This document shows, piece after piece, positions 1 to 64,000 of a DNA stretch of 64,000 bases. This DNA comes from Spirochaetaceae bacterium (GTDB lineage Bacteria; Spirochaetota; Spirochaetia; DSM-2461). The position numbers were made by a program, and so were the translations under genes. Where the stretch lies: NCBI GenBank assembly GCA_051531975.1, contig JAOPTT010000003.1, forward strand, positions 96,001 through 160,000, read 5' to 3'. The notes under the pieces are model-generated. The model did no database searches. It had not been told where the DNA came from and saw only the letters and a program-made list of their open reading frames with translations. Numbering within the stretch: position 1 is the stretch's first letter; each line of letters begins with the position of its first letter.

Positions 1-2
1 AA

Positions 3-284
3 TATCAGGAATACTCTACCCCTTATGCTGGGGTACCACACATAGTTAGACCTGATGGATTATATAAAGCTAATCAAAGATTTTCTATGTATAGGTGGCA
101 CCTTCCAGACCCTATACATTTTAAGAAGAACTTAAAAATTACAATCCAAGCTCTTGGTTGGAGAAAAAATAGAAAACATCTCCAACTTCAAGACGATATA
201 TCTAGTGTTGCATTTTGGTATCAGACACTACCATCAAGACAATTTCCTAAACTACCAAACGATGATTATTTGGAGATAATTTAA
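3..284 (+). CDS. DUF2961 / GH172-family glycoside hydrolase, C-terminal part (5' end outside the window)
   Basis: Frame is open from nt 3: YSTPYAG...SMYRWHLPDPIHFKKNLKITIQALGW...DDISSVAFWYQ, typical of the DUF2961 C-terminus. Confidence 0.8.
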   Translation, partial: YQEYSTPYAGVPHIVRPDGLYKANQRFSMYRWHLPDPIHFKKNLKITIQALGWRKNRKHLQLQDDISSVAFWYQTLPSRQFPKLPNDDYLEII

Positions 285-289
285 TTTAT

Positions 290-331
290 AAATCAAATAT
301 AGGGCCATTTAGTGACACCTATATTTGATTT
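290..331. terminator. Hairpin between convergent genes, probable bidirectional terminator
   Basis: Perfect 14-bp inverted repeat AAATCAAATATAGG (290-303) / CCTATATTTGATTT (318-331). Confidence 0.65.
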
Positions 332-345
332 TTATCACAATATTA

Positions 346-990
346 TTAGTCATCAAATAATTTTAAGTCAATACAAGTTCTCATAGCTTGCATTCGATCA
401 CGAATATCCATTTTCTCATATATTGTTGAAACATAATTCTTTACAGTCTGAGGGGATAAATGGACTTTTACAGAAATTTCATTATTGTTATATCCATGTG
501 CTAAGTATTTAAGAACCTCGAGTTCTTTTCTGTTTAATTCGTCATACCATGAGGGTAACTTTTTATCTGATGCCATCATCAATGTCTTATGAATCAACGA
601 TGGGGATATGGATATCATCCCCTTAACTACATTTTTTATTGTATATATGAGGTCTGATGGAAGCATGTCTTTAAGAAGATATCCCTTTGCTCCTTTACGC
701 AGAGCTTTTTTAACATATTCATCTTCATCAAAGGTGGTTAGCATTACAATCTTAAGCTTTTGGTCTATGGAAAGTATACGCTCTACAGCTTCGACACCGT
801 CCATAATAGGCATCTTAACATCCATTAGAATTACATCTGGCTTCCTACTTTTACAAAAATCTACAGCCTCAGAACCGTTGTAACATACACCAATAACCTC
901 AATGTTTTTATCATTCAATTCTAGAACACTCTTTAAGCTATTAATAAAGAGAATCTGATCGTCTACGAGTAACAATTTAATCTTTTCCAT
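346..990 (-). CDS. NarL/LuxR-family DNA-binding response regulator
   Basis: Receiver domain (LLVDD, ILMDVKMP, LTTFD, GYLLK) plus LuxR HTH (LSPQTVKNYVSTIYEKM). Confidence 0.93.
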   Translation of the reverse strand: MEKIKLLLVDDQILFINSLKSVLELNDKNIEVIGVCYNGSEAVDFCKSRKPDVILMDVKMPIMDGVEAVERILSIDQKLKIVMLTTFDEDEYVKKALRKGAKGYLLKDMLPSDLIYTIKNVVKGMISISPSLIHKTLMMASDKKLPSWYDELNRKELEVLKYLAHGYNNNEISVKVHLSPQTVKNYVSTIYEKMDIRDRMQAMRTCIDLKLFDD

Positions 991-2251
991 ATACCAACAC
1001 CTTTTCTATAGGGAGTTCAATACTAACCTTCGCCCCAATCTTTGAGTTTGAGAGAGTCATTGTCCCGTTGAACTTCTTAATCCGTTCCCTCATCCCAGAG
1101 ATTCCGAGTCCAGGATCTTTTTTATTAAACCCTTTACCGTTATCATTTATAGTTATCATTAGTTTACCACTTCCAACAAAAAGAAATATGTCAATTTCAG
1201 AGGCAATACCATGTCTAAGAGCATTTACCATCCCCTCTTGTATAATCCGGAAAATTATATGAGAAGCTTCTTCCCCAAAATTATCTGGTGTATTTCCCCA
1301 TTCTAGTCTGATTTTTAAATTTGAGGCCTTCTCAAAAGCTTTAATCATCCTTCTCAATTCCATAAAATGAGATAAATGTTCTTCTTTCTTTATTTTCAGA
1401 ATCCTTAATACAATTCTCATATCCTTTAAACCATCACGGGCACCAGAGTGGATCTCTTCAAGATTCTCACTTATAATTCCGAGTTTCCCTTTGTTCATAT
1501 CAAGGATTGATCGGGAAATCATCATTATAGTAGTAAGGGTGTAACCTATCGAGTCATGGATTTCCCTTATAATTCTGTTTCTCTCATCTTCAGTGGACTT
1601 CTCTTCTACAACTTTTACATAGTGCTGGTATCCATAATTAGTATCTGTCAGATTGGCAATTGTCTGATTTAACTGTCTGACTTTACTTTTTTCAATTTCC
1701 ATTCTACTAAAAATATAGCGGAAGATTATGAATATGCCTGTCATAATAAGTACTAAGACAGAAGAAAATATAGTGTTGTGTATAGTTATAGAATTCCATT
1801 TACCAAGATTAATAAGACTCATAACATTTATAAGCAGTAAAAAAAATAGAGAGCCCATAGAAGAAGATATGGAATAACGTATGGGAATAAAGAAATTTAG
1901 ATCTAACAGAAAGGCTAAAAGAAATAGCAATTTTAAACCAAGGTATATTTCACTAGGAAAGTGAATTATTATTATCATTATGTATCTGATTATTAATAAA
2001 TATAAAATCCTGTTTTTTTTAGGGGAAAGATAAATAAGAACTGTGATAATCATAGATAGCAAAACCATAATACTATATTGTTTTGCCCAGTTAATTACAT
2101 AAATCTCACTAGGCACCATACTGTACTGAAAAATTGATAATCCTTGAAAAAGCAATGATGTGATTAGTGTAAAGAGGAAGATATGTTTTTTATCTATCAT
2201 CAAATTAGTATAATCCAAATCAATGGTAAATCCAATCTTTATCTTCCTCAT
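977..2251 (-). CDS. Membrane sensor histidine kinase, HisKA_3 (NarX/LiaS type)
   Basis: Several TM helices, ERNRIIREIHDSIG H-box, QEGMVNALRHG N-box, DNGKGF and GLGISGMRER G-boxes. Confidence 0.92.
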   Translation of the reverse strand: MRKIKIGFTIDLDYTNLMIDKKHIFLFTLITSLLFQGLSIFQYSMVPSEIYVINWAKQYSIMVLLSMIITVLIYLSPKKNRILYLLIIRYIMIIIIHFPSEIYLGLKLLFLLAFLLDLNFFIPIRYSISSSMGSLFFLLLINVMSLINLGKWNSITIHNTIFSSVLVLIMTGIFIIFRYIFSRMEIEKSKVRQLNQTIANLTDTNYGYQHYVKVVEEKSTEDERNRIIREIHDSIGYTLTTIMMISRSILDMNKGKLGIISENLEEIHSGARDGLKDMRIVLRILKIKKEEHLSHFMELRRMIKAFEKASNLKIRLEWGNTPDNFGEEASHIIFRIIQEGMVNALRHGIASEIDIFLFVGSGKLMITINDNGKGFNKKDPGLGISGMRERIKKFNGTMTLSNSKIGAKVSIELPIEKVLVYGKD

Positions 2252-2254
2252 TTA

Positions 2255-3088
2255 TCAACCTTTAAAAGCTCCAGCGGTAAGTCCAGAAATGAAATGTTTC
2301 TGAAGCCAAATATAGAAAACCGTTATTGGTGTTATGGCTAGAAATAATACGGCAAATACATCGTCCCATTTTTGCTGATACTGACCAATGGCTCTGTAGA
2401 TCCCAGTTGTTATTGTATAATATTTTCCACTTCCAAAAATGACATATGGAAGAACAAAATCATTCCATGTCCAAAGTGTGACAAATATAATTACAGTTAC
2501 TACTGCAGGTTTCATAAGAGGGAATATAATAAACACAAAAGTCTGTAAAGGAGAAGCTCCCTCGACCTGTGCTGATTCATCAAATTGTGGAGAAATTGTT
2601 CCAATATACCCTGTAAAAATGAAACATACAAAAGGCATATAAACCGCAACAAAAACTAGAATAAGTCCTGGAAAGCTAAACATAAGTCCAAAAGTTCTAA
2701 GTATCTGAATAATGGGAATTATGATTACCTGAACTGGAATAAAAAGTCCTGCTAAAAGTGATAAATAAGCGACTTTATAGAATCCTGTTCTATTACGACT
2801 TAGGATATAAGCTGTCATTGATGCCGTTATCAGGACACAAGTTAGTGTTATTATCAAAATAAATCCTGTAAATCCATAAGCCTTGAGAGCACTAAACTGA
2901 TTGGAATTAAAATTCCTGGCCACATTTGTCACAGTCATTTCAGCGAAAGGTAGTCCCATAGGATTTTGGAAGATCTGTGCTTCAGTTTTAAAAGCATTAA
3001 CTATTGTTATATAGAATGGTATCAGGTATATCAATGACAGGACTGTCATAAGAGTTCCCCGAATCTTCCCACTTTTATTAATTATCAT
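2255..3088 (-). CDS. Carbohydrate ABC transporter permease (MalG type)
   Basis: Six TM helices, ESAQVEGAS EAA loop, WNDF motif, C-terminal QKHFISGLTAGAFKG. Confidence 0.92.
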   Translation of the reverse strand: MIINKSGKIRGTLMTVLSLIYLIPFYITIVNAFKTEAQIFQNPMGLPFAEMTVTNVARNFNSNQFSALKAYGFTGFILIITLTCVLITASMTAYILSRNRTGFYKVAYLSLLAGLFIPVQVIIIPIIQILRTFGLMFSFPGLILVFVAVYMPFVCFIFTGYIGTISPQFDESAQVEGASPLQTFVFIIFPLMKPAVVTVIIFVTLWTWNDFVLPYVIFGSGKYYTITTGIYRAIGQYQQKWDDVFAVLFLAITPITVFYIWLQKHFISGLTAGAFKG

Positions 3089-3957
3089 AGTAGGTTCTCC
3101 TCTCTAATTCTAAGTCTATTGGTTAAAGTTACAGTGATCACTGTCAGGATTATTAAGAAATAGACAGCCACGGCGGATGCATACGAAATTTTATAGCGGT
3201 TGAATCCTACATCTATGATAAATATGGCTATACTCTTTGTCGTATTTACAGGCCCCCCTCCAGTTAGGACAAAAATTATGTCAAATATTTTCATATACCC
3301 AGTAAAGAGGAAGACTGTTACAGTTGTGAAGCTCGGAGCCAACCATGGGAAAGTTATGTTCCAGAATGCTTGGTACGAATTTGCGCCGTCAATTTCTGCT
3401 GCTTCGTATTGCATCGCAGGTATAGCCTGAAGTCCTGATAGGTAAAGAATCGTGGAGAAACCTGTTGCCTGCCAAATACTTATTCCTAAAACAGACCATT
3501 TTGCTAATGAAGGATCTCCTAGAAAATCGATAGCCGTCCAGCCAAATCTCTCAAAAAGGCTATTAACAACACCATAATAGCTGAATAAAGCTTTAAAAAT
3601 AAAACCTACAGCAACAAGACTTATTAGCTGCGGGAAAAAGAATGCGGCTCGGTGAAAATTTGTGAGCAAACTTTTTCGGTTAATTTGTACCGCCAAAAAT
3701 AGAGAAATTATGTTAACCGAAACCCCTCCGAGTAGTGCAAAAAAGAATGTATTTCCTATAGATGTTAAGAATTCAGGCTCTTTTAGAGCTTTTATATAGT
3801 TCGTGAACCCAATAAAATTCATACTAGTCTTCAGTCCATCCCAATCAAAGAATGAATAGTAGAAAGTAAGAAATATAGATACTAGGATTATTGTAGCAAA
3901 GATGGTATATCCCGGCAGGAACATTAATAATTTCTGCTTCCAGTGATTGTCTTTCAT
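3085..3957 (-). CDS. Carbohydrate ABC transporter permease (MalF type)
   Basis: YEAAEIDGAN EAA loop and FDIIFVLTGGGP. Start moved to the ATG at 3957, behind a TAGGA SD. Confidence 0.92.
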   Translation of the reverse strand: MKDNHWKQKLLMFLPGYTIFATIILVSIFLTFYYSFFDWDGLKTSMNFIGFTNYIKALKEPEFLTSIGNTFFFALLGGVSVNIISLFLAVQINRKSLLTNFHRAAFFFPQLISLVAVGFIFKALFSYYGVVNSLFERFGWTAIDFLGDPSLAKWSVLGISIWQATGFSTILYLSGLQAIPAMQYEAAEIDGANSYQAFWNITFPWLAPSFTTVTVFLFTGYMKIFDIIFVLTGGGPVNTTKSIAIFIIDVGFNRYKISYASAVAVYFLIILTVITVTLTNRLRIREENLL

Positions 3958-3969
3958 ATTTATTCCTAC

Positions 3970-4000
3970 AAACCCTGCAAGCACATAGAATGCAGGGTTT
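3970..4000 (-). terminator. Intercistronic stem-loop after the binding-protein gene (mRNA stabiliser or partial terminator)
   Basis: AAACCCTGCA (3970-3979) / TGCAGGGTTT (3991-4000). Confidence 0.6.
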
Positions 4001-4015
4001 TATTATTAAAAATTT

Positions 4016-5290
4016 CTAATTATTATTTGTAAAATCGTCAATACCAACCATTAGGGCTTCAAGAGACTCGTACTTTTGTGAATAAATGGCTTCTAATAGT
4101 GGGCCAAGATGTGCACCCTCTAATCCAGCTGGTGATGGTGCACCAAGATAATAACTGATGACTGTAGTTGAAAAATCGGCAGATTGCATATGCTCAGCCA
4201 TTGTCTGTTGTAATGGTGAGTAGTCATAGTCAATAGAAGGTTTATGATTTGAGAATAATCCATCAGCCTTAAGTAGAACCTTATTTATTGTAGGATCTGT
4301 ATAGAACCATTTGTAGAATTCCCAAGCTTCTTCTTTAACCTCTGAACCTGCATAAATTCGGTTACCTAAAAGCCCTTTGTAGGCGATAGCGTTCGTTTTA
4401 CCGTCAGATGTTGGAAGTTCAAAATAACCAGTATCCCAATCTTTATCAGAAGCAGCATCAGCAGCACTATACCACGATCCCATAGGATACATTACACCCT
4501 GCCCACCAAGGAAAAGTTGTTCACCCTGGCTATATCCAACACTCAGGTTTCCTTTTATGATATAGTCGTTTTTAACAAGATTATCCCAGAAAGTGATAAG
4601 AGCCATACCCTCTTTTCCCGCAAAAGAGAAACTACCTTCTCTCGCTTCTTTCCATAACTCAGGATGATTATCTACAAGTTCAGCACTTAGACTCCATCCT
4701 AATACAGCACCAGGAACCCATTCTCCACCACTGATTACAGGTGTAAGTCCGGCGGCTTTTATTTTTTCACATACTATTTCAAACTCACTATATGTTTTTG
4801 GAATATCAGCATCGGTAAGACCTGCCTGCTTCCATAGTGTTTTGTTATAAAAGATTGCTCCAGCAAGCTGTGTATTATAATGAAGATGATAGACATTACC
4901 ATCTTTGTAAGGTACTTGATAATTAAATTTTTCAAAAATTGGATCATCAGTTGGAAGAGCCCAAACATGACCAGCATCAATGAATTCTGTATCACCAACA
5001 TTAGACCATACATCAGGAACATCTCCTCCTGCAATCCGATTTCTCATAAAGTCAGCAGCAGTTCCCGATCCAGAAGCGTTACTTTCAACAATTTCAAGAA
5101 TAATATCAGGATTAGCTAATTCATATGTTTGCTTAATTCCCTCGTAGAGTTCCATTGTAAGATTTGGTGTAACCCAGACCTGCCATTTAATGGTGGTCTT
5201 ACTTGATTCTTTCTGCCCATTTGCCCAAAGGCCTTGACCAACAACCATCGTAAAAGTGATGAGTAAACAAAATAATTTTCTTTTATTCAT
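4016..5290 (-). CDS. Sugar ABC transporter substrate-binding protein (family 1)
   Basis: Signal peptide followed by ANGQKE, IFYNKTLWKQAG and MYPMGSW motifs; first gene of the ABC operon. Confidence 0.9.
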   Translation of the reverse strand: MNKRKLFCLLITFTMVVGQGLWANGQKESSKTTIKWQVWVTPNLTMELYEGIKQTYELANPDIILEIVESNASGSGTAADFMRNRIAGGDVPDVWSNVGDTEFIDAGHVWALPTDDPIFEKFNYQVPYKDGNVYHLHYNTQLAGAIFYNKTLWKQAGLTDADIPKTYSEFEIVCEKIKAAGLTPVISGGEWVPGAVLGWSLSAELVDNHPELWKEAREGSFSFAGKEGMALITFWDNLVKNDYIIKGNLSVGYSQGEQLFLGGQGVMYPMGSWYSAADAASDKDWDTGYFELPTSDGKTNAIAYKGLLGNRIYAGSEVKEEAWEFYKWFYTDPTINKVLLKADGLFSNHKPSIDYDYSPLQQTMAEHMQSADFSTTVISYYLGAPSPAGLEGAHLGPLLEAIYSQKYESLEALMVGIDDFTNNN

Positions 5291-5344
5291 TTCAATTCTC
5301 CTTTTGTATTTACTCTATATTAGACACTGAGTAACTGAGTTGTA

Positions 5345-5385
5345 AAGTTACCCAAGTAACAACTTCTAGTACCCCAGTACTATTT
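5345..5385 (-). promoter_or_regulatory. Tandem palindromic operator upstream of the ABC operon (probable NarL-type regulator site)
   Basis: GTTAC-N4-GTAAC and AGTAC-N4-GTACT palindromes 21 bp apart; the same arrangement recurs at 7691-7729. Confidence 0.6.
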
Positions 5386-5494
5386 ACTAAACAGAATATG
5401 CTCTATTGATATTGTATTAATTTAAGAAGCCTTCTAATAAGTCTAAACTTTTTGAGATTGTAATAACATAGAGAAGAAATAAATTTTATTAAGT

Positions 5495-5518
5495 CCGGTT
5501 AACAGGATTATTAACCGG
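5495..5518 (-). terminator. Probable terminator hairpin after the oxidoreductase
   Basis: CCGGTTAA / TTAACCGG inverted repeat just downstream of the stop codon. Confidence 0.45.
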
Positions 5519-5532
5519 TAATTTTGATTAGA

Positions 5533-6678
5533 TTATTTTATATTAAGGTTCGTCCAGATATCGGATAGATCAATAATAGATCCCTGTAACATAGCTTCAT
5601 TAATTGTAATACCAACAACAGCACTTCTTAATCCTTCATCTCCACCACAGACAGGTTTTATTCCTTTTACCATGGACTCATGTAATTCTTTCATAATATG
5701 AAGATCTCCATCACCATGGCCTCCACCAACTAGATTCATCATTTTTATAGATTCATCACCAATGGCTTTGTATTGTAAAGTACCGGAATACAGTTCAACA
5801 ATGAGTGTTCCACCAGTACAATGAAAATACATTCTTCTCTCGGGGATTGTATTACACATTGTTGCCTGAAACTGAACCCTGATTCCATTTTTATATTCCA
5901 TAATGGAAACAACATTATCTTCAATCGTATTATCTGATAAAAAAGGATTTTCTGTAGACTGCTCAAATTTATCAGTAATTTGATCCCAGCCCTCACAATC
6001 AAATAGTTTGCTATCTTTATTATAGATTTCACTATTTTGAGGTGTAAACATATCGTTTCCACCAAAAGCAGCTATTTTTAGAGGTACTGACTCTGTAAAC
6101 CAGTTTAATAGATCCAGATCATGTACACATTTTTCAAGAATATGTGATCCGGCGATCTCTTTCTTACGTCTCCAGTTTTTCATTATATATGCACCATGAT
6201 CAGGTAGTATATTTTCAGAAGCGTTTATGGAAATAATTTTACCAATTTTCCCACTAGATAAAATCTCTTTTGTTTTTCTATAAATAGAGGCATACCGTAG
6301 AGTAAAGCCAGTAGCAAATAATTTGCCACTAGAGTTATGAACCCTATTAATCTCTATACAATCCTCTATTGTTGTAGCTAGAGGTTTCTCTGAGAATACA
6401 TTTTTCCCATTTTTAAATGCAGCAATTATATGCTCTTTATGGAAGATATTTGGTGATCCTATTACAATCCAATCTAATTCTGGGTCAGTAACTATCTCTT
6501 GGTAGGAAGAGTAGATTTTCCCCTTGCCATAATTTCTTTTATCCAACATTAACTGAGTATTATTTTCAGATGGATCCCATGCACCAACTAACTCAAGATC
6601 CTCTTTATCTTTTAACTGGTCTATTAATGAACTAATCCGCCCACCACAACCTATCACTGCGTATTTTATTGTTTTCAT
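5533..6678 (-). CDS. Gfo/Idh/MocA-family oxidoreductase
   Basis: AVIGCGGR Rossmann start, FSEKPLA, EKCVHDLD, GGHGDGD. Confidence 0.9.
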   Translation of the reverse strand: MKTIKYAVIGCGGRISSLIDQLKDKEDLELVGAWDPSENNTQLMLDKRNYGKGKIYSSYQEIVTDPELDWIVIGSPNIFHKEHIIAAFKNGKNVFSEKPLATTIEDCIEINRVHNSSGKLFATGFTLRYASIYRKTKEILSSGKIGKIISINASENILPDHGAYIMKNWRRKKEIAGSHILEKCVHDLDLLNWFTESVPLKIAAFGGNDMFTPQNSEIYNKDSKLFDCEGWDQITDKFEQSTENPFLSDNTIEDNVVSIMEYKNGIRVQFQATMCNTIPERRMYFHCTGGTLIVELYSGTLQYKAIGDESIKMMNLVGGGHGDGDLHIMKELHESMVKGIKPVCGGDEGLRSAVVGITINEAMLQGSIIDLSDIWTNLNIK

Positions 6679-6751
6679 TTTAAGTCTCCTTATTACAATT
6701 TAACTAATGTTACGACAGGATTATTGTTATAGAAATGGCTCAAACTTGAAT

Positions 6752-7588
6752 CTATTTACCATTTTCTGTATTTTTAAATCGACTTGGAGGAAATCCGGTT
6801 ACTTGTTTAAATGATCTTGAAAAGCTGTAGACAGAATCAAAACCACAAAGAGAAGCAGTCTCAGTTATGTTTCTTTTCCCAGATTCTAAAATAGAACAGG
6901 CGTAATTTATTTTAACCTCTCTTAAATATCTTCCAGGACTGATTCCTATGAACTTTTTAAAATGTTTATGAAGACTACTTTCTGATATACCAATCTCCTG
7001 TGCTATTATTGAAGTTGTTAAAATACGGCTTAAATCGAAATATACAAGTTTCTGAACTTTTGTAATAATAGTATCTTCATCCCTGTTAATGTGTTGTATT
7101 GTCCCACCTTTATTACTGTTTTCCAGATTAAGATGAATTATTGTAGATAAAATACTACTTTTAAGATCATTAGACCCAGTAATCATTCTTTCAAGTGATT
7201 CTAGGACATAGGGTTCAATTTTAACAGGATTATATAATAGAGGTTCAAGACCTTTTCTTTCTCTCATTTCAAAACCTATAAAAAGCCATAAAAGATCTTT
7301 GTCTTCTGATGATACATAATGATGATTCTGGTATGGGAAAACAAGGAGAGATTCCCCTTCATTTAATGTTATGATGTGTTTATCTATATGAATCTGAATA
7401 GAACCTTTAAGATTGAATAAGAGATTAAACCTATAATGAATAATTGGCTGATCATTTACAAATTCTGAGCACCTTAACCTAGAAAAGAAATTTATTTTCT
7501 CAGGATTATATACCAGGTCAGCAGAAATGCCATCAAGATATTTTTGAGGTTCCTTTAGGTTTGTAATATAGTGTTCAAGCCTTTTCAT
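6752..7588 (-). CDS. AraC-family transcriptional regulator
   Basis: Cupin-like N-terminus and C-terminal CGFDSVYSFSRSFKQVTGFPPSRF. Confidence 0.9.
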   Translation of the reverse strand: MKRLEHYITNLKEPQKYLDGISADLVYNPEKINFFSRLRCSEFVNDQPIIHYRFNLLFNLKGSIQIHIDKHIITLNEGESLLVFPYQNHHYVSSEDKDLLWLFIGFEMRERKGLEPLLYNPVKIEPYVLESLERMITGSNDLKSSILSTIIHLNLENSNKGGTIQHINRDEDTIITKVQKLVYFDLSRILTTSIIAQEIGISESSLHKHFKKFIGISPGRYLREVKINYACSILESGKRNITETASLCGFDSVYSFSRSFKQVTGFPPSRFKNTENGK

Positions 7589-7690
7589 ATTCTGTCCTTT
7601 AATACTTTGATTTTACTTATATAAATCATCTGGGGCTCTAAAATACTTCCTCTTTAATATACTAAGATATTAGATTATTAACAACAAATA

Positions 7691-7729
7691 AAGTTACCAG
7701 AGTACTTTAAGTTGTTACCAGAGTAACTT
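7691..7729 (+). promoter_or_regulatory. Tandem palindromic operator upstream of the chemoreceptor gene
   Basis: GTTACCAGAGTAC and GTTACCAGAGTAAC 21 bp apart, followed by a TATAGT -10-like hexamer; matches 5345-5385. Confidence 0.6.
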
Positions 7730-7845
7730 ACCGAGGAGATATTTTAGCTCTATAGTATTATATATTATTATTTTTTTTGGTAATGATTAGTACTTTTTTA
7801 CATAAGAAAAAATTGGTAAATACATATATTAATCGGGGGTATTAT

Positions 7846-9669
7846 ATGACTATTAGATGGAAACTTTACACTATGGTGTTTGGTATTATTAGTGCATTTA
7901 CCATTGTGGTTCTTTTTGCTGTTTTTACATATATTCCATTAACCAGAATTTCAAAAGAAGCAGCTCATTTAAGGAATTTGACTGAAAGTATTCTAAATCT
8001 TAGAGGTGATATAAACTCACTTAGTGGAGAGTATATAGAATCTCAGAATAAAAGAATTAAAAAAACAAAATTAGATCTGGATAAAAAGTTTGTAATTTTG
8101 CATGAGTTGAAATATTTACCTAAACTTAATAATGATATTTCTGAAGCACTAAAAATAATTAAAAATCTTCAGATTCTTTTTGACACTGTTTGGAAAGATC
8201 TAGAAAAGAATACTGAACTAATAATGATTTACTCTGAAGAAGTTCTTTTTAGTTCGGACGTAAAAATCAGTGGACTCTGGAGTTCTCCATTAGCAGATAA
8301 AGAGACTGTTTTCGTACAAGTAAATGATTTTACTACTGCTATCTTAGCCACAGATGAAAATCTTGACCGTGCATATAAAGTAATATCTAAACAATTTGTA
8401 TCAATAGAAAATGAAATTAGTCGGAGAGAATCATTCATAGCATTTACTATTTTTATATCCATTGTAGTTGTTTTTTTCATTACCCTCATTTTATCGTTTC
8501 TTATTGCCAAAACAATTGGTAAGAATATCAGATTACTTGAAAAGGGATTGTCTATTGCTCTAAAAGGAAATTTGATAGACGAAATTAAAATCAAATCAAG
8601 TGATGAAATCGGAAAGCTTGGAAAAAACATTAATACCTTTACAGGAGAATTAGCTAATTCTATCAGGCAAATTAAGCGATCCTCTGAGAGGAACTTAGAT
8701 ATTAAAGAACAGTTAATAGATTCTACTATCGAGACATCTGCAACCTCAATTCAGATGAATAAATCTGTACAGAGCATACAAGACAAAATTAGTACCTTAG
8801 ACAAAAGCGTTCACGCGTCTACTATATCTGTGGCTACTGTTCAAAAGAGTATTAATGGTCTGAATAATGTTATACTAAAGCAGATTAGAACAATTGAGGA
8901 ATCTACAGCAGCTGTCACTGAAATGATTGCATCTATCGTAAGTGTGACTAAGATTACTAATCAGAAAAAAGAGAACTTCCGTAATCTTGTTGATACTGCA
9001 AAGAAAGGTGGCTCACAATTATTCTTTACAATACAGATAATCCAAGAAATAACCTCCAATATAGAGGAAATTCGAGGGATTGCATCAATAATTAATAATA
9101 TTTCAGAACATACTAATCTTCTAGCTATGAATGCAGCAATTGAAGCTGCTCATGCTGGAAATCATGGGCAGGGATTTTCAGTAGTAGCATCTGAGATACG
9201 GAAATTAGCAGAAGCCTCCGCTAAGAATTCAAATATTATAAGTAAAGTATTAAAAGAAACTGTTGAAAAGATTGAATCTGTATCTTTATCAGGAGAAGAA
9301 ACTCGTATTGCCTTTGACCATATTGATAGAGGTGTATCCGGGGAATATGATTCTTTTGAAGAAATCTATAACTGTATGAATGATATGAGTTCTGGAGGCC
9401 AGCAGATATTACAAACTATGGGTACACTTCAGAAATATTCAAGTGACGTACAGGAAGGAAGTTACGTTATAAGTGATTCATCTTCCCATCTTGAAGAAGC
9501 TGTTGGAATTGTAAAAACTGTTTCTTCAGAGGTATTAGGAAATATATCAGAAGTAAGCATAGGAATAAGTGAAATATCCATTGCTATGGATTCCTTAACA
9601 GATCTTAGTTCTAACCTAAGCGATATTGCACAGAACCTAAATGTAGAAATTAATAGATTCCAGACGTAA
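7846..9669 (+). CDS. Methyl-accepting chemotaxis protein (TM-sensor-TM-HAMP-MA)
   Basis: [35 protein letters not shown] hairpin, HAMP (DEIGKLG). Start ATG 7846 follows a GGGGGT SD. Confidence 0.93.
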
Positions 9670-9751
9670 AAATACGCTCCAATAAAAGCATTAGGAAGAG
9701 CCAATTATTGGCTATTGAATTAAAATGAGGAGTTGGAGAATAAATAGTGAA

Positions 9752-10203
9752 ATGTTAGAAAAAGTATTGGCAAAAGGTGTAAATAATATTCATGGTAGAG
9801 TTAAGATTTCACAACCTGTCCTGACATTAAATATGATGAGGCAGAAGGGCCATTTAACACAGAACTAATAATGGCACTTATTTATATAGAAAATGAAATC
9901 TTTAAAAAGTCATCATATTTTAAAGATAAGTGGGCATTATTAATTGAGTTTAAAACAAACTGTCTGGCGACTATGGATATGACTTTACAACTAACTGACT
10001 ACGTTAATAAATGTAAGTTAAACGGGAAAATACAAGAAGCTACAGCCATTGTCGTAAATAAAGATGTAGTTGGATCTTTTTTTGCATCAAGGAGATATCG
10101 TCCAATTTATGAATATGTGAATATTCCATTTAAGTCTTTTAGTAATATAAAAGAAGCTGAGTTCTGGTTAGTAGATAAATTGAAAATCAATAATGAACTA
10201 TAA
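9752..10203 (+). pseudogene. Probably frameshifted hypothetical protein (the ORF-track part is 9871-10203)
   Basis: MLEK...IHGRV from ATG 9752 in one frame; DFTTCPDIKYDEAEGPFNTELIMAL continues into the 9871 ORF in another frame that is open from 9805. Confidence 0.45.
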
Positions 10204-10238
10204 TCTGACATATTTAGTAGACTTTACACCCCTTACAG

Positions 10239-10315
10239 TAAAACGATATAATCTAAAGTTATAGAAGTATTGAGGTGGAGTGATGTTAGTTGAATTAAAA
10301 ATGATTGTTTAAAAG
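10239..10315 (+). repeat. Degenerate duplicate of the promoter, RBS and first codons of the aldose 1-epimerase gene (left island border)
   Basis: About 70 of 78 nt identical to 16477-16554; this copy is frameshifted (MLVELKMIV*). Confidence 0.85.
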
Positions 10316-10670
10316 CTTCATATATAATTAAATAGGTTCATAAAAACAGTTGATGATTACGATTATCCTAACATGAATTGGAATATAACATGCAGATGTG
10401 AAGTGATTCAGTTTACCGATGAAAAAACATGCCTATAACTTGTAGAAAAAGCAGTTAACCTGTTGTACAATTCCAAGACTAATGGGTGGAATGATATAAT
10501 ATCTTAGGTGAGAATACTAAACATAAAATAATGCAGCAGAATTACAATCTTAAACTAATAATTTAAACGTAATACTATTTTTTATACATCCTATTTAATA
10601 AACAGTTCAGCTAATTCTTTAACTTAATACTTTTTATTACAAAATCAAAATTTCATACTAAATAAATTGA

Positions 10671-10700
10671 TGTCCAGAAAAACGAACGATTAATTGTACA
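10671..10700 (+). repeat. Left 30-bp inverted repeat, serine-recombinase-like 14-2-14 site
   Basis: TGTCCAGAAAAACG-AA-CGATTAATTGTACA; its reverse complement matches 15475-15504 at 28/30. Confidence 0.75.
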
Positions 10701-10806
10701 GTGAATATAGGTAACTTTTTTGACAGTTAATTAGGAACTAAGTATTATTAAATAATTGTTATACAATTTTAGCCCCTCATAGATTGTGTTAGATATTTAA
10801 AGTATC

Positions 10807-11285
10807 TTAATGTTCATAATTATAAGGGTTAATGGGGTCTAAGTTCCTGTCATCGTATGGTATATTATTTGAAATATTTTCTATTTTAGGTGCACCATCT
10901 TGAAGTGGATCAGAAGGATCAAAAACCGTTAGATCACATATGCATTAGAAAGATATAGGGGGGCACGTTATCTTCCATTGCAGTTGCAATATCATCATCA
11001 GAAAGATACTCTCCATTTCCTAATTTTCCATCAGAATGAAAATGTACCAATCCAACTACAGTTTCATTCTGATGGATTAATACTAGTTCTTGATCCAATA
11101 TTTGGAATCGTATAGGTAACTTTTCCTTCTTTTTAACCTTCTATTTTATATATACTAGAACTTAACTCACGATTTTTTCTTATTGAGTCATCTCCATAAG
11201 TTTTCACCAAATGTTTAGAGGAACTTTCAATATCATAAAAATCCAAGAAAGGAGTATTTATTTATTTTATTAGAATTATTGGATA
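10807..11285 (-). pseudogene. Decayed Rhs-type toxin C-terminal domain, DUF4329 / JAB-like
   Basis: Across stops and frameshifts: YGDDSIRKNRELSSSIY, TYTIP, VGLVHFHSDG, YLSDDD, PLYLSNAY, DLTVFDP, NIPYD, giving the E...HxH...SxxD JAB pattern. Confidence 0.65.
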
Positions 11286-11334
11286 TCATTTTAAGAGTTT
11301 ACTTCTAGTATGGTCTATTATCAAATTGATTTAA

Positions 11335-11366
11335 AATACTAAAGCCCTAAAAAGGGCCTTAGTATT
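11335..11366 (-). terminator. Intrinsic terminator
   Basis: AATACTAAAGCCCT / AGGGCCTTAGTATT 14-bp stem; the one mismatch is a G-U pair on the minus strand, followed by Ts. Confidence 0.75.
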
Positions 11367-11445
11367 CCAAGAAAAGTATTTTCTCATAAGTCGAAGGTTC
11401 TCTGACCTACAGAGTAGGTACTGTCCGCCGTTATCTTATGGGGCT
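11367..11445 (-). ncRNA. Candidate structured small RNA (possibly skipping-rope / DUF3800-associated class)
   Basis: GC-rich patch with closing stem CCCATAAG...CTTATGAG and inner hairpin ACCTAC-TCT-GTAGGT, followed at once by a terminator. The family match is from memory only. Confidence 0.4.
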
Positions 11446-11465
11446 TTAATCATTAATATAGATAA

Positions 11466-11855
11466 TTATATAAAATATTTCTTTCTTCTTAAGCTGTTTA
11501 AAAACAGTAATATAATAAAAACAATTAAATACTGAATATAGTTAAAAATATGAACTAGACCTAACTCTTGCATTTTAAATTGAATAATTAGCCTTGGGAT
11601 CAATGCTAATAAAAGGTAGACAATGATTGCAAGAATACTGAATAGCTTCTTTTTAGAAACAGCAATTGCAGATATAGGCAATAAAATAACTAAACTAATT
11701 GATCTTACTTTAAAGAATAATGGCAATGATTCAAAATAATTTGGAGCTGGTAAAATTTCTAAATAAGATATAATAATCGTTATTAACAGACCAACAATAT
11801 TAATCGAACTCATTATAAATAATAACACTATTGCAAAGCCTGCTTTATTTTTCAT
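11466..11855 (-). CDS. Hypothetical membrane protein (4 TM), putative orphan immunity protein
   Basis: AGGAG SD, hydrophobic helices, located in the toxin-relic cluster. Confidence 0.6.
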   Translation of the reverse strand: MKNKAGFAIVLLFIMSSINIVGLLITIIISYLEILPAPNYFESLPLFFKVRSISLVILLPISAIAVSKKKLFSILAIIVYLLLALIPRLIIQFKMQELGLVHIFNYIQYLIVFIILLFLNSLRRKKYFI

Positions 11856-11966
11856 ATTTTTTCTCCTATAATACTATGTAAATAGTATAAATGAATCGCT
11901 CATTAAATAAATATCAATATTAAGTCGACTGAGTGATAATGATTGGAAGCTATTCTACATATACAC

Positions 11967-12281
11967 TTATTCAAATTGCTTCCGGTTTTTAATTCGATAT
12001 AAGGTTAATGAGATCCAAAAGATAAAAATAAAAAAAACTCCAATAACTAAAGTTATACAACACACCCATGTTAAGGTATTTTGGTTTATATATTCTTTAT
12101 TCGTAATATATACTTCTTTACCATTTATATCTGTAAAAAAATAATATGAGTCATACTTTTCAGCAAATAAATAAATTCCACCTACAGAGTCACTATTTTT
12201 TTTAGCTAATGAACCAGTGATACTTCCTATAATTAATAATGTAATACCTAATAATAATTTATAGTACTTTAATGTTTTCAT
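11967..12281 (-). CDS. Hypothetical membrane protein (2 TM), putative orphan immunity protein
   Basis: AAGGA SD, N- and C-terminal hydrophobic segments. Confidence 0.55.
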   Translation of the reverse strand: MKTLKYYKLLLGITLLIIGSITGSLAKKNSDSVGGIYLFAEKYDSYYFFTDINGKEVYITNKEYINQNTLTWVCCITLVIGVFFIFIFWISLTLYRIKNRKQFE

Positions 12282-12316
12282 ACATCATCCTTTATGTTTT
12301 AAATCTCATTTTTATA

Positions 12317-12610
12317 TTAAATAAACTCTTTTGATATTGTCATAATTCCATTAAACCATAATGTTAAGACCCAAGAACCTAAAAAAATAGAAAAAGGAAA
12401 ACTTAAATAAAATATTTTACGAGTTTTTATAATTGTAAAAACATAATATATCAAAATAAACATAACAAGAATGTTATAGATAATCAAAGAAATTGATTCC
12501 CCAAAATCACTGGTAATATTAATGATTGTAATCATAAACTTAACCAATTTTAGAAAGCCTAACAAACATAATTCAGATAATAAAAAAGTTGCATATATTC
12601 TTTTTCCCAT
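12317..12610 (-). CDS. Hypothetical membrane protein (3 TM), putative orphan immunity protein
   Basis: GAGG SD, hydrophobic, co-oriented with the cluster. Confidence 0.55.
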   Translation of the reverse strand: MGKRIYATFLLSELCLLGFLKLVKFMITIINITSDFGESISLIIYNILVMFILIYYVFTIIKTRKIFYLSFPFSIFLGSWVLTLWFNGIMTISKEFI

Positions 12611-12746
12611 AATAAAAACTCCTATTCTGCTGGTGTTATAGATCTTCCTTATTTTAGTTTTGTTAAATATAAATCCAGAAAAGTTTAAGTCTTCTAGATT
12701 CTTATTATAAATTTGTAGATTCTGTTAAGAAATTTAATTTGTGGGT

Positions 12747-13115
12747 TTATTTAGTATGAATATATCCAATTATTCGACCATCCTTTTTTGATATTTTTAT
12801 ATATGGGATACCTCCAGTGGAATACATAGCTTCAGTCCTATGAAAAGTACCTGTTATTAACCAAACAGTACCATCTTCAACTAATTCTGCTTTAAAAGGT
12901 TTCTTGTCATTTACTTCTTCTCCATAATTTGAAACCAATAGCACTTCAGCAATTTTTATTGCAACAGATGCATCTCTAACAAATCCATCACTACGCTCTA
13001 TTACTATAATTGAACCTATATCCTTGTCTTTGTGTTCACTTCTTGTATATTCAACTGAAAATATTGGAGGTGAGACGAGTAGTAGTAATAAAATCTTTAT
13101 AAAATTATTTTTCAT
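12747..13115 (-). CDS. NTF2-fold immunity protein (Imm-NTF2-2 / YbbC-YhhH type) with signal peptide
   Basis: AIKIAEVLLVSNYG...KPFKAEL...WLITG...GGIPYIKISKKDGRIIGYIHTK; AGGAG SD. Confidence 0.8.
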   Translation of the reverse strand: MKNNFIKILLLLLVSPPIFSVEYTRSEHKDKDIGSIIVIERSDGFVRDASVAIKIAEVLLVSNYGEEVNDKKPFKAELVEDGTVWLITGTFHRTEAMYSTGGIPYIKISKKDGRIIGYIHTK

Positions 13116-13153
13116 AATTTATTCTCCTATTATTTAACTACAATTAGACTGTG

Positions 13154-13240
13154 TTATGATGTAGCTAACTTCGTTGGATCAATAATGTTAATCAGATTGT
13201 TTCCTATATACTTATCGAAGGTCCAACCATATTTAGTCAT
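13154..13240 (-). pseudogene. Remnant of the Rhs core C-terminal motif
   Basis: MTKYGWTFDKYIGNNLINIIDPTKLATS* resembles the YxYxxNNPxxxxDPxG Rhs core end. Confidence 0.5.
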
Positions 13241-13654
13241 TTAATATCTTAACCTTTAATTATTATCTGAGCCACTTAATTAAATTTTGAAAAACTTAAA
13301 TGCCGATATCAGTCGACAGAATGATAATTATCAGAAGCAATGTGTTAAGTTGCTAAATACGAAGATTATATATAAATTTATTACTACTCCACTTTGTTTG
13401 GAAATTGATAATGGATTCTTCTTAGTGAATTTAGTTATATTCAGAAGGTGTATTTCAAACTCTTGGTACCAAAGACACGAAACCAAACTACAGTTTAACC
13501 TTGACTCAATAAACCAAGACTCTTTTCATTTGGCAATGTATAATCTTTTATTGTTACTGTAGAATGCATTATGACCTATTTTGCTAATTCCAACTTTTTA
13601 TCATGGATAAAAATAATCATCGAATATTATATAAGTGCTAATTTGTATTATTCT

Positions 13655-14095
13655 TTACTTCTTCCTTATCTCTAATAACTCTTTTTCTGTAGCTGTATAA
13701 CTATTAATACTTAAGATCATATTATCAATATTACTTAATATCTCTACTTTATAATCATCATTGTTGTTATTATTAGTAATACTCGTAACTAATAAAATTT
13801 TATATGCTTCTATTAATTTATTTTGCTGTGAAGGATTATCAGACACAAGCTTTATTGTGTAGTCTAATATAAATACAAGCTCTTTTCTATTAATGTTAAA
13901 CTGCTCAACTATTACATCATGTTCTTTAGAGTCTTCTAGCATAATCTGCTTAAGTGCATTTAAATGTATAAGTGCCTTCTCTCCATAATCAATTGTATTT
14001 AAAGTATGTTCTATCCATCCTTCTTTTTCCTTGTTGCTACAGGTCATTAGAACTAATAGTGTAAGTAGAAAAATTATATTTTTTAGTTTAATCAT
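13655..14095 (-). CDS. Hypothetical lipoprotein
   Basis: From ATG 14095: MIKLKNIIFLLTLLVLMTC, a lipobox-like signal; AAGGA SD. Confidence 0.55.
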   Translation of the reverse strand: MIKLKNIIFLLTLLVLMTCSNKEKEGWIEHTLNTIDYGEKALIHLNALKQIMLEDSKEHDVIVEQFNINRKELVFILDYTIKLVSDNPSQQNKLIEAYKILLVTSITNNNNNDDYKVEILSNIDNMILSINSYTATEKELLEIRKK

Positions 14096-14117
14096 ATACT
14101 TGTCCTTTTTATACTTT

Positions 14118-14330
14118 TTAATAAAATAAACCATCCCAATTCATGTTGCAATAAATCGCAACAATTAAATAAGTAGATGAGAATATAATAATCAAAGATC
14201 TAAACCTCTTTTTATCTAATTGTTTAGTAATATAATATCCAATACATCTTCCAGTAAAAGTTATAAATAAAAGTGAAAACAAGAGAATATTAAATATAAT
14301 TCTATTTTGAAGTAATTCTTTAGTCATCAA
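14118..14330 (-). CDS. Small hypothetical membrane protein (2 TM)
   Basis: Two hydrophobic helices; start overlaps the stop of the upstream small ORF. Confidence 0.4.
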   Translation of the reverse strand: MMTKELLQNRIIFNILLFSLLFITFTGRCIGYYITKQLDKKRFRSLIIIFSSTYLIVAIYCNMNWDGLFY

Positions 14331-14463
14331 TTTTTGTAAAACTAGCTTTTAATTCATCTAATCCCTCAGTATAAGTTACATACGATTCTTCATTATTTAC
14401 TTTTAATAAACAATATTCATCTCCTGCAGGATGATTCTTCCACACGACATTACCCTCTTTCAT
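14320..14463 (-). CDS. 47-aa small ORF not in the track (possibly a truncated cassette gene)
   Basis: AGAGGT SD, then MKEGNVVWKNHPAGDEYCLLKVNNEESYVTYTEGLDELKASFTKIDD*. Confidence 0.35.
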   Translation of the reverse strand: MKEGNVVWKNHPAGDEYCLLKVNNEESYVTYTEGLDELKASFTKIDD

Positions 14464-14498
14464 TAATACCTCTATTAAATCTTATTTATGTTTTTTAA

Positions 14499-15191
14499 TT
14501 ATATTGGATATAATCCCCAATATACTTGTGTATTGGAACTACAATAAAATCCCTCATAGTTGTTCTCTTCAATAATTTTTTCAATAATATCCTTAGAAGA
14601 ACATAGAAAAGAACAATGACTATCCCAGTGTGTTGAAACTAGTAACTTTTCATCATTAGTAAAAATATTACCATGCCCAGGTATTAAGTCATTCAGTTTT
14701 AGTTTATCAATTGAATATAATGTTCTTTCTGTTGAAAATTCATCTCCAATCCATAAGTGGGTATACCCTAGTTTTTCTATAGAGTTGTATAATCGGTTTT
14801 CTAATAGTGGAGGAATATCTCCTTCAGGAGGTTGAATTAAATCATATTCTTCTAATAGGTTATCTAATTTATTTTCTAATATGTCTGATCTAAACTTCTT
14901 TTTTATTCCATGTATACTAGTTCGTAAAGCTATGTCTATTTCTGATATATTGTTGAAATTACCTAAGTGTAAAATTTTACTCCAAGGTATTGGTTCACAA
15001 TTTTTGATTATTTCGAATTTATCAGGCCATGTTTCTGGATAAAAACAGTCGCTATTAATTTTTACTGGTTTCACAAAAGGATGCAGTAAAACATAAACAG
15101 ATTCAAAATTACTGGAATAGTAATCAACTATTTTGCCATCAATAGGGCAAGATGCATAAATATGTGGTTTAGGAATAATATTTTTTTTCAT
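14499..15191 (-). CDS. DUF2711-family protein
   Basis: FESVYVLLHPF, P-EG-IPP, THWDSH, EGFYCSSNTQVYW motifs. Confidence 0.7.
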   Translation of the reverse strand: MKKNIIPKPHIYASCPIDGKIVDYYSSNFESVYVLLHPFVKPVKINSDCFYPETWPDKFEIIKNCEPIPWSKILHLGNFNNISEIDIALRTSIHGIKKKFRSDILENKLDNLLEEYDLIQPPEGDIPPLLENRLYNSIEKLGYTHLWIGDEFSTERTLYSIDKLKLNDLIPGHGNIFTNDEKLLVSTHWDSHCSFLCSSKDIIEKIIEENNYEGFYCSSNTQVYWGLYPI

Positions 15192-15474
15192 AATAACTCA
15201 CTTGTTAAAATATACAATAAGATTTTTACTTAAACAATATTCTATTAGGTATTTTTTTATTGAATAGAACATATTATATCACTTGTTTTATCCTGATTTA
15301 GCAGAATAAAGTACTTTTAATATATCCATTGCCGTATAACCTTGTGTTTATGAGTTTTCAGTTTACATATGTCTGTATAACTGAATGTATGATTATTTAA
15401 TATTGCCCCTGTAAATTATATTTATCAAGGTAGAAACTTTTTATATTTATATGAATTTAAAGTTAGTAATATTA

Positions 15475-15504
15475 TGTACAAATAATCGTTCGTTTTTCTG
15501 AACA
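15475..15504 (-). repeat. Right 30-bp inverted repeat, serine-recombinase-like site
   Basis: TGTACAAATAATCG-TT-CGTTTTTCTGAACA, an inverted copy of 10671-10700. Confidence 0.75.
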
Positions 15505-15592
15505 CACAGCTAGCAGCAAATTTTAAGTCAATTATGATATAAAACTAATGTAAAATTATAATATTTTTGTATGGTTAGTATAAAAAAATATT

Positions 15593-15874
15593 CTACACTA
15601 ACCTAAGCTCAACTCTTTTACCAAGTATTTCAGCTGCTTTTTCAATTGTTGTTAAATTTATGGAGGTTTCTTCTGGATCTAATAAACGATCCAATGTAGA
15701 TCTTGAAGTTTTCATTAGTTCAGCCATTTTAATTTTTTTGATATTCTTTAGCTTCATTTCTTCAAGAAGTTGTTCTGCAATAACTTTTTTTATTGCCCTA
15801 GAATTAACTTCTTCAAGTAATCCACGATCCTTTAGATAATCATCAACATTACTTCCTATCTTCGATTTCTTCAT
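15593..15874 (-). CDS. XRE/HTH antitoxin (HigA-like)
   Basis: IGSNVDDYL N-terminus and MAELMKTSRSTLDRLLDP HTH; lies downstream of the toxin gene. Confidence 0.85.
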   Translation of the reverse strand: MKKSKIGSNVDDYLKDRGLLEEVNSRAIKKVIAEQLLEEMKLKNIKKIKMAELMKTSRSTLDRLLDPEETSINLTTIEKAAEILGKRVELRLV

Positions 15875-15898
15875 ACTTACCCCCTTACATATAAAGTG

Positions 15899-16240
15899 TT
15901 ATGTTTTGATTCTTTTCTCAGCAAGCCTTATATCTTTTAGTGGAGTCTGTTGTGTTTTTTTAATAAAGCCATGAACAAGAATCATTTTATCTCCTTTGAT
16001 GGTAAAAAGCACTCTTGAAATCCTACGACTACTAATCTTCGATCTTACTTCCCAAATCTTTGGATTAGTCTTTATTTTCTTAGTCAAAGGCATTCCAATT
16101 GGCCAACCAAAAATTACTTTTTTTACATCAGACATGATTATATTAACATCATCATCTGATAAATTATCTAACCATTTCTTGACTGGTTCTGAACCTGTTC
16201 TAGTTTTAAAAAAAACTAGTATAAGAATTCTTTTTCTCAA
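15899..16240 (-). CDS. RelE/ParE-superfamily toxin (Gp49/DUF891, HigB-like)
   Basis: FFKTRTGSEPVKKWL, GWPIGMP, IWEVRS, LVHGFIKKTQQTP. Confidence 0.88.
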   Translation of the reverse strand: MRKRILILVFFKTRTGSEPVKKWLDNLSDDDVNIIMSDVKKVIFGWPIGMPLTKKIKTNPKIWEVRSKISSRRISRVLFTIKGDKMILVHGFIKKTQQTPLKDIRLAEKRIKT

Positions 16241-16310
16241 TTGTAATAGACCTGCCCTATATACTATGCATTTAGAAACCTGACAATCATTACAATCAAA
16301 ACCTTATACT

Positions 16311-16339
16311 TTACTGTATGTTTAAACATACAATATGTC
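16311..16339 (-). promoter_or_regulatory. TA operon promoter with an overlapping palindromic operator
   Basis: TTGACA-N17-TACAGT on the minus strand; perfect 18-bp palindrome TGTATGTTTAAACATACA at 16315-16332. Confidence 0.7.
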
Positions 16340-16520
16340 AATAATGATTTAGTGTTGGTGTTCTAAGTATATAAATTACTTTATAAGAGATTTATATTTT
16401 GATTCAAAATATTTCATAATAAGCATCGTATTAAATAATATTTCATGAGATTTAACTGACTATACAATTTTTGTAATAAAACGATATAATCTATAGTCAT
16501 AGAAGTATTGAGGTGGAGTT

Positions 16521-17396
16521 ATGTTAGTTGAGTTGAAAAATGACTGTTTAAAAGTTGGAATATCCCCTAAAGGTGCAGAAATACATTCTGTTAAGACCTT
16601 ATCTGATAATCATGAATATATGTGGCAGGGAGATGCAAAATCTTGGAATAGACATGCACCTATCCTGTTTCCACAAGTTAGTGCAACTAACAATAATAAG
16701 TATACTTATAAAGAAGATGAATATACTCTAAGTTCCCATGGATTTGCCAGGGATATGGTATTTGAAATAATTGAACACACAGAAACTAAAGCAGTATTTT
16801 CTATAAGTGAAACTAAGGATACATTAAAAGTATTCCCTTTCTGTTTTCAGCTAATGTTAGGTTATGAATTAGAGGGTGATATTTTAAAAGTTACATATAA
16901 AGTAATAAACAAAGATAGTGACAATCTTCTATTTTCTATAGGCGCACATCCTGGATTCATCTGCCCTATTGAAGATAACTTAAAGTTTAATGATTACAAA
17001 ATAACACTGAATAAAAAAGAGACATCACAAAGGCGTATGAAAGGTGATGCTGTATTAACCGGTGAGAGATTGGACTACTTTGATAATGACAATATAATAA
17101 ATTTAGAGCATCCACTATTTGATGATGGTGCACTGATATTTGATGATTTAAAGTCAGATAAAATGACATTAGAAAGTGATAAAGGTACTAAGAAAATAGT
17201 TATGAACTTTAAAGGATATCCATATATGGGTATCTGGACTAAACCTAAAACAAACGCTAACTACATATGCCTAGAACCTTGGTTTGGAATCGACTCTACA
17301 GTAGGAGATTCTCCTGAATGGGCAAAAAAAGAGGGGCTAATTAATCTAGATGAAGGTGAAGAGTTTAATAGTTTTTATACTATGAGATATCTATAA
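16521..17396 (+). CDS. Aldose 1-epimerase family protein (LacX-like)
   Basis: EYMWQGD...WNRHAPILFP, HGFARD, FSIGAHPGF, YICLEPWFG. Confidence 0.9.
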   Translation: MLVELKNDCLKVGISPKGAEIHSVKTLSDNHEYMWQGDAKSWNRHAPILFPQVSATNNNKYTYKEDEYTLSSHGFARDMVFEIIEHTETKAVFSISETKDTLKVFPFCFQLMLGYELEGDILKVTYKVINKDSDNLLFSIGAHPGFICPIEDNLKFNDYKITLNKKETSQRRMKGDAVLTGERLDYFDNDNIINLEHPLFDDGALIFDDLKSDKMTLESDKGTKKIVMNFKGYPYMGIWTKPKTNANYICLEPWFGIDSTVGDSPEWAKKEGLINLDEGEEFNSFYTMRYL

Positions 17397-18086
17397 AACA
17401 AATTTATATCCACGGCCTCTAACAGTCAAAATATGCCGTGGAATATCAGATTCATCAAGTTTATGCCTAAGTTTAGCAATGTGAACATCTACAGTTCTTG
17501 ATGTTGTCTCATTTTCATATCCCCAAACATCATCTAATAGTACATCCCTAGAAATTATCTTATTGGAGTTCTCTATTAGATATTCTAAGACCCTAAACTC
17601 CTGGGCATTAAGAGGTATAGGAGTTTCATTTTTACTAAGTTCCCCACTCTCTTTATTAAGGGTGAATTCGCCAAATGTTGTTTGTCCTCTACTGTTACTG
17701 TTTGAACTAACCCTACTACACCGACGTATTATAGCCTCTATTCGTGCTAATAAAACCGACATCTCAAATGGTTTTGCAATATAGTCATCCGCACCTTGTC
17801 TTAAACCTATAACAGTATCTAAATCTGTATTTCTAGCTGTTAACATTATTATTGGAGTATTTATATCTGCTGCTCTTACATTTTCACAGACCTTATAACC
17901 ATCCCGACCTGGTAACATAATATCTAATAAAATAATATCATAATTTCCTGTCTTAGCTTCCTCTTCACCACTTGGGCCATCGCCGCGAATAGTAACTTTA
18001 TACCCCTCAGAAACTAGTCTATCTTCTAAAGTAATCTGGATACCTATTTCATCTTCTATTATTAAAACGCTATACACTTTTTTCAT
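17391..18086 (-). CDS. OmpR-family response regulator
   Basis: LIIEDE, LLDIMLPG, GADDYIAKPF, SRTVDVHIAKLRHKL, TVRGRGY. Start set at ATG 18086. Confidence 0.93.
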   Translation of the reverse strand: MKKVYSVLIIEDEIGIQITLEDRLVSEGYKVTIRGDGPSGEEEAKTGNYDIILLDIMLPGRDGYKVCENVRAADINTPIIMLTARNTDLDTVIGLRQGADDYIAKPFEMSVLLARIEAIIRRCSRVSSNSNSRGQTTFGEFTLNKESGELSKNETPIPLNAQEFRVLEYLIENSNKIISRDVLLDDVWGYENETTSRTVDVHIAKLRHKLDESDIPRHILTVRGRGYKFVL

Positions 18087-19701
18087 CCTTATCGACCTGA
18101 CTAAATGGAATTGTAACTGTAAACTTACAACCACTTCTACTTTTTGCATCTGCCCTATTATATGGAGATTCTAAAGAGATCTTTCCACCTAATAATTTTA
18201 CTTTTTTGTAGGTTAAAAATAGTCCAAGACCGCTTCCATTAGTTTGATTTTCATGGCTTTTAACACCTCTAAAAAATGGTTCAAAAATATGTCTCTGCTC
18301 TTTTATATCAATACCGACGCCATCATCTTCAATAACAAATATAAGTTTATTAGGTAGCTTTAGATGTGCCTTTACTCTAATAACTCCCCCGTCGGAATAA
18401 CCGTGTTTAGCACTATTAATAATTAGGTTACTTAATATAAGTTCTACGGACTCTATATCTGTATAAAAGGTTTCTGGTAGACCAAAATCGAGTAGAACCT
18501 TTACACCATATTTATCTGCTATACTCTCATTTATTGTCTCTAACTCATCTTCTAAATCTGAGCATTTAACAGAAGTCAAATGTGGGGTTTGTATTGCCTT
18601 ACCCTCAAATCTTGAAAAAAGTAGTATTCCCTCTATCATCGAGGACAATCTTCTAGACTGGTCTGTTATTAATGTTCCATACTGCTCCATTCGTTTAGGG
18701 TCAATAATTCCACTTTTAATGTTATCGGCAGCAGAGTGTATAACAGCTAATGGAGTCCGTAATTCGTGGGTTACAGATGCAACAAATTCCTTCTCTCTAG
18801 CTCTAAGGATTTTTAACTTATTTATCTGGTTAAGTATTAAAATATAAGCGATACCTAAACCTATAAGAAGCAAAACTGTTAATAACCACTGTATTGTTAG
18901 TGCCTTCTCTTTTACATCAACTAAAGAGATGCCATTTTGCTGTACATCTAAATATAAAAAATCTCTTTCATTAGGACGGTTTGCTTCCATAGGTCCATTT
19001 CTAAACTTAATATCCTTTGAATCCTTTACTCGAACACCCATGGAAAAGTTAACACCCATTAACCACCCAATATCCTTAGAAAACAGACTATTTTTAATAT
19101 ACTTTATTGGAGAAAAATTATAGGTCTCTGCGTTAATAACCTGGGAATCCTCTGGTAAAGAGAAGTACCATATAAACTGATAATCTTGTAAAACAGAATC
19201 TAATCCATCCTCTATTTTATCTCTATAAAAACTTAAGAGATCAAAATATATAAATACATGAATAGGGGGTTCTTGTCCTTTTAATGGAAAGCTAAATTTA
19301 ACAATACCTGGGTTATATGGGTCTGGAGCAAAAACACCTAATTCCTCAGGTCTAATATTTCCAAAAAACTCTTTCTCCTGCCACTTTTTATCAGTATAAA
19401 TATAAAGAACATTAGTAGCTGAAATAAAACCAATATCAGATATATAACTATTATCAATGCCTTCTAAAGATTTTTTAAACTCGTCATCATCGTTATTATA
19501 GTTAAGTTCAAACAGCCCATTTGTGGAGAAAAGCTCATCCTTAAGTTCATAGGAGATAGATCTATATAGAGTAAAGTTAAGGTTTCTATAAAGTTCTGAG
19601 ATATCTTTTTCTGCAGATGACTTTAACCACTGGTACTGAATGATAGATATAAATAGAAGGGTTATAAGAACCACAGTTGTCGATATTATGTTTTTTACCA
19701 T
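18070..19701 (-). CDS. Sensor histidine kinase (HisKA + HATPase)
   Basis: Two TM helices, FVASVTHELRTPL H-box, EDDGVGI, GSGLGL. Confidence 0.92.
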   Translation of the reverse strand: MVKNIISTTVVLITLLFISIIQYQWLKSSAEKDISELYRNLNFTLYRSISYELKDELFSTNGLFELNYNNDDDEFKKSLEGIDNSYISDIGFISATNVLYIYTDKKWQEKEFFGNIRPEELGVFAPDPYNPGIVKFSFPLKGQEPPIHVFIYFDLLSFYRDKIEDGLDSVLQDYQFIWYFSLPEDSQVINAETYNFSPIKYIKNSLFSKDIGWLMGVNFSMGVRVKDSKDIKFRNGPMEANRPNERDFLYLDVQQNGISLVDVKEKALTIQWLLTVLLLIGLGIAYILILNQINKLKILRAREKEFVASVTHELRTPLAVIHSAADNIKSGIIDPKRMEQYGTLITDQSRRLSSMIEGILLFSRFEGKAIQTPHLTSVKCSDLEDELETINESIADKYGVKVLLDFGLPETFYTDIESVELILSNLIINSAKHGYSDGGVIRVKAHLKLPNKLIFVIEDDGVGIDIKEQRHIFEPFFRGVKSHENQTNGSGLGLFLTYKKVKLLGGKISLESPYNRADAKSRSGCKFTVTIPFSQVDKDEKSV

Positions 19702-19752
19702 GATCTAAATATATAATCCTTTATCTTTGTTTTCCATAATTTTAGGTATCAT

Positions 19753-19788
19753 TTTACATAGTTTACAATTCTTTTACACACTGTTAAC
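19753..19788 (+). promoter_or_regulatory. TTTACA direct repeats, probable OmpR-family binding site
   Basis: TTTACA at 19753, 19762 and 19773, between the divergent TCS and the exporter operon. Confidence 0.45.
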
Positions 19789-19834
19789 CATAGAGACTAA
19801 TAATAGAGCTATATTTAAGCTACGGAGGACTTAC

Positions 19835-21124
19835 GTGGTAGAGAGAAAAATAATTAATGTAGATGATAGTGCACCACTAATTTCTAAAAAAAAGAAAAAA
19901 CAGGCTGCAGTAACATTTGCTAGTGTTATAGCTATAGTCATTATAGTAGTAGTAGTTATCTTATTAACAACAGCAGATAAAATCCAAAAAGTTGGAAACT
20001 TCAGTATTACTAAAGTAATATCTGGCCCATTAACAACATCCACAGAAGCTAGTGGTTCAGTTGTATTACCAACCCAGGTATCTATAGTTTCTATGGAGAC
20101 AGGTTATGTATCAAAACTTTTTGTTGAAGTTGGAGATTCCGTAACAAGTTCTACAATTTTAGCAACTCTAAATATTCCTGAATTAGAGCAGGATCTAGTT
20201 GATCTTCAGAATGATATAGAGACAAAAGAGATAAGTTTAGAACAGACTTTATTAAGCCATGAATATGCTATTAAAGAGCTAACCATTGATCTTAAAAGAT
20301 TAGAAAAAGATATTACAGATTCTAAAGCCGATCTAGTTAAAGTCGAAGAGTTAAAGAACCTTAAAAGTTCTAGAGAGTCTGATTACGATGACGCCATAGA
20401 TAATTTAGAAGATTTAAATAATCAGAAAGAGGACCTTCTATTAGATCTTGAAAAAGAGAATAGACAGGGTGCTTTAAGTATTAGAAGTAAAGAAGCTGAG
20501 CTATCTCAGTTAAAAACTAATTTAAGTCGTGTAGAATCTGATCTTGCAGATGCAAATATTAAAAGTCCAATTAGTGGAGATGTTATTAGTATAGACCAGA
20601 AGTTATTTGTACCAGGTAGTAGAGTGACTCAAAGTACAGAACTTTTTACAGTTGCTAATACTAGTGACGTATATATAGATTTAGAAGTTTACGAAGAACA
20701 CCGAACAGTTTTAGAAGTTGGTGGAATAATGGAAATATTAATAAGTTCCAACATTATAGAGGCTGAAATACTTCAGATTGGTAGTGTTGCAAGTTTATCC
20801 TCAGACTCTTTAGCTGCCACAATTACTGTAAGGGCTAAACCTATCCAGGATGTTGATTTAACAAGTGGAGCATCAGCTGTTGCAACAATTCCATTAGGAA
20901 CAAAAGAGGATGCCCTTATTTTACCTAGAGGGTCATATTTAACTACTGGTAATCAAAAATATGTCTATATAGTAGATGGTGATATGGCATATAAAACAGA
21001 GGTTACATACGGAACGATAGACGGTACTGAAGTAGAGATAATAAGTGGATTAGAGGCTGGTGATAAAATTATAATTAGTAGTTACCAGAGTTTTATAGAC
21101 CAGGAAACAATAGAGTTAAAGTAG
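19835..21124 (+). CDS. Efflux RND/MacA-type periplasmic adaptor subunit
   Basis: N-terminal TM, lipoyl halves, long coiled coil, IKSPISG, VEIISGLEAGD. GTG start behind GGAGG. Confidence 0.88.
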   Translation: MVERKIINVDDSAPLISKKKKKQAAVTFASVIAIVIIVVVVILLTTADKIQKVGNFSITKVISGPLTTSTEASGSVVLPTQVSIVSMETGYVSKLFVEVGDSVTSSTILATLNIPELEQDLVDLQNDIETKEISLEQTLLSHEYAIKELTIDLKRLEKDITDSKADLVKVEELKNLKSSRESDYDDAIDNLEDLNNQKEDLLLDLEKENRQGALSIRSKEAELSQLKTNLSRVESDLADANIKSPISGDVISIDQKLFVPGSRVTQSTELFTVANTSDVYIDLEVYEEHRTVLEVGGIMEILISSNIIEAEILQIGSVASLSSDSLAATITVRAKPIQDVDLTSGASAVATIPLGTKEDALILPRGSYLTTGNQKYVYIVDGDMAYKTEVTYGTIDGTEVEIISGLEAGDKIIISSYQSFIDQETIELK

Positions 21125-21132
21125 GAGATAAT

Positions 21133-21822
21133 ATGATTACATTAAAAAACATTAATAAGATTTACGACCTTGGAGAAGTTAAGGTTGAAGCATTAAAAAG
21201 TATAGATTTAACAATAAATAGAGGTGAATATGTATCAATAATGGGACCTTCCGGTTCAGGGAAATCAACATTAATGCATATTATGGGTATATTAGATTCC
21301 CCATCTAGTGGTCAGTATTTATTAGAGGATTACGATATAACTTCGCTACCAGATAGAGAGTTAGCCCGAATTAGAAATAAACACTTTGGTTTTATATTCC
21401 AAAGTTTTAATCTATTCCCAGAACTAAGTGCCTTGGAAAATGTAATGTTACCACTTAGTTATGCAGGAATACCCCATAAACAGAGAAAGGCAAGAGCTCA
21501 GGAAGTATTAGCTGAAGTTGGACTTTCCCACCGAATGCAACATTTACCAACTATGATGAGTGGTGGTGAGCAACAGAGAGTTGCTGTAGCTAGAGCTCTA
21601 TCTGGAGATCCTGATCTAATATTAGCCGATGAACCAACAGGTAATCTTCCTTCCGACAGAGGCCATGAAATTATGGATATGTTAGAGGACTTAAATAAAA
21701 AGGGTGTAACAATTGTAATGGTTACACATAGTGACGAACAAGGTGCTAGAGCAAAGAGAAAGATATCAATTAGAGATGGTATTTTACATAGCGATGAACT
21801 ATATAAAGGGGGACCTCTATAA
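21133..21822 (+). CDS. ABC transporter ATP-binding protein (MacB/LolD type)
   Basis: GPSGSGKST, MSGGEQQRVAVARAL, LILADEPTGNL. Confidence 0.95.
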   Translation: MITLKNINKIYDLGEVKVEALKSIDLTINRGEYVSIMGPSGSGKSTLMHIMGILDSPSSGQYLLEDYDITSLPDRELARIRNKHFGFIFQSFNLFPELSALENVMLPLSYAGIPHKQRKARAQEVLAEVGLSHRMQHLPTMMSGGEQQRVAVARALSGDPDLILADEPTGNLPSDRGHEIMDMLEDLNKKGVTIVMVTHSDEQGARAKRKISIRDGILHSDELYKGGPL

Positions 21823-23177
21823 TGACCAACGAACCTAATTTAATAATGAAGAGAAGGTTTACTGGTCGGATATTAGAGTCAGGTCTTCTGATTATTGCAG
21901 TGGCGCTAGGTGTTGGAGCTGCAGCATCAGGGTTATCCCTTCTTTTTCATACAAACGAGTACAGTAAAAAACTTTTAGCATCCCCGGAATATAGAGAAGT
22001 TGTTGTAACTACACGGGCAGATATGGAGGATATGGAGTTCCCCGTAATTGAGAAAATCTCTGAAAAAGAGGTTAGACTTGGAACCCAGGACTTAAAAGCT
22101 GGAGAACTTATGCCTAGTATCTCCTTCTCATATATTACAGCTGGATCAAGAATTGGTTTTATGACTACAGAGGTTCTAGAATCTAAGAATGTACCCCAAA
22201 GAGGCCCAGGCAGAAATAGGGATAATGAAGATAATAAAGATGAAGTAAGTGATTTTGAGAAGATGGTTGAAACATTTGAAAAAGCTGCCGACAGCCCAGA
22301 TTATATAATTCCAGAAGTTGAAGAAATTAGTGGATATCAGGTATCGTCACAATTTTTTAATGCTATGGATATGGATACGTCCTACGGTAGTTTTTTCACT
22401 TCTAAGGACTATACAACTAATAATAACTTCATAATTCTAGGATCAGAAATTGCAGAATTATTAGCAGGCAGTAAATATGAATTATCTGAACTAACTGGAA
22501 AAAAAATAATCTCCTGGGAAAGTTTATATACAGTAATTGGTATTTTACAGCCCACTGGTACCGATATGGACGACCAATTCTACTCTCCAGTAAAACAGTT
22601 AACAGAGAATGGTAGATTTAGAGGCAGAGGAATGGGTAGTTCAAACCTTAGATACTCTGTAACTAATGTAGAAGATCTAGATAATACTGTTACAATGTTA
22701 ACCCAGTGGTTTGATACAGCATATGGTGTTGGTCAGGTATCAATATCCAACCCTAGAGCAGAAGCTACCAGACTAGTTAGTAGAAATAGAGGAATTAGTA
22801 TTTTAATACTATTTCTAAGTTTAGCAGGACTTTTTATAGCATCTGTAAATGTATCAAATATATTAATGAGTAGATCACTACGAATGAAAAAACATGTAGG
22901 TATTTTAAAAGCCCTAGGTGCATCTAAAAAGAGCATTATCAAACTTTTTGCTACAGAGGCACTAATAATTACTTTAATTGGTTCAATATTAGGAGCAGGT
23001 TTAGCAATTCCACTATCTATGGCTATGGAAAGCTCTTTAGGATTAGGTGATGTATCTTGGTTATACATTTTAATCGGAGTAGTTTTATCATCCATATTAA
23101 CACTACTGTTTTCAGTTATTCCAGCTAGACAAAACTCTGGAATAGAGGCAGCCACAGCCATGAGAAGTGCAGGTTAA
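21822..23177 (+). CDS. ABC transporter permease (MacB/FtsX type)
   Basis: TM, large periplasmic domain, then 3 TM; VGILKALGAS motif. Confidence 0.88.
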   Translation: MTNEPNLIMKRRFTGRILESGLLIIAVALGVGAAASGLSLLFHTNEYSKKLLASPEYREVVVTTRADMEDMEFPVIEKISEKEVRLGTQDLKAGELMPSISFSYITAGSRIGFMTTEVLESKNVPQRGPGRNRDNEDNKDEVSDFEKMVETFEKAADSPDYIIPEVEEISGYQVSSQFFNAMDMDTSYGSFFTSKDYTTNNNFIILGSEIAELLAGSKYELSELTGKKIISWESLYTVIGILQPTGTDMDDQFYSPVKQLTENGRFRGRGMGSSNLRYSVTNVEDLDNTVTMLTQWFDTAYGVGQVSISNPRAEATRLVSRNRGISILILFLSLAGLFIASVNVSNILMSRSLRMKKHVGILKALGASKKSIIKLFATEALIITLIGSILGAGLAIPLSMAMESSLGLGDVSWLYILIGVVLSSILTLLFSVIPARQNSGIEAATAMRSAG

Positions 23178-23187
23178 GGAGAGAGAT

Positions 23188-24489
23188 ATGAAAAAATTAT
23201 TAACAACATTATTAAGACATTGGATTAAAACTCCAGTTAAAATATCCCTAACCCTATTAGCAGTAGCTCTAGGAACTGGGATTCTGATTTTATCCTTTAG
23301 TGCAGGGCAAATTATAGAGAATGAAATAGTATCTTTAATGAATAAAGATGGAATAGTTTTACAGGTAGTAAATGGAGTTTGGGGTGAAGATGGAGAGATG
23401 GAAAATCAACGTCCTACAGAGTGGAAAAAAAATATAATAGATAATCTAAAATCGGATGGAACATTAATTAAAGAAGCAGCCATGATCTTTCACTTTCCTA
23501 TTCCATATATTAGTACAAACGGAAAACCTTACCAAATTAGAAACATTATGGGTAGTGATCCATCTTATCTAGATGTATTTTCGCTGGATATTGTAGCAGG
23601 GAGCAGAATGACACAGCAGGATTTTGATTCAGGGCTTCCTAAAGTTTGGATTTCTGAAGAGATGGCAAACATGTTATATGGATCTGCTGATAAAGCTATT
23701 GGTCAAAAAATATCTCCACCTGGTCGTACCCAGAGAAATGGGAAACAGGCTGATTTTTTAATATCACAATTTAGTGTAGCAGGGGTTTATGAAACACCAT
23801 CTGAAGTTGCTAGAAGAGCATATGGAATTGCCGATGCACTATTTCCTGTAACATCTATTATGCCTACAAATAAAAAAGGTGCCGGTGTTCTAAACTGGTT
23901 ATCAGCACGGTTAGTAGTAAAAAGTAGCTCTACTTCAGTGGAAAAGTCTACAGCGGAAATAAACCAGATTGTAGAAAATTCATATGGAACTGAGACCCAG
24001 GTAACAGTGTGGGAAGGTGACCCTAGTGGTGAGTCAAACTACATGAATGAGTTAAGACAGACAATAGCTATTTTTACAGTATCTATTAAAATATTAGGTA
24101 TAGTTCTGTTACTGACCAGTTCCTTAGGGATCTTTAGTATTATGGTTGTTGAAGCCTTAGGTAGAAAAAAAGAGATCGCAATAGAGAGAGCTTTAGGAGC
24201 ATCTAAACTTAGAGTTGTTTTTGAGTTCTGGCAGTGGTCCTTAATGTTAAGTTTATTAGGAGCAATATTAGGTGTAATTTTAGCCTTTGTTATTGCAGAG
24301 CCCGTTCTAGGAACTATGACACCTCTATTAACAGAGTTAACTGATAACATAGACATGGGAATTAAGGTTAAACCTATGGCATTAATTTCAGGTGTACTTT
24401 TAGCATTAGGTTGTGGTGGAATATTAGGTGTACTTCCTGCCTTTTCGGCAACAAAAGGTGACATCTCCGATACATTAAGGGACGCATAA
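23188..24489 (+). CDS. ABC transporter permease (MacB/FtsX type)
   Basis: Same topology, RKKEIAIERALGAS. ATG 23188 behind AAGGAG. Confidence 0.88.
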   Translation: MKKLLTTLLRHWIKTPVKISLTLLAVALGTGILILSFSAGQIIENEIVSLMNKDGIVLQVVNGVWGEDGEMENQRPTEWKKNIIDNLKSDGTLIKEAAMIFHFPIPYISTNGKPYQIRNIMGSDPSYLDVFSLDIVAGSRMTQQDFDSGLPKVWISEEMANMLYGSADKAIGQKISPPGRTQRNGKQADFLISQFSVAGVYETPSEVARRAYGIADALFPVTSIMPTNKKGAGVLNWLSARLVVKSSSTSVEKSTAEINQIVENSYGTETQVTVWEGDPSGESNYMNELRQTIAIFTVSIKILGIVLLLTSSLGIFSIMVVEALGRKKEIAIERALGASKLRVVFEFWQWSLMLSLLGAILGVILAFVIAEPVLGTMTPLLTELTDNIDMGIKVKPMALISGVLLALGCGGILGVLPAFSATKGDISDTLRDA

Positions 24490-25769
24490 TGATAAAAAAA
24501 TTATTGATATCTATACTGTTTATATTGTTTTCATCATCACTATTTTCTATTACAGAAATAAGCAGTATAGAGCAGATACAACAGTTTGCAATAGAGAGCA
24601 GTATTGAGTATAAAAACAGTCAATTAAACTTAGAGGAAGCAGAGGAGGATGTTAAGGGGATACTTCTATTAGACTCAACATCCTTATCTGTAAGAACCTC
24701 AAACAGTGACCTTGAAAATGGTGATTGGGGTCTGACTACATCCATTGAGATTCCAATAGTTGAACAGTTATCAATTACAGGAGATATAGATGAGGACCTC
24801 TCTGGCTCTATAGGGCTTAGTATTAATCCTTTAGCCCACTCTGAAACTGTAGTAAGGTCAGAAGTATCATATAAAACAGCTTTTATTGAAGTAGAAACAG
24901 CCTATCTTGAAGCCCAAAACGAGGCTGTTTCTGCAAGTTTAAACTGGATGATAGTTAGACAAAACATGAAAATACAAAACAAAAGAGTAGACTTAAATTT
25001 ACTGCTATATAACGATGATAAAGATAGATATCAACTTGGGGATATTACTTTAGATCAACTTCAAGATAGTTTAGTAACGTGGTCTGAATCCAGGAAAGAA
25101 CTATTAGAAATAAACCAGAGTTATAAACAAGCAGAGAAGAGTTTATATAGTAGCCTTGGTGTAAATTCAACAGAAGTGAAACTAAATATTTTAACTATAG
25201 CTAACATTGAAGAGTCACTTAAAAAACTTAAAGCAGACATTGATATAAATCAGGGTAATTTCTTAAAAAGCAGTAGTTATAGATTGTCAAATTATTCTGT
25301 AGAAAGTGCAAAAGAAAACTTTAATAAAACTTGGGTTTATGAACCTAGTCTGTCTGCAGATTTAGGAATGACCTATAGTGCAGAAGATTCCGAGACCTCA
25401 GTTTTTAATGCTTCTATTAACTTCTCCATAACTCTAGATGACTTTCAAAGTAAAAAAAGAGACAGAGCTGAAGAGTCTTATAAGTTATCAGTTAGAGAGA
25501 TGGAACTAAAGAGAAACGAGGCAGAACTGGACTTTAATCAGGCATTAGAAGAGCTTGAAAGTAGTCTTATTAATAGTGAAATTTATAGGATTGAGTATGA
25601 TCAAGCACTGCTACTATTCTACGAAGGTGAACTACTATTTAAAGCAGGGGATTATTCTGAAGTTGAATTAGAACAGAGCCACATTTATTTAGAAGGAGCA
25701 AAAAATAGTCTCTTTAACTCCTTAGCCGATGAATATAAAGTCTGGATGGATTTTAGAAAGTATCTTTAA
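24489..25769 (+). CDS. TolC-family outer membrane protein
   Basis: Signal peptide, two helical repeats (RYQLGDIT / LFKAGDYS), last gene of the MacAB-type operon. Confidence 0.75.
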   Translation: MIKKLLISILFILFSSSLFSITEISSIEQIQQFAIESSIEYKNSQLNLEEAEEDVKGILLLDSTSLSVRTSNSDLENGDWGLTTSIEIPIVEQLSITGDIDEDLSGSIGLSINPLAHSETVVRSEVSYKTAFIEVETAYLEAQNEAVSASLNWMIVRQNMKIQNKRVDLNLLLYNDDKDRYQLGDITLDQLQDSLVTWSESRKELLEINQSYKQAEKSLYSSLGVNSTEVKLNILTIANIEESLKKLKADIDINQGNFLKSSSYRLSNYSVESAKENFNKTWVYEPSLSADLGMTYSAEDSETSVFNASINFSITLDDFQSKKRDRAEESYKLSVREMELKRNEAELDFNQALEELESSLINSEIYRIEYDQALLLFYEGELLFKAGDYSEVELEQSHIYLEGAKNSLFNSLADEYKVWMDFRKYL

Positions 25770-25839
25770 TATACAAACTATTAACATTATTACACATTCT
25801 AGCTTATATTTATAAAATAAGCATTGTAATAAGGTATAA

Positions 25840-28800
25840 ATGGAAAAGAAAAAAAGGCGACGAATTGCAGTTATCTCAGCGTTTATATCCGGGTATTATC
25901 TCGGTGAAATTGTGGATAACTTAAGGTTACAATCAATAGAACATGACTTTGATTTAATTGCAATTGAGACTCGTAGTTTCAAAACTTATGAATTAACAGT
26001 TGCATTAGGTAATGTTGATGGTGTTATAATAATTATTGACTCAATTTCATCAAAATTAGCAAATGAGATCGCATCTAATAATATACCTGTAATATCCATA
26101 GGGTATGACTATTTCCCAGCAAAAATTGAGACTGTGCAAATCGATAATATTAATGGGATGATTCAGATATTAGATCATTTAGTAGATCTGGGGCATAAAA
26201 AAATAGGCTTTGCAGGGGATGTGAGTGTTCATGACTTTAGTTTGAGATATCAAGCCTATAAAAAATATATTCAGGAGCATAACTTAAGTTTAGAACAATC
26301 CATGATTTTTGATGTAACAGGAAATGATCAACAAGGTGGAACAAAAATCGCAGAAGAGTTTATATCAAGAAATAGACCATGTACAGCAATGGTATTTGCG
26401 ACTGATATTACAGCTGCTGGATTTCATAAGAAGATGCTTGCATCAAACATTAAAATTCCAGAAGATGTAGCAATTGCAGGATTTGATAATGCGATTATAG
26501 CAGCAATGTGTATTCCACAAATAACAACTATAGATCAGAATTTACCCCATCTATCAAAATATGTAGTAAAAAGGATTCTAGAAAAAATAGATGGGGCTCC
26601 ATTTTTTAAAGCTGTAAACCTTCCATGTACAATACTAAAAAGAAGTTCAACAACAGGTGAAAAAAACTTTTTACCTGTTGTTGAATTAAAAGATAAAGAC
26701 AGCACTTCACTTAAAATAATGGAAGGAATTGTGTCTAACAATTTTGAATCAATGAAAGCAATTATATTAAACAATAATGATGGTGGTAATATAGTTAATG
26801 CATTTGGTTCATTTTTTAAATTTGCCTGCGTTGCGAAATGGAAGGATCCTAATAAACCAGAAACATTAATTATAGATAACTTGATAAATGATTTTTCCAA
26901 CAATCAGCAAGAATATAAACTTGGAGATGAAATAGCTAAAAAAGAGTTTCCCTTTGATCATTTATTCAACATAAATAGTAAAAATCATATAGTATCGGTG
27001 TTCCCATTAATGTTTAAACATAGACTATGGGGAATATTTGCAATATCGGGAGAAGCAGACAATAATGACCTCTATTCCAGCTATCAAATATTTGCAAATC
27101 ATATGGAAGTATTGGTAAGTATAATGGAAAAAGAGAAGCTCTTGGATATGGTTGTCCAAAAGGAAGAGCATCATAAAACATTAACTGACGAATTGAAAGT
27201 AATTTCAAATAATAGCACCGATGGTGTTTGGATATGGGATTGTAAGAAAAACATATTTGAGTGGAACATAAAAGCACTGAATATGATTGGATATCAAAAT
27301 GAGATAGATTTAAAGTCCACAAAAAATATACCTATTTATGAGATGGCTCATATAGAAGATATGTATAAAGTTAAAAATGAGTTCCAATCTCTTCTAAAAA
27401 ATAAACAAAAATCCAGTATAGAGTTTAGAATTTCTAATAAATCTAACAATTTTATCTGGATTAAATCGAAAGCAGAAACAATATTTGATGAAGAGGGTCA
27501 GCCTTCAAGAATAATCGGAACTATTACCGATCTCTCTGAAAGACATGAACACATAAACAAAATAAAATATATGTCATTATACGATGAACTAACAGGGCTT
27601 CCTAATAGAGCAAATATGAGGTTAGAACTTGATAAGATAATATCTTTAAATAACGATCAAGTTCTTGCTGTTTTACTTTTGGATTTAGATAGGTTTAAAC
27701 TTCTAAACGATAGTCATGGCCATATAGCAGGAGATAGATTATTAATCCATATTTCAAAGATAATTAGTGCAGAACTAAGAAGTGTAGATCTGCTTTATAG
27801 AATTGGAGGGGATGAATTTGTTATTATATGCCCAATCCAAACAGGGAAAGAAGCTTTAACAATTGCAGATCGAGTATTAGAGAGTATACGTACACCATAT
27901 ATTGATGAAACAGGTTTTGAATTTCATCTCTCAAGTAGTATTGGAATTGCTCAATATCCAAACCATGGAAAGAATACACAACAACTAATTAAGAATGCGG
28001 ATATCGCTATGTATCAGGCTAAAAAAGTTGGAAAAAACTGTATTATTCAATTTAAAGATGATATGGCTAATACTTTTCAAGGAAAGTTTGATATGGAGAG
28101 ACTGCTAAGGAAAGCATTAAAAAACAGAGAGTTTAATATTTTCATACAACCGCAATTTAATATAGAGAGCAGTAAACTTGTTGGTGGAGAAGTTTTAATT
28201 AGATGGTTTTCTGCAGAATTAGGACAAATTTCTCCTGTAGAGTTTATACCTATAGCAGAAGAGACAGATTTAATAATACCAATAGGTGCATGGGTATTAA
28301 ATGAAAGTTGCAAGTTAATAAAAAGGTTTAAAGAGGACTATAGTTTTAATATTGATCTGTCTATTAATGTAAGTCCAGCACAAATCCTTAGAAGTGATTT
28401 TGTAAAAATTATAAAAGCCTCAATAAAAAATAATGATATAGATCCTCATAACATTTGTATTGAAGTAACAGAGAGTATGGCTATCAATAACATTGAACAT
28501 ACGATCTTGGTTATTAATGAATTAAAGAAAATTGGTATTCAAATATCTTTAGATGATTTTGGTACAGGTTATTCATCTCTATCAGTATTAAAAGAGCTAC
28601 CTTTAGATGAGTTAAAAATAGATAAATCTTTCTTACCAGAAAATGACAAAGAGGGCAAAGAATGGGCAATAATTCAATCCATAATTACGATGGGTCATGC
28701 CCTAGGGATTAGAATAGTTACTGAAGGAGTAGAAAATATTCAGCAACTTAATGTTTTAAAATCTATGGGTTGTGATATAGCACAAGGTTTCTATTTGGGA

Positions 28801-28848
28801 AAACCACAACCTGTTGAAGACTTTATAAAGCTTTTAAACCTAAATTAA
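25840..28848 (+). CDS. LacI-type sugar-binding / PAS / GGDEF / EAL c-di-GMP turnover protein
   Basis: [12 protein letters not shown] and [12 protein letters not shown] (LacI effector fold without HTH), PAS (DGVWIWD), [23 protein letters not shown]. Confidence 0.9.
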
Positions 28849-29078
28849 AGAGTTTTACCTCTAGTTTCTATATACAACTTCTCAACTTTATTTCTAGCCC
28901 AAGCTGTTCTTCTTAAAAATTTCAGACTTGATTTTACAGAAGGGTCTAAATTAAAACAGTTAATTTTAATCATGGATCCTAACTCTTCCCAACCATAATA
29001 ATCTACTAAAAATGTAACTATATCTTGTAATTTAATGCCATGTAGCATGTCTTTTGAATGATCGTTTTCTGTTAACAT
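28845..29078 (-). CDS. VF530/DUF2132-family small DNA-binding protein
   Basis: LHGIKL...[11 protein letters not shown]...[26 protein letters not shown]. Confidence 0.88.
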
Positions 29079-29149
29079 ATCCCTAGTGTAGCAACCTTAT
29101 GAAACTAAATCTACTGGTTATTGGTTAGATTGAATATTATACTATGGAT

Positions 29150-29854
29150 ATGTTAGATGAATTAAAAGATATTTTATATAAGTTAGCCTCAGAAGAAAGG
29201 CGGATAAAATCAATTAGATATTTTAAAACAGCAAAAGGTGAATATGGAGAAGGTGATACTTTTATTGGTATAAAAATTCCCGATATAAGGAAAGCCATAA
29301 AACATTTTACATTTAAACTCTCATTAAAGGATATAGAACAGCTATTGCACTGCAAAGAGCATGAATTTCGGCTTGCTGCCCTTATAATAATGGTTAAAAG
29401 ATACCAAAAATTAGAAGATGAGAGGGAATTGGTAGTAGAGCTTTATATTTCTAATACAGACTATATTAATAATTGGGATTTAGTAGATTCGACCGCACAT
29501 TACATCTTAGGGCCATGGTTAGAAAGCAGAGATAGAACCCTGTTATATGAGTTTGCCAATACACATAATCTTTGGAAACAGCGAATTGCTATAATGTCTA
29601 CTTTTCACTATATAAAAAAGAACAGGGATTTTAAGGATGCACTGGCTATATCAGAAATATTATTAAACCATAAACATGACTTAATTCATAAAGCAGTTGG
29701 CTGGATGTTAAGAGAGATTGGTAATATTTCTATATCATCTGAAGAAGAATTTCTAAAAAAACACTATAAAAATATGCCAAGAACTATGTTGAGGTATGCA
29801 ATAGAAAAGTTCCCAGTCGATAAAAGACAGAACTATTTAAAAGGAACAATATAA
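29150..29854 (+). CDS. DNA alkylation repair protein (AlkD-like HEAT-repeat family)
   Basis: YFKTAKGEYGEGD, INNWDLVD, DLIHKAVGWMLRE, MPRTMLRYAIE. Start is 29144 or 29150. Confidence 0.88.
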   Translation: MLDELKDILYKLASEERRIKSIRYFKTAKGEYGEGDTFIGIKIPDIRKAIKHFTFKLSLKDIEQLLHCKEHEFRLAALIIMVKRYQKLEDERELVVELYISNTDYINNWDLVDSTAHYILGPWLESRDRTLLYEFANTHNLWKQRIAIMSTFHYIKKNRDFKDALAISEILLNHKHDLIHKAVGWMLREIGNISISSEEEFLKKHYKNMPRTMLRYAIEKFPVDKRQNYLKGTI

Positions 29855-29856
29855 GT

Positions 29857-30609
29857 ATGTATAATAAACAGCAATTAGAAGAAGCTATTAAACAACTAGG
29901 GATAAAACCGACTGATACTATTTTAATCCACTCTTCTATGAAGTCAATTGGAGATGTAGAGGGTGGTGCAGATACAGTTATAGATCTCTTTACAGAGTAT
30001 ATGAAACCCGGATTGTTAATTTTTCCTACCCACACCTGGAACATAGTAACAAAAAATGGGGATATATATGATCCTGAAACGACACCATCATGTATTGGCA
30101 TATTAACAAATATATTCAAAGAAAGACCAAATGTAATCAGATCTTTACACCCGACCCATTCTGTTGCAGCAATAGGAAAAAATGCACAACAATTTACATC
30201 AGGAGAAGAAAATGCAACAACACCTGCGCCCTGGGATGGATGCTGGGGGAAACTATATAGTTTAGATGCTAAAATTCTATTCTTAGGTTGTTCTTTAAAT
30301 AGAAATACTTTTATACACAGTGTGGAAGAGTGGTGTAATATTCCTAACAGATTATCAAAGGATACAATCGATATTAAAATAAAAGAGAAACCGGGTAACC
30401 TTTTAAATGTTAAAATGTTTACACATAAAGCACCTGTTGATGATATTTCAGCAAACTACGGAAAACTTAAAAAGACTCTATTAGAAAAAGGTATTGCAGA
30501 AAAGGGTTATATTGGTGATGCAGAATGTTATCTTTGCAATGTTAAAGAGATGGCAGATGTAACAAAAGAGATTTTAGAAGATAACCCAGATTTCTTTTTA
30601 TATAAGTGA
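29857..30609 (+). CDS. AAC(3)/YokD-family N-acetyltransferase
   Basis: ILIHSSMKSIG, RSLHPTHSVAAIG, NTFIHSVEE. Confidence 0.88.
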   Translation: MYNKQQLEEAIKQLGIKPTDTILIHSSMKSIGDVEGGADTVIDLFTEYMKPGLLIFPTHTWNIVTKNGDIYDPETTPSCIGILTNIFKERPNVIRSLHPTHSVAAIGKNAQQFTSGEENATTPAPWDGCWGKLYSLDAKILFLGCSLNRNTFIHSVEEWCNIPNRLSKDTIDIKIKEKPGNLLNVKMFTHKAPVDDISANYGKLKKTLLEKGIAEKGYIGDAECYLCNVKEMADVTKEILEDNPDFFLYK

Positions 30610-30619
30610 ATAAAATCAT

Positions 30620-31606
30620 TTAGCCAGTAGTTACAGAAGCGGAACTACCTTTAATAATTAACTCTGTATTTATGGTACTAACTTTAGCAGTACTTTTATC
30701 AGATAATATATCTAAGACTAATCTTCCTGCTGCTAAACCCATGGCACTACTTTGACTATCAATAGTTGTTATTAGAGGGTTAGAGCACTCTGAATATATA
30801 AGATTATTAAATCCTGTAACAGAGAAGTCTTTAGGTACATTAAAACCTTTTATTGTTAGTTGTTGTATTATTCCTAAAGCAACAATATCTTCATCGCATA
30901 TAATAGCTGTTGGTCTTTTTTGCAATTCCAAAATTTCATCAACGATTTTCAAACTGTTCTCTAAGCCTTTAACAGCCGGGATAATAGGTTGATCTTTAAC
31001 CTCATTTGTAAAACCTTTTAGCTTTCTTTTAGCACTATAACTGCTACTAGATTTTATATATACAAAGTTTTTATGCCCTAGACCCTTAAGATGTAAAACT
31101 AGCTGATTGATACCCTCGTTTTCATCGGATAGGATAGAGTAAATATTGTCACCTTTTAGGCTTTCATTAACTATTATTACTGGGATCTTTGATGATACAG
31201 TTTCTATGATCTCCTTAAGTTCTGAATATTTGAAAACAGAACCTACTAGAACTAGGACATCAATTTTTTTCTGCATTAATAGGGAGATATAGTTACGCTG
31301 AGTATCTGATTCTCCCCCAGTGTTACATAGAATGACATTATACTTAGAAAGACTAAGTTCTTGCTCCATAGAGTGAATAACAGAAGCGTAATATTCATCC
31401 CTAATATCGATAGTTAATATACCTATACTTTTAACTGAACTTCCAGATAGCCCCCTAGCAAAGGCGCTAGGAGTATAGTTCTCTTCTTCCATGAGTTTTA
31501 ATATTTTTAGTCGTGTTTTTTCACTAACCTTAGAGCTACTGTTTATAACTCTAGAAACTGTGGCAGTTGAAACACCAGCTTTTTTTGCTATCTCATAAAT
31601 GTTCAT
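30620..31606 (-). CDS. LacI-family transcriptional regulator of the uxa operon
   Basis: IYEIAKKAGVSTATVSRVIN HTH, VPKDFSVTGFN; last gene of uxaBAC. Confidence 0.93.
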   Translation of the reverse strand: MNIYEIAKKAGVSTATVSRVINSSSKVSEKTRLKILKLMEEENYTPSAFARGLSGSSVKSIGILTIDIRDEYYASVIHSMEQELSLSKYNVILCNTGGESDTQRNYISLLMQKKIDVLVLVGSVFKYSELKEIIETVSSKIPVIIVNESLKGDNIYSILSDENEGINQLVLHLKGLGHKNFVYIKSSSSYSAKRKLKGFTNEVKDQPIIPAVKGLENSLKIVDEILELQKRPTAIICDEDIVALGIIQQLTIKGFNVPKDFSVTGFNNLIYSECSNPLITTIDSQSSAMGLAAGRLVLDILSDKSTAKVSTINTELIIKGSSASVTTG

Positions 31607-31608
31607 TT

Positions 31609-33021
31609 TTATCCTGGGAAGTTAAAGTATTTTAGGCTATTAGTATAACTTATATCACTAATCATTTCACCAAGTAAACTAAAATCCCTTGGAGCTTCAC
31701 CATTTTCTACCCAAGAACCAACAAGGTTACATAAGATACGTCTAAAATATTCATGTCTTGTATACGACAAAAAGCTTCTTGAATCGGTTAACATACCAAC
31801 AAACTGGGAAAGTACACCCATATTAGATAATGTCTCTAACTGTTTCTCCATTCCAGTTTTTTGATCATTGAACCACCAACCAGAACCAAACTGAATTTTA
31901 CCAGCAACAGAGCCATCTTGAAAGTTCCCTATCATCGTCCCAATAATATCGTTATCTGCAGGATTAAGAACATAGATAATGGTTCTAGGAAGTAAGTTAT
32001 TTTTATCTAATGAGTCTAAAAGTCTAGAAAGAGGAAGTGCAATATCACCACCACCAATAGAGTCAAAGCCTGTATCAGCTCCTAACTTTTTAAACATCCT
32101 AGAATTATTATTTCTTATTGCACCAATGTGTAACTGCATAGTCCAATTTTTCTCAAAGTTAAGTTTACCAAAAAATTGTAACAGCGCAGTGTTTAGCTGA
32201 GCATTCTGTTTAGCGGTTACACTATTATCAGTTAAAAGTTCAGATAAAATCTGATCTAACTCATCTTTTGTAAATGACTCATATTCAGGTATTCTAATTG
32301 CGTGGTCAGATAATCTACAACCCAACTCATGGAAAAACTGGTGTCTCTGGCCTAATGCAGCACAAAGAGAGTCGAAAGTAGTAATAATAATACCTGAAAC
32401 CTCTGATAGTTTTGTTAAATATTCAATATAAAGTTTAGGATCGTCGGTGGCCCCTGCTTTATCCGGTCTAAAGGTTGGATACATATTAAAACCTAAATCG
32501 TCTCTGTTTTTTAATGATTTATGATGTTCTAAACTATCGACAGGATCATCTGTTGTACAGATAACTTTAACTTCCATCTGCTTAATTATTCCCCATGCAG
32601 AGAACTCTGGATTTTTTAACTTTTCATTGGCCTCTTCCCATATTGAATCAGCTGTTTCACTGTTTAATAGTCGATCAGTTATTCCAAAAGGTCTTCTTAA
32701 CTCTAAATGAGTCCAGTGATATAGTGGGTTTCCAATAAGTTTAGGAACACATCCTGCCCACGCTTTAAACTTATCGTAATCGGAAGCATCACCAGTAATA
32801 TATTTCTCGTTAATACCTAAACTTCTCATGGCTCGCCACTTATAGTGGTCACCTTTTAACCAGATCTCAGTTAGGTTTTTAAACTGTTTATTTGAAGCCA
32901 CATCCTCTGGAATCAAGTGGCAGTGATAATCAATTATCGGTTGTTTTTTTGCATAATCGTGGTATAGAGTTTTTGCTGTATCTGAAAACAGTAAAAAATC
33001 TTCTGTTAAAAATGTACTCAT
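31609..33021 (-). CDS. uxaC: Uronate isomerase
   Basis: PIIDYHCHL, GDHYKWRAMR, GNPLYHWTHLEL, QFGSGWWFND, GMLTDSRSFLSYTRHEYFRR. Confidence 0.96.
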   Translation of the reverse strand: MSTFLTEDFLLFSDTAKTLYHDYAKKQPIIDYHCHLIPEDVASNKQFKNLTEIWLKGDHYKWRAMRSLGINEKYITGDASDYDKFKAWAGCVPKLIGNPLYHWTHLELRRPFGITDRLLNSETADSIWEEANEKLKNPEFSAWGIIKQMEVKVICTTDDPVDSLEHHKSLKNRDDLGFNMYPTFRPDKAGATDDPKLYIEYLTKLSEVSGIIITTFDSLCAALGQRHQFFHELGCRLSDHAIRIPEYESFTKDELDQILSELLTDNSVTAKQNAQLNTALLQFFGKLNFEKNWTMQLHIGAIRNNNSRMFKKLGADTGFDSIGGGDIALPLSRLLDSLDKNNLLPRTIIYVLNPADNDIIGTMIGNFQDGSVAGKIQFGSGWWFNDQKTGMEKQLETLSNMGVLSQFVGMLTDSRSFLSYTRHEYFRRILCNLVGSWVENGEAPRDFSLLGEMISDISYTNSLKYFNFPG

Positions 33022-33055
33022 ATATCTTTGCTCCTATGTTGTATTTGCGCTATAT

Positions 33056-34519
33056 CTAAAGTGTTACACCATCTTTAAAAATGGAAATTTCTCTATAATT
33101 GTTTCTCTCGTTTAATGTCTCTTTTCCAGATGATACTTCTAAAATGTAGTCTAAGAAGTTCTCTGAAAGAGTTTCCATGTCACCATCATCTACTAATGAA
33201 CCAGCGTTAAAATCAATCCAGTTACTTTTTCTTTCTGCTAAAGAGTTATTTGTTGATATTTTAACTGTTGGAACTGGCCCTCCAAGAGGAGTTCCTCGAC
33301 CTGTAGTAAATAATATTAAGTGAGCTCCTGCAGCTGTAAGATTTGTGACTGCTACAATGTCATTCCCAGGTCCATTTAATAAGTTAAGTCCCTTTTTAAT
33401 GGCTACTTCTCCATAATCTAGGACTTCCTGAACCTCTCTCTCGCCACCTTTTTGGATACAACCTAAAGATTTCTCTTCCAAAGTAGTAATTCCACCATCT
33501 TTGTTTCCAGGGGATGGGTTTTCGTATACTACCTGGTTATACCTTTGGAAATATTCTTTAAAGTTATTAACAAGGTTTACTGTCTTATCAAAAGTTTCAG
33601 AATCTTTAGCTCTATTCATTAAGATAGTTTCTGCACCAAACATCTCAGGAACTTCAGATAAAATAGATATACCACCCATATCGATAAGTCTATTTGAGAT
33701 CTGACCAACAAGAGGGTTAGCAGTAATTCCTGAGAGACCATCTGATCCACCACATTTTAATCCGATGGTAAGATTAGATATAGAAACTTTTTCCCTTTTG
33801 TCCTTAGAAGTAATCTCTTTTAAATCATCTATAATTTTTAAAGCGACCTCTTCTTCATCATTTACAGATTGAGTTTCTAAAAATCTAACTCTAGACTCAT
33901 CAAATTCCCCAAGGACCTTTTTGAACTCTTTAATATTGTTATTTTCACAACCTAGACCAAGAACTAATATTCCACCGGCGTTAGGATGTTTTACTAAGTT
34001 TTTAAGAATTAACTGAGTATTTTGATGGTCGGTCCCTAATTGGCTACATCCAAATGGGTGAACAAAAGTATAAACACCCTCCCCTGCCCTTTTAACTATA
34101 TTTTCAGCAGTCCTATTAATACAACCAACTGTGTTAATAATCCAGATTTCATTTCTAATACCAACTAAACCATTAGGTCTTTTATATCCCATAAAAAACT
34201 TGTCACTTTTTACAAACTTATCAGTAGTACTCTCTTTTAGATATTTGTACTCTAAAATACCATCTAAATTTGTTTTTACATTATGTGTATGTACTAAAGA
34301 ACCCTTTTTAATGTCTTGGATAGCATGGGCAATAGCAGAACCGTACTTAATAATTAGCTCTCCTATTAAAATGTCGTTTAATGCAAACTTATGTGCCTGG
34401 CCAATATCCTCTAACAGTGTAATATCTTTGTTACTCACAGTTACAACATCACCCTTAAATAGCGGTTCTAGTGCAACACCAACACTGTCTTTAGCATTAA
34501 TTTGTATAACTTTTTTCAT
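33056..34519 (-). CDS. uxaA: Altronate dehydratase
   Basis: SAF domain, HPFGCSQLG, GLKCGGSDGLSGITANP, NPSPGNKDGGITTLEEKSLG. Confidence 0.95.
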   Translation of the reverse strand: MKKVIQINAKDSVGVALEPLFKGDVVTVSNKDITLLEDIGQAHKFALNDILIGELIIKYGSAIAHAIQDIKKGSLVHTHNVKTNLDGILEYKYLKESTTDKFVKSDKFFMGYKRPNGLVGIRNEIWIINTVGCINRTAENIVKRAGEGVYTFVHPFGCSQLGTDHQNTQLILKNLVKHPNAGGILVLGLGCENNNIKEFKKVLGEFDESRVRFLETQSVNDEEEVALKIIDDLKEITSKDKREKVSISNLTIGLKCGGSDGLSGITANPLVGQISNRLIDMGGISILSEVPEMFGAETILMNRAKDSETFDKTVNLVNNFKEYFQRYNQVVYENPSPGNKDGGITTLEEKSLGCIQKGGEREVQEVLDYGEVAIKKGLNLLNGPGNDIVAVTNLTAAGAHLILFTTGRGTPLGGPVPTVKISTNNSLAERKSNWIDFNAGSLVDDGDMETLSENFLDYILEVSSGKETLNERNNYREISIFKDGVTL

Positions 34520-35964
34520 TATAGACTCTCCATTACAGGCTTTATTCCTTTAGATTCTATAGCATTAAAATATGTTGTAACCTTGTTATATAAAGAAGTA
34601 ACTTTAGTTAAATCCTGACCCCAAAAAGCCTCATTAGACAATATTGTATTTGTGAATTTCTTTCCTGAATCCTCAGAGCCATCAAAGTGATCATATGCAG
34701 ATGCAAAGAATTCAAGAACGTCATTATTGTCTTTTCCTAATGTTTTATAAAAGTGCATTAAAGAAGCTAAAGAGAATGATAATAACTCAGGAGCATCTCC
34801 ACTATTTAATTCGATATATTCTAAAACCGTAGGTAATACTCTAGCTCTATATTTTGAAACAGAGTTTAAAGATATTGCTAATAGCTCATGTTTAATAAAT
34901 GGATTTGCAAATCTTTCCATAACATCGTCTGCAAAGTCCTTAAGTTCTTTTTTATCAAAATCGACGCTTGGTATAATCTCAGAATTAACTGCTTTATCTA
35001 TAAAATTTCTAACTGTTTCATTTTTAAGACAATCACCAACTGTTTTTACTCCGTATAGGTATGCTGGAAGGCAAGTCATTGTATGAATTCCATTTAATAT
35101 TCTAACTTTTCTTGTTCTATATGGAGTCATATCATCTGTCCAGAGAACATTACATCCTTCTGTTTCAGCTATTGGGAATTCCGATGAATATTTTTTATCC
35201 CCTTCAATTACCCAAAGGTTAAATACTTCTGCAGTATCAATTAAGTTATCTGTATAACCAAATTCTTTTGTTAACTCATCTATTTCATCTTTAGGGTAAC
35301 CAGTTACAATTCTATCTACTAATGTATTTAAGAAATCACAAGAATCATCTAACCATTTTGTAAAGTCTGGATCTAATTTCCATTCAGAGGCTAATCTATA
35401 GACTATCTTTTTAAGGTTATCACCATTTCTGTCTATTAACTCACAAGGTATTATTATTAAACCTTTGTCTGCAGCACCTTTAAAAGTTGTAAACCTTCTA
35501 TATAAAATTGATGTTAATTTACCAGGATATGAAAGTTGTGGGGCATCGTTAATTGACTCACCTTCTCTATAAACAATTCCGGCTTCAGTTGTATTTGATA
35601 CAATAAACCTTAATTCAGGAAGATCTGCTGATTCTAAGAACTCCCCATGGTCCTTATATGGGTTAATACCTTTTTCAACTGCAGTAATAATCTCTTTTTC
35701 ATTAATTACTTTACCCTTCGATAATCCTCTACTTATTAAAGAATACAGACCATCCTGCTCATTTAACATAGGAATTAATCCACCATCTAAAGGTTGAATT
35801 ATTCTAACACTCCCATTAAATAGTCCCTTTCCATTTGTTTTGTTAATCATCCAGTCAACAAAACCTCTTAAAAAATTTCCTTCACCAAATTGTAATACTT
35901 TTACGGGGTACTCTTTTTTCTCTGCACCTGACAAAGCTTCTAAATTAGTTTTATTTAATTTCAT
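34519..35964 (-). CDS. uxaB: Tagaturonate reductase (altronate oxidoreductase)
   Basis: LQFGEGNFLRGFVDW, SNTTEAGI, PCELI, LVDRIVTGYP, RKVRILNG. Confidence 0.95.
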   Translation of the reverse strand: MKLNKTNLEALSGAEKKEYPVKVLQFGEGNFLRGFVDWMINKTNGKGLFNGSVRIIQPLDGGLIPMLNEQDGLYSLISRGLSKGKVINEKEIITAVEKGINPYKDHGEFLESADLPELRFIVSNTTEAGIVYREGESINDAPQLSYPGKLTSILYRRFTTFKGAADKGLIIIPCELIDRNGDNLKKIVYRLASEWKLDPDFTKWLDDSCDFLNTLVDRIVTGYPKDEIDELTKEFGYTDNLIDTAEVFNLWVIEGDKKYSSEFPIAETEGCNVLWTDDMTPYRTRKVRILNGIHTMTCLPAYLYGVKTVGDCLKNETVRNFIDKAVNSEIIPSVDFDKKELKDFADDVMERFANPFIKHELLAISLNSVSKYRARVLPTVLEYIELNSGDAPELLSFSLASLMHFYKTLGKDNNDVLEFFASAYDHFDGSEDSGKKFTNTILSNEAFWGQDLTKVTSLYNKVTTYFNAIESKGIKPVMESL

Positions 35965-35980
35965 ATCTATATTTCTCCTA

Positions 35981-36000
35981 AAATGTAACCGGTTACATTT
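35981..36000. promoter_or_regulatory. LacI-type operator, primary
   Basis: Perfect palindrome AAATGTAACCGGTTACATTT between a TTGCCA-N18-TATTAT promoter and the uxaB SD. Confidence 0.8.
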
Positions 36001-36055
36001 CTTGTTGACTCTATAATAGCACTAGAATTGATTTTTTGGCAACTTCTAAATTAGT

Positions 36056-36075
36056 AAATGTATGCGGTTTCATTT
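36056..36075. promoter_or_regulatory. LacI-type operator, auxiliary
   Basis: AAATGTATGCGGTTTCATTT, 17/20 identical to the primary operator and 75 bp away. Confidence 0.6.
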
Positions 36076-36084
36076 AAAAACTTA

Positions 36085-37194
36085 TTATATATCTTTCTGA
36101 AGATATGCTAAAAGAAACGGTGCGATACCTTTTGCTTCATTTGAGACGATGGGTTCTGACATATAATAATCAAAACTTCCATCTCTCTGGTCTTGCCCAC
36201 CTAAACCTGCAACTAAACATGTCCCCCCTAGATTCATATTTCCATCTTCTTCATATAGATATTTTTCACAGATACCATTAAATGCTTTTAGACCAAAAGG
36301 CCTGAACTTTTCTGAAATTATTCCTAAATTGACAGCCTTTAAAATTGCATAGGTTATTATACTAGAACCACTAGTTTCTAAATAATTCTGAGGTTCATCT
36401 GTCTTATCTACAACTTGAAACCACATTCCACTTTTATCCTGATATTTAAGAAGTGATATTATCAAATCCAATAAGATTTTAGAAACAAACTTGTGTAATT
36501 GTTCATCTTTGTCATCGACTATTTCTAAAATATCAACAAGAGCCATTAGAAACCATCCCTCTGCTCTTAACCAAAAGTTCTGAGATAATCCACTTATATC
36601 ATTAGACCAAAAGCTCTTTCGGCTTGAATCATATGCATGATAATACAGTCCACTTACATCATCTTTCATCACCGTAAAAACGACTTTTATCTGTTTCAAA
36701 ATATCTGGGTAATTTTTTTTATCATTAAATCTTTTATCATATTCTACATAAAATGGAAGTGCCATATATAAACCATCTAACCATACTTGGTTTGGGTATA
36801 TCTTCTTATGCCAAAAGTTCCCCTCCTTAGTTCTTGGTTGTAATTTAATCTGATTAAAAATTGTATCCATTGCTTTTCTATATTGTGTTTTACCAGTATT
36901 GTCATAAAGCTTAAATAGAGATCTAGCCTCATTTATATTATCTAAGTTGAACTCTTCAATCTTAAAAGTTCTAATATTTCCATCTTCATCTATAAAAAAA
37001 TCTATAAATTTTTCTACAAAATTTAAATATTTAATATTACAAGTTTTTTCATATAATGTTAAAAATGCAGTCATCATACAGCCATCTATATAGTTCCAAT
37101 GAGGCTCTTTATTTTGTCTTATCATCTCCTGATTCCATAAAGGTTTTTCAGGGGAACTATCATTTAAAAGTCTATTTATATATCTATCTATCAT
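36085..37194 (-). CDS. Unsaturated rhamnogalacturonyl hydrolase (GH105, YteR-like)
   Basis: WNYIDGCM, NLDNIN, GNFWHKKIYPNQVWLDGLYM, NYLETSGS, CLVAGLG. Confidence 0.9.
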   Translation of the reverse strand: MIDRYINRLLNDSSPEKPLWNQEMIRQNKEPHWNYIDGCMMTAFLTLYEKTCNIKYLNFVEKFIDFFIDEDGNIRTFKIEEFNLDNINEARSLFKLYDNTGKTQYRKAMDTIFNQIKLQPRTKEGNFWHKKIYPNQVWLDGLYMALPFYVEYDKRFNDKKNYPDILKQIKVVFTVMKDDVSGLYYHAYDSSRKSFWSNDISGLSQNFWLRAEGWFLMALVDILEIVDDKDEQLHKFVSKILLDLIISLLKYQDKSGMWFQVVDKTDEPQNYLETSGSSIITYAILKAVNLGIISEKFRPFGLKAFNGICEKYLYEEDGNMNLGGTCLVAGLGGQDQRDGSFDYYMSEPIVSNEAKGIAPFLLAYLQKDI

Positions 37195-38036
37195 ATTTTC
37201 CCTCCTATATGTTGTATAAATTTTAAACTCTGGGTTATTGTTTCAGGTCCACTATTTTCTAATAAAACATCGATATAAGGCCTGTGCTTTTTTATAAGGT
37301 TTAATAGAAGTTCATAATTAAGCAGCCCTTTCCCAGAAGGAATAGTTCCATCTTTTTTACCATCTTTAATAACATAATCTTTAACATGAATACTAACCAT
37401 TTTATGGGAAAAGAGTTCAAATGCTTCTTTCATTAAATCATCACTTTTATTTAGGTTATCGTTTGATAAAAAGTTAACAGGATCGTATATAATTCCTAGA
37501 TTTGGTGATGGAATATACTCTAAAACTCTCATCATTCGTTCATGATTGTGAATTACATGTTTATCTGCAACACCCTCGATTGCAACAATAATTCCAAACC
37601 TCTCTGCTACATCTACTAAAACCTTTATAGACTCTATAAAATCAATGAATGTTGTTTCTAAATATATATCCTCAGTGAATCCACAATTAGGAAGAGTAGA
37701 CCCTGTTTCTGTCCCTACAACTTTGCAACCAAAGCTACTTGCAAACTTTATATGGTCTATAAAACTATTTAAGTGTTCATTTCGAATATCTTTATCAGGA
37801 TGTACAGGATTAATATAACAACCTAAAACACTTATGTTTATATTGTTCATTTTAAATGTATCCCTAATATAATTCCCCATTCCTGGACTTAAAATTCCAT
37901 TTGTTTTATCTATTCCTAGAATTGCTTTTTTTAAAGCCAATTGGATGCTGTTAAATCCATAACCAGATAACTTATTAGAAAGATCAACAACGTTTCGTTT
38001 ACCAAAATCATGAGCTCTAACCCCAATATTAATCAT
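37191..38036 (-). CDS. Sugar phosphate isomerase/epimerase (xylose-isomerase-like TIM barrel)
   Basis: IGVRAHDFG, LGCYINPVHPD, VGTETG, IYDPVN, IHVKD. Confidence 0.85.
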   Translation of the reverse strand: MINIGVRAHDFGKRNVVDLSNKLSGYGFNSIQLALKKAILGIDKTNGILSPGMGNYIRDTFKMNNINISVLGCYINPVHPDKDIRNEHLNSFIDHIKFASSFGCKVVGTETGSTLPNCGFTEDIYLETTFIDFIESIKVLVDVAERFGIIVAIEGVADKHVIHNHERMMRVLEYIPSPNLGIIYDPVNFLSNDNLNKSDDLMKEAFELFSHKMVSIHVKDYVIKDGKKDGTIPSGKGLLNYELLLNLIKKHRPYIDVLLENSGPETITQSLKFIQHIGGKI

Positions 38037-39369
38037 TACAAATCCTTATAAAACTGTTGTTTATTTTAATATTTGAAGACTTAAAACCAGATATATTCTT
38101 TAAAAAAATATCATTTTCAGGCTGAGTATCAAAAAAATCCATAGCAGGTGTTGACTTAGACAGCTCTGAATCTGTTTTTATATTAAAGTTTCTAAGAGTT
38201 AAGTTCTTGATATAACTTTCTGGTAATCCGTAAAAAAATGCTGCAGAGGATCTAATATTTGTTGCAATAATATTTGAAACCGATATATTTTCAATTACAG
38301 GAGTTGCATCCTGTATAAACTCTTTTTCATCTGTAGATTTAAGATATTCTACCTGGTCCTTGGAGGCACCACATCTATAATACATATTCATTACTAATGG
38401 ACAAATAACATTATCCATCTTTAAATTATCAATATTAATATTTTTTATGGTCCCACCACGTTTTCTTCTTGTCTTAACTCTAATACCTCTATCAGTTCCT
38501 GCCATAACACAATCTCTTATATCTATATCATGAATCCCACCTGAAGTTTCTGAACCAATAACAATCCCGCCATGACCACTAAACATGGAACATCCTGAAA
38601 TTCTTACATCGTGTGTACTCTTACCAACCCTAATACCATCGGCATCCATCCCAGACTTTAGACATAAGCAGTCATCCCCAACATCAAAATGACAATCTGT
38701 AACATCTATAAATGAGCTCGAATCAATATCAAGTCCATCAGTATTTGGAGCATCATTTGGGCTCTCAAATATAACTTTTTTTAATCTAATATTATCGGAA
38801 TATAAAATATGTGTATTCCAGAATGCAGAATCTTTTAAAGTAACTCCCTCAATTAAAACATTATTGCAATTTTTTATCTGTATTAGTGAAGGTCTTAAAA
38901 AATCTGTATCTATACCACCACCACCTGAACCAGCATCTATATTTGCATTTAATGGACGTAATAGATTCTGGACCTTAATTACTTCGGAGGATAAAATACC
39001 ATTACGAATATTTTTATACTCAGCCCACCACTTCATTCCGAGACCATCAATTGTTCCTGCACCAGTTATTTTAACGTCAGTACAATTTACTGCAAATATC
39101 ATAGATCTTAATGCGTGACACTCCGTGCCTTCCCATCTTGTAAAAACAGACTCATAATCACTAAAATTATCACTAAATAATAGAATGGCTTCATCTTCTA
39201 AATGAAGCTCAATATTTGATTTTAAAATGATGGGTAAAGATTTATGTATACCGGTGTTTAATATAATTTTACCACCAAGTTTATTTGAACATTCATCAAT
39301 TGCAATTTGAATATCATTTGTAAATTCATTTTTATTATTTGCATCTATAAAAATTTTGATATTATTCAT
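38029..39369 (-). CDS. GH28 polygalacturonase (no signal peptide, probably a cytoplasmic exo-enzyme)
   Basis: PNTDG, GDD, GHGG, RVK catalytic motifs. ATG 39369 behind GGAGG. Confidence 0.92.
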   Translation of the reverse strand: MNNIKIFIDANNKNEFTNDIQIAIDECSNKLGGKIILNTGIHKSLPIILKSNIELHLEDEAILLFSDNFSDYESVFTRWEGTECHALRSMIFAVNCTDVKITGAGTIDGLGMKWWAEYKNIRNGILSSEVIKVQNLLRPLNANIDAGSGGGGIDTDFLRPSLIQIKNCNNVLIEGVTLKDSAFWNTHILYSDNIRLKKVIFESPNDAPNTDGLDIDSSSFIDVTDCHFDVGDDCLCLKSGMDADGIRVGKSTHDVRISGCSMFSGHGGIVIGSETSGGIHDIDIRDCVMAGTDRGIRVKTRRKRGGTIKNINIDNLKMDNVICPLVMNMYYRCGASKDQVEYLKSTDEKEFIQDATPVIENISVSNIIATNIRSSAAFFYGLPESYIKNLTLRNFNIKTDSELSKSTPAMDFFDTQPENDIFLKNISGFKSSNIKINNSFIRICND

Positions 39370-39378
39370 TAAACCTCC

Positions 39379-39409
39379 AAAAAATAGAAGCCGCAATTTG
39401 CGACTTCTA
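39379..39409 (-). terminator. Intrinsic terminator-like hairpin between the binding-protein gene and GH28
   Basis: Minus strand TAGAAGTCGC-AAATT-GCGGCTTCTA followed by TTTTTT, abutting the GH28 SD. Confidence 0.7.
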
Positions 39410-39432
39410 AAATGTTACTATTTTAATGTTTA

Positions 39433-40863
39433 TTATTTGTTTAATTCAGCTATAACTTCCTGAAGACCTAATGCATTAGCTTTCTTTTTATATTCTGCTA
39501 ATCCTTCCTCAATAGTCAAAGTTCCAACAATCATTTCTGCAAAAATCTCTTGCTTCAATGATAATATTTCTCCATTTCTTTTAGTAAACATAACATCACC
39601 TTCTGGTAAGAAAAGTTGAACACCATTATCTTTTTGAACTTTTTGTGATTGTGAAATAATAGTTGCAGGCTTAACTAGTGGTTCCCATCCATTCATAATT
39701 AGTGAAGGGTCAGAATATGCCTTAGTAACTAAAGCCTCTGGGTTAGAAGGTAGAGGTAACATAGAATGAACTCCATCTTTAATTTGGTAATGAAGACCCT
39801 CAACGCCGTAAGTAAACAATGTCTGACCCGCACCTTTATCTAACATTGTATTAACAACGCTATCAAAAATAACCTCGGGATTTTTTGCTCCAGAAGTAAT
39901 TGCAAAAACGGGTCCAACTCTATTGATGTAATAAGCATTTTCAATTGGTTCTAATGCTGAAATTACTGCTTTAGGGTTTTGTGCCTTAGCTCTATCATCA
40001 AATCTTTGAGCCCAGATTCCTGACCAATACTCCATAACACCAGACTGACCAGAAATTACTTTACTTCTAGCTGTTGATGTTTTATTAGTAAAAAATTCAT
40101 TATCAAGTATTCCTTCGTCATATAAACTTTTAATTCTTGCTACAGCATTAAACATTGCAGGTTGTGTAAAACCATCAACCCATTTAGAACCTTTTCGATC
40201 CCAACCAAACCAAGCATCTTGCATTAACATTCTATTGTAATAGTCAAACTCATATCCTGTTTGGAATGGTAAAGTAATACCTACAGTATCATTTTTACCA
40301 TTTCCATCGGGATCATCAAATGTAAATGCTTTTAATACTTTGTAATATTCATCCCAGTTTTTAGGTGCTTTTAAGCCAAGGTTATCAAGCCAGTCCTGTC
40401 TAATATATGTAACACACCCTCCACCGTTATACATTGGTACAGCATAGATATGTCCATCATTTAGTCTATATGCTTCAAGCAGATCTTTGTCCACACTTTT
40501 TAAAACATCTGAAGAGTCAATATAATCTTCAATTGGTAATAAGTTCCCAGATTTTGCAAATGCTAAATAATCATTTGTTTGTAACTCAAGGATATCTGGT
40601 GCATCTCCTGCAGCAAACATTGTTGATACAATCTGAGAATATTGATTATGTGCAGGTTGAGTAACATCAATCGTTGTTCCTGTTAACTCATTAAACTTGT
40701 TAACCCATTCGTCTCTTCCATCTTCAGCTAATATTATACGGTCAAAAACTGCTGTAAATTTCACATTTTCACCATTTGCTGATTCCTCTTTATTACCTTC
40801 AGCACTTAATACCACTGGTAATAAAACTAATAAAACCATAACTAACCATGTTTTAGATTTCAT
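39433..40863 (-). CDS. ABC transporter substrate-binding protein (pectic oligosaccharides)
   Basis: Signal peptide + AEGNKEES, YIRQDWLDNLGLKAPKNWDE, DPDGNGKNDT. Confidence 0.88.
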   Translation of the reverse strand: MKSKTWLVMVLLVLLPVVLSAEGNKEESANGENVKFTAVFDRIILAEDGRDEWVNKFNELTGTTIDVTQPAHNQYSQIVSTMFAAGDAPDILELQTNDYLAFAKSGNLLPIEDYIDSSDVLKSVDKDLLEAYRLNDGHIYAVPMYNGGGCVTYIRQDWLDNLGLKAPKNWDEYYKVLKAFTFDDPDGNGKNDTVGITLPFQTGYEFDYYNRMLMQDAWFGWDRKGSKWVDGFTQPAMFNAVARIKSLYDEGILDNEFFTNKTSTARSKVISGQSGVMEYWSGIWAQRFDDRAKAQNPKAVISALEPIENAYYINRVGPVFAITSGAKNPEVIFDSVVNTMLDKGAGQTLFTYGVEGLHYQIKDGVHSMLPLPSNPEALVTKAYSDPSLIMNGWEPLVKPATIISQSQKVQKDNGVQLFLPEGDVMFTKRNGEILSLKQEIFAEMIVGTLTIEEGLAEYKKKANALGLQEVIAELNK

Positions 40864-40910
40864 AAAATCCTCCATTTTTCTTTCCAGACCATAAGATCCG
40901 GTTTATTAAA

Positions 40911-41783
40911 TTATCCCTTAACTCCGCCTAAATTTACCCCTTTAACAAAATGCTTTTGAACAAATGGGTATAGGATGAGAACAGGTATAATAGATACTGT
41001 AATTGCTGAGTTTTTTAGACTCTGGGTTCCGAAGGAAAAACCTTCCATTCCCTGGGTATCAGATTCCATAACAAGACTTCTTAAGAAAACTTGAAAATTG
41101 TGGAACTCTGGTTTTGTTTGAATATAAAGAATGTAGTCAAAAAATTGATTCCAGAAAAATACTACATAAAAAAGACCAATTGCTGATAATCCTGCTTTTG
41201 ACAGAGGTAATACTATCCGTAGAAATGTCTGAAGAGGTGAACAACCATCAATCTCTGCAGCATCAAAAATACTTGATGGGATGCCTTCAAAGAAGTTTTT
41301 TAATAATATTAAGTAGTAAGCATCCATAGCATGAACAAGTAATACTGAAAAAATAGAGTTCATAAGCCCTAAATTTCTAACCACTAAAAATAGTGGAATC
41401 ATACCAGCTCTAAACACCATTGTTATAAGTGCAATATTTAATAGAAACTTTCTACCTGGAAGTCCTTTTTGTGCTAATCCATAAGCGTACAAAGATGTAA
41501 CTGTCATTGAAATAATAGTTCCTAAAATTGTTGTTATGAAACTGATAACTAAAGGTCTTAAAATTGCAGGCCTACTAATAATTAACTTATATGCATCTAC
41601 TGAAAATTTAGCAGGTATTAATCTAAAGATTGTTTCAGATGCTTTACTATCAAATGAATCAATAACAATTTTTAATAAAGGAATCATTATTGTTATTACG
41701 ATTAATACCATAATGGTAACATTTACTATTTTAAAAATATTGTATGAAATTGAATCATGATGTAACGATTTATTCTTAGCCAT
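40911..41783 (-). CDS. Carbohydrate ABC transporter permease (YtcP/LplC type)
   Basis: DAAEIDGCS EAA loop, YPFVQKHFVKGVNLGGVKG. Confidence 0.92.
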   Translation of the reverse strand: MAKNKSLHHDSISYNIFKIVNVTIMVLIVITIMIPLLKIVIDSFDSKASETIFRLIPAKFSVDAYKLIISRPAILRPLVISFITTILGTIISMTVTSLYAYGLAQKGLPGRKFLLNIALITMVFRAGMIPLFLVVRNLGLMNSIFSVLLVHAMDAYYLILLKNFFEGIPSSIFDAAEIDGCSPLQTFLRIVLPLSKAGLSAIGLFYVVFFWNQFFDYILYIQTKPEFHNFQVFLRSLVMESDTQGMEGFSFGTQSLKNSAITVSIIPVLILYPFVQKHFVKGVNLGGVKG

Positions 41784-41793
41784 TAATTCTCTC

Positions 41794-42732
41794 CTATAAT
41801 ACTGATTCGCCACGAAGACGTTTTACAATCTGGTCAGTTCCTTTAACCAGAACAAATGCTATAACAGATCTTGCTAAACCAACTGCCGTTGCATAACCAT
41901 ACCTAAAATCCGAAATACCAGCCCTAAAAACATATGTCTGTATAACATCAGAAACCTTATAGACAAGAGGATTGTAGAGAACAAATACTGACTCAAAGAG
42001 ATTAAAAATCTTTGCAAGATTCATTATTAAAACAATGATAATAACTGGTATTAAATGAGGTAGAGTGATATTAATCATCTGTTGAAATCTATTTGCACCA
42101 TCTATTTTTGCAGCTTCATATAGTTGTGGGTCTATGCCAGACAGTGCAGCTAGAAATATTACAGTTCCCCAACCGATCTCTCTCCAACTCAAAATAAATA
42201 GATATGTCCCTCTCCATAGTTTTACATCACCTAAAAAATATAGAGGATCGTGACCTAATAGTTGAATAATCTGATTGACCATTCCTCCCTGTCTAGACAG
42301 TAAAAGGTTAAAAACTGCTCCCACTACAACCCATGATAAAAAGTGAGGCAAATATATTACAGTCTGAACTGTTTTCTTAAAAGCCTGGTTTTTAATCTCA
42401 TTAAGTAACATTGAAATCGTAATAATTAAAGACATCTGTATTACGATATTAAGTGAACTTAAAATCAGAGTATTTCTAAAAGCTCTAATAAAACCATCTG
42501 TATTAAATGCATCAATAAAATGTGTTAGACCAATAAAGTCACCCACTCCTCTAAGGTCATAGTCATAAAATGCATACCGAAGACCTATCATAGGGATGTA
42601 TTTAAAAAGAACTAAATACACAAATCCCGGTAACATTAATAGATAAAACATTTTGTATCTGCTTATTCTATTTAATAAATTGTTTCTGTTGGTAACTCTA
42701 CTGGATTGTCCAGTTGTAACACCACGTTCCAT
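41794..42732 (-). CDS. Carbohydrate ABC transporter permease (LplB/YteP type)
   Basis: YLPHFLSWVVV, IDPQLYEAAKIDGANR. ATG 42732 behind AAGGAG. Confidence 0.92.
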   Translation of the reverse strand: MERGVTTGQSSRVTNRNNLLNRISRYKMFYLLMLPGFVYLVLFKYIPMIGLRYAFYDYDLRGVGDFIGLTHFIDAFNTDGFIRAFRNTLILSSLNIVIQMSLIITISMLLNEIKNQAFKKTVQTVIYLPHFLSWVVVGAVFNLLLSRQGGMVNQIIQLLGHDPLYFLGDVKLWRGTYLFILSWREIGWGTVIFLAALSGIDPQLYEAAKIDGANRFQQMINITLPHLIPVIIIVLIMNLAKIFNLFESVFVLYNPLVYKVSDVIQTYVFRAGISDFRYGYATAVGLARSVIAFVLVKGTDQIVKRLRGESVL

Positions 42733-42927
42733 AAAACATCTCCTTCGTTTTATTTTGTTGTGAGTTATTATCTCTCTGGTTTTGTAAAATTGCATAGTGC
42801 CCAATAGTTTAGGAATTGTCCCCTTTTCTTAGAATTGAATTAGGACAAATTTTATGATTAGGTTCATTTTTTTGGAATATATCTTTAGAATTTGCTTTTA
42901 ATTAAATAGGTTGTATCCTTTAATTAG

Positions 42928-45216
42928 ATGGAAAAGAAAAACAGAATATTTTATAATTTTATTATTGCATATAGCATATTAATTTTAATTCCTCTCCTTT
43001 CAGGAATTTTTTTGAATAGCAAAATAGTTAATGAATATGAGGGACATGTTAAAAAGACTCACTTGGTACAATTAAAAAAAACTCAAGAGATTCTGGAGAG
43101 TTTTGTAGAAGATATAAAATGGTCTACCTATCAAATTGGTAATAATACTAAGATTCTTAGGTTAATTTCTGACCAACACAGCCAATTAAGTATTATGGAA
43201 AGGTCTTTGTTAATTAGAGAAACGATGGATGAACTAAGTCAGTCTTTGTTATACAATACATCTTTCAATTCTACATTTTACATATACTTAAAAAACCAAG
43301 ATATGATAATAACTCCTTATTCTGTCTATTCTCATTCTGACTTTAATAGATCGTTTACTTTTTTTAAAATGGATAATATAAGTTCAGAAGATTGGCACAG
43401 TTATATATCAAATAAGTACCTTCCAGGTAAAATATTAAAAGCACGAAATACTATTATAGAAGATTTTAAAAACAAAAAAATGATCCCATATGTTCAGTCT
43501 CTTCCACTAAATAAAACACTAAATAATGATACGATAGAAGGAGCAATTGTATATCTTATTGGTGAAACAGATTTTAATAGGTTCCTAGATTATAAATCTA
43601 TACCCGCTGGAGGATATTCATATATTGCAGATGATGATAACAATATAATCTCATCAGTCTCAAATTCTACAAAACAAATTATACCAATAGATTTAAAAGA
43701 AGACGAAGGGCTCATTGATTTAGAAATCGATGGAGAAAAGATGTTTGTTATCTATACAACAAGCAGTAAAAATAGTTGGAAATATGTTTCAGTGTTACCT
43801 GAAAAATGGGTTCTAACAAAAGTTACATTTTATCAATTCACTTCAATTTTAGTAATGTCAATTGCACTGATATTTTGTTTATTTGTTGCATATAAGTTAT
43901 CTCAGATTTGGTCGAAACCAATTACAAGTAGTATAAAAACACTGGGAGATTTCCTTAATTCTGAAAAAGATGAAGAGCAATCATTTAAAACACTAAATCT
44001 TCATGTAAATGAACTTGTAGATCAAAGTGAAGGAATGCTAAATGAACTTCTGAGTCAAAAAGTTTTTGTTCATAATGCTTTTGTTAATAGATTAGTTAAT
44101 GGGTTTTTTAAAGATAAAAAAGGATTAGATTCTTACCTTTCTCATTTAGGGTTTAACCTTACTGAAAATAGTTTTAGTGTAGCCATAATCTCTTTTTCTG
44201 GATCAGAAATGGAAGGATCTACAGAATATTTTGATAATCAAAATAAGATTAAAAATATATTAAAAAGTAAAATTCAATCTGAATTTCCAATGAGAATTAT
44301 GGTATCTGAACAAGAAAACAGTGATATTGTTTTAATATTGATGACGGATAATTTAACTAAGCATAAAAAAATAGTTAGAACCTCATTAAATAACTTTTTT
44401 AATGACATCCCGAGTACCTATAAAAACAATCTTATAATTGGATTAGGAGACACTGTAAAATCGTTAATGAATATTAACAAATCTTTTATACAAGCAATAG
44501 ATATATTATCCATACCTACTAACGATAAAGGTCTTTTAATAATGGATACAAAAAGTGTAGATAAAAAGATTGAAGAGTTCTATTACACTATAGAAGTAGA
44601 ATCCAGATTAATAAATACAATAAAATCTGGTAATATTGAAAATACAGAATCCCTAATTGAAATGATATATTCAGAAAACCTTAACAACAGACAACTAGAC
44701 TCTAGTAACTTAAAAGCTTTCTATTTTAATCTTAAAAATACTTTCAATAGAATTATCAATCAGGTAAATTCAAATATAAAGCAGGATATGGAAATAGAGT
44801 TAAATAAAATAGATGAAAGTGACTTTGTTAGTATAAAGGCACTTTTTATCCAAATAAGTACCCTACAACATCGTAATAAAAGAAGTCATAATAACCTTCT
44901 AAGTGAAGAAATAAAAGATTTTTTAATGAATAATTATCAGGATAAGAACTTGGGTCTATACTCTGTTGCTGATCACTTTTCAATTACAGAATCCTATCTT
45001 TCATTCTTTTTCAAAGAGCAAACAGACATTAATTTTTCTACATACCTTGAACAACTAAGGGTAAGCGAGGCTCAAACGTTATTAACAACATCAAATGAGA
45101 CAATACAATCTATAGCTTATAAAATTGGTTATAATAGCGATAAAACTTTTAGAAGAGTATTTCAGAAAAACTTAAATATGAGTCCAAGTAAATATAGGTT
45201 AAATAATAAGTTATAA
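42928..45216 (+). CDS. Membrane-anchored AraC-family regulator (YesS/YtdP-like)
   Basis: TM helices near aa 10-30 and 300-320 flank a probable extracytoplasmic domain; C-terminal AraC HTH (IGYNSDKTFRRVFQK). Confidence 0.85.
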   Translation: MEKKNRIFYNFIIAYSILILIPLLSGIFLNSKIVNEYEGHVKKTHLVQLKKTQEILESFVEDIKWSTYQIGNNTKILRLISDQHSQLSIMERSLLIRETMDELSQSLLYNTSFNSTFYIYLKNQDMIITPYSVYSHSDFNRSFTFFKMDNISSEDWHSYISNKYLPGKILKARNTIIEDFKNKKMIPYVQSLPLNKTLNNDTIEGAIVYLIGETDFNRFLDYKSIPAGGYSYIADDDNNIISSVSNSTKQIIPIDLKEDEGLIDLEIDGEKMFVIYTTSSKNSWKYVSVLPEKWVLTKVTFYQFTSILVMSIALIFCLFVAYKLSQIWSKPITSSIKTLGDFLNSEKDEEQSFKTLNLHVNELVDQSEGMLNELLSQKVFVHNAFVNRLVNGFFKDKKGLDSYLSHLGFNLTENSFSVAIISFSGSEMEGSTEYFDNQNKIKNILKSKIQSEFPMRIMVSEQENSDIVLILMTDNLTKHKKIVRTSLNNFFNDIPSTYKNNLIIGLGDTVKSLMNINKSFIQAIDILSIPTNDKGLLIMDTKSVDKKIEEFYYTIEVESRLINTIKSGNIENTESLIEMIYSENLNNRQLDSSNLKAFYFNLKNTFNRIINQVNSNIKQDMEIELNKIDESDFVSIKALFIQISTLQHRNKRSHNNLLSEEIKDFLMNNYQDKNLGLYSVADHFSITESYLSFFFKEQTDINFSTYLEQLRVSEAQTLLTTSNETIQSIAYKIGYNSDKTFRRVFQKNLNMSPSKYRLNNKL

Positions 45217-46629
45217 AGAGCCTAGTTCTTCAATTATTTTGTTAATAAATAAGTCCTGAGATTTCTTTTTATAGAGAATAATTCCCTCATCTATACTTAA
45301 TTCATCATTTATTATTTTACTTATTATCTCTGGCTTTAATTTAGTTTCTATCTCCAAATAGTATTGGCTATAATAAGTTCCTCCATGCTTTAAACGATCT
45401 TGCTTAGAGTTATTGTTTAATATATTTAGTGCAGGGACAATAATATCATCAATCTTCATTGGTTGTTCCCAGTCATTTAAGATGGCTACAGGAGGCACAA
45501 ATGCTTTTGTAAATGCTACTTTATATGGATCATCTTCGTTAATTAAGAACTTTATTTCCCCTTCATCATCACTCCAGTGAAAGCCTTTAACACCATATGT
45601 AAAAAGAGTTTGAATATCAGCTTTGTCATACTGTTTATCAATAAAGTTTGAAAATACAAGTCCTGGGTTATTAGACTTTTTAGTAATAACTAATAAAGGG
45701 GCCACACGTTTAATATAATACCCACCATTAAGTGGTTGAATAGGTATAATTTCTGCATTATTACCAGATATAACTTTTGTTCGATCTTCTAAATTTCTCG
45801 CCCAATGATTTGCCCAATAGGTAATAACTCCAACATCGCCATTTATAAATCGATTTCTTGCAGTAAAAGTTGTATTATTTGTTATATTTGAGTCTGTTAA
45901 GTTCTCCTGGTAAATTCTTTTTAATCGCTTTAGAGCTCCTATCATTTGCACTTCAGTGAAACCATCAACCCATTCACCATCTTTATAATAGATTTCAACT
46001 CTAGCATCTAACATAACAGCTCTATTATACCAATCTTGACTTGCAGAATTTATATCTGTATAACCTTTAGTATCATCTAAACCATTTTGGTCTGGGTCGT
46101 TATGTGTGAATTGATATAATACGTTATAGAACTCATCCCATGTTGTTGGAACTTTTAAACCTAGGTTGTCTAACCAATCCTTTCTAATATATGTTACACA
46201 TCCCCCACCATCTCTAGTAGGGAACCCATATATCTCACCTTTTGAGTTTCTGTAATTATCTAAAAAAGAAGGATCAAAATCCTTAATATAAGTAGACGTT
46301 TTTATAAATGGATCTAAATTAATAATATTATTATGAGAAATAAAAAGAGATAAATACTCTGGAAGGATTTCACAAATGTCAGGTGTATTTGGCTCTGTAA
46401 AACTAATAATTAATTTATCCATATATTGTTGATGAGGAGGTTGAATTATTGTTAATTCAGTATTTGTTAATCTATTATATTCTTCAATAAACTCATCTGG
46501 ACCTTCCCAGTCTTGTATAATTGTATCAAGATAGGCAGTTATCTGAACTACCTCTTTTTCTATTGGCAGATCTTCTTTGCATGAAATAATAAGGATTATT
46601 AGAAGTGGAAGTAATTTGTTTATTTTCAT
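45211..46629 (-). CDS. Extracellular solute-binding lipoprotein, paralogue of 39433-40863
   Basis: LIISC lipobox; shared GGGCVTYIRxDWLDNLGLK, WVDGFT and QTLFTYGV motifs. Confidence 0.85.
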   Translation of the reverse strand: MKINKLLPLLIILIISCKEDLPIEKEVVQITAYLDTIIQDWEGPDEFIEEYNRLTNTELTIIQPPHQQYMDKLIISFTEPNTPDICEILPEYLSLFISHNNIINLDPFIKTSTYIKDFDPSFLDNYRNSKGEIYGFPTRDGGGCVTYIRKDWLDNLGLKVPTTWDEFYNVLYQFTHNDPDQNGLDDTKGYTDINSASQDWYNRAVMLDARVEIYYKDGEWVDGFTEVQMIGALKRLKRIYQENLTDSNITNNTTFTARNRFINGDVGVITYWANHWARNLEDRTKVISGNNAEIIPIQPLNGGYYIKRVAPLLVITKKSNNPGLVFSNFIDKQYDKADIQTLFTYGVKGFHWSDDEGEIKFLINEDDPYKVAFTKAFVPPVAILNDWEQPMKIDDIIVPALNILNNNSKQDRLKHGGTYYSQYYLEIETKLKPEIISKIINDELSIDEGIILYKKKSQDLFINKIIEELGSL

Positions 46630-46687
46630 ATTTAATCTATTATATGGTTCAATTAAAGATGTCGCAAGATAATATATATATTACATT

Positions 46688-48019
46688 TTAAATATCACGA
46701 TCCCGCCATTTACCTTTTATAAAACCGATTCTTAATATTATTAAACTTACATACTTATCTATCAATGTTGCAACCCATGCACCATATAGTCCAAAGTTCA
46801 AATAATTAACAAAAAGCAAAACAAGTGGTATTCGTATAACTAATAAACCTATTAAAGATGTTAATAAAGGCCACCTTGTTTCTCCAGCTCCTTTTAATGC
46901 CCCACTTAATACAAGAACACTATTTTGAGCAGGATTAATTAAGGATAATATAATCATAATTGGTACTAGTTTATTAATTATTGCATTGTCATTTGTATAA
47001 ATAGATGCAACAGATTGCCCTTTAAATATAAATAGAATACTTATTAAAACTGATATTATTAATCCAATGGTTATTAGTTTTTTAATATATTCTCCTAAGA
47101 TATCTCTTTTATTTGAGCCTAGTAGTCTACCAGTAAATGATGTTGATGCCATTCCAAGAGCATGCCCAAAATTAGTAGATAAACCTGAGATGTTTAAACA
47201 TACTTGATGTGCTGCAAAGTCTATAGTTCCAAGATTAGCAATAGTTCTAGTATATAAAAAAAAGCCTACCCTTAAAATTATTTGTTCAATGGCTGATGCT
47301 GAACCTATATTTATTATTTTTGATAATATTCTTTTATCAAGCCCTAAATTTATATTAACATCTAATCTTATTTCCATTTTGGTTTTAAACAATAATACCA
47401 GTGCAAGAACTGTCTGGATAATTTTAGCGATAGTTGCAGATAAACCTGCGCCATAAATCCCTAACCTAGGGAAACCCATGTTCCCAAAAATTAAAAGGTA
47501 ACCAAGAATTACATTTATTATGTTAGCGATTATGTTAATCATCATAGGACTTTTAGAATCACCAGCACCTCTAAATAGGGATGATATAGATAAGGGAATA
47601 ACTTGAAAAATTATACCTAAAGCCATAAATTTCATATATATTGTTGCATTAATTACAGATTCACTATTAGCACCAATTAATAAAACAATATTTCTAGAAA
47701 AGATATAAACTGGAATTGTTAAAACAACACCAATTAAGAATGAAATTTGCAAAGCTTGTATTACGACTTTTTTAGCCAAATCATAGGATTTTGAGCCTAC
47801 ATATCTTGCAATTAACGCTGTAGCACCTATATTAAAAGACTGAAAAACAGCAAGACTCATATTTACTGGCTGGCTGGTCAAACCAACCGCACTAATTGCT
47901 TCTGGTCCTATCTTTCCTACCATAATTAAGTTAACTACAGATATCATAGAAAACAACATTAACTCTATTATGCATGGTAATATAAATTTACTAATCTCAT
48001 AATACTGATTCTTTTGCAT
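46688..48019 (-). CDS. MATE-family efflux transporter
   Basis: About 12 TM helices, AISAVGL, RGAGDSKSPM, LKGAGET, GLYGAW. Confidence 0.9.
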   Translation of the reverse strand: MQKNQYYEISKFILPCIIELMLFSMISVVNLIMVGKIGPEAISAVGLTSQPVNMSLAVFQSFNIGATALIARYVGSKSYDLAKKVVIQALQISFLIGVVLTIPVYIFSRNIVLLIGANSESVINATIYMKFMALGIIFQVIPLSISSLFRGAGDSKSPMMINIIANIINVILGYLLIFGNMGFPRLGIYGAGLSATIAKIIQTVLALVLLFKTKMEIRLDVNINLGLDKRILSKIINIGSASAIEQIILRVGFFLYTRTIANLGTIDFAAHQVCLNISGLSTNFGHALGMASTSFTGRLLGSNKRDILGEYIKKLITIGLIISVLISILFIFKGQSVASIYTNDNAIINKLVPIMIILSLINPAQNSVLVLSGALKGAGETRWPLLTSLIGLLVIRIPLVLLFVNYLNFGLYGAWVATLIDKYVSLIILRIGFIKGKWRDRDI

Positions 48020-48099
48020 ATTATTATTATATAAAACCACAACATCATAAACTGCTCAGATATTGACATAATTCATAAAAACAACCCATATTATGATAC

Positions 48100-48876
48100 A
48101 TGAAGAGTGATTATAAATATATTACAGCGGATAATAAAGTCTCTCTTGGGTATAGAAAATGGATAAAGGGATCGCAGAGTAGACACCTACATGATGGATA
48201 TGAAATTCTATACGTTGTAAGTGGGAAAAGAGATATGTTTATTGAAGACAAAGTATTACATATGACAAGTGGTGATATTGTACTTATTCCACCTAATACA
48301 TTACATAAGTCTTTTAATAATTACGATGGCTCTGAGATTTATTCTCTCTATCTGAACTCGATAAGTGGTATATCTATTGAAAAACTCTTTTTATTAAGAT
48401 CAACTCAAATCTCAGATATAATATTAAAAATTGACAAAGAATTTAAGAACAATGAAATAGCAGCAAATCAGTTAATAAATGCTCTAGGATTAAAATTATT
48501 TATATATATACTAAGAAAAAGTTTTCAAAATGAAGTTTTAGACATCAAAGTAGTAAATTGTAACAAAACAATCCAACAAATTGTTAAATATATAAATCAA
48601 AAATATCAGGAAGAATTAAACTTAAAGTTCTTATCTAAAGAATTTAACTTGAGCCAAGGACATTTAAGTAGATCATTTAAAAAACATACAGGGTTTTCTC
48701 TTATAGACTATATAAATCATATACGGATTCAAAAATCTAATGAGTTATTATTAAAATCAAACCATACAATTAGTTATATATGTTATTTCTGTGGTTTTGG
48801 GAGTTTAACTAACTTTGGCCGCCTATTTAAAAAATTAAATGGAAAATCACCTAGAGAATATAGAAAACTTAAATAG
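48100..48876 (+). CDS. AraC-family transcriptional regulator
   Basis: HLHDGYEILYVVSG cupin, CGFGSLTNFGRLFKK HTH; divergent from the MATE gene. Confidence 0.9.
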   Translation: MKSDYKYITADNKVSLGYRKWIKGSQSRHLHDGYEILYVVSGKRDMFIEDKVLHMTSGDIVLIPPNTLHKSFNNYDGSEIYSLYLNSISGISIEKLFLLRSTQISDIILKIDKEFKNNEIAANQLINALGLKLFIYILRKSFQNEVLDIKVVNCNKTIQQIVKYINQKYQEELNLKFLSKEFNLSQGHLSRSFKKHTGFSLIDYINHIRIQKSNELLLKSNHTISYICYFCGFGSLTNFGRLFKKLNGKSPREYRKLK

Positions 48877-48947
48877 AGTTTTTTTATAAATAAGTTGATT
48901 TTATTGACATTCAGATTAGCTGACTTATTATTTATATAGGGATACAG

Positions 48948-51900
48948 ATGAAAGGATCAGATGATTCAGATCAAAAAGACATTATAGACCAGAAATTACA
49001 GACTCAGATTTTTGATATTATGGATGAGATGTTTCAAGTTATTGAGCTAATATATGACGATAATGGAAAAGCTATTGATTATATTCATCTTCAGGTTAAT
49101 CCCGCTTTTGAAAAGCTTGTTCAAATGAAAAAAGAGGATTTAATAGGGAAAAGAGTTAAAGATATATTTGGAATTATCGAAGATTATTGGATAGAGATTT
49201 ATGAAAGGGTTGAGTCTACAGGAGTTACAGAAAATTTTGAAAATTATGGTGCTGAACTTGATAAATATTACGCAATTAAGGCATGGAAAATAGGTGAGAA
49301 TAAAGTAGCGGTTCTGTTCACAGAAATTACAGAGAAATATAAAATGGAATATGCATTAAAAGAGAGTGAAGAACGAATTAGGTTATTTACTCAAAACGTC
49401 CCAGATTATTTGTTACAAATCGATAGAATGGGGAAAATTGAATATATTAATAAAACGTTTGAAGGTTTAACACAAAAAGATGTTATAGGAACTTCAGTAT
49501 ATTCTTGGATCCCTGATGAGTCTTTGCAAAAGTTTAAAGATAAAGTAGAAAAAGTTTTTATAAATGGATGTAATGAAATTATTGAATATCCGTCAGAAGG
49601 AGCAAAAGGGGAACCTGTATGGTTTGAATCCCAAATAGGACCACTTGAAAATTCTGGTATCATAAATCATGTGATAATTGTCGCAAGGGATATAACAGAA
49701 AAGAAAAATGCAGTAGAAGCCTCTTTAAACAGTGATAAACGATTTAAAATTGTTGCAGAATCAGCAGGGAAATGGGTTTGGGAAATTAATGCAGAAGGTT
49801 TATATACTTATTCAAGTCCTTTGGTTAAGCAAATATTAGGTTATACACCAGAAGAAATAGTCGGTAAAAAACATTTCTTTGATTTCTTCCAGAAGGATGT
49901 TAAAGAGCAATTAAAAGAAGAAGCAATTAATGCTTTTAAGCAAAAGCTTATTATTAAGGATTTTGAAAGTCCTAAAGAACATAAAAATGGTGAAATAGTT
50001 ATTCTAAATACATCAGGCAGTCCTATTCTTGATAAAGATGGTAATTTAATAGGATATCTCGGTGCTGATAGTGATATTACTGAGCGTAAAATTGCAGAAA
50101 ATGAAATTAGATATCAGGCATCTTTAATTGAGCAAATGGATACAGCTATAATAACAATAGGCTTTGATAATAAAATACTTTCCTGGAATGAACATGCCAA
50201 AAGTCTTTATGGGTGGAGTAAGGAAGAAGTTATAGGAAAAGATATTATTGAACTATTAGGCGCTGAAGAATCGAAAGAGGAAACCTTAAAATCATTTGTT
50301 GATCTGAATAGAGATGGGCATTGGGAAGGAGATTATTTAGCTAATAAAAAAGATGGTACTCGAGTTCCAATCCATGTTATAAATTCATATTTAAAAGATT
50401 CAAATGGAGAAAATATTGGATTTATAGGACTGAGTACTGATATTACATATCGTATTAAGGCAGAGATTAAATTAAATCAAAGTACTCAATTACTTGAAAC
50501 ATCTCAAGCAATAGCAAAGCTTGGTGGATGGGAACTGGATATTGTGACAAATAACTTATTCTGGACTGCAGAGACCTATCGTATTTACGATACTTCTACA
50601 GAAGAGTTCAACCCAACAGTGGATGCAGGTTTTGGCTATTTCTTACCTGAGTCTCGTCGTATTATTTCTGATGCATTGAAGGCAGCAGTAGAGAATGCAA
50701 AAGGTTACGACCTTATACTAGAAACCCTGACTACAAAAGGCCGACGAATTGACATACGTACTACATGCGAAGTAATACTACTCGATGGAAAACCCATAAG
50801 GTTAACTGGGATTTTTCAGGATATAACTGAACTTAAGCAAGTAGAAAACAAAATACTTGCTGCTGAAGAAACGGCAAGATTAAATGAACAATATTACAAA
50901 AATATCATCAACAAAATGGGAGACCCAGTTTTTGTAAAAGACAACCAAAGCAGGTTATTACTGGTTAATGATGCTTTTTGTAAAATATTTGATCTCCCAA
51001 GGGATTCAATAATAGGAAAAACACTTGCCGAAGATGTTCCACCAAATGAACGGGAGCATTTTTTGAGAGTCGATAAACAGGTGATACAAGATGGAAAAGA
51101 TAATATTAGTGAGGAGTCGCTTACTGTAAGAAACGGTAAAACTCGTACAATTTCCACAAGAAAGTCGCGTTTTACTGATAATAGTGGTAAAAACTTTTTA
51201 GTAGGAGTTATTCGCGATATCACTGAGATACAAAAATCAGAAGAAGCACTAAGAGAAAGTGAAGAGAATCTTTCAACTATACTCAATTACATTGGGGAAG
51301 CAGTAATTGCAACAGATGGTGAAGGGAAAATTACTCAAATGAACCCTGTTGCACAAAAGTTAACCGGATGGGCACTTAAAGATGCAAAAACAACTTTACT
51401 ACCAAATGTTTTAAAAATCACGAATGCAATCTCGGGAGAAACGATTCCAAATCCCGTAGAAGGGATGATCACCAGCGGGACCATTTATAAACTAACAAAC
51501 AATACCATTCTCACCTCCCGAGATGGTGTAAAGAGACAAATTGCTGCTAGGGGTGCACCTATTAAAAACTCAACAGGTGAAATTGTTGGTGTGGTCCTGG
51601 TATTTCGGGATGTAACAGAACAATACAAACTGGAGGAGCAGTTCAGACAATCTCAAAAAATGGATGCAATCGGTCAACTTGCCGGTGGTGTTGCCCACGA
51701 TTTTAACAATATGTTAACAGGTATAATGGGATGTGCAGAGATAATTTCCAGCAAAGTCGCCGAGGATGAAGCATTAAGCCAGTTATCTAATTTGATTTTG
51801 GATACATCGATGCAGGCTGCAGAACTAACCAAGAAATTATTATCATTTTCCCATAAAGCAAAATCAGTTAACGAGATATTTGATATTCATGAATCTATTA

Positions 51901-52769
51901 CAAAAACCTTATCTATGCTGAAAAGAAGTATAAACAGATCAATTATTATTAAATCTAATTTAGATGCCCCCAATTCATATATTAATGGGGATCAATCTTT
52001 AATACAAAATTCACTTTTGAATTTAGGTTTAAATGCAAGGGATGTTATGCCTAAAGGGGGCACATTAACATTTACAACTAGGAATGTGATTTTTGAACAG
52101 AAAGACATAAATTCTAACTCAGATATTGCCCCTGGTAATTATATAGAAATAGAGGTGGAGGATACAGGTTGTGGAATGACACAGGAAGTACAAAGCCGCC
52201 TTTTTGAACCGTTTTTCACAACAAAACCAATGGGGAAAGGAACCGGCTTAGGACTCTCTACTGTCTACAATACAATTAAGGGGAATGATGGCAATATCTC
52301 TATAAGTAGTGAAATAAATCGTGGCTCTATCTTTAAAATTTTATTACCAATAATTTTGGATATAAATGAAAGCAAAGATATTGTGGCAAAAAAAACTGTA
52401 CCTGGGATTGGCACTATTTTAGTCGTCGACGATGAAAATATTGTACGATTGGTCCTTGGTCAAATGTTAAGTGAACTAGGATACAATGTCCTGTTTGCAG
52501 AAGAAGGTGAAGAGTGTATTAAAATCTATAAAGAAAAAGGAAATTCTATTGATATGATTATTTTAGATATGGTTATGCCAAAGATGAATGGCCGAGATGT
52601 CTTTTACGCATTAAAAGAAATCAATCCTGATATAAAAGTCTTAATTTGCTCTGGGTTTTCTAAGGATATAAATATCGAAAAATTAATTGAGGATGGGGTG
52701 TCAGCTTTTATGCAGAAACCATATAAAAAAATTGATATATCAATGAAAATCAAAGAGATCTTATCTTAG
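48948..52769 (+). CDS. Cytoplasmic multi-PAS hybrid sensor histidine kinase / response regulator
   Basis: About seven PAS/PAC repeats ending in DIT/DVT, QKMDAIGQLAGGVAHDFNNML H-box, FEPFFTTK, C-terminal receiver. Confidence 0.93.
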   Translation: MKGSDDSDQKDIIDQKLQTQIFDIMDEMFQVIELIYDDNGKAIDYIHLQVNPAFEKLVQMKKEDLIGKRVKDIFGIIEDYWIEIYERVESTGVTENFENYGAELDKYYAIKAWKIGENKVAVLFTEITEKYKMEYALKESEERIRLFTQNVPDYLLQIDRMGKIEYINKTFEGLTQKDVIGTSVYSWIPDESLQKFKDKVEKVFINGCNEIIEYPSEGAKGEPVWFESQIGPLENSGIINHVIIVARDITEKKNAVEASLNSDKRFKIVAESAGKWVWEINAEGLYTYSSPLVKQILGYTPEEIVGKKHFFDFFQKDVKEQLKEEAINAFKQKLIIKDFESPKEHKNGEIVILNTSGSPILDKDGNLIGYLGADSDITERKIAENEIRYQASLIEQMDTAIITIGFDNKILSWNEHAKSLYGWSKEEVIGKDIIELLGAEESKEETLKSFVDLNRDGHWEGDYLANKKDGTRVPIHVINSYLKDSNGENIGFIGLSTDITYRIKAEIKLNQSTQLLETSQAIAKLGGWELDIVTNNLFWTAETYRIYDTSTEEFNPTVDAGFGYFLPESRRIISDALKAAVENAKGYDLILETLTTKGRRIDIRTTCEVILLDGKPIRLTGIFQDITELKQVENKILAAEETARLNEQYYKNIINKMGDPVFVKDNQSRLLLVNDAFCKIFDLPRDSIIGKTLAEDVPPNEREHFLRVDKQVIQDGKDNISEESLTVRNGKTRTISTRKSRFTDNSGKNFLVGVIRDITEIQKSEEALRESEENLSTILNYIGEAVIATDGEGKITQMNPVAQKLTGWALKDAKTTLLPNVLKITNAISGETIPNPVEGMITSGTIYKLTNNTILTSRDGVKRQIAARGAPIKNSTGEIVGVVLVFRDVTEQYKLEEQFRQSQKMDAIGQLAGGVAHDFNNMLTGIMGCAEIISSKVAEDEALSQLSNLILDTSMQAAELTKKLLSFSHKAKSVNEIFDIHESITKTLSMLKRSINRSIIIKSNLDAPNSYINGDQSLIQNSLLNLGLNARDVMPKGGTLTFTTRNVIFEQKDINSNSDIAPGNYIEIEVEDTGCGMTQEVQSRLFEPFFTTKPMGKGTGLGLSTVYNTIKGNDGNISISSEINRGSIFKILLPIILDINESKDIVAKKTVPGIGTILVVDDENIVRLVLGQMLSELGYNVLFAEEGEECIKIYKEKGNSIDMIILDMVMPKMNGRDVFYALKEINPDIKVLICSGFSKDINIEKLIEDGVSAFMQKPYKKIDISMKIKEILS

Positions 52770-52829
52770 CGTTACTGTTTTGGTGGTGCTACACCAATAT
52801 ATCATGCTCCTTTTGAAGTAGAGTTTTTA

Positions 52830-53762
52830 TCACTTTATGCCTATCCATTTAATAATGTCTCTTTTAAGTATATTAAATTCAAAAATATTCCTTGGACCAT
52901 GCTCCATTTTTCTATAATACTCAAATGTAAAATTCTCTTTATTATATTGGTCTTCAATTATTTTTGTCGACTCGACAGGACAAGACCAATCTCTCTCTCC
53001 ATGTATAAATAAAACAGGGATATTTATTTCTTTAATATACTCAATTGGATTATAGTCGAAAAAGCTACTCCATCTGGTATAAGGGTGACCTAAAAAAAAT
53101 TCTGTAATTGAATCTGGGTTTTCTTTTATATCTTTATAAACTTTTTCAGTTTTTACTAACATGGATCTATATTCTTTTGGCATTTTTACAGAAGAAGTTG
53201 CTAAAGTTTTAAACTCATCTAACTGAGTCATACCACCACCACCTGCAAGAATTATAATCTTATCAATTTGATCCTTAACTTTTAAATTATTATAAATAAG
53301 TGGTACTAAAGCACCACCATCAGATGAACCCATAAGTATAACTTCAGAAAACTTATTGTTAGATAAATAACTGTTTATGCTTTTAGTATAACTATCAACA
53401 AAGCCTTGGACTGTTGAGTTTTTTAAAGCTTTAGGGTCAGAATTGTACTCTTGTCCAGCTTCATAAAAGAGCTTCTCTGGTACAAGAACATTAAAGTTCT
53501 TTCTAAACTGGTTAATTACGATACTAGCAGAACTTACTGTTTCCCAAGAACCATCATCATCCTTAGTTCCTAATACAGATTTGTAACCACTACCTTCAAT
53601 ATATATTAATAACTTATCCGATCTGCTATTAGGGAAGACATAGTAGTTTCCATCTGTTTTATATACTAACATTCCTTTATATTTTACTGTTGAGCATGAA
53701 CTCAATAAAACACCTACAATTAATAAACATATTACATTTTTAAATTTCACTTTATTCTCCAA
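52830..53762 (-). CDS. Alpha/beta-hydrolase lipoprotein
   Basis: LLSSC lipobox, GSSDGG nucleophile elbow, PVLFIHGERD, MEHG. Confidence 0.8.
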   Translation of the reverse strand: MENKVKFKNVICLLIVGVLLSSCSTVKYKGMLVYKTDGNYYVFPNSRSDKLLIYIEGSGYKSVLGTKDDDGSWETVSSASIVINQFRKNFNVLVPEKLFYEAGQEYNSDPKALKNSTVQGFVDSYTKSINSYLSNNKFSEVILMGSSDGGALVPLIYNNLKVKDQIDKIIILAGGGGMTQLDEFKTLATSSVKMPKEYRSMLVKTEKVYKDIKENPDSITEFFLGHPYTRWSSFFDYNPIEYIKEINIPVLFIHGERDWSCPVESTKIIEDQYNKENFTFEYYRKMEHGPRNIFEFNILKRDIIKWIGIK

Positions 53763-53853
53763 TAAAAAATATTATAGAGAATATAAATTGCTAATAAATT
53801 ACAATCTGGTTACATATAAGTAATACATTAACTTTATTAGAATATAGAGGGAT

Positions 53854-54222
53854 TTATTGGTTAATAATTTTATTAATCTTACCTGTTAATACATCCAAAT
53901 CAAATATTGGTTTAAGTATAATGTTATTATTTGTTAAACCTAAAGAAGTCAATGTTTGCGGAATAGAATAATTATAATCTCCAGTGTGTATTAGAAATTT
54001 CATTTCTGGTTTAATCTTATTAATTTCTATTATTAGTTTATCACCTTCCATATCTGGAATATGAAGATCAACAATAACAAGGTCGATATCACTTTTTGTA
54101 GATATGGATAAACCTTCTGATGCAGTTGAGGAACAGTATATTTTAAAACCTTCATCTTCCAATAACATTTCTAATGATATACGAATGGATTCATCATCAT
54201 CAATTATTAAAATATGTTTCAT
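53854..54222 (-). CDS. Single-domain response regulator
   Basis: ILIIDDD, VIVDLHIPDMEG, HTG, LKP. Confidence 0.88.
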   Translation of the reverse strand: MKHILIIDDDESIRISLEMLLEDEGFKIYCSSTASEGLSISTKSDIDLVIVDLHIPDMEGDKLIIEINKIKPEMKFLIHTGDYNYSIPQTLTSLGLTNNNIILKPIFDLDVLTGKINKIINQ

Positions 54223-54323
54223 TTTGTCCCCCTAAATGTATTATAAACTAAAACAAACAATTATTATCATTAATTTTTAATTAATTTACATTTAATTCAC
54301 AGGGGGACTATTTTAATACAATA

Positions 54324-56264
54324 TTAAAACTGAGATTTATGTTTTATAAAAAAATCTACTCTAGGCTCAAGCCATTTAAGTTTATGGTCACTAGGGTTTT
54401 CTGTAAAATAGTAGATATCTTTAAATAGATAATCCCAATTAAAGAAGTCATCGTTAACATTTAGATAATCCTTAACCAGCTCTGTTCCTGTAGGGGCAAC
54501 AGGATGTAAAAGAAATATAGCGGTTCTTAACATATGGAAAATATCTATAAGTACCAATTTTATATCATCTTCATTTATATCTTTTACCATTCTTTTAGCC
54601 CACTCTTTACTTATGCCTCTAATATATTTTTCTATATTAAACATAGCTTTATGGAATTCGTTATTATAAACCCTTCTTTCCCACTCTAATATTATTCTTT
54701 TTGAACCCTCTAAAACTTCACTTGATATTTCCCCATATGGTAAAACTCCATCAAAGTATTTTTGAGTTGTGTAAAAACAGGAACGACAGATTCTATTTAA
54801 AACATTACTTAATAGATTACCCTCTTTTAAAACCGGATCTGCATCTTTCTCTTTTGCTTCTTTATTAAAAGGCTTAGGGTTAAAATTTATTGGTCGCATA
54901 CCAAGACCTAGGGCAAAAAAATGAGCTCGCAACTGGTCTGGGGTATAATGCTCTAATAAGTCCAGAGCCATTATTGGTTTTATCTCGCCAGAAGATGAAG
55001 CTTTTCGATTACCTTGAAGAAGATGACAATTGGCTATTAATTTTGGAAATTGTAACTTTCGACCTTCTAAGCCCATAAATAAAGACATCTCAGCAAGACT
55101 ATAAAAAAAGATATTATCCTCTCCCATAAACTGATAAACAGTAGAATCTTCTGAAGACCACCAATCCTCAACCTTATTTGAACTAAGACTATGAGACTCT
55201 AGATAACATTTTGTAAATGAAATTGGTGCCCATAAAGATTCAGGCCAAACCCAAAATGTTAAATCCTTTAATCCATCAATCTCTGGGACATTTATACTCC
55301 ACTCTATATTTCCTGTTATTCTAAATGGAGTAAGGGTTTTTCCTGCTCTAAAACGTAACCCCTCCCTGTTTAATATTTCTACTGCTAACTCTCTTTGTTC
55401 TAGTGATGTGAAAATTAAAGATATTGATTTTTTATCTTCCTTTGTTTCATGGCCTGGAAGTTTACCTTTAATTAGTTCTAGTGCTTCTTTACTTTCGTTT
55501 TTAATATAAACAACAGGAGGTTCTAAGAACTCTTTAATTGTAGAAATTACATGTCGCCTACTATCAGATCTATTTTCTATTTTATTAACCCACTGGATTA
55601 ATTCGTTTTTAAAGTTATTAGGATCAATATACCAGTTAGTAACCTCCTTCATTTCTGGAGGTTCCCCAGATAATATACTTGTTGGATTAATTAAATCTTT
55701 TGGATCATAGGGGTGCCCCATTTCACACTCATCAGCATATGCCTTTTCTGACTTACAACCTGGCACAGGACACATCCCTATAACCTGTCGCCCATTTAAA
55801 AATGAGTTTAATTTTTTGTCAAAGAATTGAGCAGCTGAACGTTTATGTAGGTGCCCATTTTGATATAACTCAGTTAAAACATCAGAGCTTAATTGTTTAT
55901 GTATCTCCCCAGGTCTTCCAAAAGCTGAAGTATAATAGGATTCTGTAGAAATGTTAAAAGCTTCTAAAGCTACTTTCTGATTATTATGATTAAACAAAAT
56001 AAACTCTTCTAATGAACCACTGAATTCACCGCTTTTTATCTGTTTTTTGTAATATTCAATAATTGGAGAGCCGTAACAATCTGTTCCAGAGACAAAAATT
56101 ACATTATCTTTACCTAATCTATCCTGGAGAAACCTTTTATATATGTCTGCATGTACAAAGACACCTCCAATGTGCCCTAAATGTAAACTTTTATTGCCAT
56201 ATGGCATCCCAGCTGTAACTACTGCTCTAATAGGAAATTCTGGTCTAGAATTATCTACTCTCAT
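54324..56264 (-). CDS. Divergent MetRS-like class I aminoacyl-tRNA synthetase; amino-acid specificity uncertain
   Basis: PYGNKSLHLGH (HIGH), GTDCYG, zinc knuckle, KASSS in place of KMSKS, helical anticodon-binding domain; Met-pocket motifs altered. Confidence 0.85.
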   Translation of the reverse strand: MRVDNSRPEFPIRAVVTAGMPYGNKSLHLGHIGGVFVHADIYKRFLQDRLGKDNVIFVSGTDCYGSPIIEYYKKQIKSGEFSGSLEEFILFNHNNQKVALEAFNISTESYYTSAFGRPGEIHKQLSSDVLTELYQNGHLHKRSAAQFFDKKLNSFLNGRQVIGMCPVPGCKSEKAYADECEMGHPYDPKDLINPTSILSGEPPEMKEVTNWYIDPNNFKNELIQWVNKIENRSDSRRHVISTIKEFLEPPVVYIKNESKEALELIKGKLPGHETKEDKKSISLIFTSLEQRELAVEILNREGLRFRAGKTLTPFRITGNIEWSINVPEIDGLKDLTFWVWPESLWAPISFTKCYLESHSLSSNKVEDWWSSEDSTVYQFMGEDNIFFYSLAEMSLFMGLEGRKLQFPKLIANCHLLQGNRKASSSGEIKPIMALDLLEHYTPDQLRAHFFALGLGMRPINFNPKPFNKEAKEKDADPVLKEGNLLSNVLNRICRSCFYTTQKYFDGVLPYGEISSEVLEGSKRIILEWERRVYNNEFHKAMFNIEKYIRGISKEWAKRMVKDINEDDIKLVLIDIFHMLRTAIFLLHPVAPTGTELVKDYLNVNDDFFNWDYLFKDIYYFTENPSDHKLKWLEPRVDFFIKHKSQF

Positions 56265-56282
56265 ATTATTCTCCTAATTATA

Positions 56283-56316
56283 AAATAAAAAAGCCCCACT
56301 TTAATAAGTGGGGCTT
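56283..56316 (-). terminator. Attenuator terminator upstream of the synthetase gene
   Basis: Minus strand AAGCCCCACTT-ATTA-AAGTGGGGCTT-TTTTATTTT: perfect 11-bp stem plus U-tract. Confidence 0.9.
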
Positions 56317-56333
56317 CTAAAATAAACAATGTT

Positions 56334-56405
56334 TTAAGCAGCCCCATAATAAAGTTGTTGTTGTTGAGTTTGTTGCTGTTGTTCCTGTCTACTTAAATTA
56401 TTCAT
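56334..56405 (-). CDS. Glutamine-rich attenuator leader peptide MNNLSRQEQQQQTQQQQLYYGAA
   Basis: 23-codon ORF with 9 Gln codons. Its 3' end TGGGGCT is complementary to the terminator 5' arm AGCCCCA, and a TTGACT-N17-AATACT promoter lies just upstream. Confidence 0.85.
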   Translation of the reverse strand: MNNLSRQEQQQQTQQQQLYYGAA

Positions 56406-56476
56406 TAACTGAAGTATTACATTAAAAATTTAGAAAGTCAAACATAGTAAAGGGATTGTAATTGAAAGGTTTTAAG

Positions 56477-57280
56477 CTAAATCTTCCTAACATTTACCAA
56501 TTCAAGATATTCTGAAATCCACATTTTATATGCAGGTGGAATTACTTCCTGATCGAATTTAATAATTATTGAAAGTAGGCTTTCATCTTCGTTGACTACC
56601 TCGATTCTTTCTATATGTCCTATCATCTCACCAATACCTTCAAGTCCTTTGTATTTCATGATTAACATAGCACTACTATTTCTTAATATTTTTGATGTGC
56701 ATCCAACAAGAATAACTTTAGCACTAAACATCGAAAGTTCAGTTAATATGCATCTTTTACCACAGCCAGAAACAAAAAGAAAGTTCTGATGGTTTTTACT
56801 TTTTGAGGAGCTGTAGAGGTCTTTATTTAAAATAAATCGCTCTTCTGCTCGTTTATGTAAATTTAACTGTTTTATTATATGGGAGCCTAGAATGTTTATA
56901 AAATCGTCAGGAACTCTCTTTGAAAAATCAACTAAAAAGAAATATAGGTCTTTTTTTTCTTGATTATACTCAGTTATTTCTGAAATTTTTGAATGTATAT
57001 AAAAACAGATCTCTTTATGTTCATATTTATCATTGAAAGAAAACATTATAGATATTTTCTGTTGTTTTCTTTTTATGTAATTTAACTGATCGATTGATAG
57101 ATTTATCAGAATCTTTGCACCACTTAAGGATGAAGAATATATTATGCATGAGAGCTTCATCCCACTACATTTTAGTGTTATATCAGCAGGACGTAGCCCT
57201 AATTCTTTAATAACACTCTGATTAAAAGTAATACTATGATCTTTATGATCATCATAGATCTGATTTAGTCTTCTATCCAT
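56477..57280 (-). CDS. Spirochaetal PilZ-domain c-di-GMP receptor (PlzA-like)
   Basis: SITFNQSVIKELGL..LK...CIIYSSS N-domain and a KRAEERF RxxxR motif; the second PilZ motif appears as ELSMFSA. Confidence 0.75.
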   Translation of the reverse strand: MDRRLNQIYDDHKDHSITFNQSVIKELGLRPADITLKCSGMKLSCIIYSSSLSGAKILINLSIDQLNYIKRKQQKISIMFSFNDKYEHKEICFYIHSKISEITEYNQEKKDLYFFLVDFSKRVPDDFINILGSHIIKQLNLHKRAEERFILNKDLYSSSKSKNHQNFLFVSGCGKRCILTELSMFSAKVILVGCTSKILRNSSAMLIMKYKGLEGIGEMIGHIERIEVVNEDESLLSIIIKFDQEVIPPAYKMWISEYLELVNVRKI

Positions 57281-57341
57281 TTTTACAGTATACCGTGTTA
57301 TTATGATATTACAATTAAATAATTAATTATCTATAAAAACA

Positions 57342-57391
57342 TTAAGTCAACTTAACTTTCTATTGACATAAAACTTAAGTCAGCTTAATAT
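57342..57391 (+). promoter_or_regulatory. TetR promoter with two palindromic operators
   Basis: TTAAGTCAACTTAA (57342-57355) and TTAAGTCAGCTTAA (57375-57388); TTGACA-N17-TAATAT. Confidence 0.75.
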
Positions 57392-57397
57392 TTAAAC

Positions 57398-58009
57398 ATG
57401 GACAAAACATTTGGTTTAAGAGATGAGAAAAAGGGTATATTAAAGTTACGAATTTTAGAGACCACACTTAAGTTATTAAAAAAAAGAGATTTTGATAAAA
57501 TTAAAGTCAAAGATATTTGTAAGATCGTTAATACATCTGAGGTTACTTTTTTTAAGTATTTTGTGAAAAAAGATGAAATACTTCAATTTTTTTTACAAGT
57601 TTGGAACTATAAACGAGAACTTAATATCTCAAAAAATGGCCGCCAATTTGGAAAAGACGCTATCTATAAAATATTTTCTGATATTTGTGAAACAGATCAG
57701 CCTACAAAAATTATGTTAACAATATATAACTATATTTCTCATCTTAAAGAGCGCCCTAAAACATTAGTTTTAAAAGATTATGAAAAGTATCTAATAGATA
57801 ATGAAAACCGCCTGGAATATATTTTGACTCTAGATGACCAGATTATTAAACATTTAAAAGAAGCCAAGGAAGATAATATTGAGGAAAAAGCTAAACTTAT
57901 TGGAGCCATATATTACGGAACACCATTAATATCTCATATAACAAGAGAGCCTTTAGGTGAATTATATATTAAAAACTTAGACCTACTATTTAGTAACAAG
58001 GAGAATTAA
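57398..58009 (+). CDS. TetR/AcrR-family transcriptional regulator
   Basis: FDKIKVKDICKIVNTSEVTFFKYFVKKDEIL HTH. Confidence 0.88.
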   Translation: MDKTFGLRDEKKGILKLRILETTLKLLKKRDFDKIKVKDICKIVNTSEVTFFKYFVKKDEILQFFLQVWNYKRELNISKNGRQFGKDAIYKIFSDICETDQPTKIMLTIYNYISHLKERPKTLVLKDYEKYLIDNENRLEYILTLDDQIIKHLKEAKEDNIEEKAKLIGAIYYGTPLISHITREPLGELYIKNLDLLFSNKEN

Positions 58010-58954
58010 ATGATAAAAGAGTACTTTCAAATGGATTTAAATGGGTGTAGACAATGGATATCTATTACAGGAAACACAGATAAGCCAGTTTTATTATTAT
58101 TACATGGAGGACCGGGCACACCAAGTATGAATTTATTTAGAATGTGGAACAAACCTCTTCTACGAGATTTTTTAGTAATAACCTGGGATCAGCGTGGAAC
58201 TGGACGGTCTAATATTAAAACCTTAGATCCAAATACTTTAACTATAGACCAGCTAGTTTCAGATACTAACCAACTAACACTCTACCTAAAAGAGAGATTT
58301 AATAGAGAGAAAATATACCTTATGGGTCACTCCTTTGGGGCTACGCTAGGTCTGAAAACAGTTGCTAAATATTCAAAGAACTATGAGGCATATTTTGGAA
58401 TATCACAGTTTGTAAATACTACAGAAAATGAGAAAAGTTGTTATAATTGGGTTAAAGCTGAGGCAGAAAGACGTAATGATAGTTCAGCTCTAAAGCTTCT
58501 GAATATTATAGGGGAACCTGTTGAAGGGTTTTATATAAATGGTTTAAAAGACACCATGAAAGTAAAACAATTGGTTGGCAAGTATAAAGGAGATTCTGTA
58601 GGTAAGAGTTCCACAATAACAGTTTTATTAAATTTACTTTTTTGCAAAGAATACAGAGGACGATACCTGAAGGCGTCAATATCTGGCATATCACTCTCCT
58701 TGAATAAATTAGGAAATGATCTTAAGGGAATAGATTTCCAGACTCAAGTTAAAGAGTTAGAAGTACCAGTTTATTTTTTCTCTGGAGACTACGATCAATT
58801 AACACCACAACATCTGCTTAGAGATTATTACAAACAGCTAATAGCACCTAAAAAAGAACTGTTTATATTTAAGAACTCAGCCCACAGTCCATTATGGGAG
58901 GAGAGTGAAAAATTTCATGATATTGTACATAATATTATGACTGTAAAGAATTAA
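58010..58954 (+). CDS. Alpha/beta hydrolase (proline iminopeptidase-like)
   Basis: LLHGGPG, WDQRGTGRS, GHSFG, GDYDQLTP, SAHSP. Confidence 0.88.
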   Translation: MIKEYFQMDLNGCRQWISITGNTDKPVLLLLHGGPGTPSMNLFRMWNKPLLRDFLVITWDQRGTGRSNIKTLDPNTLTIDQLVSDTNQLTLYLKERFNREKIYLMGHSFGATLGLKTVAKYSKNYEAYFGISQFVNTTENEKSCYNWVKAEAERRNDSSALKLLNIIGEPVEGFYINGLKDTMKVKQLVGKYKGDSVGKSSTITVLLNLLFCKEYRGRYLKASISGISLSLNKLGNDLKGIDFQTQVKELEVPVYFFSGDYDQLTPQHLLRDYYKQLIAPKKELFIFKNSAHSPLWEESEKFHDIVHNIMTVKN

Positions 58955-59070
58955 TAGGATCGTAGATAATAAACATATATACGAAAAAGTCCATCTTTAA
59001 TCAATTTTTCTACATTGTTAAACCAAGCGTCCGTGATAAAATATATATTATTAAACACGGAGGATATTAA

Positions 59071-60099
59071 ATGAACCATATAGAGAGATTTTTTGCAACA
59101 ATTGAAAGAAAACCAGTAGATAGACCGGCAAGTTGGCTTGGATTACCAGTACCAGATGCACACCAAGCTCTATTAGACTATTTTAAAATTGATAATATAG
59201 AGAAAATGACTCATGCAGTAGATGATGATATATTCCCTGTAGAATTACCATACCACTCGCCAACAAGTAATGCAATTTATACGGCATTAAATTTTGCTAA
59301 GGATTTTGAAGGCACTGAAACAGAGAGAACTTTGACAGCTGCCGGTTTTTTTGAAGATTACACAGACCCATCAAAAATAGATGATTTTAATTGGCCAGAT
59401 CCTAAAAAATACATAGACCAAAAAGAGTGTTTAAAAGCTGTAGAAGATGCACCAAAAGATAAAGCTGTTGTAGGTATTTTATGGTCAGCACATTTCCAAG
59501 AAGCTTGTGCTGCATTTGGGATGGAAGAAGCTATGATGAAAATGATAACTGAACCCGGTATGTTCCAAGCTATAATTGATAGAATCCTTAATTTTTACCT
59601 AGAGTCTAACGAAATTTTTTATAAAGCTACAGAAGGGAAAATACATGCTGTTTTAATTGGTAACGACTTAGGTAGTCAGACTTCCTTAATGTTATCTCCA
59701 GATATGATTAGAAAATTTGTACTACCTGGAACTAAAAAACTTGTTGAACAGGCACATAAATATGGATTAAAAGTAATTCATCACTCTTGTGGTGCAATTA
59801 GAGAGATAATTGAGGACTTAATTGATGTTGGTTGTGATGTTATACACCCTATTCAAGCTTTAGCAACAGGAATGGAACCAAAAAGTTTAAAAGAAGAATT
59901 TGGAGATAGGGTTACATTTTGTGGTGGTGTCGATGCACAAAATCTACTTGTAAATGGAACAAACGAAGAAGTTTGTATAAAGGTAAAAGAGTTAAGAGAG
60001 ATTTTTCCTACAGGGTTAATAATTTCTCCAAGCCACGAAGCAGTATTACCAGATATTCCACCAGAAAACATAAAAGCACTTTTTAAAAGTGTTCATTAG
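59071..60099 (+). CDS. Uroporphyrinogen decarboxylase / MtaA-CmuA methyltransferase family protein
   Basis: PVDRP, GNDLGSQ, IHHSCG, FCGGVDAQ, SPSHE...PPENI. Confidence 0.85.
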   Translation: MNHIERFFATIERKPVDRPASWLGLPVPDAHQALLDYFKIDNIEKMTHAVDDDIFPVELPYHSPTSNAIYTALNFAKDFEGTETERTLTAAGFFEDYTDPSKIDDFNWPDPKKYIDQKECLKAVEDAPKDKAVVGILWSAHFQEACAAFGMEEAMMKMITEPGMFQAIIDRILNFYLESNEIFYKATEGKIHAVLIGNDLGSQTSLMLSPDMIRKFVLPGTKKLVEQAHKYGLKVIHHSCGAIREIIEDLIDVGCDVIHPIQALATGMEPKSLKEEFGDRVTFCGGVDAQNLLVNGTNEEVCIKVKELREIFPTGLIISPSHEAVLPDIPPENIKALFKSVH

Positions 60100-60114
60100 A
60101 GATAATATGATTTT

Positions 60115-60957
60115 ATGAAAGTTATTAATTATGATAATCAGATAATTGCACAGATAGAATATTTTGACTTCTTAATTAATAACTTAAATATTCAGAGCCT
60201 AATTCATGGCTTCTCCACTATAAAAAGTGACTGGCGCCATAAAAATATAACTTCCCCTTTTCATAGACTATACTTTATTTTAGATGGAAAGGGAGTTCTC
60301 CAGAATTCAACAACCCAGATTGATCTAGTTCCAGGACAAATATACTTAATACCTGCAAATTCAACCTGGACTTATTCCTGCGATAGTACAATGGATCAGT
60401 TTTTTATTCATCTAAGAATAAATCTAATGGATGGGCTAGATATATTTGATAATTGTTCTGAGTGTCTAATTTTACCATATTCATTAGATAAAGTTAAATA
60501 TACTATTAATAAAATGAATATGGATTCTGTTGCTAGTATTATTGGCTTTAAAAGTTTCTTATATGAGATAATTTCTAACTTTATTTTAATGAATAACATT
60601 GAACTTATTTCCCATATTAAACGAACTATAAAATACAAGGACCTTTTTCAGTTTATTGAAAAAAATAAGTCAGCTCAGCTAAAGGTTTCCGATGTTGTAA
60701 ATTACATGAGTACATCCCACTCAACTTTGTATAAAGATTTACGCCTAGATACTGGTTATTCAATAAAATATTATATTAATAAAAAAATTACTGAATCAGC
60801 TTGCGAATTATTACTATTATCAGGACAAAGTATTAAGCAGATCGCATTTAGTTTAGATTTTAAAGATCAATACTACTTTTCAAGGTTTTTTAAAAAACAG
60901 ATGGGTTTATCTCCCTCAGTTTACAGAAGTAGTAATAACCCTACAAAACTTATGTAG
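60115..60957 (+). CDS. AraC-family transcriptional regulator
   Basis: RLYFILDGKG cupin, FKDQYYFSRFFKKQMGLSPSVYR. Confidence 0.9.
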   Translation: MKVINYDNQIIAQIEYFDFLINNLNIQSLIHGFSTIKSDWRHKNITSPFHRLYFILDGKGVLQNSTTQIDLVPGQIYLIPANSTWTYSCDSTMDQFFIHLRINLMDGLDIFDNCSECLILPYSLDKVKYTINKMNMDSVASIIGFKSFLYEIISNFILMNNIELISHIKRTIKYKDLFQFIEKNKSAQLKVSDVVNYMSTSHSTLYKDLRLDTGYSIKYYINKKITESACELLLLSGQSIKQIAFSLDFKDQYYFSRFFKKQMGLSPSVYRSSNNPTKLM

Positions 60958-61099
60958 AAAGTATCTGTCTATATTAATCCTAATGGGTGTTTTTCTAAAT
61001 AGTTTAACAAATTACTGGTTTTTCACTAACTTCTTTTAGAGTATATAAACAATTTCCTACTTCAGATAAAATATAAAAGTAGTTAATTTAGGGGATAAA

Positions 61100-61687
61100 A
61101 TGAATATAATAGTACTTTCAGATGATAAGTGGCACCCAAAAAGTGTTGTTAAAGATGGTCTTACCCATTTAGTAAAGGTACACAATGTAGCATGGGCTAC
61201 AGATCTAAAAGGTATTAATTTATCAGACTTTTCCCTTATAATATTAGCAAAGATAAATCATGTATCATCGGTTATAGATAAACCATGGATGACAAATGAG
61301 ATAGAAACTCAGTTTTGTGACTTTGTAGAAAATGGTGGAACTCTATTTGTTATACATGCAGGAACAGCTGGTTATAACAACTGTAATAGCTTTAGAAACA
61401 TAATAGGTGGAGTTTTTGATCACCACCCAGAACAATGTCTTGTAACCTATAAACATAAAAACAAAGAACCATACACAGTTAAAGACGAACACTATTTTAT
61501 GACTTTAGATCAACAGGATCTAGATATTTTTATGACTTCAGAATCAGAACATGGTATACAACCAGCTGGTTGGACTAAAGATTATGGTAGTGGAAAGATA
61601 ATTGTGTTTACACCAGGGCATAACCTAGACGTTTGGTTAAATAAAATAAACAGAGAAATCATAGAAGAGGTAATTAATGCCCTATAA
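61100..61687 (+). CDS. ThuA-like (class I glutamine amidotransferase fold) protein
   Basis: DDKWHP, FVENGG...IHAG, GGVFDHHP, DEHY, YGSGK...TPGH. Confidence 0.8.
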   Translation: MNIIVLSDDKWHPKSVVKDGLTHLVKVHNVAWATDLKGINLSDFSLIILAKINHVSSVIDKPWMTNEIETQFCDFVENGGTLFVIHAGTAGYNNCNSFRNIIGGVFDHHPEQCLVTYKHKNKEPYTVKDEHYFMTLDQQDLDIFMTSESEHGIQPAGWTKDYGSGKIIVFTPGHNLDVWLNKINREIIEEVINAL

Positions 61688-62372
61688 CATTTTAATAACC
61701 GGTGCAGACAGAGGTTTAGGTGCTTCTATGTGTAAACAACTTCTAGAAATGGGTCACACTGTCTTTGCAGGGCAATTTATGCCTGAGTGGAAAGATCTAG
61801 AAAACCTTAAATCACTTTATTCAAATAATATTTTTTTAATACAATTAGATGTAGGTTCTTTAGAGTCAGTAGAAAAAGCAAAAGAGATGGTAAATAAGAT
61901 TACACCAACATTAGATGTTTTAATAAATAATGCAGCATTTTTCTCTGATAAACATAACTATAAAGACATGCAACTTATGTACAATGTTAACAGTCTAGGT
62001 CCTATTAGAGTAACTGAAACTTTCCTACCTCTATTAGAAAAAGGAAACCTAAAAAGATTATGTTACCTGTCATCGGAAGCTAGTAGTATAACTGAGTCTA
62101 AAAGAGATTCTTGGTTTGGTTACTCAATGTCAAAAACATCTCTAAATATGGCAACTAAAATACTATTTAATGGTTTAAGACCTAAAGGCTATACATTTAG
62201 ACTACACCACCCAGGGTATCTAAAAACCTATATGAATGGGTTTCTAAATACCGATGGTAAGTTCACAGCAGATGAAGCAGCACAAATGGCTTTAGATATA
62301 TTCCTAACAAAGAAAGAAAATGAAGATGAGTTAAGACTTATAGACTACGATAAAAATACCTGGGAGTGGTAG
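61677..62372 (+). CDS. Short-chain dehydrogenase/reductase
   Basis: ITGADRGLG, LINNAA, YSMSK, HPGY. Confidence 0.9.
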   Translation: MPYNILITGADRGLGASMCKQLLEMGHTVFAGQFMPEWKDLENLKSLYSNNIFLIQLDVGSLESVEKAKEMVNKITPTLDVLINNAAFFSDKHNYKDMQLMYNVNSLGPIRVTETFLPLLEKGNLKRLCYLSSEASSITESKRDSWFGYSMSKTSLNMATKILFNGLRPKGYTFRLHHPGYLKTYMNGFLNTDGKFTADEAAQMALDIFLTKKENEDELRLIDYDKNTWEW

Positions 62373-62440
62373 TTTAACGGACCTTTTTAACCGGTATATA
62401 AATCTGAATAATGTCTTTACCCTTAACATCTGTAATATAT

Positions 62441-63133
62441 TCAATATGATCGTGATAGTGAAGCTGTTAGCCCTATCGACCAGATTAAGATTGCACTAAT
62501 ATTTATTAAACGCAAATAAACTCCAACGGATTCAAGAAATGGAAAAAATATAGCAAGCCATATTATACCCGATAATCCACCTACGATTCCAATACCATTT
62601 ATCCATTTAGATCCAATAGAAAATCGAAATGCATTTATAGCGAATAACAAAGTCCCTAGGCCAAAAACCAGAAAGCTGCCTATAAACCAGTTTACTTCAA
62701 CCGCTTCACCCATTATTAATACAGCTGTGCGCATCTGTTGTAGAATCTCAGTATTTACTTCTATTCCTAAAGGAGCAATAAGATATACAATTGTTAATGG
62801 CTTTGCAAATCCGATAACAGCAAGTACAACTCCAATTATAGATACTACTAATATTAGTAATGCAATAGAAGTTTTCTTCTTCAATGATGAATAAAACACT
62901 AAAATATAAGGTACTGTAAATAATGTTCCAAAAACTCCTCCCCATCCGTACATCAGAAATGCTGTTCTGGAATCCTCGATTGCCTTAAAAAATAATCTGG
63001 GATTTTCAATACTTCGTAAGCCCGGATTACCTGTGCTACCAAGAATAAATAGTATCCAACAAACCGCTGACAATATTGCCGAATACAGACCAATTTTGTA
63101 TAAATTTTTGTTTGATGTTCTTTCAATCTGCAT
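62441..63133 (-). CDS. Hypothetical membrane protein (DUF4386-like, about 6 TM)
   Basis: Six hydrophobic helices; AAGGA SD. Confidence 0.6.
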   Translation of the reverse strand: MQIERTSNKNLYKIGLYSAILSAVCWILFILGSTGNPGLRSIENPRLFFKAIEDSRTAFLMYGWGGVFGTLFTVPYILVFYSSLKKKTSIALLILVVSIIGVVLAVIGFAKPLTIVYLIAPLGIEVNTEILQQMRTAVLIMGEAVEVNWFIGSFLVFGLGTLLFAINAFRFSIGSKWINGIGIVGGLSGIIWLAIFFPFLESVGVYLRLINISAILIWSIGLTASLSRSY

Positions 63134-63242
63134 AATTAATTCCTTATTTTGAGTACTGATTTAAACAATCATAGGGTAATAATAATTCGTAAAAAAGCTT
63201 AAAACAAGTAATTTATGAGAATGCTATATTTAAGGAAGTTAT

Positions 63243-63299
63243 ATGGCTGTTAATTTTAGAAACATTGATAAAACAAATTATGAAGATTGTTTAATATGA
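63243..63299 (+). pseudogene. Possible N-terminal remnant of a GNAT acetyltransferase
   Basis: AAGGA SD then MAVNFRNIDKTNYEDCLI*, resembling spermidine-acetyltransferase-type N-termini. Confidence 0.35.
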
Positions 63300-63365
63300 G
63301 GTTACAACCATATTTTTACACAAATAACATTTGATAAGTTCCTTATGAAGTTCTACTATTAGTTT

Positions 63366-64000
63366 ATGAGTATCAGATCCAGAATTATATTATACATATC
63401 TATATTATTTTTTGTTGCAATTGGTAATGTGCTATTCACATTCAACTTGGAAAATAAAAGTGAAGAAAAATTATACTGGGTTGTTCATACCCATGAAGTT
63501 ATTCATTTGACCGACTTATTCTTAAGTGCATTACAAGATGCCGAAACCGGCCAAAGAGGTTATCTATTAACTAACAACTCTACTTACTTAGAACCTTATT
63601 ATGTTGGATTAAAAGATTCTAAAGATATTCTATCTGAACTTAAGGTTATTGTTAGTGATAATATTAAACAAATTAAGGTCTTAGAAAAAATAGAAAATGA
63701 TATGTCATTAAAATTTGAAGAGCTAAATTTTACAATTAAACTAGTAGATACTGATAAACTTGAACAATCACTTCAAATTGTAAGAGATAATAAGGGTAAA
63801 GAGTATATGGATAGAATAAGGGCTAATATAAAGGACTTTATCTATACAGAGAAACTTTTATTAGAACAAAGAAAGATAGAATATGAGAAAAATAAAATAC
63901 AATTAAATACCCTATTTATTACAGAACTAGTCATATTTATTTTTTTAGGAATCCTAACAATAACATTTATAAACAGAACACTTTTTAATCCTTTAAAATT
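63366..64000 (+). CDS. CHASE3-domain membrane sensor (partial, runs off the window; not in the ORF track)
   Basis: ATG 63366, TM helix, WVVHTHEVI...LQDAETGQRGYLLT...YLEPY...GKEYMDRIR, second TM. Confidence 0.88.
   Translation, partial: MSIRSRIILYISILFFVAIGNVLFTFNLENKSEEKLYWVVHTHEVIHLTDLFLSALQDAETGQRGYLLTNNSTYLEPYYVGLKDSKDILSELKVIVSDNIKQIKVLEKIENDMSLKFEELNFTIKLVDTDKLEQSLQIVRDNKGKEYMDRIRANIKDFIYTEKLLLEQRKIEYEKNKIQLNTLFITELVIFIFLGILTITFINRTLFNPLK

Follow-up and report, generated by a model that had tools for sequence, protein, structure and literature searches.

A methionyl-tRNA synthetase paralogue with a remodelled amino-acid pocket and glutamine-linked control signals: a candidate third route to Gln-tRNA-Gln

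The question raised by this locus is whether a gene with the fold of a methionyl-tRNA synthetase (MetRS) still serves methionine, and if it does not, which amino acid and which tRNA it serves. The gene lies in a stretch of 64,000 nucleotides from a Spirochaetaceae bacterium (assembly GCA_051531975.1, contig JAOPTT010000003.1, positions 96,001 to 160,000; hereafter the window), and an initial annotation of these letters proposed that its product probably remains an adenylating enzyme, though not necessarily for methionine, and that this agreed with a glutamine signal in the leader region. There are two textbook routes to Gln-tRNA-Gln, namely GlnRS, or a non-discriminating GluRS combined with an amidotransferase. 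To our knowledge, each amino acid is otherwise served by one synthetase lineage, lysine being the famous exception.

A paralogue of MetRS with a rebuilt amino-acid pocket

The gene is a single ORF of 646 codons with an ATG start (54324..56264, stop codon 54324-54326), encoded on the reverse strand, as are all the features described below, and a Shine-Dalgarno sequence AGGAG (56271..56275) was read 7-11 nt before the ATG. The genome of the window (5.46 Mb, 29 contigs, 98.5% complete) contains a canonical metG elsewhere, on contig 2, encoding a protein of 721 aa that scored 514 bits to PF09334 and carries FIGKDNIPFH, KFSKS and a C-terminal domain; because of this separate gene, the window gene is a paralogue and not the MetRS of the genome. 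The initial annotation had also asked about glnS and gatCAB: a canonical glnS was found (699.5 bits, at C14) and gatB was not, and the genome has one tRNA-Gln, with the anticodon UUG. A separate canonical MetRS (PF09334) was also present in 13/13 other carriers checked, which rules out that the gene is the sole MetRS of small genomes.

The Pfam model PF09334 (tRNA-synt_1g) matched the window protein with 220.4 bits against a gathering score of 20.1, the match being split in two, and no second Pfam domain was found in the protein. The metG equivalog cut-offs were not reached (NF001100, 235.3 vs 587; TIGR00398, 184.6 vs 336.35), and the glnS models (TIGR00440) gave no match at E <= 0.01. When the protein was aligned to the sequences of solved structures, residues 12-249 matched MetRS well and the second half weakly. 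An AlphaFold2 model based on a 52-sequence alignment (pLDDT 92.6, pTM 0.92) had MetRS structures as its best matches (1rqg, TM 0.74, E 3.7e-32; 1qqt; 5goy), and shared with the MetRS of E. coli and P. abyssi (PF09334; 1qqt, 1rqg) the Rossmann core, the connective peptide with its knuckle, the loop at the KMSKS position and the helical anticodon-binding domain.

Residues were matched to E. coli MetG (NC_000913.3) and to the canonical MetRS of the same genome. The HIGH motif reads HLGH (residues 28-31, 56172..56183), with H28 and H31, the equivalents of H21 and H24, being invariant, and GTDCYG (residues 60-65, 56070..56087) contains D62, which corresponds to E. coli D52, the residue that binds the alpha-amino group. 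Y15 (Y22), W253 (W340) and D296 are kept as well. In the helical anticodon-binding domain (residues ~477-646, 54327..54836), the anticodon contacts N391 and R395 of E. coli are retained as N490 and R494, and these two positions therefore show no sign of an anticodon switch. The protein ends with this domain and has no C-terminal Trbp111-type domain, as had been remarked initially, whereas the canonical MetRS of the genome does have a C-terminal extension. The ATP-binding and alpha-amino-binding residues are retained within a complete MetRS fold.

The residues around the side chain of the substrate differ. In E. coli MetRS, Y260 and H301 line the methionine pocket, with H301 reading the sulphur, and K335 and R233 are important for methionine activation. 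The pocket wall, YVW---LDAPIGY in E. coli, was found as WVWPESLWAPISF (residues 338-350, 55215..55253), with a PES insertion directly after W340 and with F350 in place of Y260; the pocket strand HFIGKDIVYFH was found as QFMGEDNIFFY (residues 378-388, 55101..55133), with Y388 in place of H301; the KMSKS position is occupied by KASSS (residues 421-425, 54990..55004), with S424 in place of K335; and R233 is replaced by G318. These three altered motifs, together with the retained HLGH and the amino-group Asp, are those listed in the initial annotation, and the alignment bore them out. At the position equivalent to 301, His was present in 22/22 canonical MetRS and Tyr in 26/26 family sequences; in the available part of one source, Leu13, Tyr260 and His301 are given as surrounding the methionine site of MetRS (PMC6158480). 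The zinc knuckle, reported initially as kept, is so only in part: C165, C170 and C180 of the C165-x4-C170-x9-C180-x3-H184 arrangement placed by alignment (55713..55772) are invariant and H184 nearly so, but Leu or Met stands in place of the fourth Cys (E. coli C161), giving a CCCH knuckle.

The insert that had been described before PFRITGN (residues 313-319) measures ~63 residues (~250-312, 55329..55517, from the alignment and the model), is specific to the family and falls in the connective-peptide region, between residues 223 and 224 of E. coli MetG. Folded alone (pLDDT 76), it adopted a beta-alpha-beta-beta-alpha-beta, ferredoxin-like arrangement, and a comparison with 48,161 chains gave a best Z of 8.0, compatible with a generic ferredoxin-like, ACT-like or RRM-like fold. 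With Ser and Gly at the positions of K335 and R233, activation may differ from that of MetRS or may not work at all. The pocket changes alone do not identify the amino acid, and activation of glutamine is proposed from the signals and the distribution described in the next sections.

Relatives at 53-68% identity number in the hundreds, occur in Spirochaetales, in Clostridia and other Bacillota, and in Oligoflexia, and are annotated at source just as "class I tRNA ligase family protein" or "methionyl-tRNA synthetase"; clustering at 50% left about a dozen full-length family representatives before canonical MetRS starts. The altered motifs were at least 90% conserved among 47 family members (GMPYGNK.LH.GH, GTDCYGS, VWPESLWAP.SFT, QF.G.DN.YFY and KASSS), indicating that the changes are not chance drift. 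Y388, E342, S343 and K421 were invariant in 52 sequences, and HxGH, D62, Y22, N24, D383 and K421 were invariant or nearly so in the family alignment. The remodelling of the methionine-sulphur residues, KMSKS loop, zinc knuckle and connective-peptide region is therefore conserved throughout the family. In a quick maximum likelihood tree of 52 sequences (IQ-TREE), the phylogeny against canonical MetRS called for by the initial annotation, all 26 family rows lay beyond one branch with 100% support and a length of 1.24 changes per column; the family is a tight, widespread clade set off from MetRS by a long branch.

Glutamine codons in the leader ORF and in upstream T-boxes

Upstream of the gene, a leader ORF of 23 codons, MNNLSRQEQQQQTQQQQLYYGAA*, with 7 CAA and 2 CAG codons, was read from the sequence (56334..56405). 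Its nine Gln residues within a 12-residue stretch ranked first among 64,538 small ORFs (ATG start, 10-40 codons, whole genome), the next best having 7. A promoter-like site, TTGACT-17-AATACT with TG before the -10 hexamer (56413..56441), matched the consensus, although it is weak on its own, since 2 such sites were found vs 2.1 expected in shuffles. The leader ORF has no Shine-Dalgarno sequence and its ATG lies ~8 nt past the -10 hexamer; it may be translated from a leaderless transcript. Between the leader ORF and the gene there is an intrinsic terminator, with a 13-bp stem containing 6 G-C pairs followed by UUUUUUAUUUU (56289..56318; 1 found vs 0.2 expected), and the leader region as a whole folded with z = -3.83, 0/200 shuffles being equally stable. 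RNA folding predicted an antiterminator whose 5' arm, UGGGGCU, falls within the final leader codons (56340..56346) and pairs with AGCCCCA (56309-56315), which is also the 5' arm of the terminator; in the nascent RNA that does not yet include the 3' terminator arm, this pairing was predicted at -14.1 kcal/mol. In silico, the locus has the layout of a ribosome-mediated attenuator, in which the leader ORF carries clustered regulatory codons and the antiterminator overlaps the terminator.

Leader-peptide attenuators are known from trp, his, leu, thr and pheST, and the present locus resembles them in that a short ORF with many regulatory codons is combined with overlapping antiterminator and terminator, whereas it differs in that the codons are those for Gln, the host is related to spirochaetes, as judged by the names of homologues, the predicted design has two hairpins only and the Shine-Dalgarno sequence is missing. 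By analogy with these systems, with plentiful charged tRNA-Gln the ribosome would reach the stop codon of the leader ORF and cover UGGGGCU, so that the terminator forms. When charged tRNA-Gln is scarce, the ribosome would stall at the nine clustered Gln codons, leaving UGGGGCU free to pair with AGCCCCA, and this pairing would block the terminator and allow the synthetase-like gene to be transcribed. Such attenuators are treated in a modelling paper (PMC1183508, of which a part was consulted), and no paper combining Gln codons with leader-peptide attenuation was found in our literature search.

The leader ORF was seen in this window alone and is not conserved in relatives: neither it nor a T-box was found before the three closest full-length relatives (L028-L030, 61-63% identical). 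An Rfam search of the window detected no T-box and no other family, and regulation in this window is therefore not via a T-box. Among homologues, 50 loci (21 + 29) were scanned with Rfam for a same-strand match to RF00230 that exceeded the gathering score and lay directly upstream of the gene; 11 had such a T-box and 39 had none. Read in the register GAA, 0-1 nt, codon, purine, the specifier was a Gln codon in 11/11, with CAA in six (L011, L013, L022, L023, L058 and L059) and CAG in five (L008, L010, L075, L076 and L077, with L075 and L076 having the same aligned sequence), and AUG in none of the 11. L022 belongs to Clostridium intestinale DSM 6191, a carrier available in culture. Shifted registers gave mixed amino acids. 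Two unrelated T-boxes found at these loci served as controls; the specifier was AAG in the one preceding a class II LysRS-type gene and ACC in the other, on the opposite strand.

The discriminator base was also considered. In 8/11 T-boxes the sequence is UGGC, which pairs with G73; U1-A72 and G73 were found in the tRNA-Gln genes that were read, while the discriminator of tRNA-Met is A73. Two tRNA-Gln genes were recovered for a match within the host: the one in G038 has G73 vs a UGGU T-box, a wobble pair at most, and in G041 the CUG isoacceptor was found rather than the UUG one needed by its CAA specifier.

Distribution relative to glnS and gatB

Among 399 scored Clostridia genomes, requested at a completeness of at least 90%, the family gene was present in 41. 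Three of these carriers had glnS, 29 had gatB and 11 had neither, so that 12/41 were without gatB, whereas in the comparison set (the first 20 non-carriers listed) 15 had glnS, the remaining five had gatB and none lacked both. A known route to Gln-tRNA-Gln is retained in 30/41 carriers, where the gene is in principle dispensable. In one Clostridia order (121 genomes, requested at a completeness of at least 85%), in which 110 genomes had glnS and 68 had gatB, nine carried the gene: 6/11 without glnS vs 3/110 with it. Both glnS and gatB were missing from four genomes of this order and three of them carried the gene; the fourth, G087, also had no gatB, but gatA scored above the cut-off at the end of a truncated frame, and its GatCAB is probably hidden in an assembly gap.

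A set of 23 carriers, drawn from the loci and from the order of the window itself, comprised five with glnS, eight with gatB only and ten with neither, completeness not being given for most of them. Five carriers with neither route each had an AsnRS and a single GluRS, and in all five gatA was absent or represented by a sub-threshold amidase only. Carriers are strongly depleted in glnS, a contrast whose direction is clear and whose size is not a statistic, since related genomes are not independent, which overstates significance, and since most carriers are metagenome-assembled genomes in which an apparently absent gene may sit in an assembly gap. The distribution of the gene complements that of glnS.

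Which amino acid and which tRNA

A gene governed by a sensor of uncharged tRNA-Gln would be expected to help replenish the charged form. The regulation by glutamine signals, the complete class I synthetase standing alone, the replacement of glnS and the position as sole candidate in about a quarter of carriers make direct glutaminylation the most economical reading, and the window gene is probably a MetRS-derived class I synthetase that makes Gln-tRNA-Gln directly, the job of GlnRS. The link to glutamine is supported apart from the pocket, by the leader ORF, by the Gln specifiers of all the T-boxes and by the carriers without glnS and GatCAB, in line with the agreement initially claimed between the pocket and the leader; that the enzyme adenylates an amino acid which is probably not methionine is likewise favoured, given the separate canonical metG. 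Gln is favoured over Glu as the amino acid, since GatCAB is missing from many carriers, the genome of the window among them. We lean slightly towards a broader proposal, that the family constitutes a third, unrecognised route to Gln-tRNA-Gln; roughly one carrier in four would have no other, the remaining carriers would use it as an inducible back-up, and the T-box and the leader peptide, two unrelated sensors, would have been recruited to it independently. In the genome of the window, where GlnRS is present and gatB was not found, the enzyme would be an auxiliary copy under ribosome-mediated attenuation.

Other readings were weighed against the same data. A MetRS fold can be aimed at another amino acid: in the part of the preprint available to us, PyrN-C (9l8v; bioRxiv 10.1101/2025.08.22.671884) is a MetRS fold retargeted to Glu, with KFSTG at KMSKS, and hydrazine synthetases of this type are described as having a cupin partner, as lying in natural-product clusters and as passing the amino acid to a hydroxylamine. 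Since such a fold can bind glutamyl-adenylate, and since 29/41 Clostridia carriers have gatB, the enzyme might charge tRNA-Gln with glutamate, as a GluRS2-like enzyme specific for this tRNA, leaving the conversion to GatCAB. We consider this very unlikely, because without gatB, as in 12/41 carriers and in the genome of the window, Glu-tRNA-Gln would be mistranslated, and the five gatB-less carriers checked offered no gatA above threshold to suggest otherwise. A tRNA-independent amino-acid ligase of the cupin/MetRS-like hydrazine synthetase type, making or sparing a Gln-related metabolite and for this reason under Gln control, would account for the degenerate KMSKS loop, changed in PyrN-C too; PyrN-C was structural match number 16 of the AlphaFold2 model, and T-boxes also regulate biosynthesis and transport genes according to the available part of one account (PMC2494555). 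It is nevertheless unlikely: no Pfam family named cupin, no cluster and no conserved neighbour were found among 42 flanking proteins at 15 loci, the sequence resembles PyrN-C weakly and in its N-terminal part only (E 3.5e-9), the anticodon-binding domain is complete and has conserved N490 and R494, and the carriers without glnS and GatCAB would be left unexplained. Control by T-box or leader also sets the gene apart from PyrN-C.

The conserved active site bears on a further possibility, a catalytically dead tRNA-Gln-binding protein acting as a chaperone or regulator of tRNA-Gln use. The loss of the K335 and R233 equivalents and of the fourth zinc Cys would fit such a protein, but the (near-)invariance of HxGH, D62, Y22, N24, D383 and K421 is unexpected for a dead site, and a protein of this kind could not make up for the missing routes in genomes that have neither, so that we hold it to be highly improbable. 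That the gene remains a MetRS, as a divergent, stress-tolerant or inhibitor-resistant second copy charging tRNA-Met, agrees with its fold and closest relatives, with the retained N391 and R395 and with a tRNA-Met(CAT) gene located ~0.9 kb downstream in four small-genome loci. This reading is hardly credible in the face of the family-wide replacement of H301 and Y260, of T-boxes that never specify AUG and in 8/11 cases pair with G73 rather than the A73 of tRNA-Met, of a regulation that senses Gln and not Met, of scores below the equivalog cut-offs, and of a gene that coexists with a true MetRS and is anticorrelated with glnS, not with metG.

GlnRS derives from GluRS, and an enzyme of the kind proposed here would share the job of GlnRS (TIGR00440), whose gene distribution it complements, while being of unrelated origin within class I. 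If the glutamine reading is true, a MetRS-derived Gln enzyme would be a second exception beside lysine, and it would explain how Gln codons are translated in genomes seemingly without both routes. The closest precedent in regulation that we considered is the class I LysRS gene lysK of Bacillus cereus, a T-box-controlled extra synthetase (PMC2916919, consulted in part); in both cases an amino acid would have an additional synthetase of different structure, induced by the uncharged cognate tRNA, but both enzyme types are known for lysine, whereas the type found here is not known for Gln. No description of a Gln-linked MetRS paralogue was found in the literature searched, including the available parts of PMC11477304, PMC2494555 and PMC7778990, although supplements such as the TBDB tables could list these T-boxes. 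The annotation of thousands of "MetRS" and "class I tRNA ligase family" genes would be corrected if the glutamine reading holds, and the family would provide a natural case of a synthetase switching both amino acid and tRNA, useful for genetic-code engineering. In the tree, a sister group of four sequences (P0148, P0173, P0185 and P0203) has WPESL and YFY as in the family, but KMSKS and a normal knuckle.

Sister clade of the paralogue family

Four of the aligned proteins (P0148, P0173, P0185 and P0203), one of which is labelled Pseudomonadota, formed the sister clade to the paralogue family. Both groups had in common the WPESL insertion and the YFY motif, in which H301 is replaced by Y, and the sister clade also scored below the metG cut-offs. 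KMSKS, GTDDHG and the normal four-Cys knuckle were retained in its members, and their anticodon-helix motif differed, reading LNAA.EKP. The sister clade may be an intermediate form.

Glutaminyl-tRNA routes in the carrier genomes

The genome to which the window belongs (G000) was positive for glnS and negative for gatB, and the four other carriers from the same order (G001, G014, G015 and G016) were positive for gatB and negative for glnS. The paralogue was not detected with the query used in the three other genomes of the G000 genus, which are 71-96% complete. In another carrier genome, G039, which was negative for both glnS and gatB, a 500-aa amidase (L011:1772-3274, minus strand; PF01425, 326 bits) directly adjoins the T-box and the paralogue and is transcribed divergently from them; it scored 229.7 bits with the gatA model, below the cut-off.

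Upstream regions and gene neighbourhood

The ATG of the predicted leader ORF has no Shine-Dalgarno sequence and lies about 8 nt past the -10 hexamer (region at window positions 56403-56413), so translation of the predicted leader peptide may take place on a transcript that is leaderless or nearly so. In two spirochaete relatives (L028 and L029), the paralogue is preceded at about 100-300 nt by a G+C-rich stretch that is similar in sequence between the two loci, with neither an Rfam match nor a leader ORF within it.

Among the loci compared, none of three window neighbours recurred beside the paralogue homologues: a multi-sensor hybrid histidine kinase (1273 aa; 48948-52769, plus strand), a lone receiver-like protein (122 aa; 53854-54222, minus strand) and an ORF of 267 aa with no family assigned (56477-57280, minus strand). 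One locus with a T-box and a shortened paralogue frame of 570 aa (L023, genome G054) comes from a MAG labelled Caulobacteraceae, although it was part of the Clostridia class sample, and its contig or label may be misplaced.

tRNA genes

ARAGORN predicted 43 tRNAs in G000, only two of them with a CAT anticodon, and did not find tRNA-Ala or tRNA-Ile; the missing tRNAs were probably lost along with unassembled rRNA operons. At the paralogue loci of four small Clostridia genomes, where the T-box is absent and a sigma-factor gene precedes the paralogue, a tRNA with a CAT anticodon was located about 0.9 kb 3' of the paralogue (L014:6872-6948, L016:6826-6902, L019:3108-3184 and L024:6799-6875).

Follow-up and report, generated by a model that had tools for sequence, protein, structure and literature searches.

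The window, that is, the whole 64,000-nucleotide stretch of spirochaete DNA that was analyzed, carries a gene for a MetRS-like class I ligase of 646 amino acids, P0001 (54324 to 56264), preceded by a set of candidate regulatory elements, all on the minus strand. The promoter (56413 to 56441) consists of a −35 box, TTGACT, a 17-nt spacer, and a TG-extended −10 box, AATACT. A leader open reading frame of 23 codons plus a stop codon (56334 to 56405), encoding MNNLSRQEQQQQTQQQQLYYGAA, starts with an ATG at 56405, 7 nt downstream of the −10 box, and no Shine-Dalgarno (SD) sequence precedes it. Because the −10 box ends so close to the ATG, the leader transcript is probably leaderless or nearly so. 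Leader codons 7 to 17 (56355 to 56387) form the control block, in which 9 of 11 codons specify Gln (seven CAA and two CAG), and no Met codon follows the start codon. Further downstream lies an intrinsic terminator (56280 to 56318), made up of a 13-pair hairpin from 56318 to 56289 and a U tail (−20.4 kcal/mol), followed by the AGGAG SD sequence of the synthetase gene (56271 to 56275). An antiterminator hairpin (56309 to 56346; −13.0 kcal/mol) combines an inner helix with the pairing of UGGGGCU, located in leader codons 20 to 22 (56346 to 56340), to AGCCCCA (56315 to 56309) in the 5′ arm of the terminator.

Most of this anatomy had been proposed in a first-pass annotation of the DNA. The TTGACT-N17-AATACT promoter, the apparently leaderless ORF with nine Gln codons and no internal Met, the AGGAG followed by the synthetase gene, and the complementarity of TGGGGCT to the terminator arm were all recovered in place, and so was the U-tailed terminator, although its stem, described as 11 bp long, comprises 13 pairs. 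A consensus scan yielded 23 promoter-like sites against 21.4 expected from shuffles, a number that is not above chance. Upstream of the locus is a PilZN3-type gene whose end, at 56477, is separated from the terminator hairpin by about 160 nt, and no biosynthetic genes were found in the neighborhood of P0001.

The Gln leader and its alternative folds

We compared the leader with the small ORFs of the whole genome (n = 220,945; 8 to 60 codons, nested starts, both strands). Only the Gln leader contained at least 8 Gln per 11 codons, while four ORFs reached 7 Gln. Only one tRNA-Gln was found in the assembly, tRNA-Gln(UUG), and it reads all nine of these Gln codons. When the nascent RNA was folded up to nt 97, the antiterminator occupied nt 60 to 97 and formed at a stage when the terminator still lacks its 3′ arm. 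The two hairpins have nt 91 to 97 in common and are mutually exclusive, and the stop codon of the leader (nt 70 to 72) falls within the antiterminator hairpin. By chance, a given 7-mer is expected about 7e-4 times within 60 nt. As the terminator is the more stable hairpin of the two, the switch has to operate under kinetic control.

On the proposed mechanism, transcription would begin at or adjacent to the leader AUG, and a ribosome would translate the 23-codon leader, leaderless initiation being suggested by the spacing from the −10 box. With ample Gln-tRNA, the ribosome would get to the stop codon and mask UGGGGCU (nt 60 to 66), upon which the terminator would form and transcription would stop ahead of the gene. 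With Gln-tRNA in short supply, the ribosome would stall among the nine Gln codons (nt 19 to 51) and leave UGGGGCU open to pair with the terminator 5′ arm, and RNA polymerase would then read through into the gene. Translation of the leader and the dependence of read-through on its Gln codons are what we infer from this arrangement.

The locus resembles the enterobacterial attenuators (trp, his, leu, thr, ilv, and pheST) in having a short ORF with clustered control codons, mutually exclusive antiterminator and terminator hairpins, and a stop codon sited so that a ribosome there would mask the antiterminator. As pheST illustrates, a leader-peptide attenuator can control a synthetase. Unlike these systems, the present one has Gln control codons and an SD-less leader ORF 7 nt after the −10 box, precedes a synthetase paralogue, and resides in a spirochaete. 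None of the Rfam families reached its threshold on the leader, and between 54000 and 57000 only sub-threshold, terminator-driven matches were obtained at an E value of ≤10 (at best Ref84, 30.8 with a threshold of 52, and Thr_leader, 25.3 with a threshold of 55). The T-box model (RF00230) gave no match in the same interval at an E value of ≤10 and none in the entire genome.

Leaders of the same design in this genome

We then screened the genome for small ORFs followed by a terminator and a gene, which returned 129 candidates before 75 genes, 20 of which were annotated. Leaders with a run of the gene's own amino acid were found before thrS (8 Thr; gene scoring 614 bits, cut-off 383.65), serS (SSSSS; 418 bits, cut-off 301.65), tyrS (YYYYY; 325 bits, cut-off 113.8), argS (RRR, 7 Arg in total; 470.9 bits, cut-off 261.65), and leuA (10 Leu; 563 bits, cut-off 532). 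In all five cases, the promoter lies 6 to 9 nt before the ATG, with the same −35/−10 layout as at the Gln leader. The rule that control codons report the amino acid served by the downstream gene, which had been carried over from known attenuators, is thus calibrated in this very genome.

The thrS leader was retained together with its CUGGAG antiterminator and its terminator in both of the same-genus genomes in which thrS was found, while the remainder of the peptide varies. The attenuated serS, tyrS, and argS genes had no match at an E value of ≤1e-100 in three same-genus genomes, and these attenuated copies proved to be second, divergent ones. As an inducible extra synthetase, P0001 would parallel the extra serS, tyrS, and argS copies with their similar leaders. 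Upstream of the canonical glnS and metG genes of this genome, no leader or terminator was found.

P0001 is a MetRS-like protein below the MetRS cut-offs

P0001 keeps the HLGH motif, the Zn knuckle, and homology to the anticodon-binding domain of MetRS. It shares with the Zn-knuckle MetRSs (P. abyssi 1RQG and E. coli 1QQT/1F4L; PF09334) the Rossmann-fold core, HLGH, and the Cys/His knuckle, and its helical C-terminal domain aligns up to residue 524 of 1RQG. Both class I motifs are invariant, the second being KASSS in place of KMSKS; it aligns with P. abyssi KFSTS and is missing the second Lys. P0001 scored far under all MetRS equivalog cut-offs (235.3 versus 587 for NF001100 and 184.6 versus 336.35 for TIGR00398). 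Against the glnS models (TIGR00440), it gave no match at an E value of ≤0.01, and no cupin domain was found in it.

An insertion of about 65 amino acids follows residue 250 of P0001. A profile alignment with E. coli MetRS further revealed a PES insertion and the replacements D to W, Y to F, I to N, H to Y, and W to E, with VW-PES-LWAPISF standing for VW-LDAPIGY and GEDNIYFYSLAE for GKDIVYFHSLFW. These substitutions touch Y260, I297, H301, and W305 (E. coli numbering), which we take to be residues of the methionine pocket. The amino acid that P0001 binds cannot be read from its sequence; its regulation, unlike that expected of a MetRS, points to Gln and not to Met. A canonical MetRS was also present in all six carrier genomes checked. 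There are relatives at 65 to 67% identity, and a metagenome scan gave five loci at 45 to 55% identity, none of them closer than the loci already compared.

T-boxes and neighbors of the orthologues

At 10 loci, a T-box lies directly upstream of the orthologue on the same strand. Its specifier is CAA (four loci) or CAG (six loci), that is, Gln in 10/10, and AUG in none. Reading the specifier as Asn (AAC) was rejected, as this triplet overlaps the conserved GAA of the loop, and the canonical position gives CAA in the lower-GC and CAG in the higher-GC loci. The bulges of the 10 T-boxes are UGGC (four) or UGGU (six), and G73 was found in all eight tRNA-Gln genes read from five of the T-box genomes. 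Elongator tRNA-Met has A73, and a UGGC bulge would therefore not pair with it. Gln is among the least common T-box specifiers listed in TBDB (PMC7778990). The Gln-specifier T-box (RF00230) and the Gln leader would sense the same signal, uncharged tRNA-Gln; the T-box does so by RNA-tRNA pairing, whereas at the Gln leader the sensing element would be a ribosome reading codons.

Scanning the upstream regions of homologues for Gln-rich leaders or Gln-specifier T-boxes, as suggested at first pass, had a positive outcome: wherever a T-box lay directly upstream, it specified Gln. No Gln-run leader was found in the 82 upstream regions of the gene at other loci. The nearest to such a leader was a stretch in which 6 of 12 codons specify Gln, some 305 nt ahead of the gene at locus L085, from Ruminococcus albus 8, a carrier that has neither GlnRS nor GatCAB. 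An orthologue of P0001 was absent from all three same-genus genomes. With no counterpart at the other loci and the gene missing from these three genomes, the Gln leader itself is without comparative support. Rfam searches upstream of the gene in the spirochaete relatives (L092 to L095, L009, L011, and L017) gave no match at an E value of ≤0.1. At 18 of 89 loci, gltX is a direct neighbor of the gene, in most cases immediately upstream and on the same strand. Taken together, the Gln leader of this spirochaete and the Gln T-boxes of the orthologues suggest that expression of the family is tied to uncharged tRNA-Gln.

Distribution of the routes to Gln-tRNA(Gln)

We scored a sample of 150 Clostridia genomes for the MetRS-like gene, GlnRS, and GatB. 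The anticorrelation with glnS and gatCAB that the first-pass annotation had put forward as a check was found. GlnRS occurs in 0/16 carriers versus 94/134 non-carriers (Fisher p = 3e-8), and four genomes have neither GlnRS nor GatB, all of them carriers, compared to 0/134 non-carriers (p = 9e-5), both p values overstating the significance because the counted genomes share ancestry. GatB is present in 12 of the 16 Clostridia carriers. Among 50 carrier genomes, for which completeness was not given, 19 have neither GlnRS nor GatB. Three of these 19 are recorded as isolates, each with one GluRS-type gene, a canonical MetRS, and the MetRS-like gene.

The spirochaete genome itself encodes a canonical, full GlnRS (699.5 bits) as well as a canonical MetRS, and GatB was not found in it. 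P0001 would thus be an extra route here and not the sole one and, given also the GatB of most Clostridia carriers, the enzyme would often be redundant. In carriers with GlnRS, the gene is under a T-box in 5/7 cases, versus 2/43 for the other carriers (p = 2e-4 among the 50 carriers, kinship ignored), a bias that matches the inducible control proposed at the Gln leader locus. The most likely role of P0001 here is that of an additional tRNA-Gln synthetase, induced as Gln-tRNA becomes scarce.

DISCUSSION

The anatomy of the locus, its alternative folds, the parallel leaders in the same genome, the Gln T-boxes of the orthologues, and the distribution of the routes converge on one reading, to which we assign a probability of roughly 60%: the locus is a ribosome-mediated transcription attenuator that senses the supply of Gln-tRNA(Gln), and the gene encodes an enzyme on a MetRS scaffold that most likely glutaminylates tRNA-Gln directly. 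Such an enzyme would be a GlnRS analogue that originated independently. That this MetRS paralogue might be a glutaminyl-tRNA synthetase of independent origin or another Gln-tRNA-related enzyme was the initial proposal, which the T-boxes and the genome distribution support, its substrate being what we infer from regulation and occurrence.

The sensing of Gln-tRNA could be correct and the enzyme could still belong to an indirect route, for example, by taking over from GatCAB the conversion of Glu-tRNA(Gln) to Gln-tRNA(Gln), or by loading Glu onto tRNA-Gln. The adjoining gltX genes and the retention of GatB in most Clostridia carriers would fit such a role, but we consider it improbable. This genome has GlnRS and no GatB, so its GluRS should discriminate and Glu-tRNA(Gln) should not exist. 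Moreover, constant mischarging could not be cleared by an enzyme that is off unless tRNA-Gln is uncharged, and for the 19 of 50 carriers that lack GatB, putting Glu onto tRNA-Gln would do harm. The exclusion observed in Clostridia is also with GlnRS (0/16), not with GatB. It is likewise unlikely that the enzyme acts independently of tRNA, as an amino-acid-activating ligase for glutamine supply or for a secondary metabolite, with the Gln sensors reporting only a need for glutamine. Attenuators and T-boxes do govern biosynthetic genes, such as leuA in this genome, and AsnA is an asparagine synthetase derived from an aminoacyl-tRNA synthetase. Also, tRNA-independent amino acid activation by MetRS-like domains has been published (PMC12376268). 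Against this, P0001 has no cupin domain and no biosynthetic neighbors, its homology to MetRS extends through the anticodon-binding domain, and the gene fills the exact gap left by the missing tRNA-charging routes, which an enzyme making glutamine would not.

We see still less reason to believe that the Gln-run ORF is no sensor at all, with the hairpin serving only to terminate the PilZN3-type gene or a small RNA and with a synthetase-like gene that encodes a divergent or drug-resistant MetRS. The PilZN3-type gene does need a terminator, and the hairpin lies some 160 nt on; no SD precedes the leader, promoter-like sites in the consensus scan did not exceed chance, and resistant MetRS paralogues exist (PMC5388404). 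Against this explanation stand a Gln run that is unique in the genome, an exact complementarity to the terminator arm, and five leaders of the same design that match their own genes. The orthologue T-boxes, moreover, specify Gln throughout and never Met, Met codons are missing from the leader beyond its start, the canonical metG of the genome has no such leader, and the MetRS cut-offs are missed widely.

Known GlnRS derives from GluRS. Like GlnRS and the GatCAB route, P0001 would yield Gln-tRNA(Gln), and its distribution is complementary to theirs; unlike GlnRS, its catalytic lineage is of the class Ia MetRS type and not of the class Ib Glx type. To our knowledge, textbooks and genome surveys recognize only two ways to Gln-tRNA(Gln), namely, GlnRS, or an amidotransferase acting after a non-discriminating GluRS. 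All prokaryotes without GlnRS are said in PMC5388404 to use transamidation. Hydrazine synthetases, which join a cupin to a MetRS-like domain, are an example of MetRS-derived proteins with a changed amino acid specificity (PMC12376268); P0001 differs from these MetRS-like domains in having neither a cupin nor a gene-cluster context and in a regulation that would sense tRNA. Our literature search turned up no description of a MetRS-like enzyme for Gln, of genomes lacking both routes, or of attenuators with Gln codons.

At slightly better than even odds, these data describe a third route to Gln-tRNA(Gln): a widespread class I enzyme, descended from MetRS rather than GluRS, that glutaminylates tRNA-Gln directly, serves as the sole route in many Clostridia, and acts as an attenuator-switched backup in this spirochaete, where the attenuator is one of a set controlling extra synthetase copies. 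The spirochaete lineage would place leaderless leader-peptide attenuators on synthetase genes where Firmicutes use T-boxes, and one MetRS-derived family would be preceded by two unrelated devices that sense uncharged tRNA-Gln, namely, the T-boxes of Clostridia and the ribosome-read leader of the spirochaete. If the enzyme charges tRNA-Gln, it offers a well-defined protein for direct test, many genomes from gut and rumen carry a wrong annotation, and one synthetase specificity has evolved twice, from different ancestors.

A proposed glutamine-codon attenuator precedes the MetRS-like gene

Every one of the sequence elements that the first-pass annotation had described ahead of the MetRS-like gene was found on the minus strand of the window. 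A promoter at 56441-56413 (-35 TTGACT, a 17-nt spacer and a TG-extended -10 AATACT) is followed, 7 nt past the -10 box and without a Shine-Dalgarno sequence (SD), by an ATG at 56405, which opens a 23-codon leader ORF (56405-56334) encoding MNNLSRQEQQQQTQQQQLYYGAA. A hairpin (56318-56289) with a U tail behind it, an SD, AGGAG (56275-56271), and the 646-codon gene of P0001, the MetRS-like class I ligase (56264-54324), complete the arrangement. Nine of leader codons 7 to 17 are Gln codons (7 CAA, 2 CAG), and the assembly holds one tRNA-Gln, with anticodon UUG and G73. Among all small ORFs of 8 to 60 codons, nested starts included, on both strands of the whole genome (n = 220,945), the Gln leader alone reached at least 8 Gln in any 11 codons, while four ORFs had 7. 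Since a consensus promoter scan did not exceed shuffled sequence (23 sites versus 21.4), the promoter draws its weight from parallel leaders in the same genome.

With the A of the start codon as nt 1 (56405), UGGGGCU occupies nt 60-66, the stop codon nt 70-72, AGCCCCA nt 91-97 and a second UGGGGCU nt 108-114; the chance expectation for a given 7-mer such as UGGGGCU within 60 nt is 7e-4. For RNA transcribed as far as nt 97, folding predicted a hairpin at nt 60-97 (-13.0 kcal/mol), and for the full leader RNA a terminator at nt 88-117 (-20.4 kcal/mol), the latter fold also pairing nt 12-21 with 77-86 and, weakly, part of the Gln block with nt 60-67. Rfam reported no family at threshold on this leader, whose fold logic is that of a classical attenuator: a ribosome stalled at Gln codons 7-16 would leave the first strand of the antiterminator free, and a ribosome at the leader stop codon would cover it. 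As the terminator is stabler than the antiterminator, the choice of structure has to be kinetic.

The neighbors of P0001 in the window are unrelated to it: a 267-aa PilZN3-domain protein (56477-57280, minus strand), a response regulator, a hydrolase and a 1,273-aa hybrid histidine kinase (48948-52769, plus strand) that carries a receiver domain and roughly five PAS domains. Nothing visible ties the kinase or the PilZN3 protein to the synthetase. No clear intrinsic terminator was seen 3' of the P0001 gene (54222-54324), and a long-range inverted repeat (tccccct ... aggggga) extends across the interval before the small response-regulator gene (54222-53854).

Leaders of the same kind precede five genes of the same genome

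The genome was screened for small ORFs ending just before a terminator that itself lies ahead of a long, SD-bearing gene, giving 129 candidates ahead of 75 genes, of which 20, selected for an enriched leader or a synthetase-like length, were annotated. Five carried matching leaders: thrS (MIINVKSTTTTTQTTTD; L112, G000:C14:176837-176890; NCBIfam score 614, cut-off 383.65), serS (...SISSSSSEF...; L113; 418, cut-off 301.65), tyrS (...TNYYYYYNS...; L114; 325, cut-off 113.8), argS (...NSRRRQ..., 7 Arg; L116; 470.9, cut-off 261.65) and leuA (10 Leu; L115; 563, cut-off 532). In all five, the enriched codon matches the amino acid served by the downstream gene, the -35 is TTGACA-like, the -10 box ends 6-9 nt ahead of the ATG and an SD is absent; the leaders of the remaining 15 annotated genes showed no convincing amino-acid run. 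The thrS leader is kept in both same-genus genomes in which thrS was found (peptides MNKNIEFTITTTQTTTKI and MINRILITTTTTQTTTGL), with promoter spacing, a CUGGAG right after the stop and the terminator retained and the flanking residues varying. Judging from sequence, the Thr, Ser, Tyr, Arg and Leu leaders appear to be a family of leader-peptide attenuators, apparently leaderless.

No T-box was found in the genome (98.5% complete), and its canonical glnS and metG lack such a leader. Two divergent copies each (28-32% identity) exist of serS (contigs C5 and C2), tyrS (C10 and C8) and argS (C14 and C9), the attenuated genes being the second, divergent ones. The attenuated types of these three were not found in three same-genus genomes at E <= 1e-100, and the genome measures 5.46 Mb versus 2.7-3.7 Mb for its same-genus relatives. 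Because the attenuated copies are second copies not found in those relatives at that threshold, the larger genome carries a set of extra inducible synthetases, each predicted to sit behind a leader reading the cognate amino acid. P0001, behind a Gln leader, belongs to this set, alongside the canonical GlnRS (699.5 bits).

Orthologues are preceded by T-boxes with glutamine specifiers

Gln-linked regulation upstream of homologues, which the first-pass annotation had proposed looking for, was indeed present. T-boxes were first indicated by an upstream motif screen (82 regions in one round) and then tested by Rfam on 38 loci, one batch of 15 including 8 picked beforehand by motif; other loci were covered by motif alone. 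In 10 loci (L010, L013, L016, L019, L021, L032, L050, L060, L133 and L135) Rfam placed a T-box immediately ahead of the homologue and on its strand. The specifier was Gln in all 10, GAA-(a)-CAA-G in four and GAA-CAG-G/U in six, with CAA in the lower-GC and CAG in the higher-GC leaders, and AUG in none. The bulge pairing with the tRNA end reads UGGC in four and UGGU in six; its final C or U pairs with G73 of tRNA-Gln, found in 8/8 readable tRNA-Gln genes from five of the T-box genomes.

At L029, a further T-box (3618-3851, minus strand, 126.7 bits) points away from the homologue and has GUA (Val) at the specifier position, and thus serves the neighboring gene. L092 and L093, from two same-family relatives, share a conserved, GC-rich block of about 170 nt (each at about 1180-1350) that L094 lacks. 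The block separates the upstream gene's terminator from the homologue, and its end is formed by a GC hairpin resembling a terminator and a U run. No Rfam family matched it and Gln-rich ORFs were absent; it may act as a leader of a different sort.

P0001, from a large family, has predicted changes in the methionine pocket

P0001 matched the MetRS catalytic family PF09334 with 220 bits and fell far below every MetRS equivalog cut-off (235.3 versus 587). Its best 120 matches share 53-67% identity over the full length, and those that bear a name are annotated as class I tRNA ligase family protein or methionyl-tRNA synthetase; with at least 586 relatives among the 600 stretches listed in a scan of species genomes, the family is by its sequences large and well conserved. 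A 12-sequence alignment shows no variation in HLGH, the Cys/His knuckle, KASSS or numerous positions of the helical C-terminal domain. Against solved MetRS structures, P0001 aligns from residue 12 into the anticodon domain, where the Asn-x3-Arg pair of the anticodon helix is retained, with KASSS opposite KFSTS of Pyrococcus abyssi MetRS and some 65 extra residues inserted behind position 250. VW-LDAPIGY of Escherichia coli MetRS is replaced by VW-PES-LWAPISF, and GKDIVYFHSLFW by GEDNIYFYSLAE; these changes touch Y260, I297, H301 and W305 of the methionine pocket (E. coli numbering). A canonical MetRS was also present in 6/6 genomes checked.

Carriers of the family tend to lack GlnRS

Among 50 carrier genomes, chosen from 80 loci mainly for their long contigs, GlnRS exceeded its cut-off in 7 and GatB, part of the GatCAB transamidation route, was matched (E <= 0.001) in 28, of which 26 were above cut-off, one was broken at a contig end and one was weak, in a GlnRS-bearing genome. 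Another 19, in a set for which completeness is not given, have neither. Three of them are recorded as isolates (Ruminococcus albus 8, Ruminococcus sp. YRD2003 and Lachnospiraceae bacterium YSD2013), and all three possess a single GluRS-type gene, which in R. albus is a gltX of the bacterial type (279.7 bits, cut-off 289.95). In 18/89 loci (e.g., L026, L030, L035, L055 and L063), gltX adjoins the MetRS-like gene, mostly on the same strand and ending within about 80 nt upstream, operon-like.

An even draw of 151 genomes from the class of R. albus 8, requested at >=90% completeness, gave 150 scored genomes. The anticipated anticorrelation with glnS emerged: GlnRS occurred in 0/16 carriers versus 94/134 non-carriers (Fisher, p = 3e-8), GatB in 12/16 versus 99/134, and neither route in 4/16 versus 0/134 (p = 9e-5), p values that overstate the case since the sampled genomes are kin. 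Among the 50 carriers, a T-box accompanied co-occurrence with GlnRS (5/7 versus 2/43; p = 2e-4), which matches inducible control in the GlnRS-bearing genome of the window. The gene is patchily distributed within the taxonomic family of the window's organism (5/40 other relatives; 0/3 in the same genus).

The enzyme is predicted to charge tRNA-Gln

An attenuator that would report Gln-tRNA(Gln) ahead of an enzyme predicted to make Gln-tRNA(Gln) fits everything described here. The observed arrangement is real, and the interpretation first given to it is supported to the limit of computation, the enzyme activity being predicted. The hairpin could possibly be a mere terminator of the upstream gene, but this would not account for the Gln run, the precise antiterminator or the five parallel leaders. 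The specifiers, the Gln leader, the altered pocket and the scores short of the MetRS cut-offs contradict an ordinary or drug-resistant MetRS.

For a ligase that works independently of tRNA there are precedents, AsnA among them. The MetRS-like domains of hydrazine synthetases are another, in the portion of the source consulted (PMC12376268), but such a ligase explains neither the gene's filling of a tRNA-charging gap nor the retained anticodon domain. Direct charging of tRNA-Gln by the predicted enzyme is favored over an amidotransferase-like step: the window's genome has GlnRS and no GatB, so that no Glu-tRNA(Gln) should exist in it, and uncharged tRNA must be the substrate of an enzyme whose expression waits until tRNA-Gln has lost its charge.

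Literature searches returned nothing on a MetRS-like Gln enzyme, on genomes without both routes or on Gln-codon attenuators. In the portions consulted, all prokaryotes without GlnRS are said to use transamidation (PMC5388404), an amidotransferase is present in every species without GlnRS (PMC2494555), bacteria are classed by GlnRS, GluRS2 and gatCAB with no third option named (PMC3927822), and Gln is among the rarest T-box specifiers in TBDB (PMC7778990). What is new is a second proposed Gln sensor before this family, mechanistically unrelated to the T-box, a Gln leader calibrated against five known genes that share its genome, and a controlled count of routes per genome. This spirochaete lineage seemingly employs leader-peptide attenuators where Firmicutes use T-boxes.
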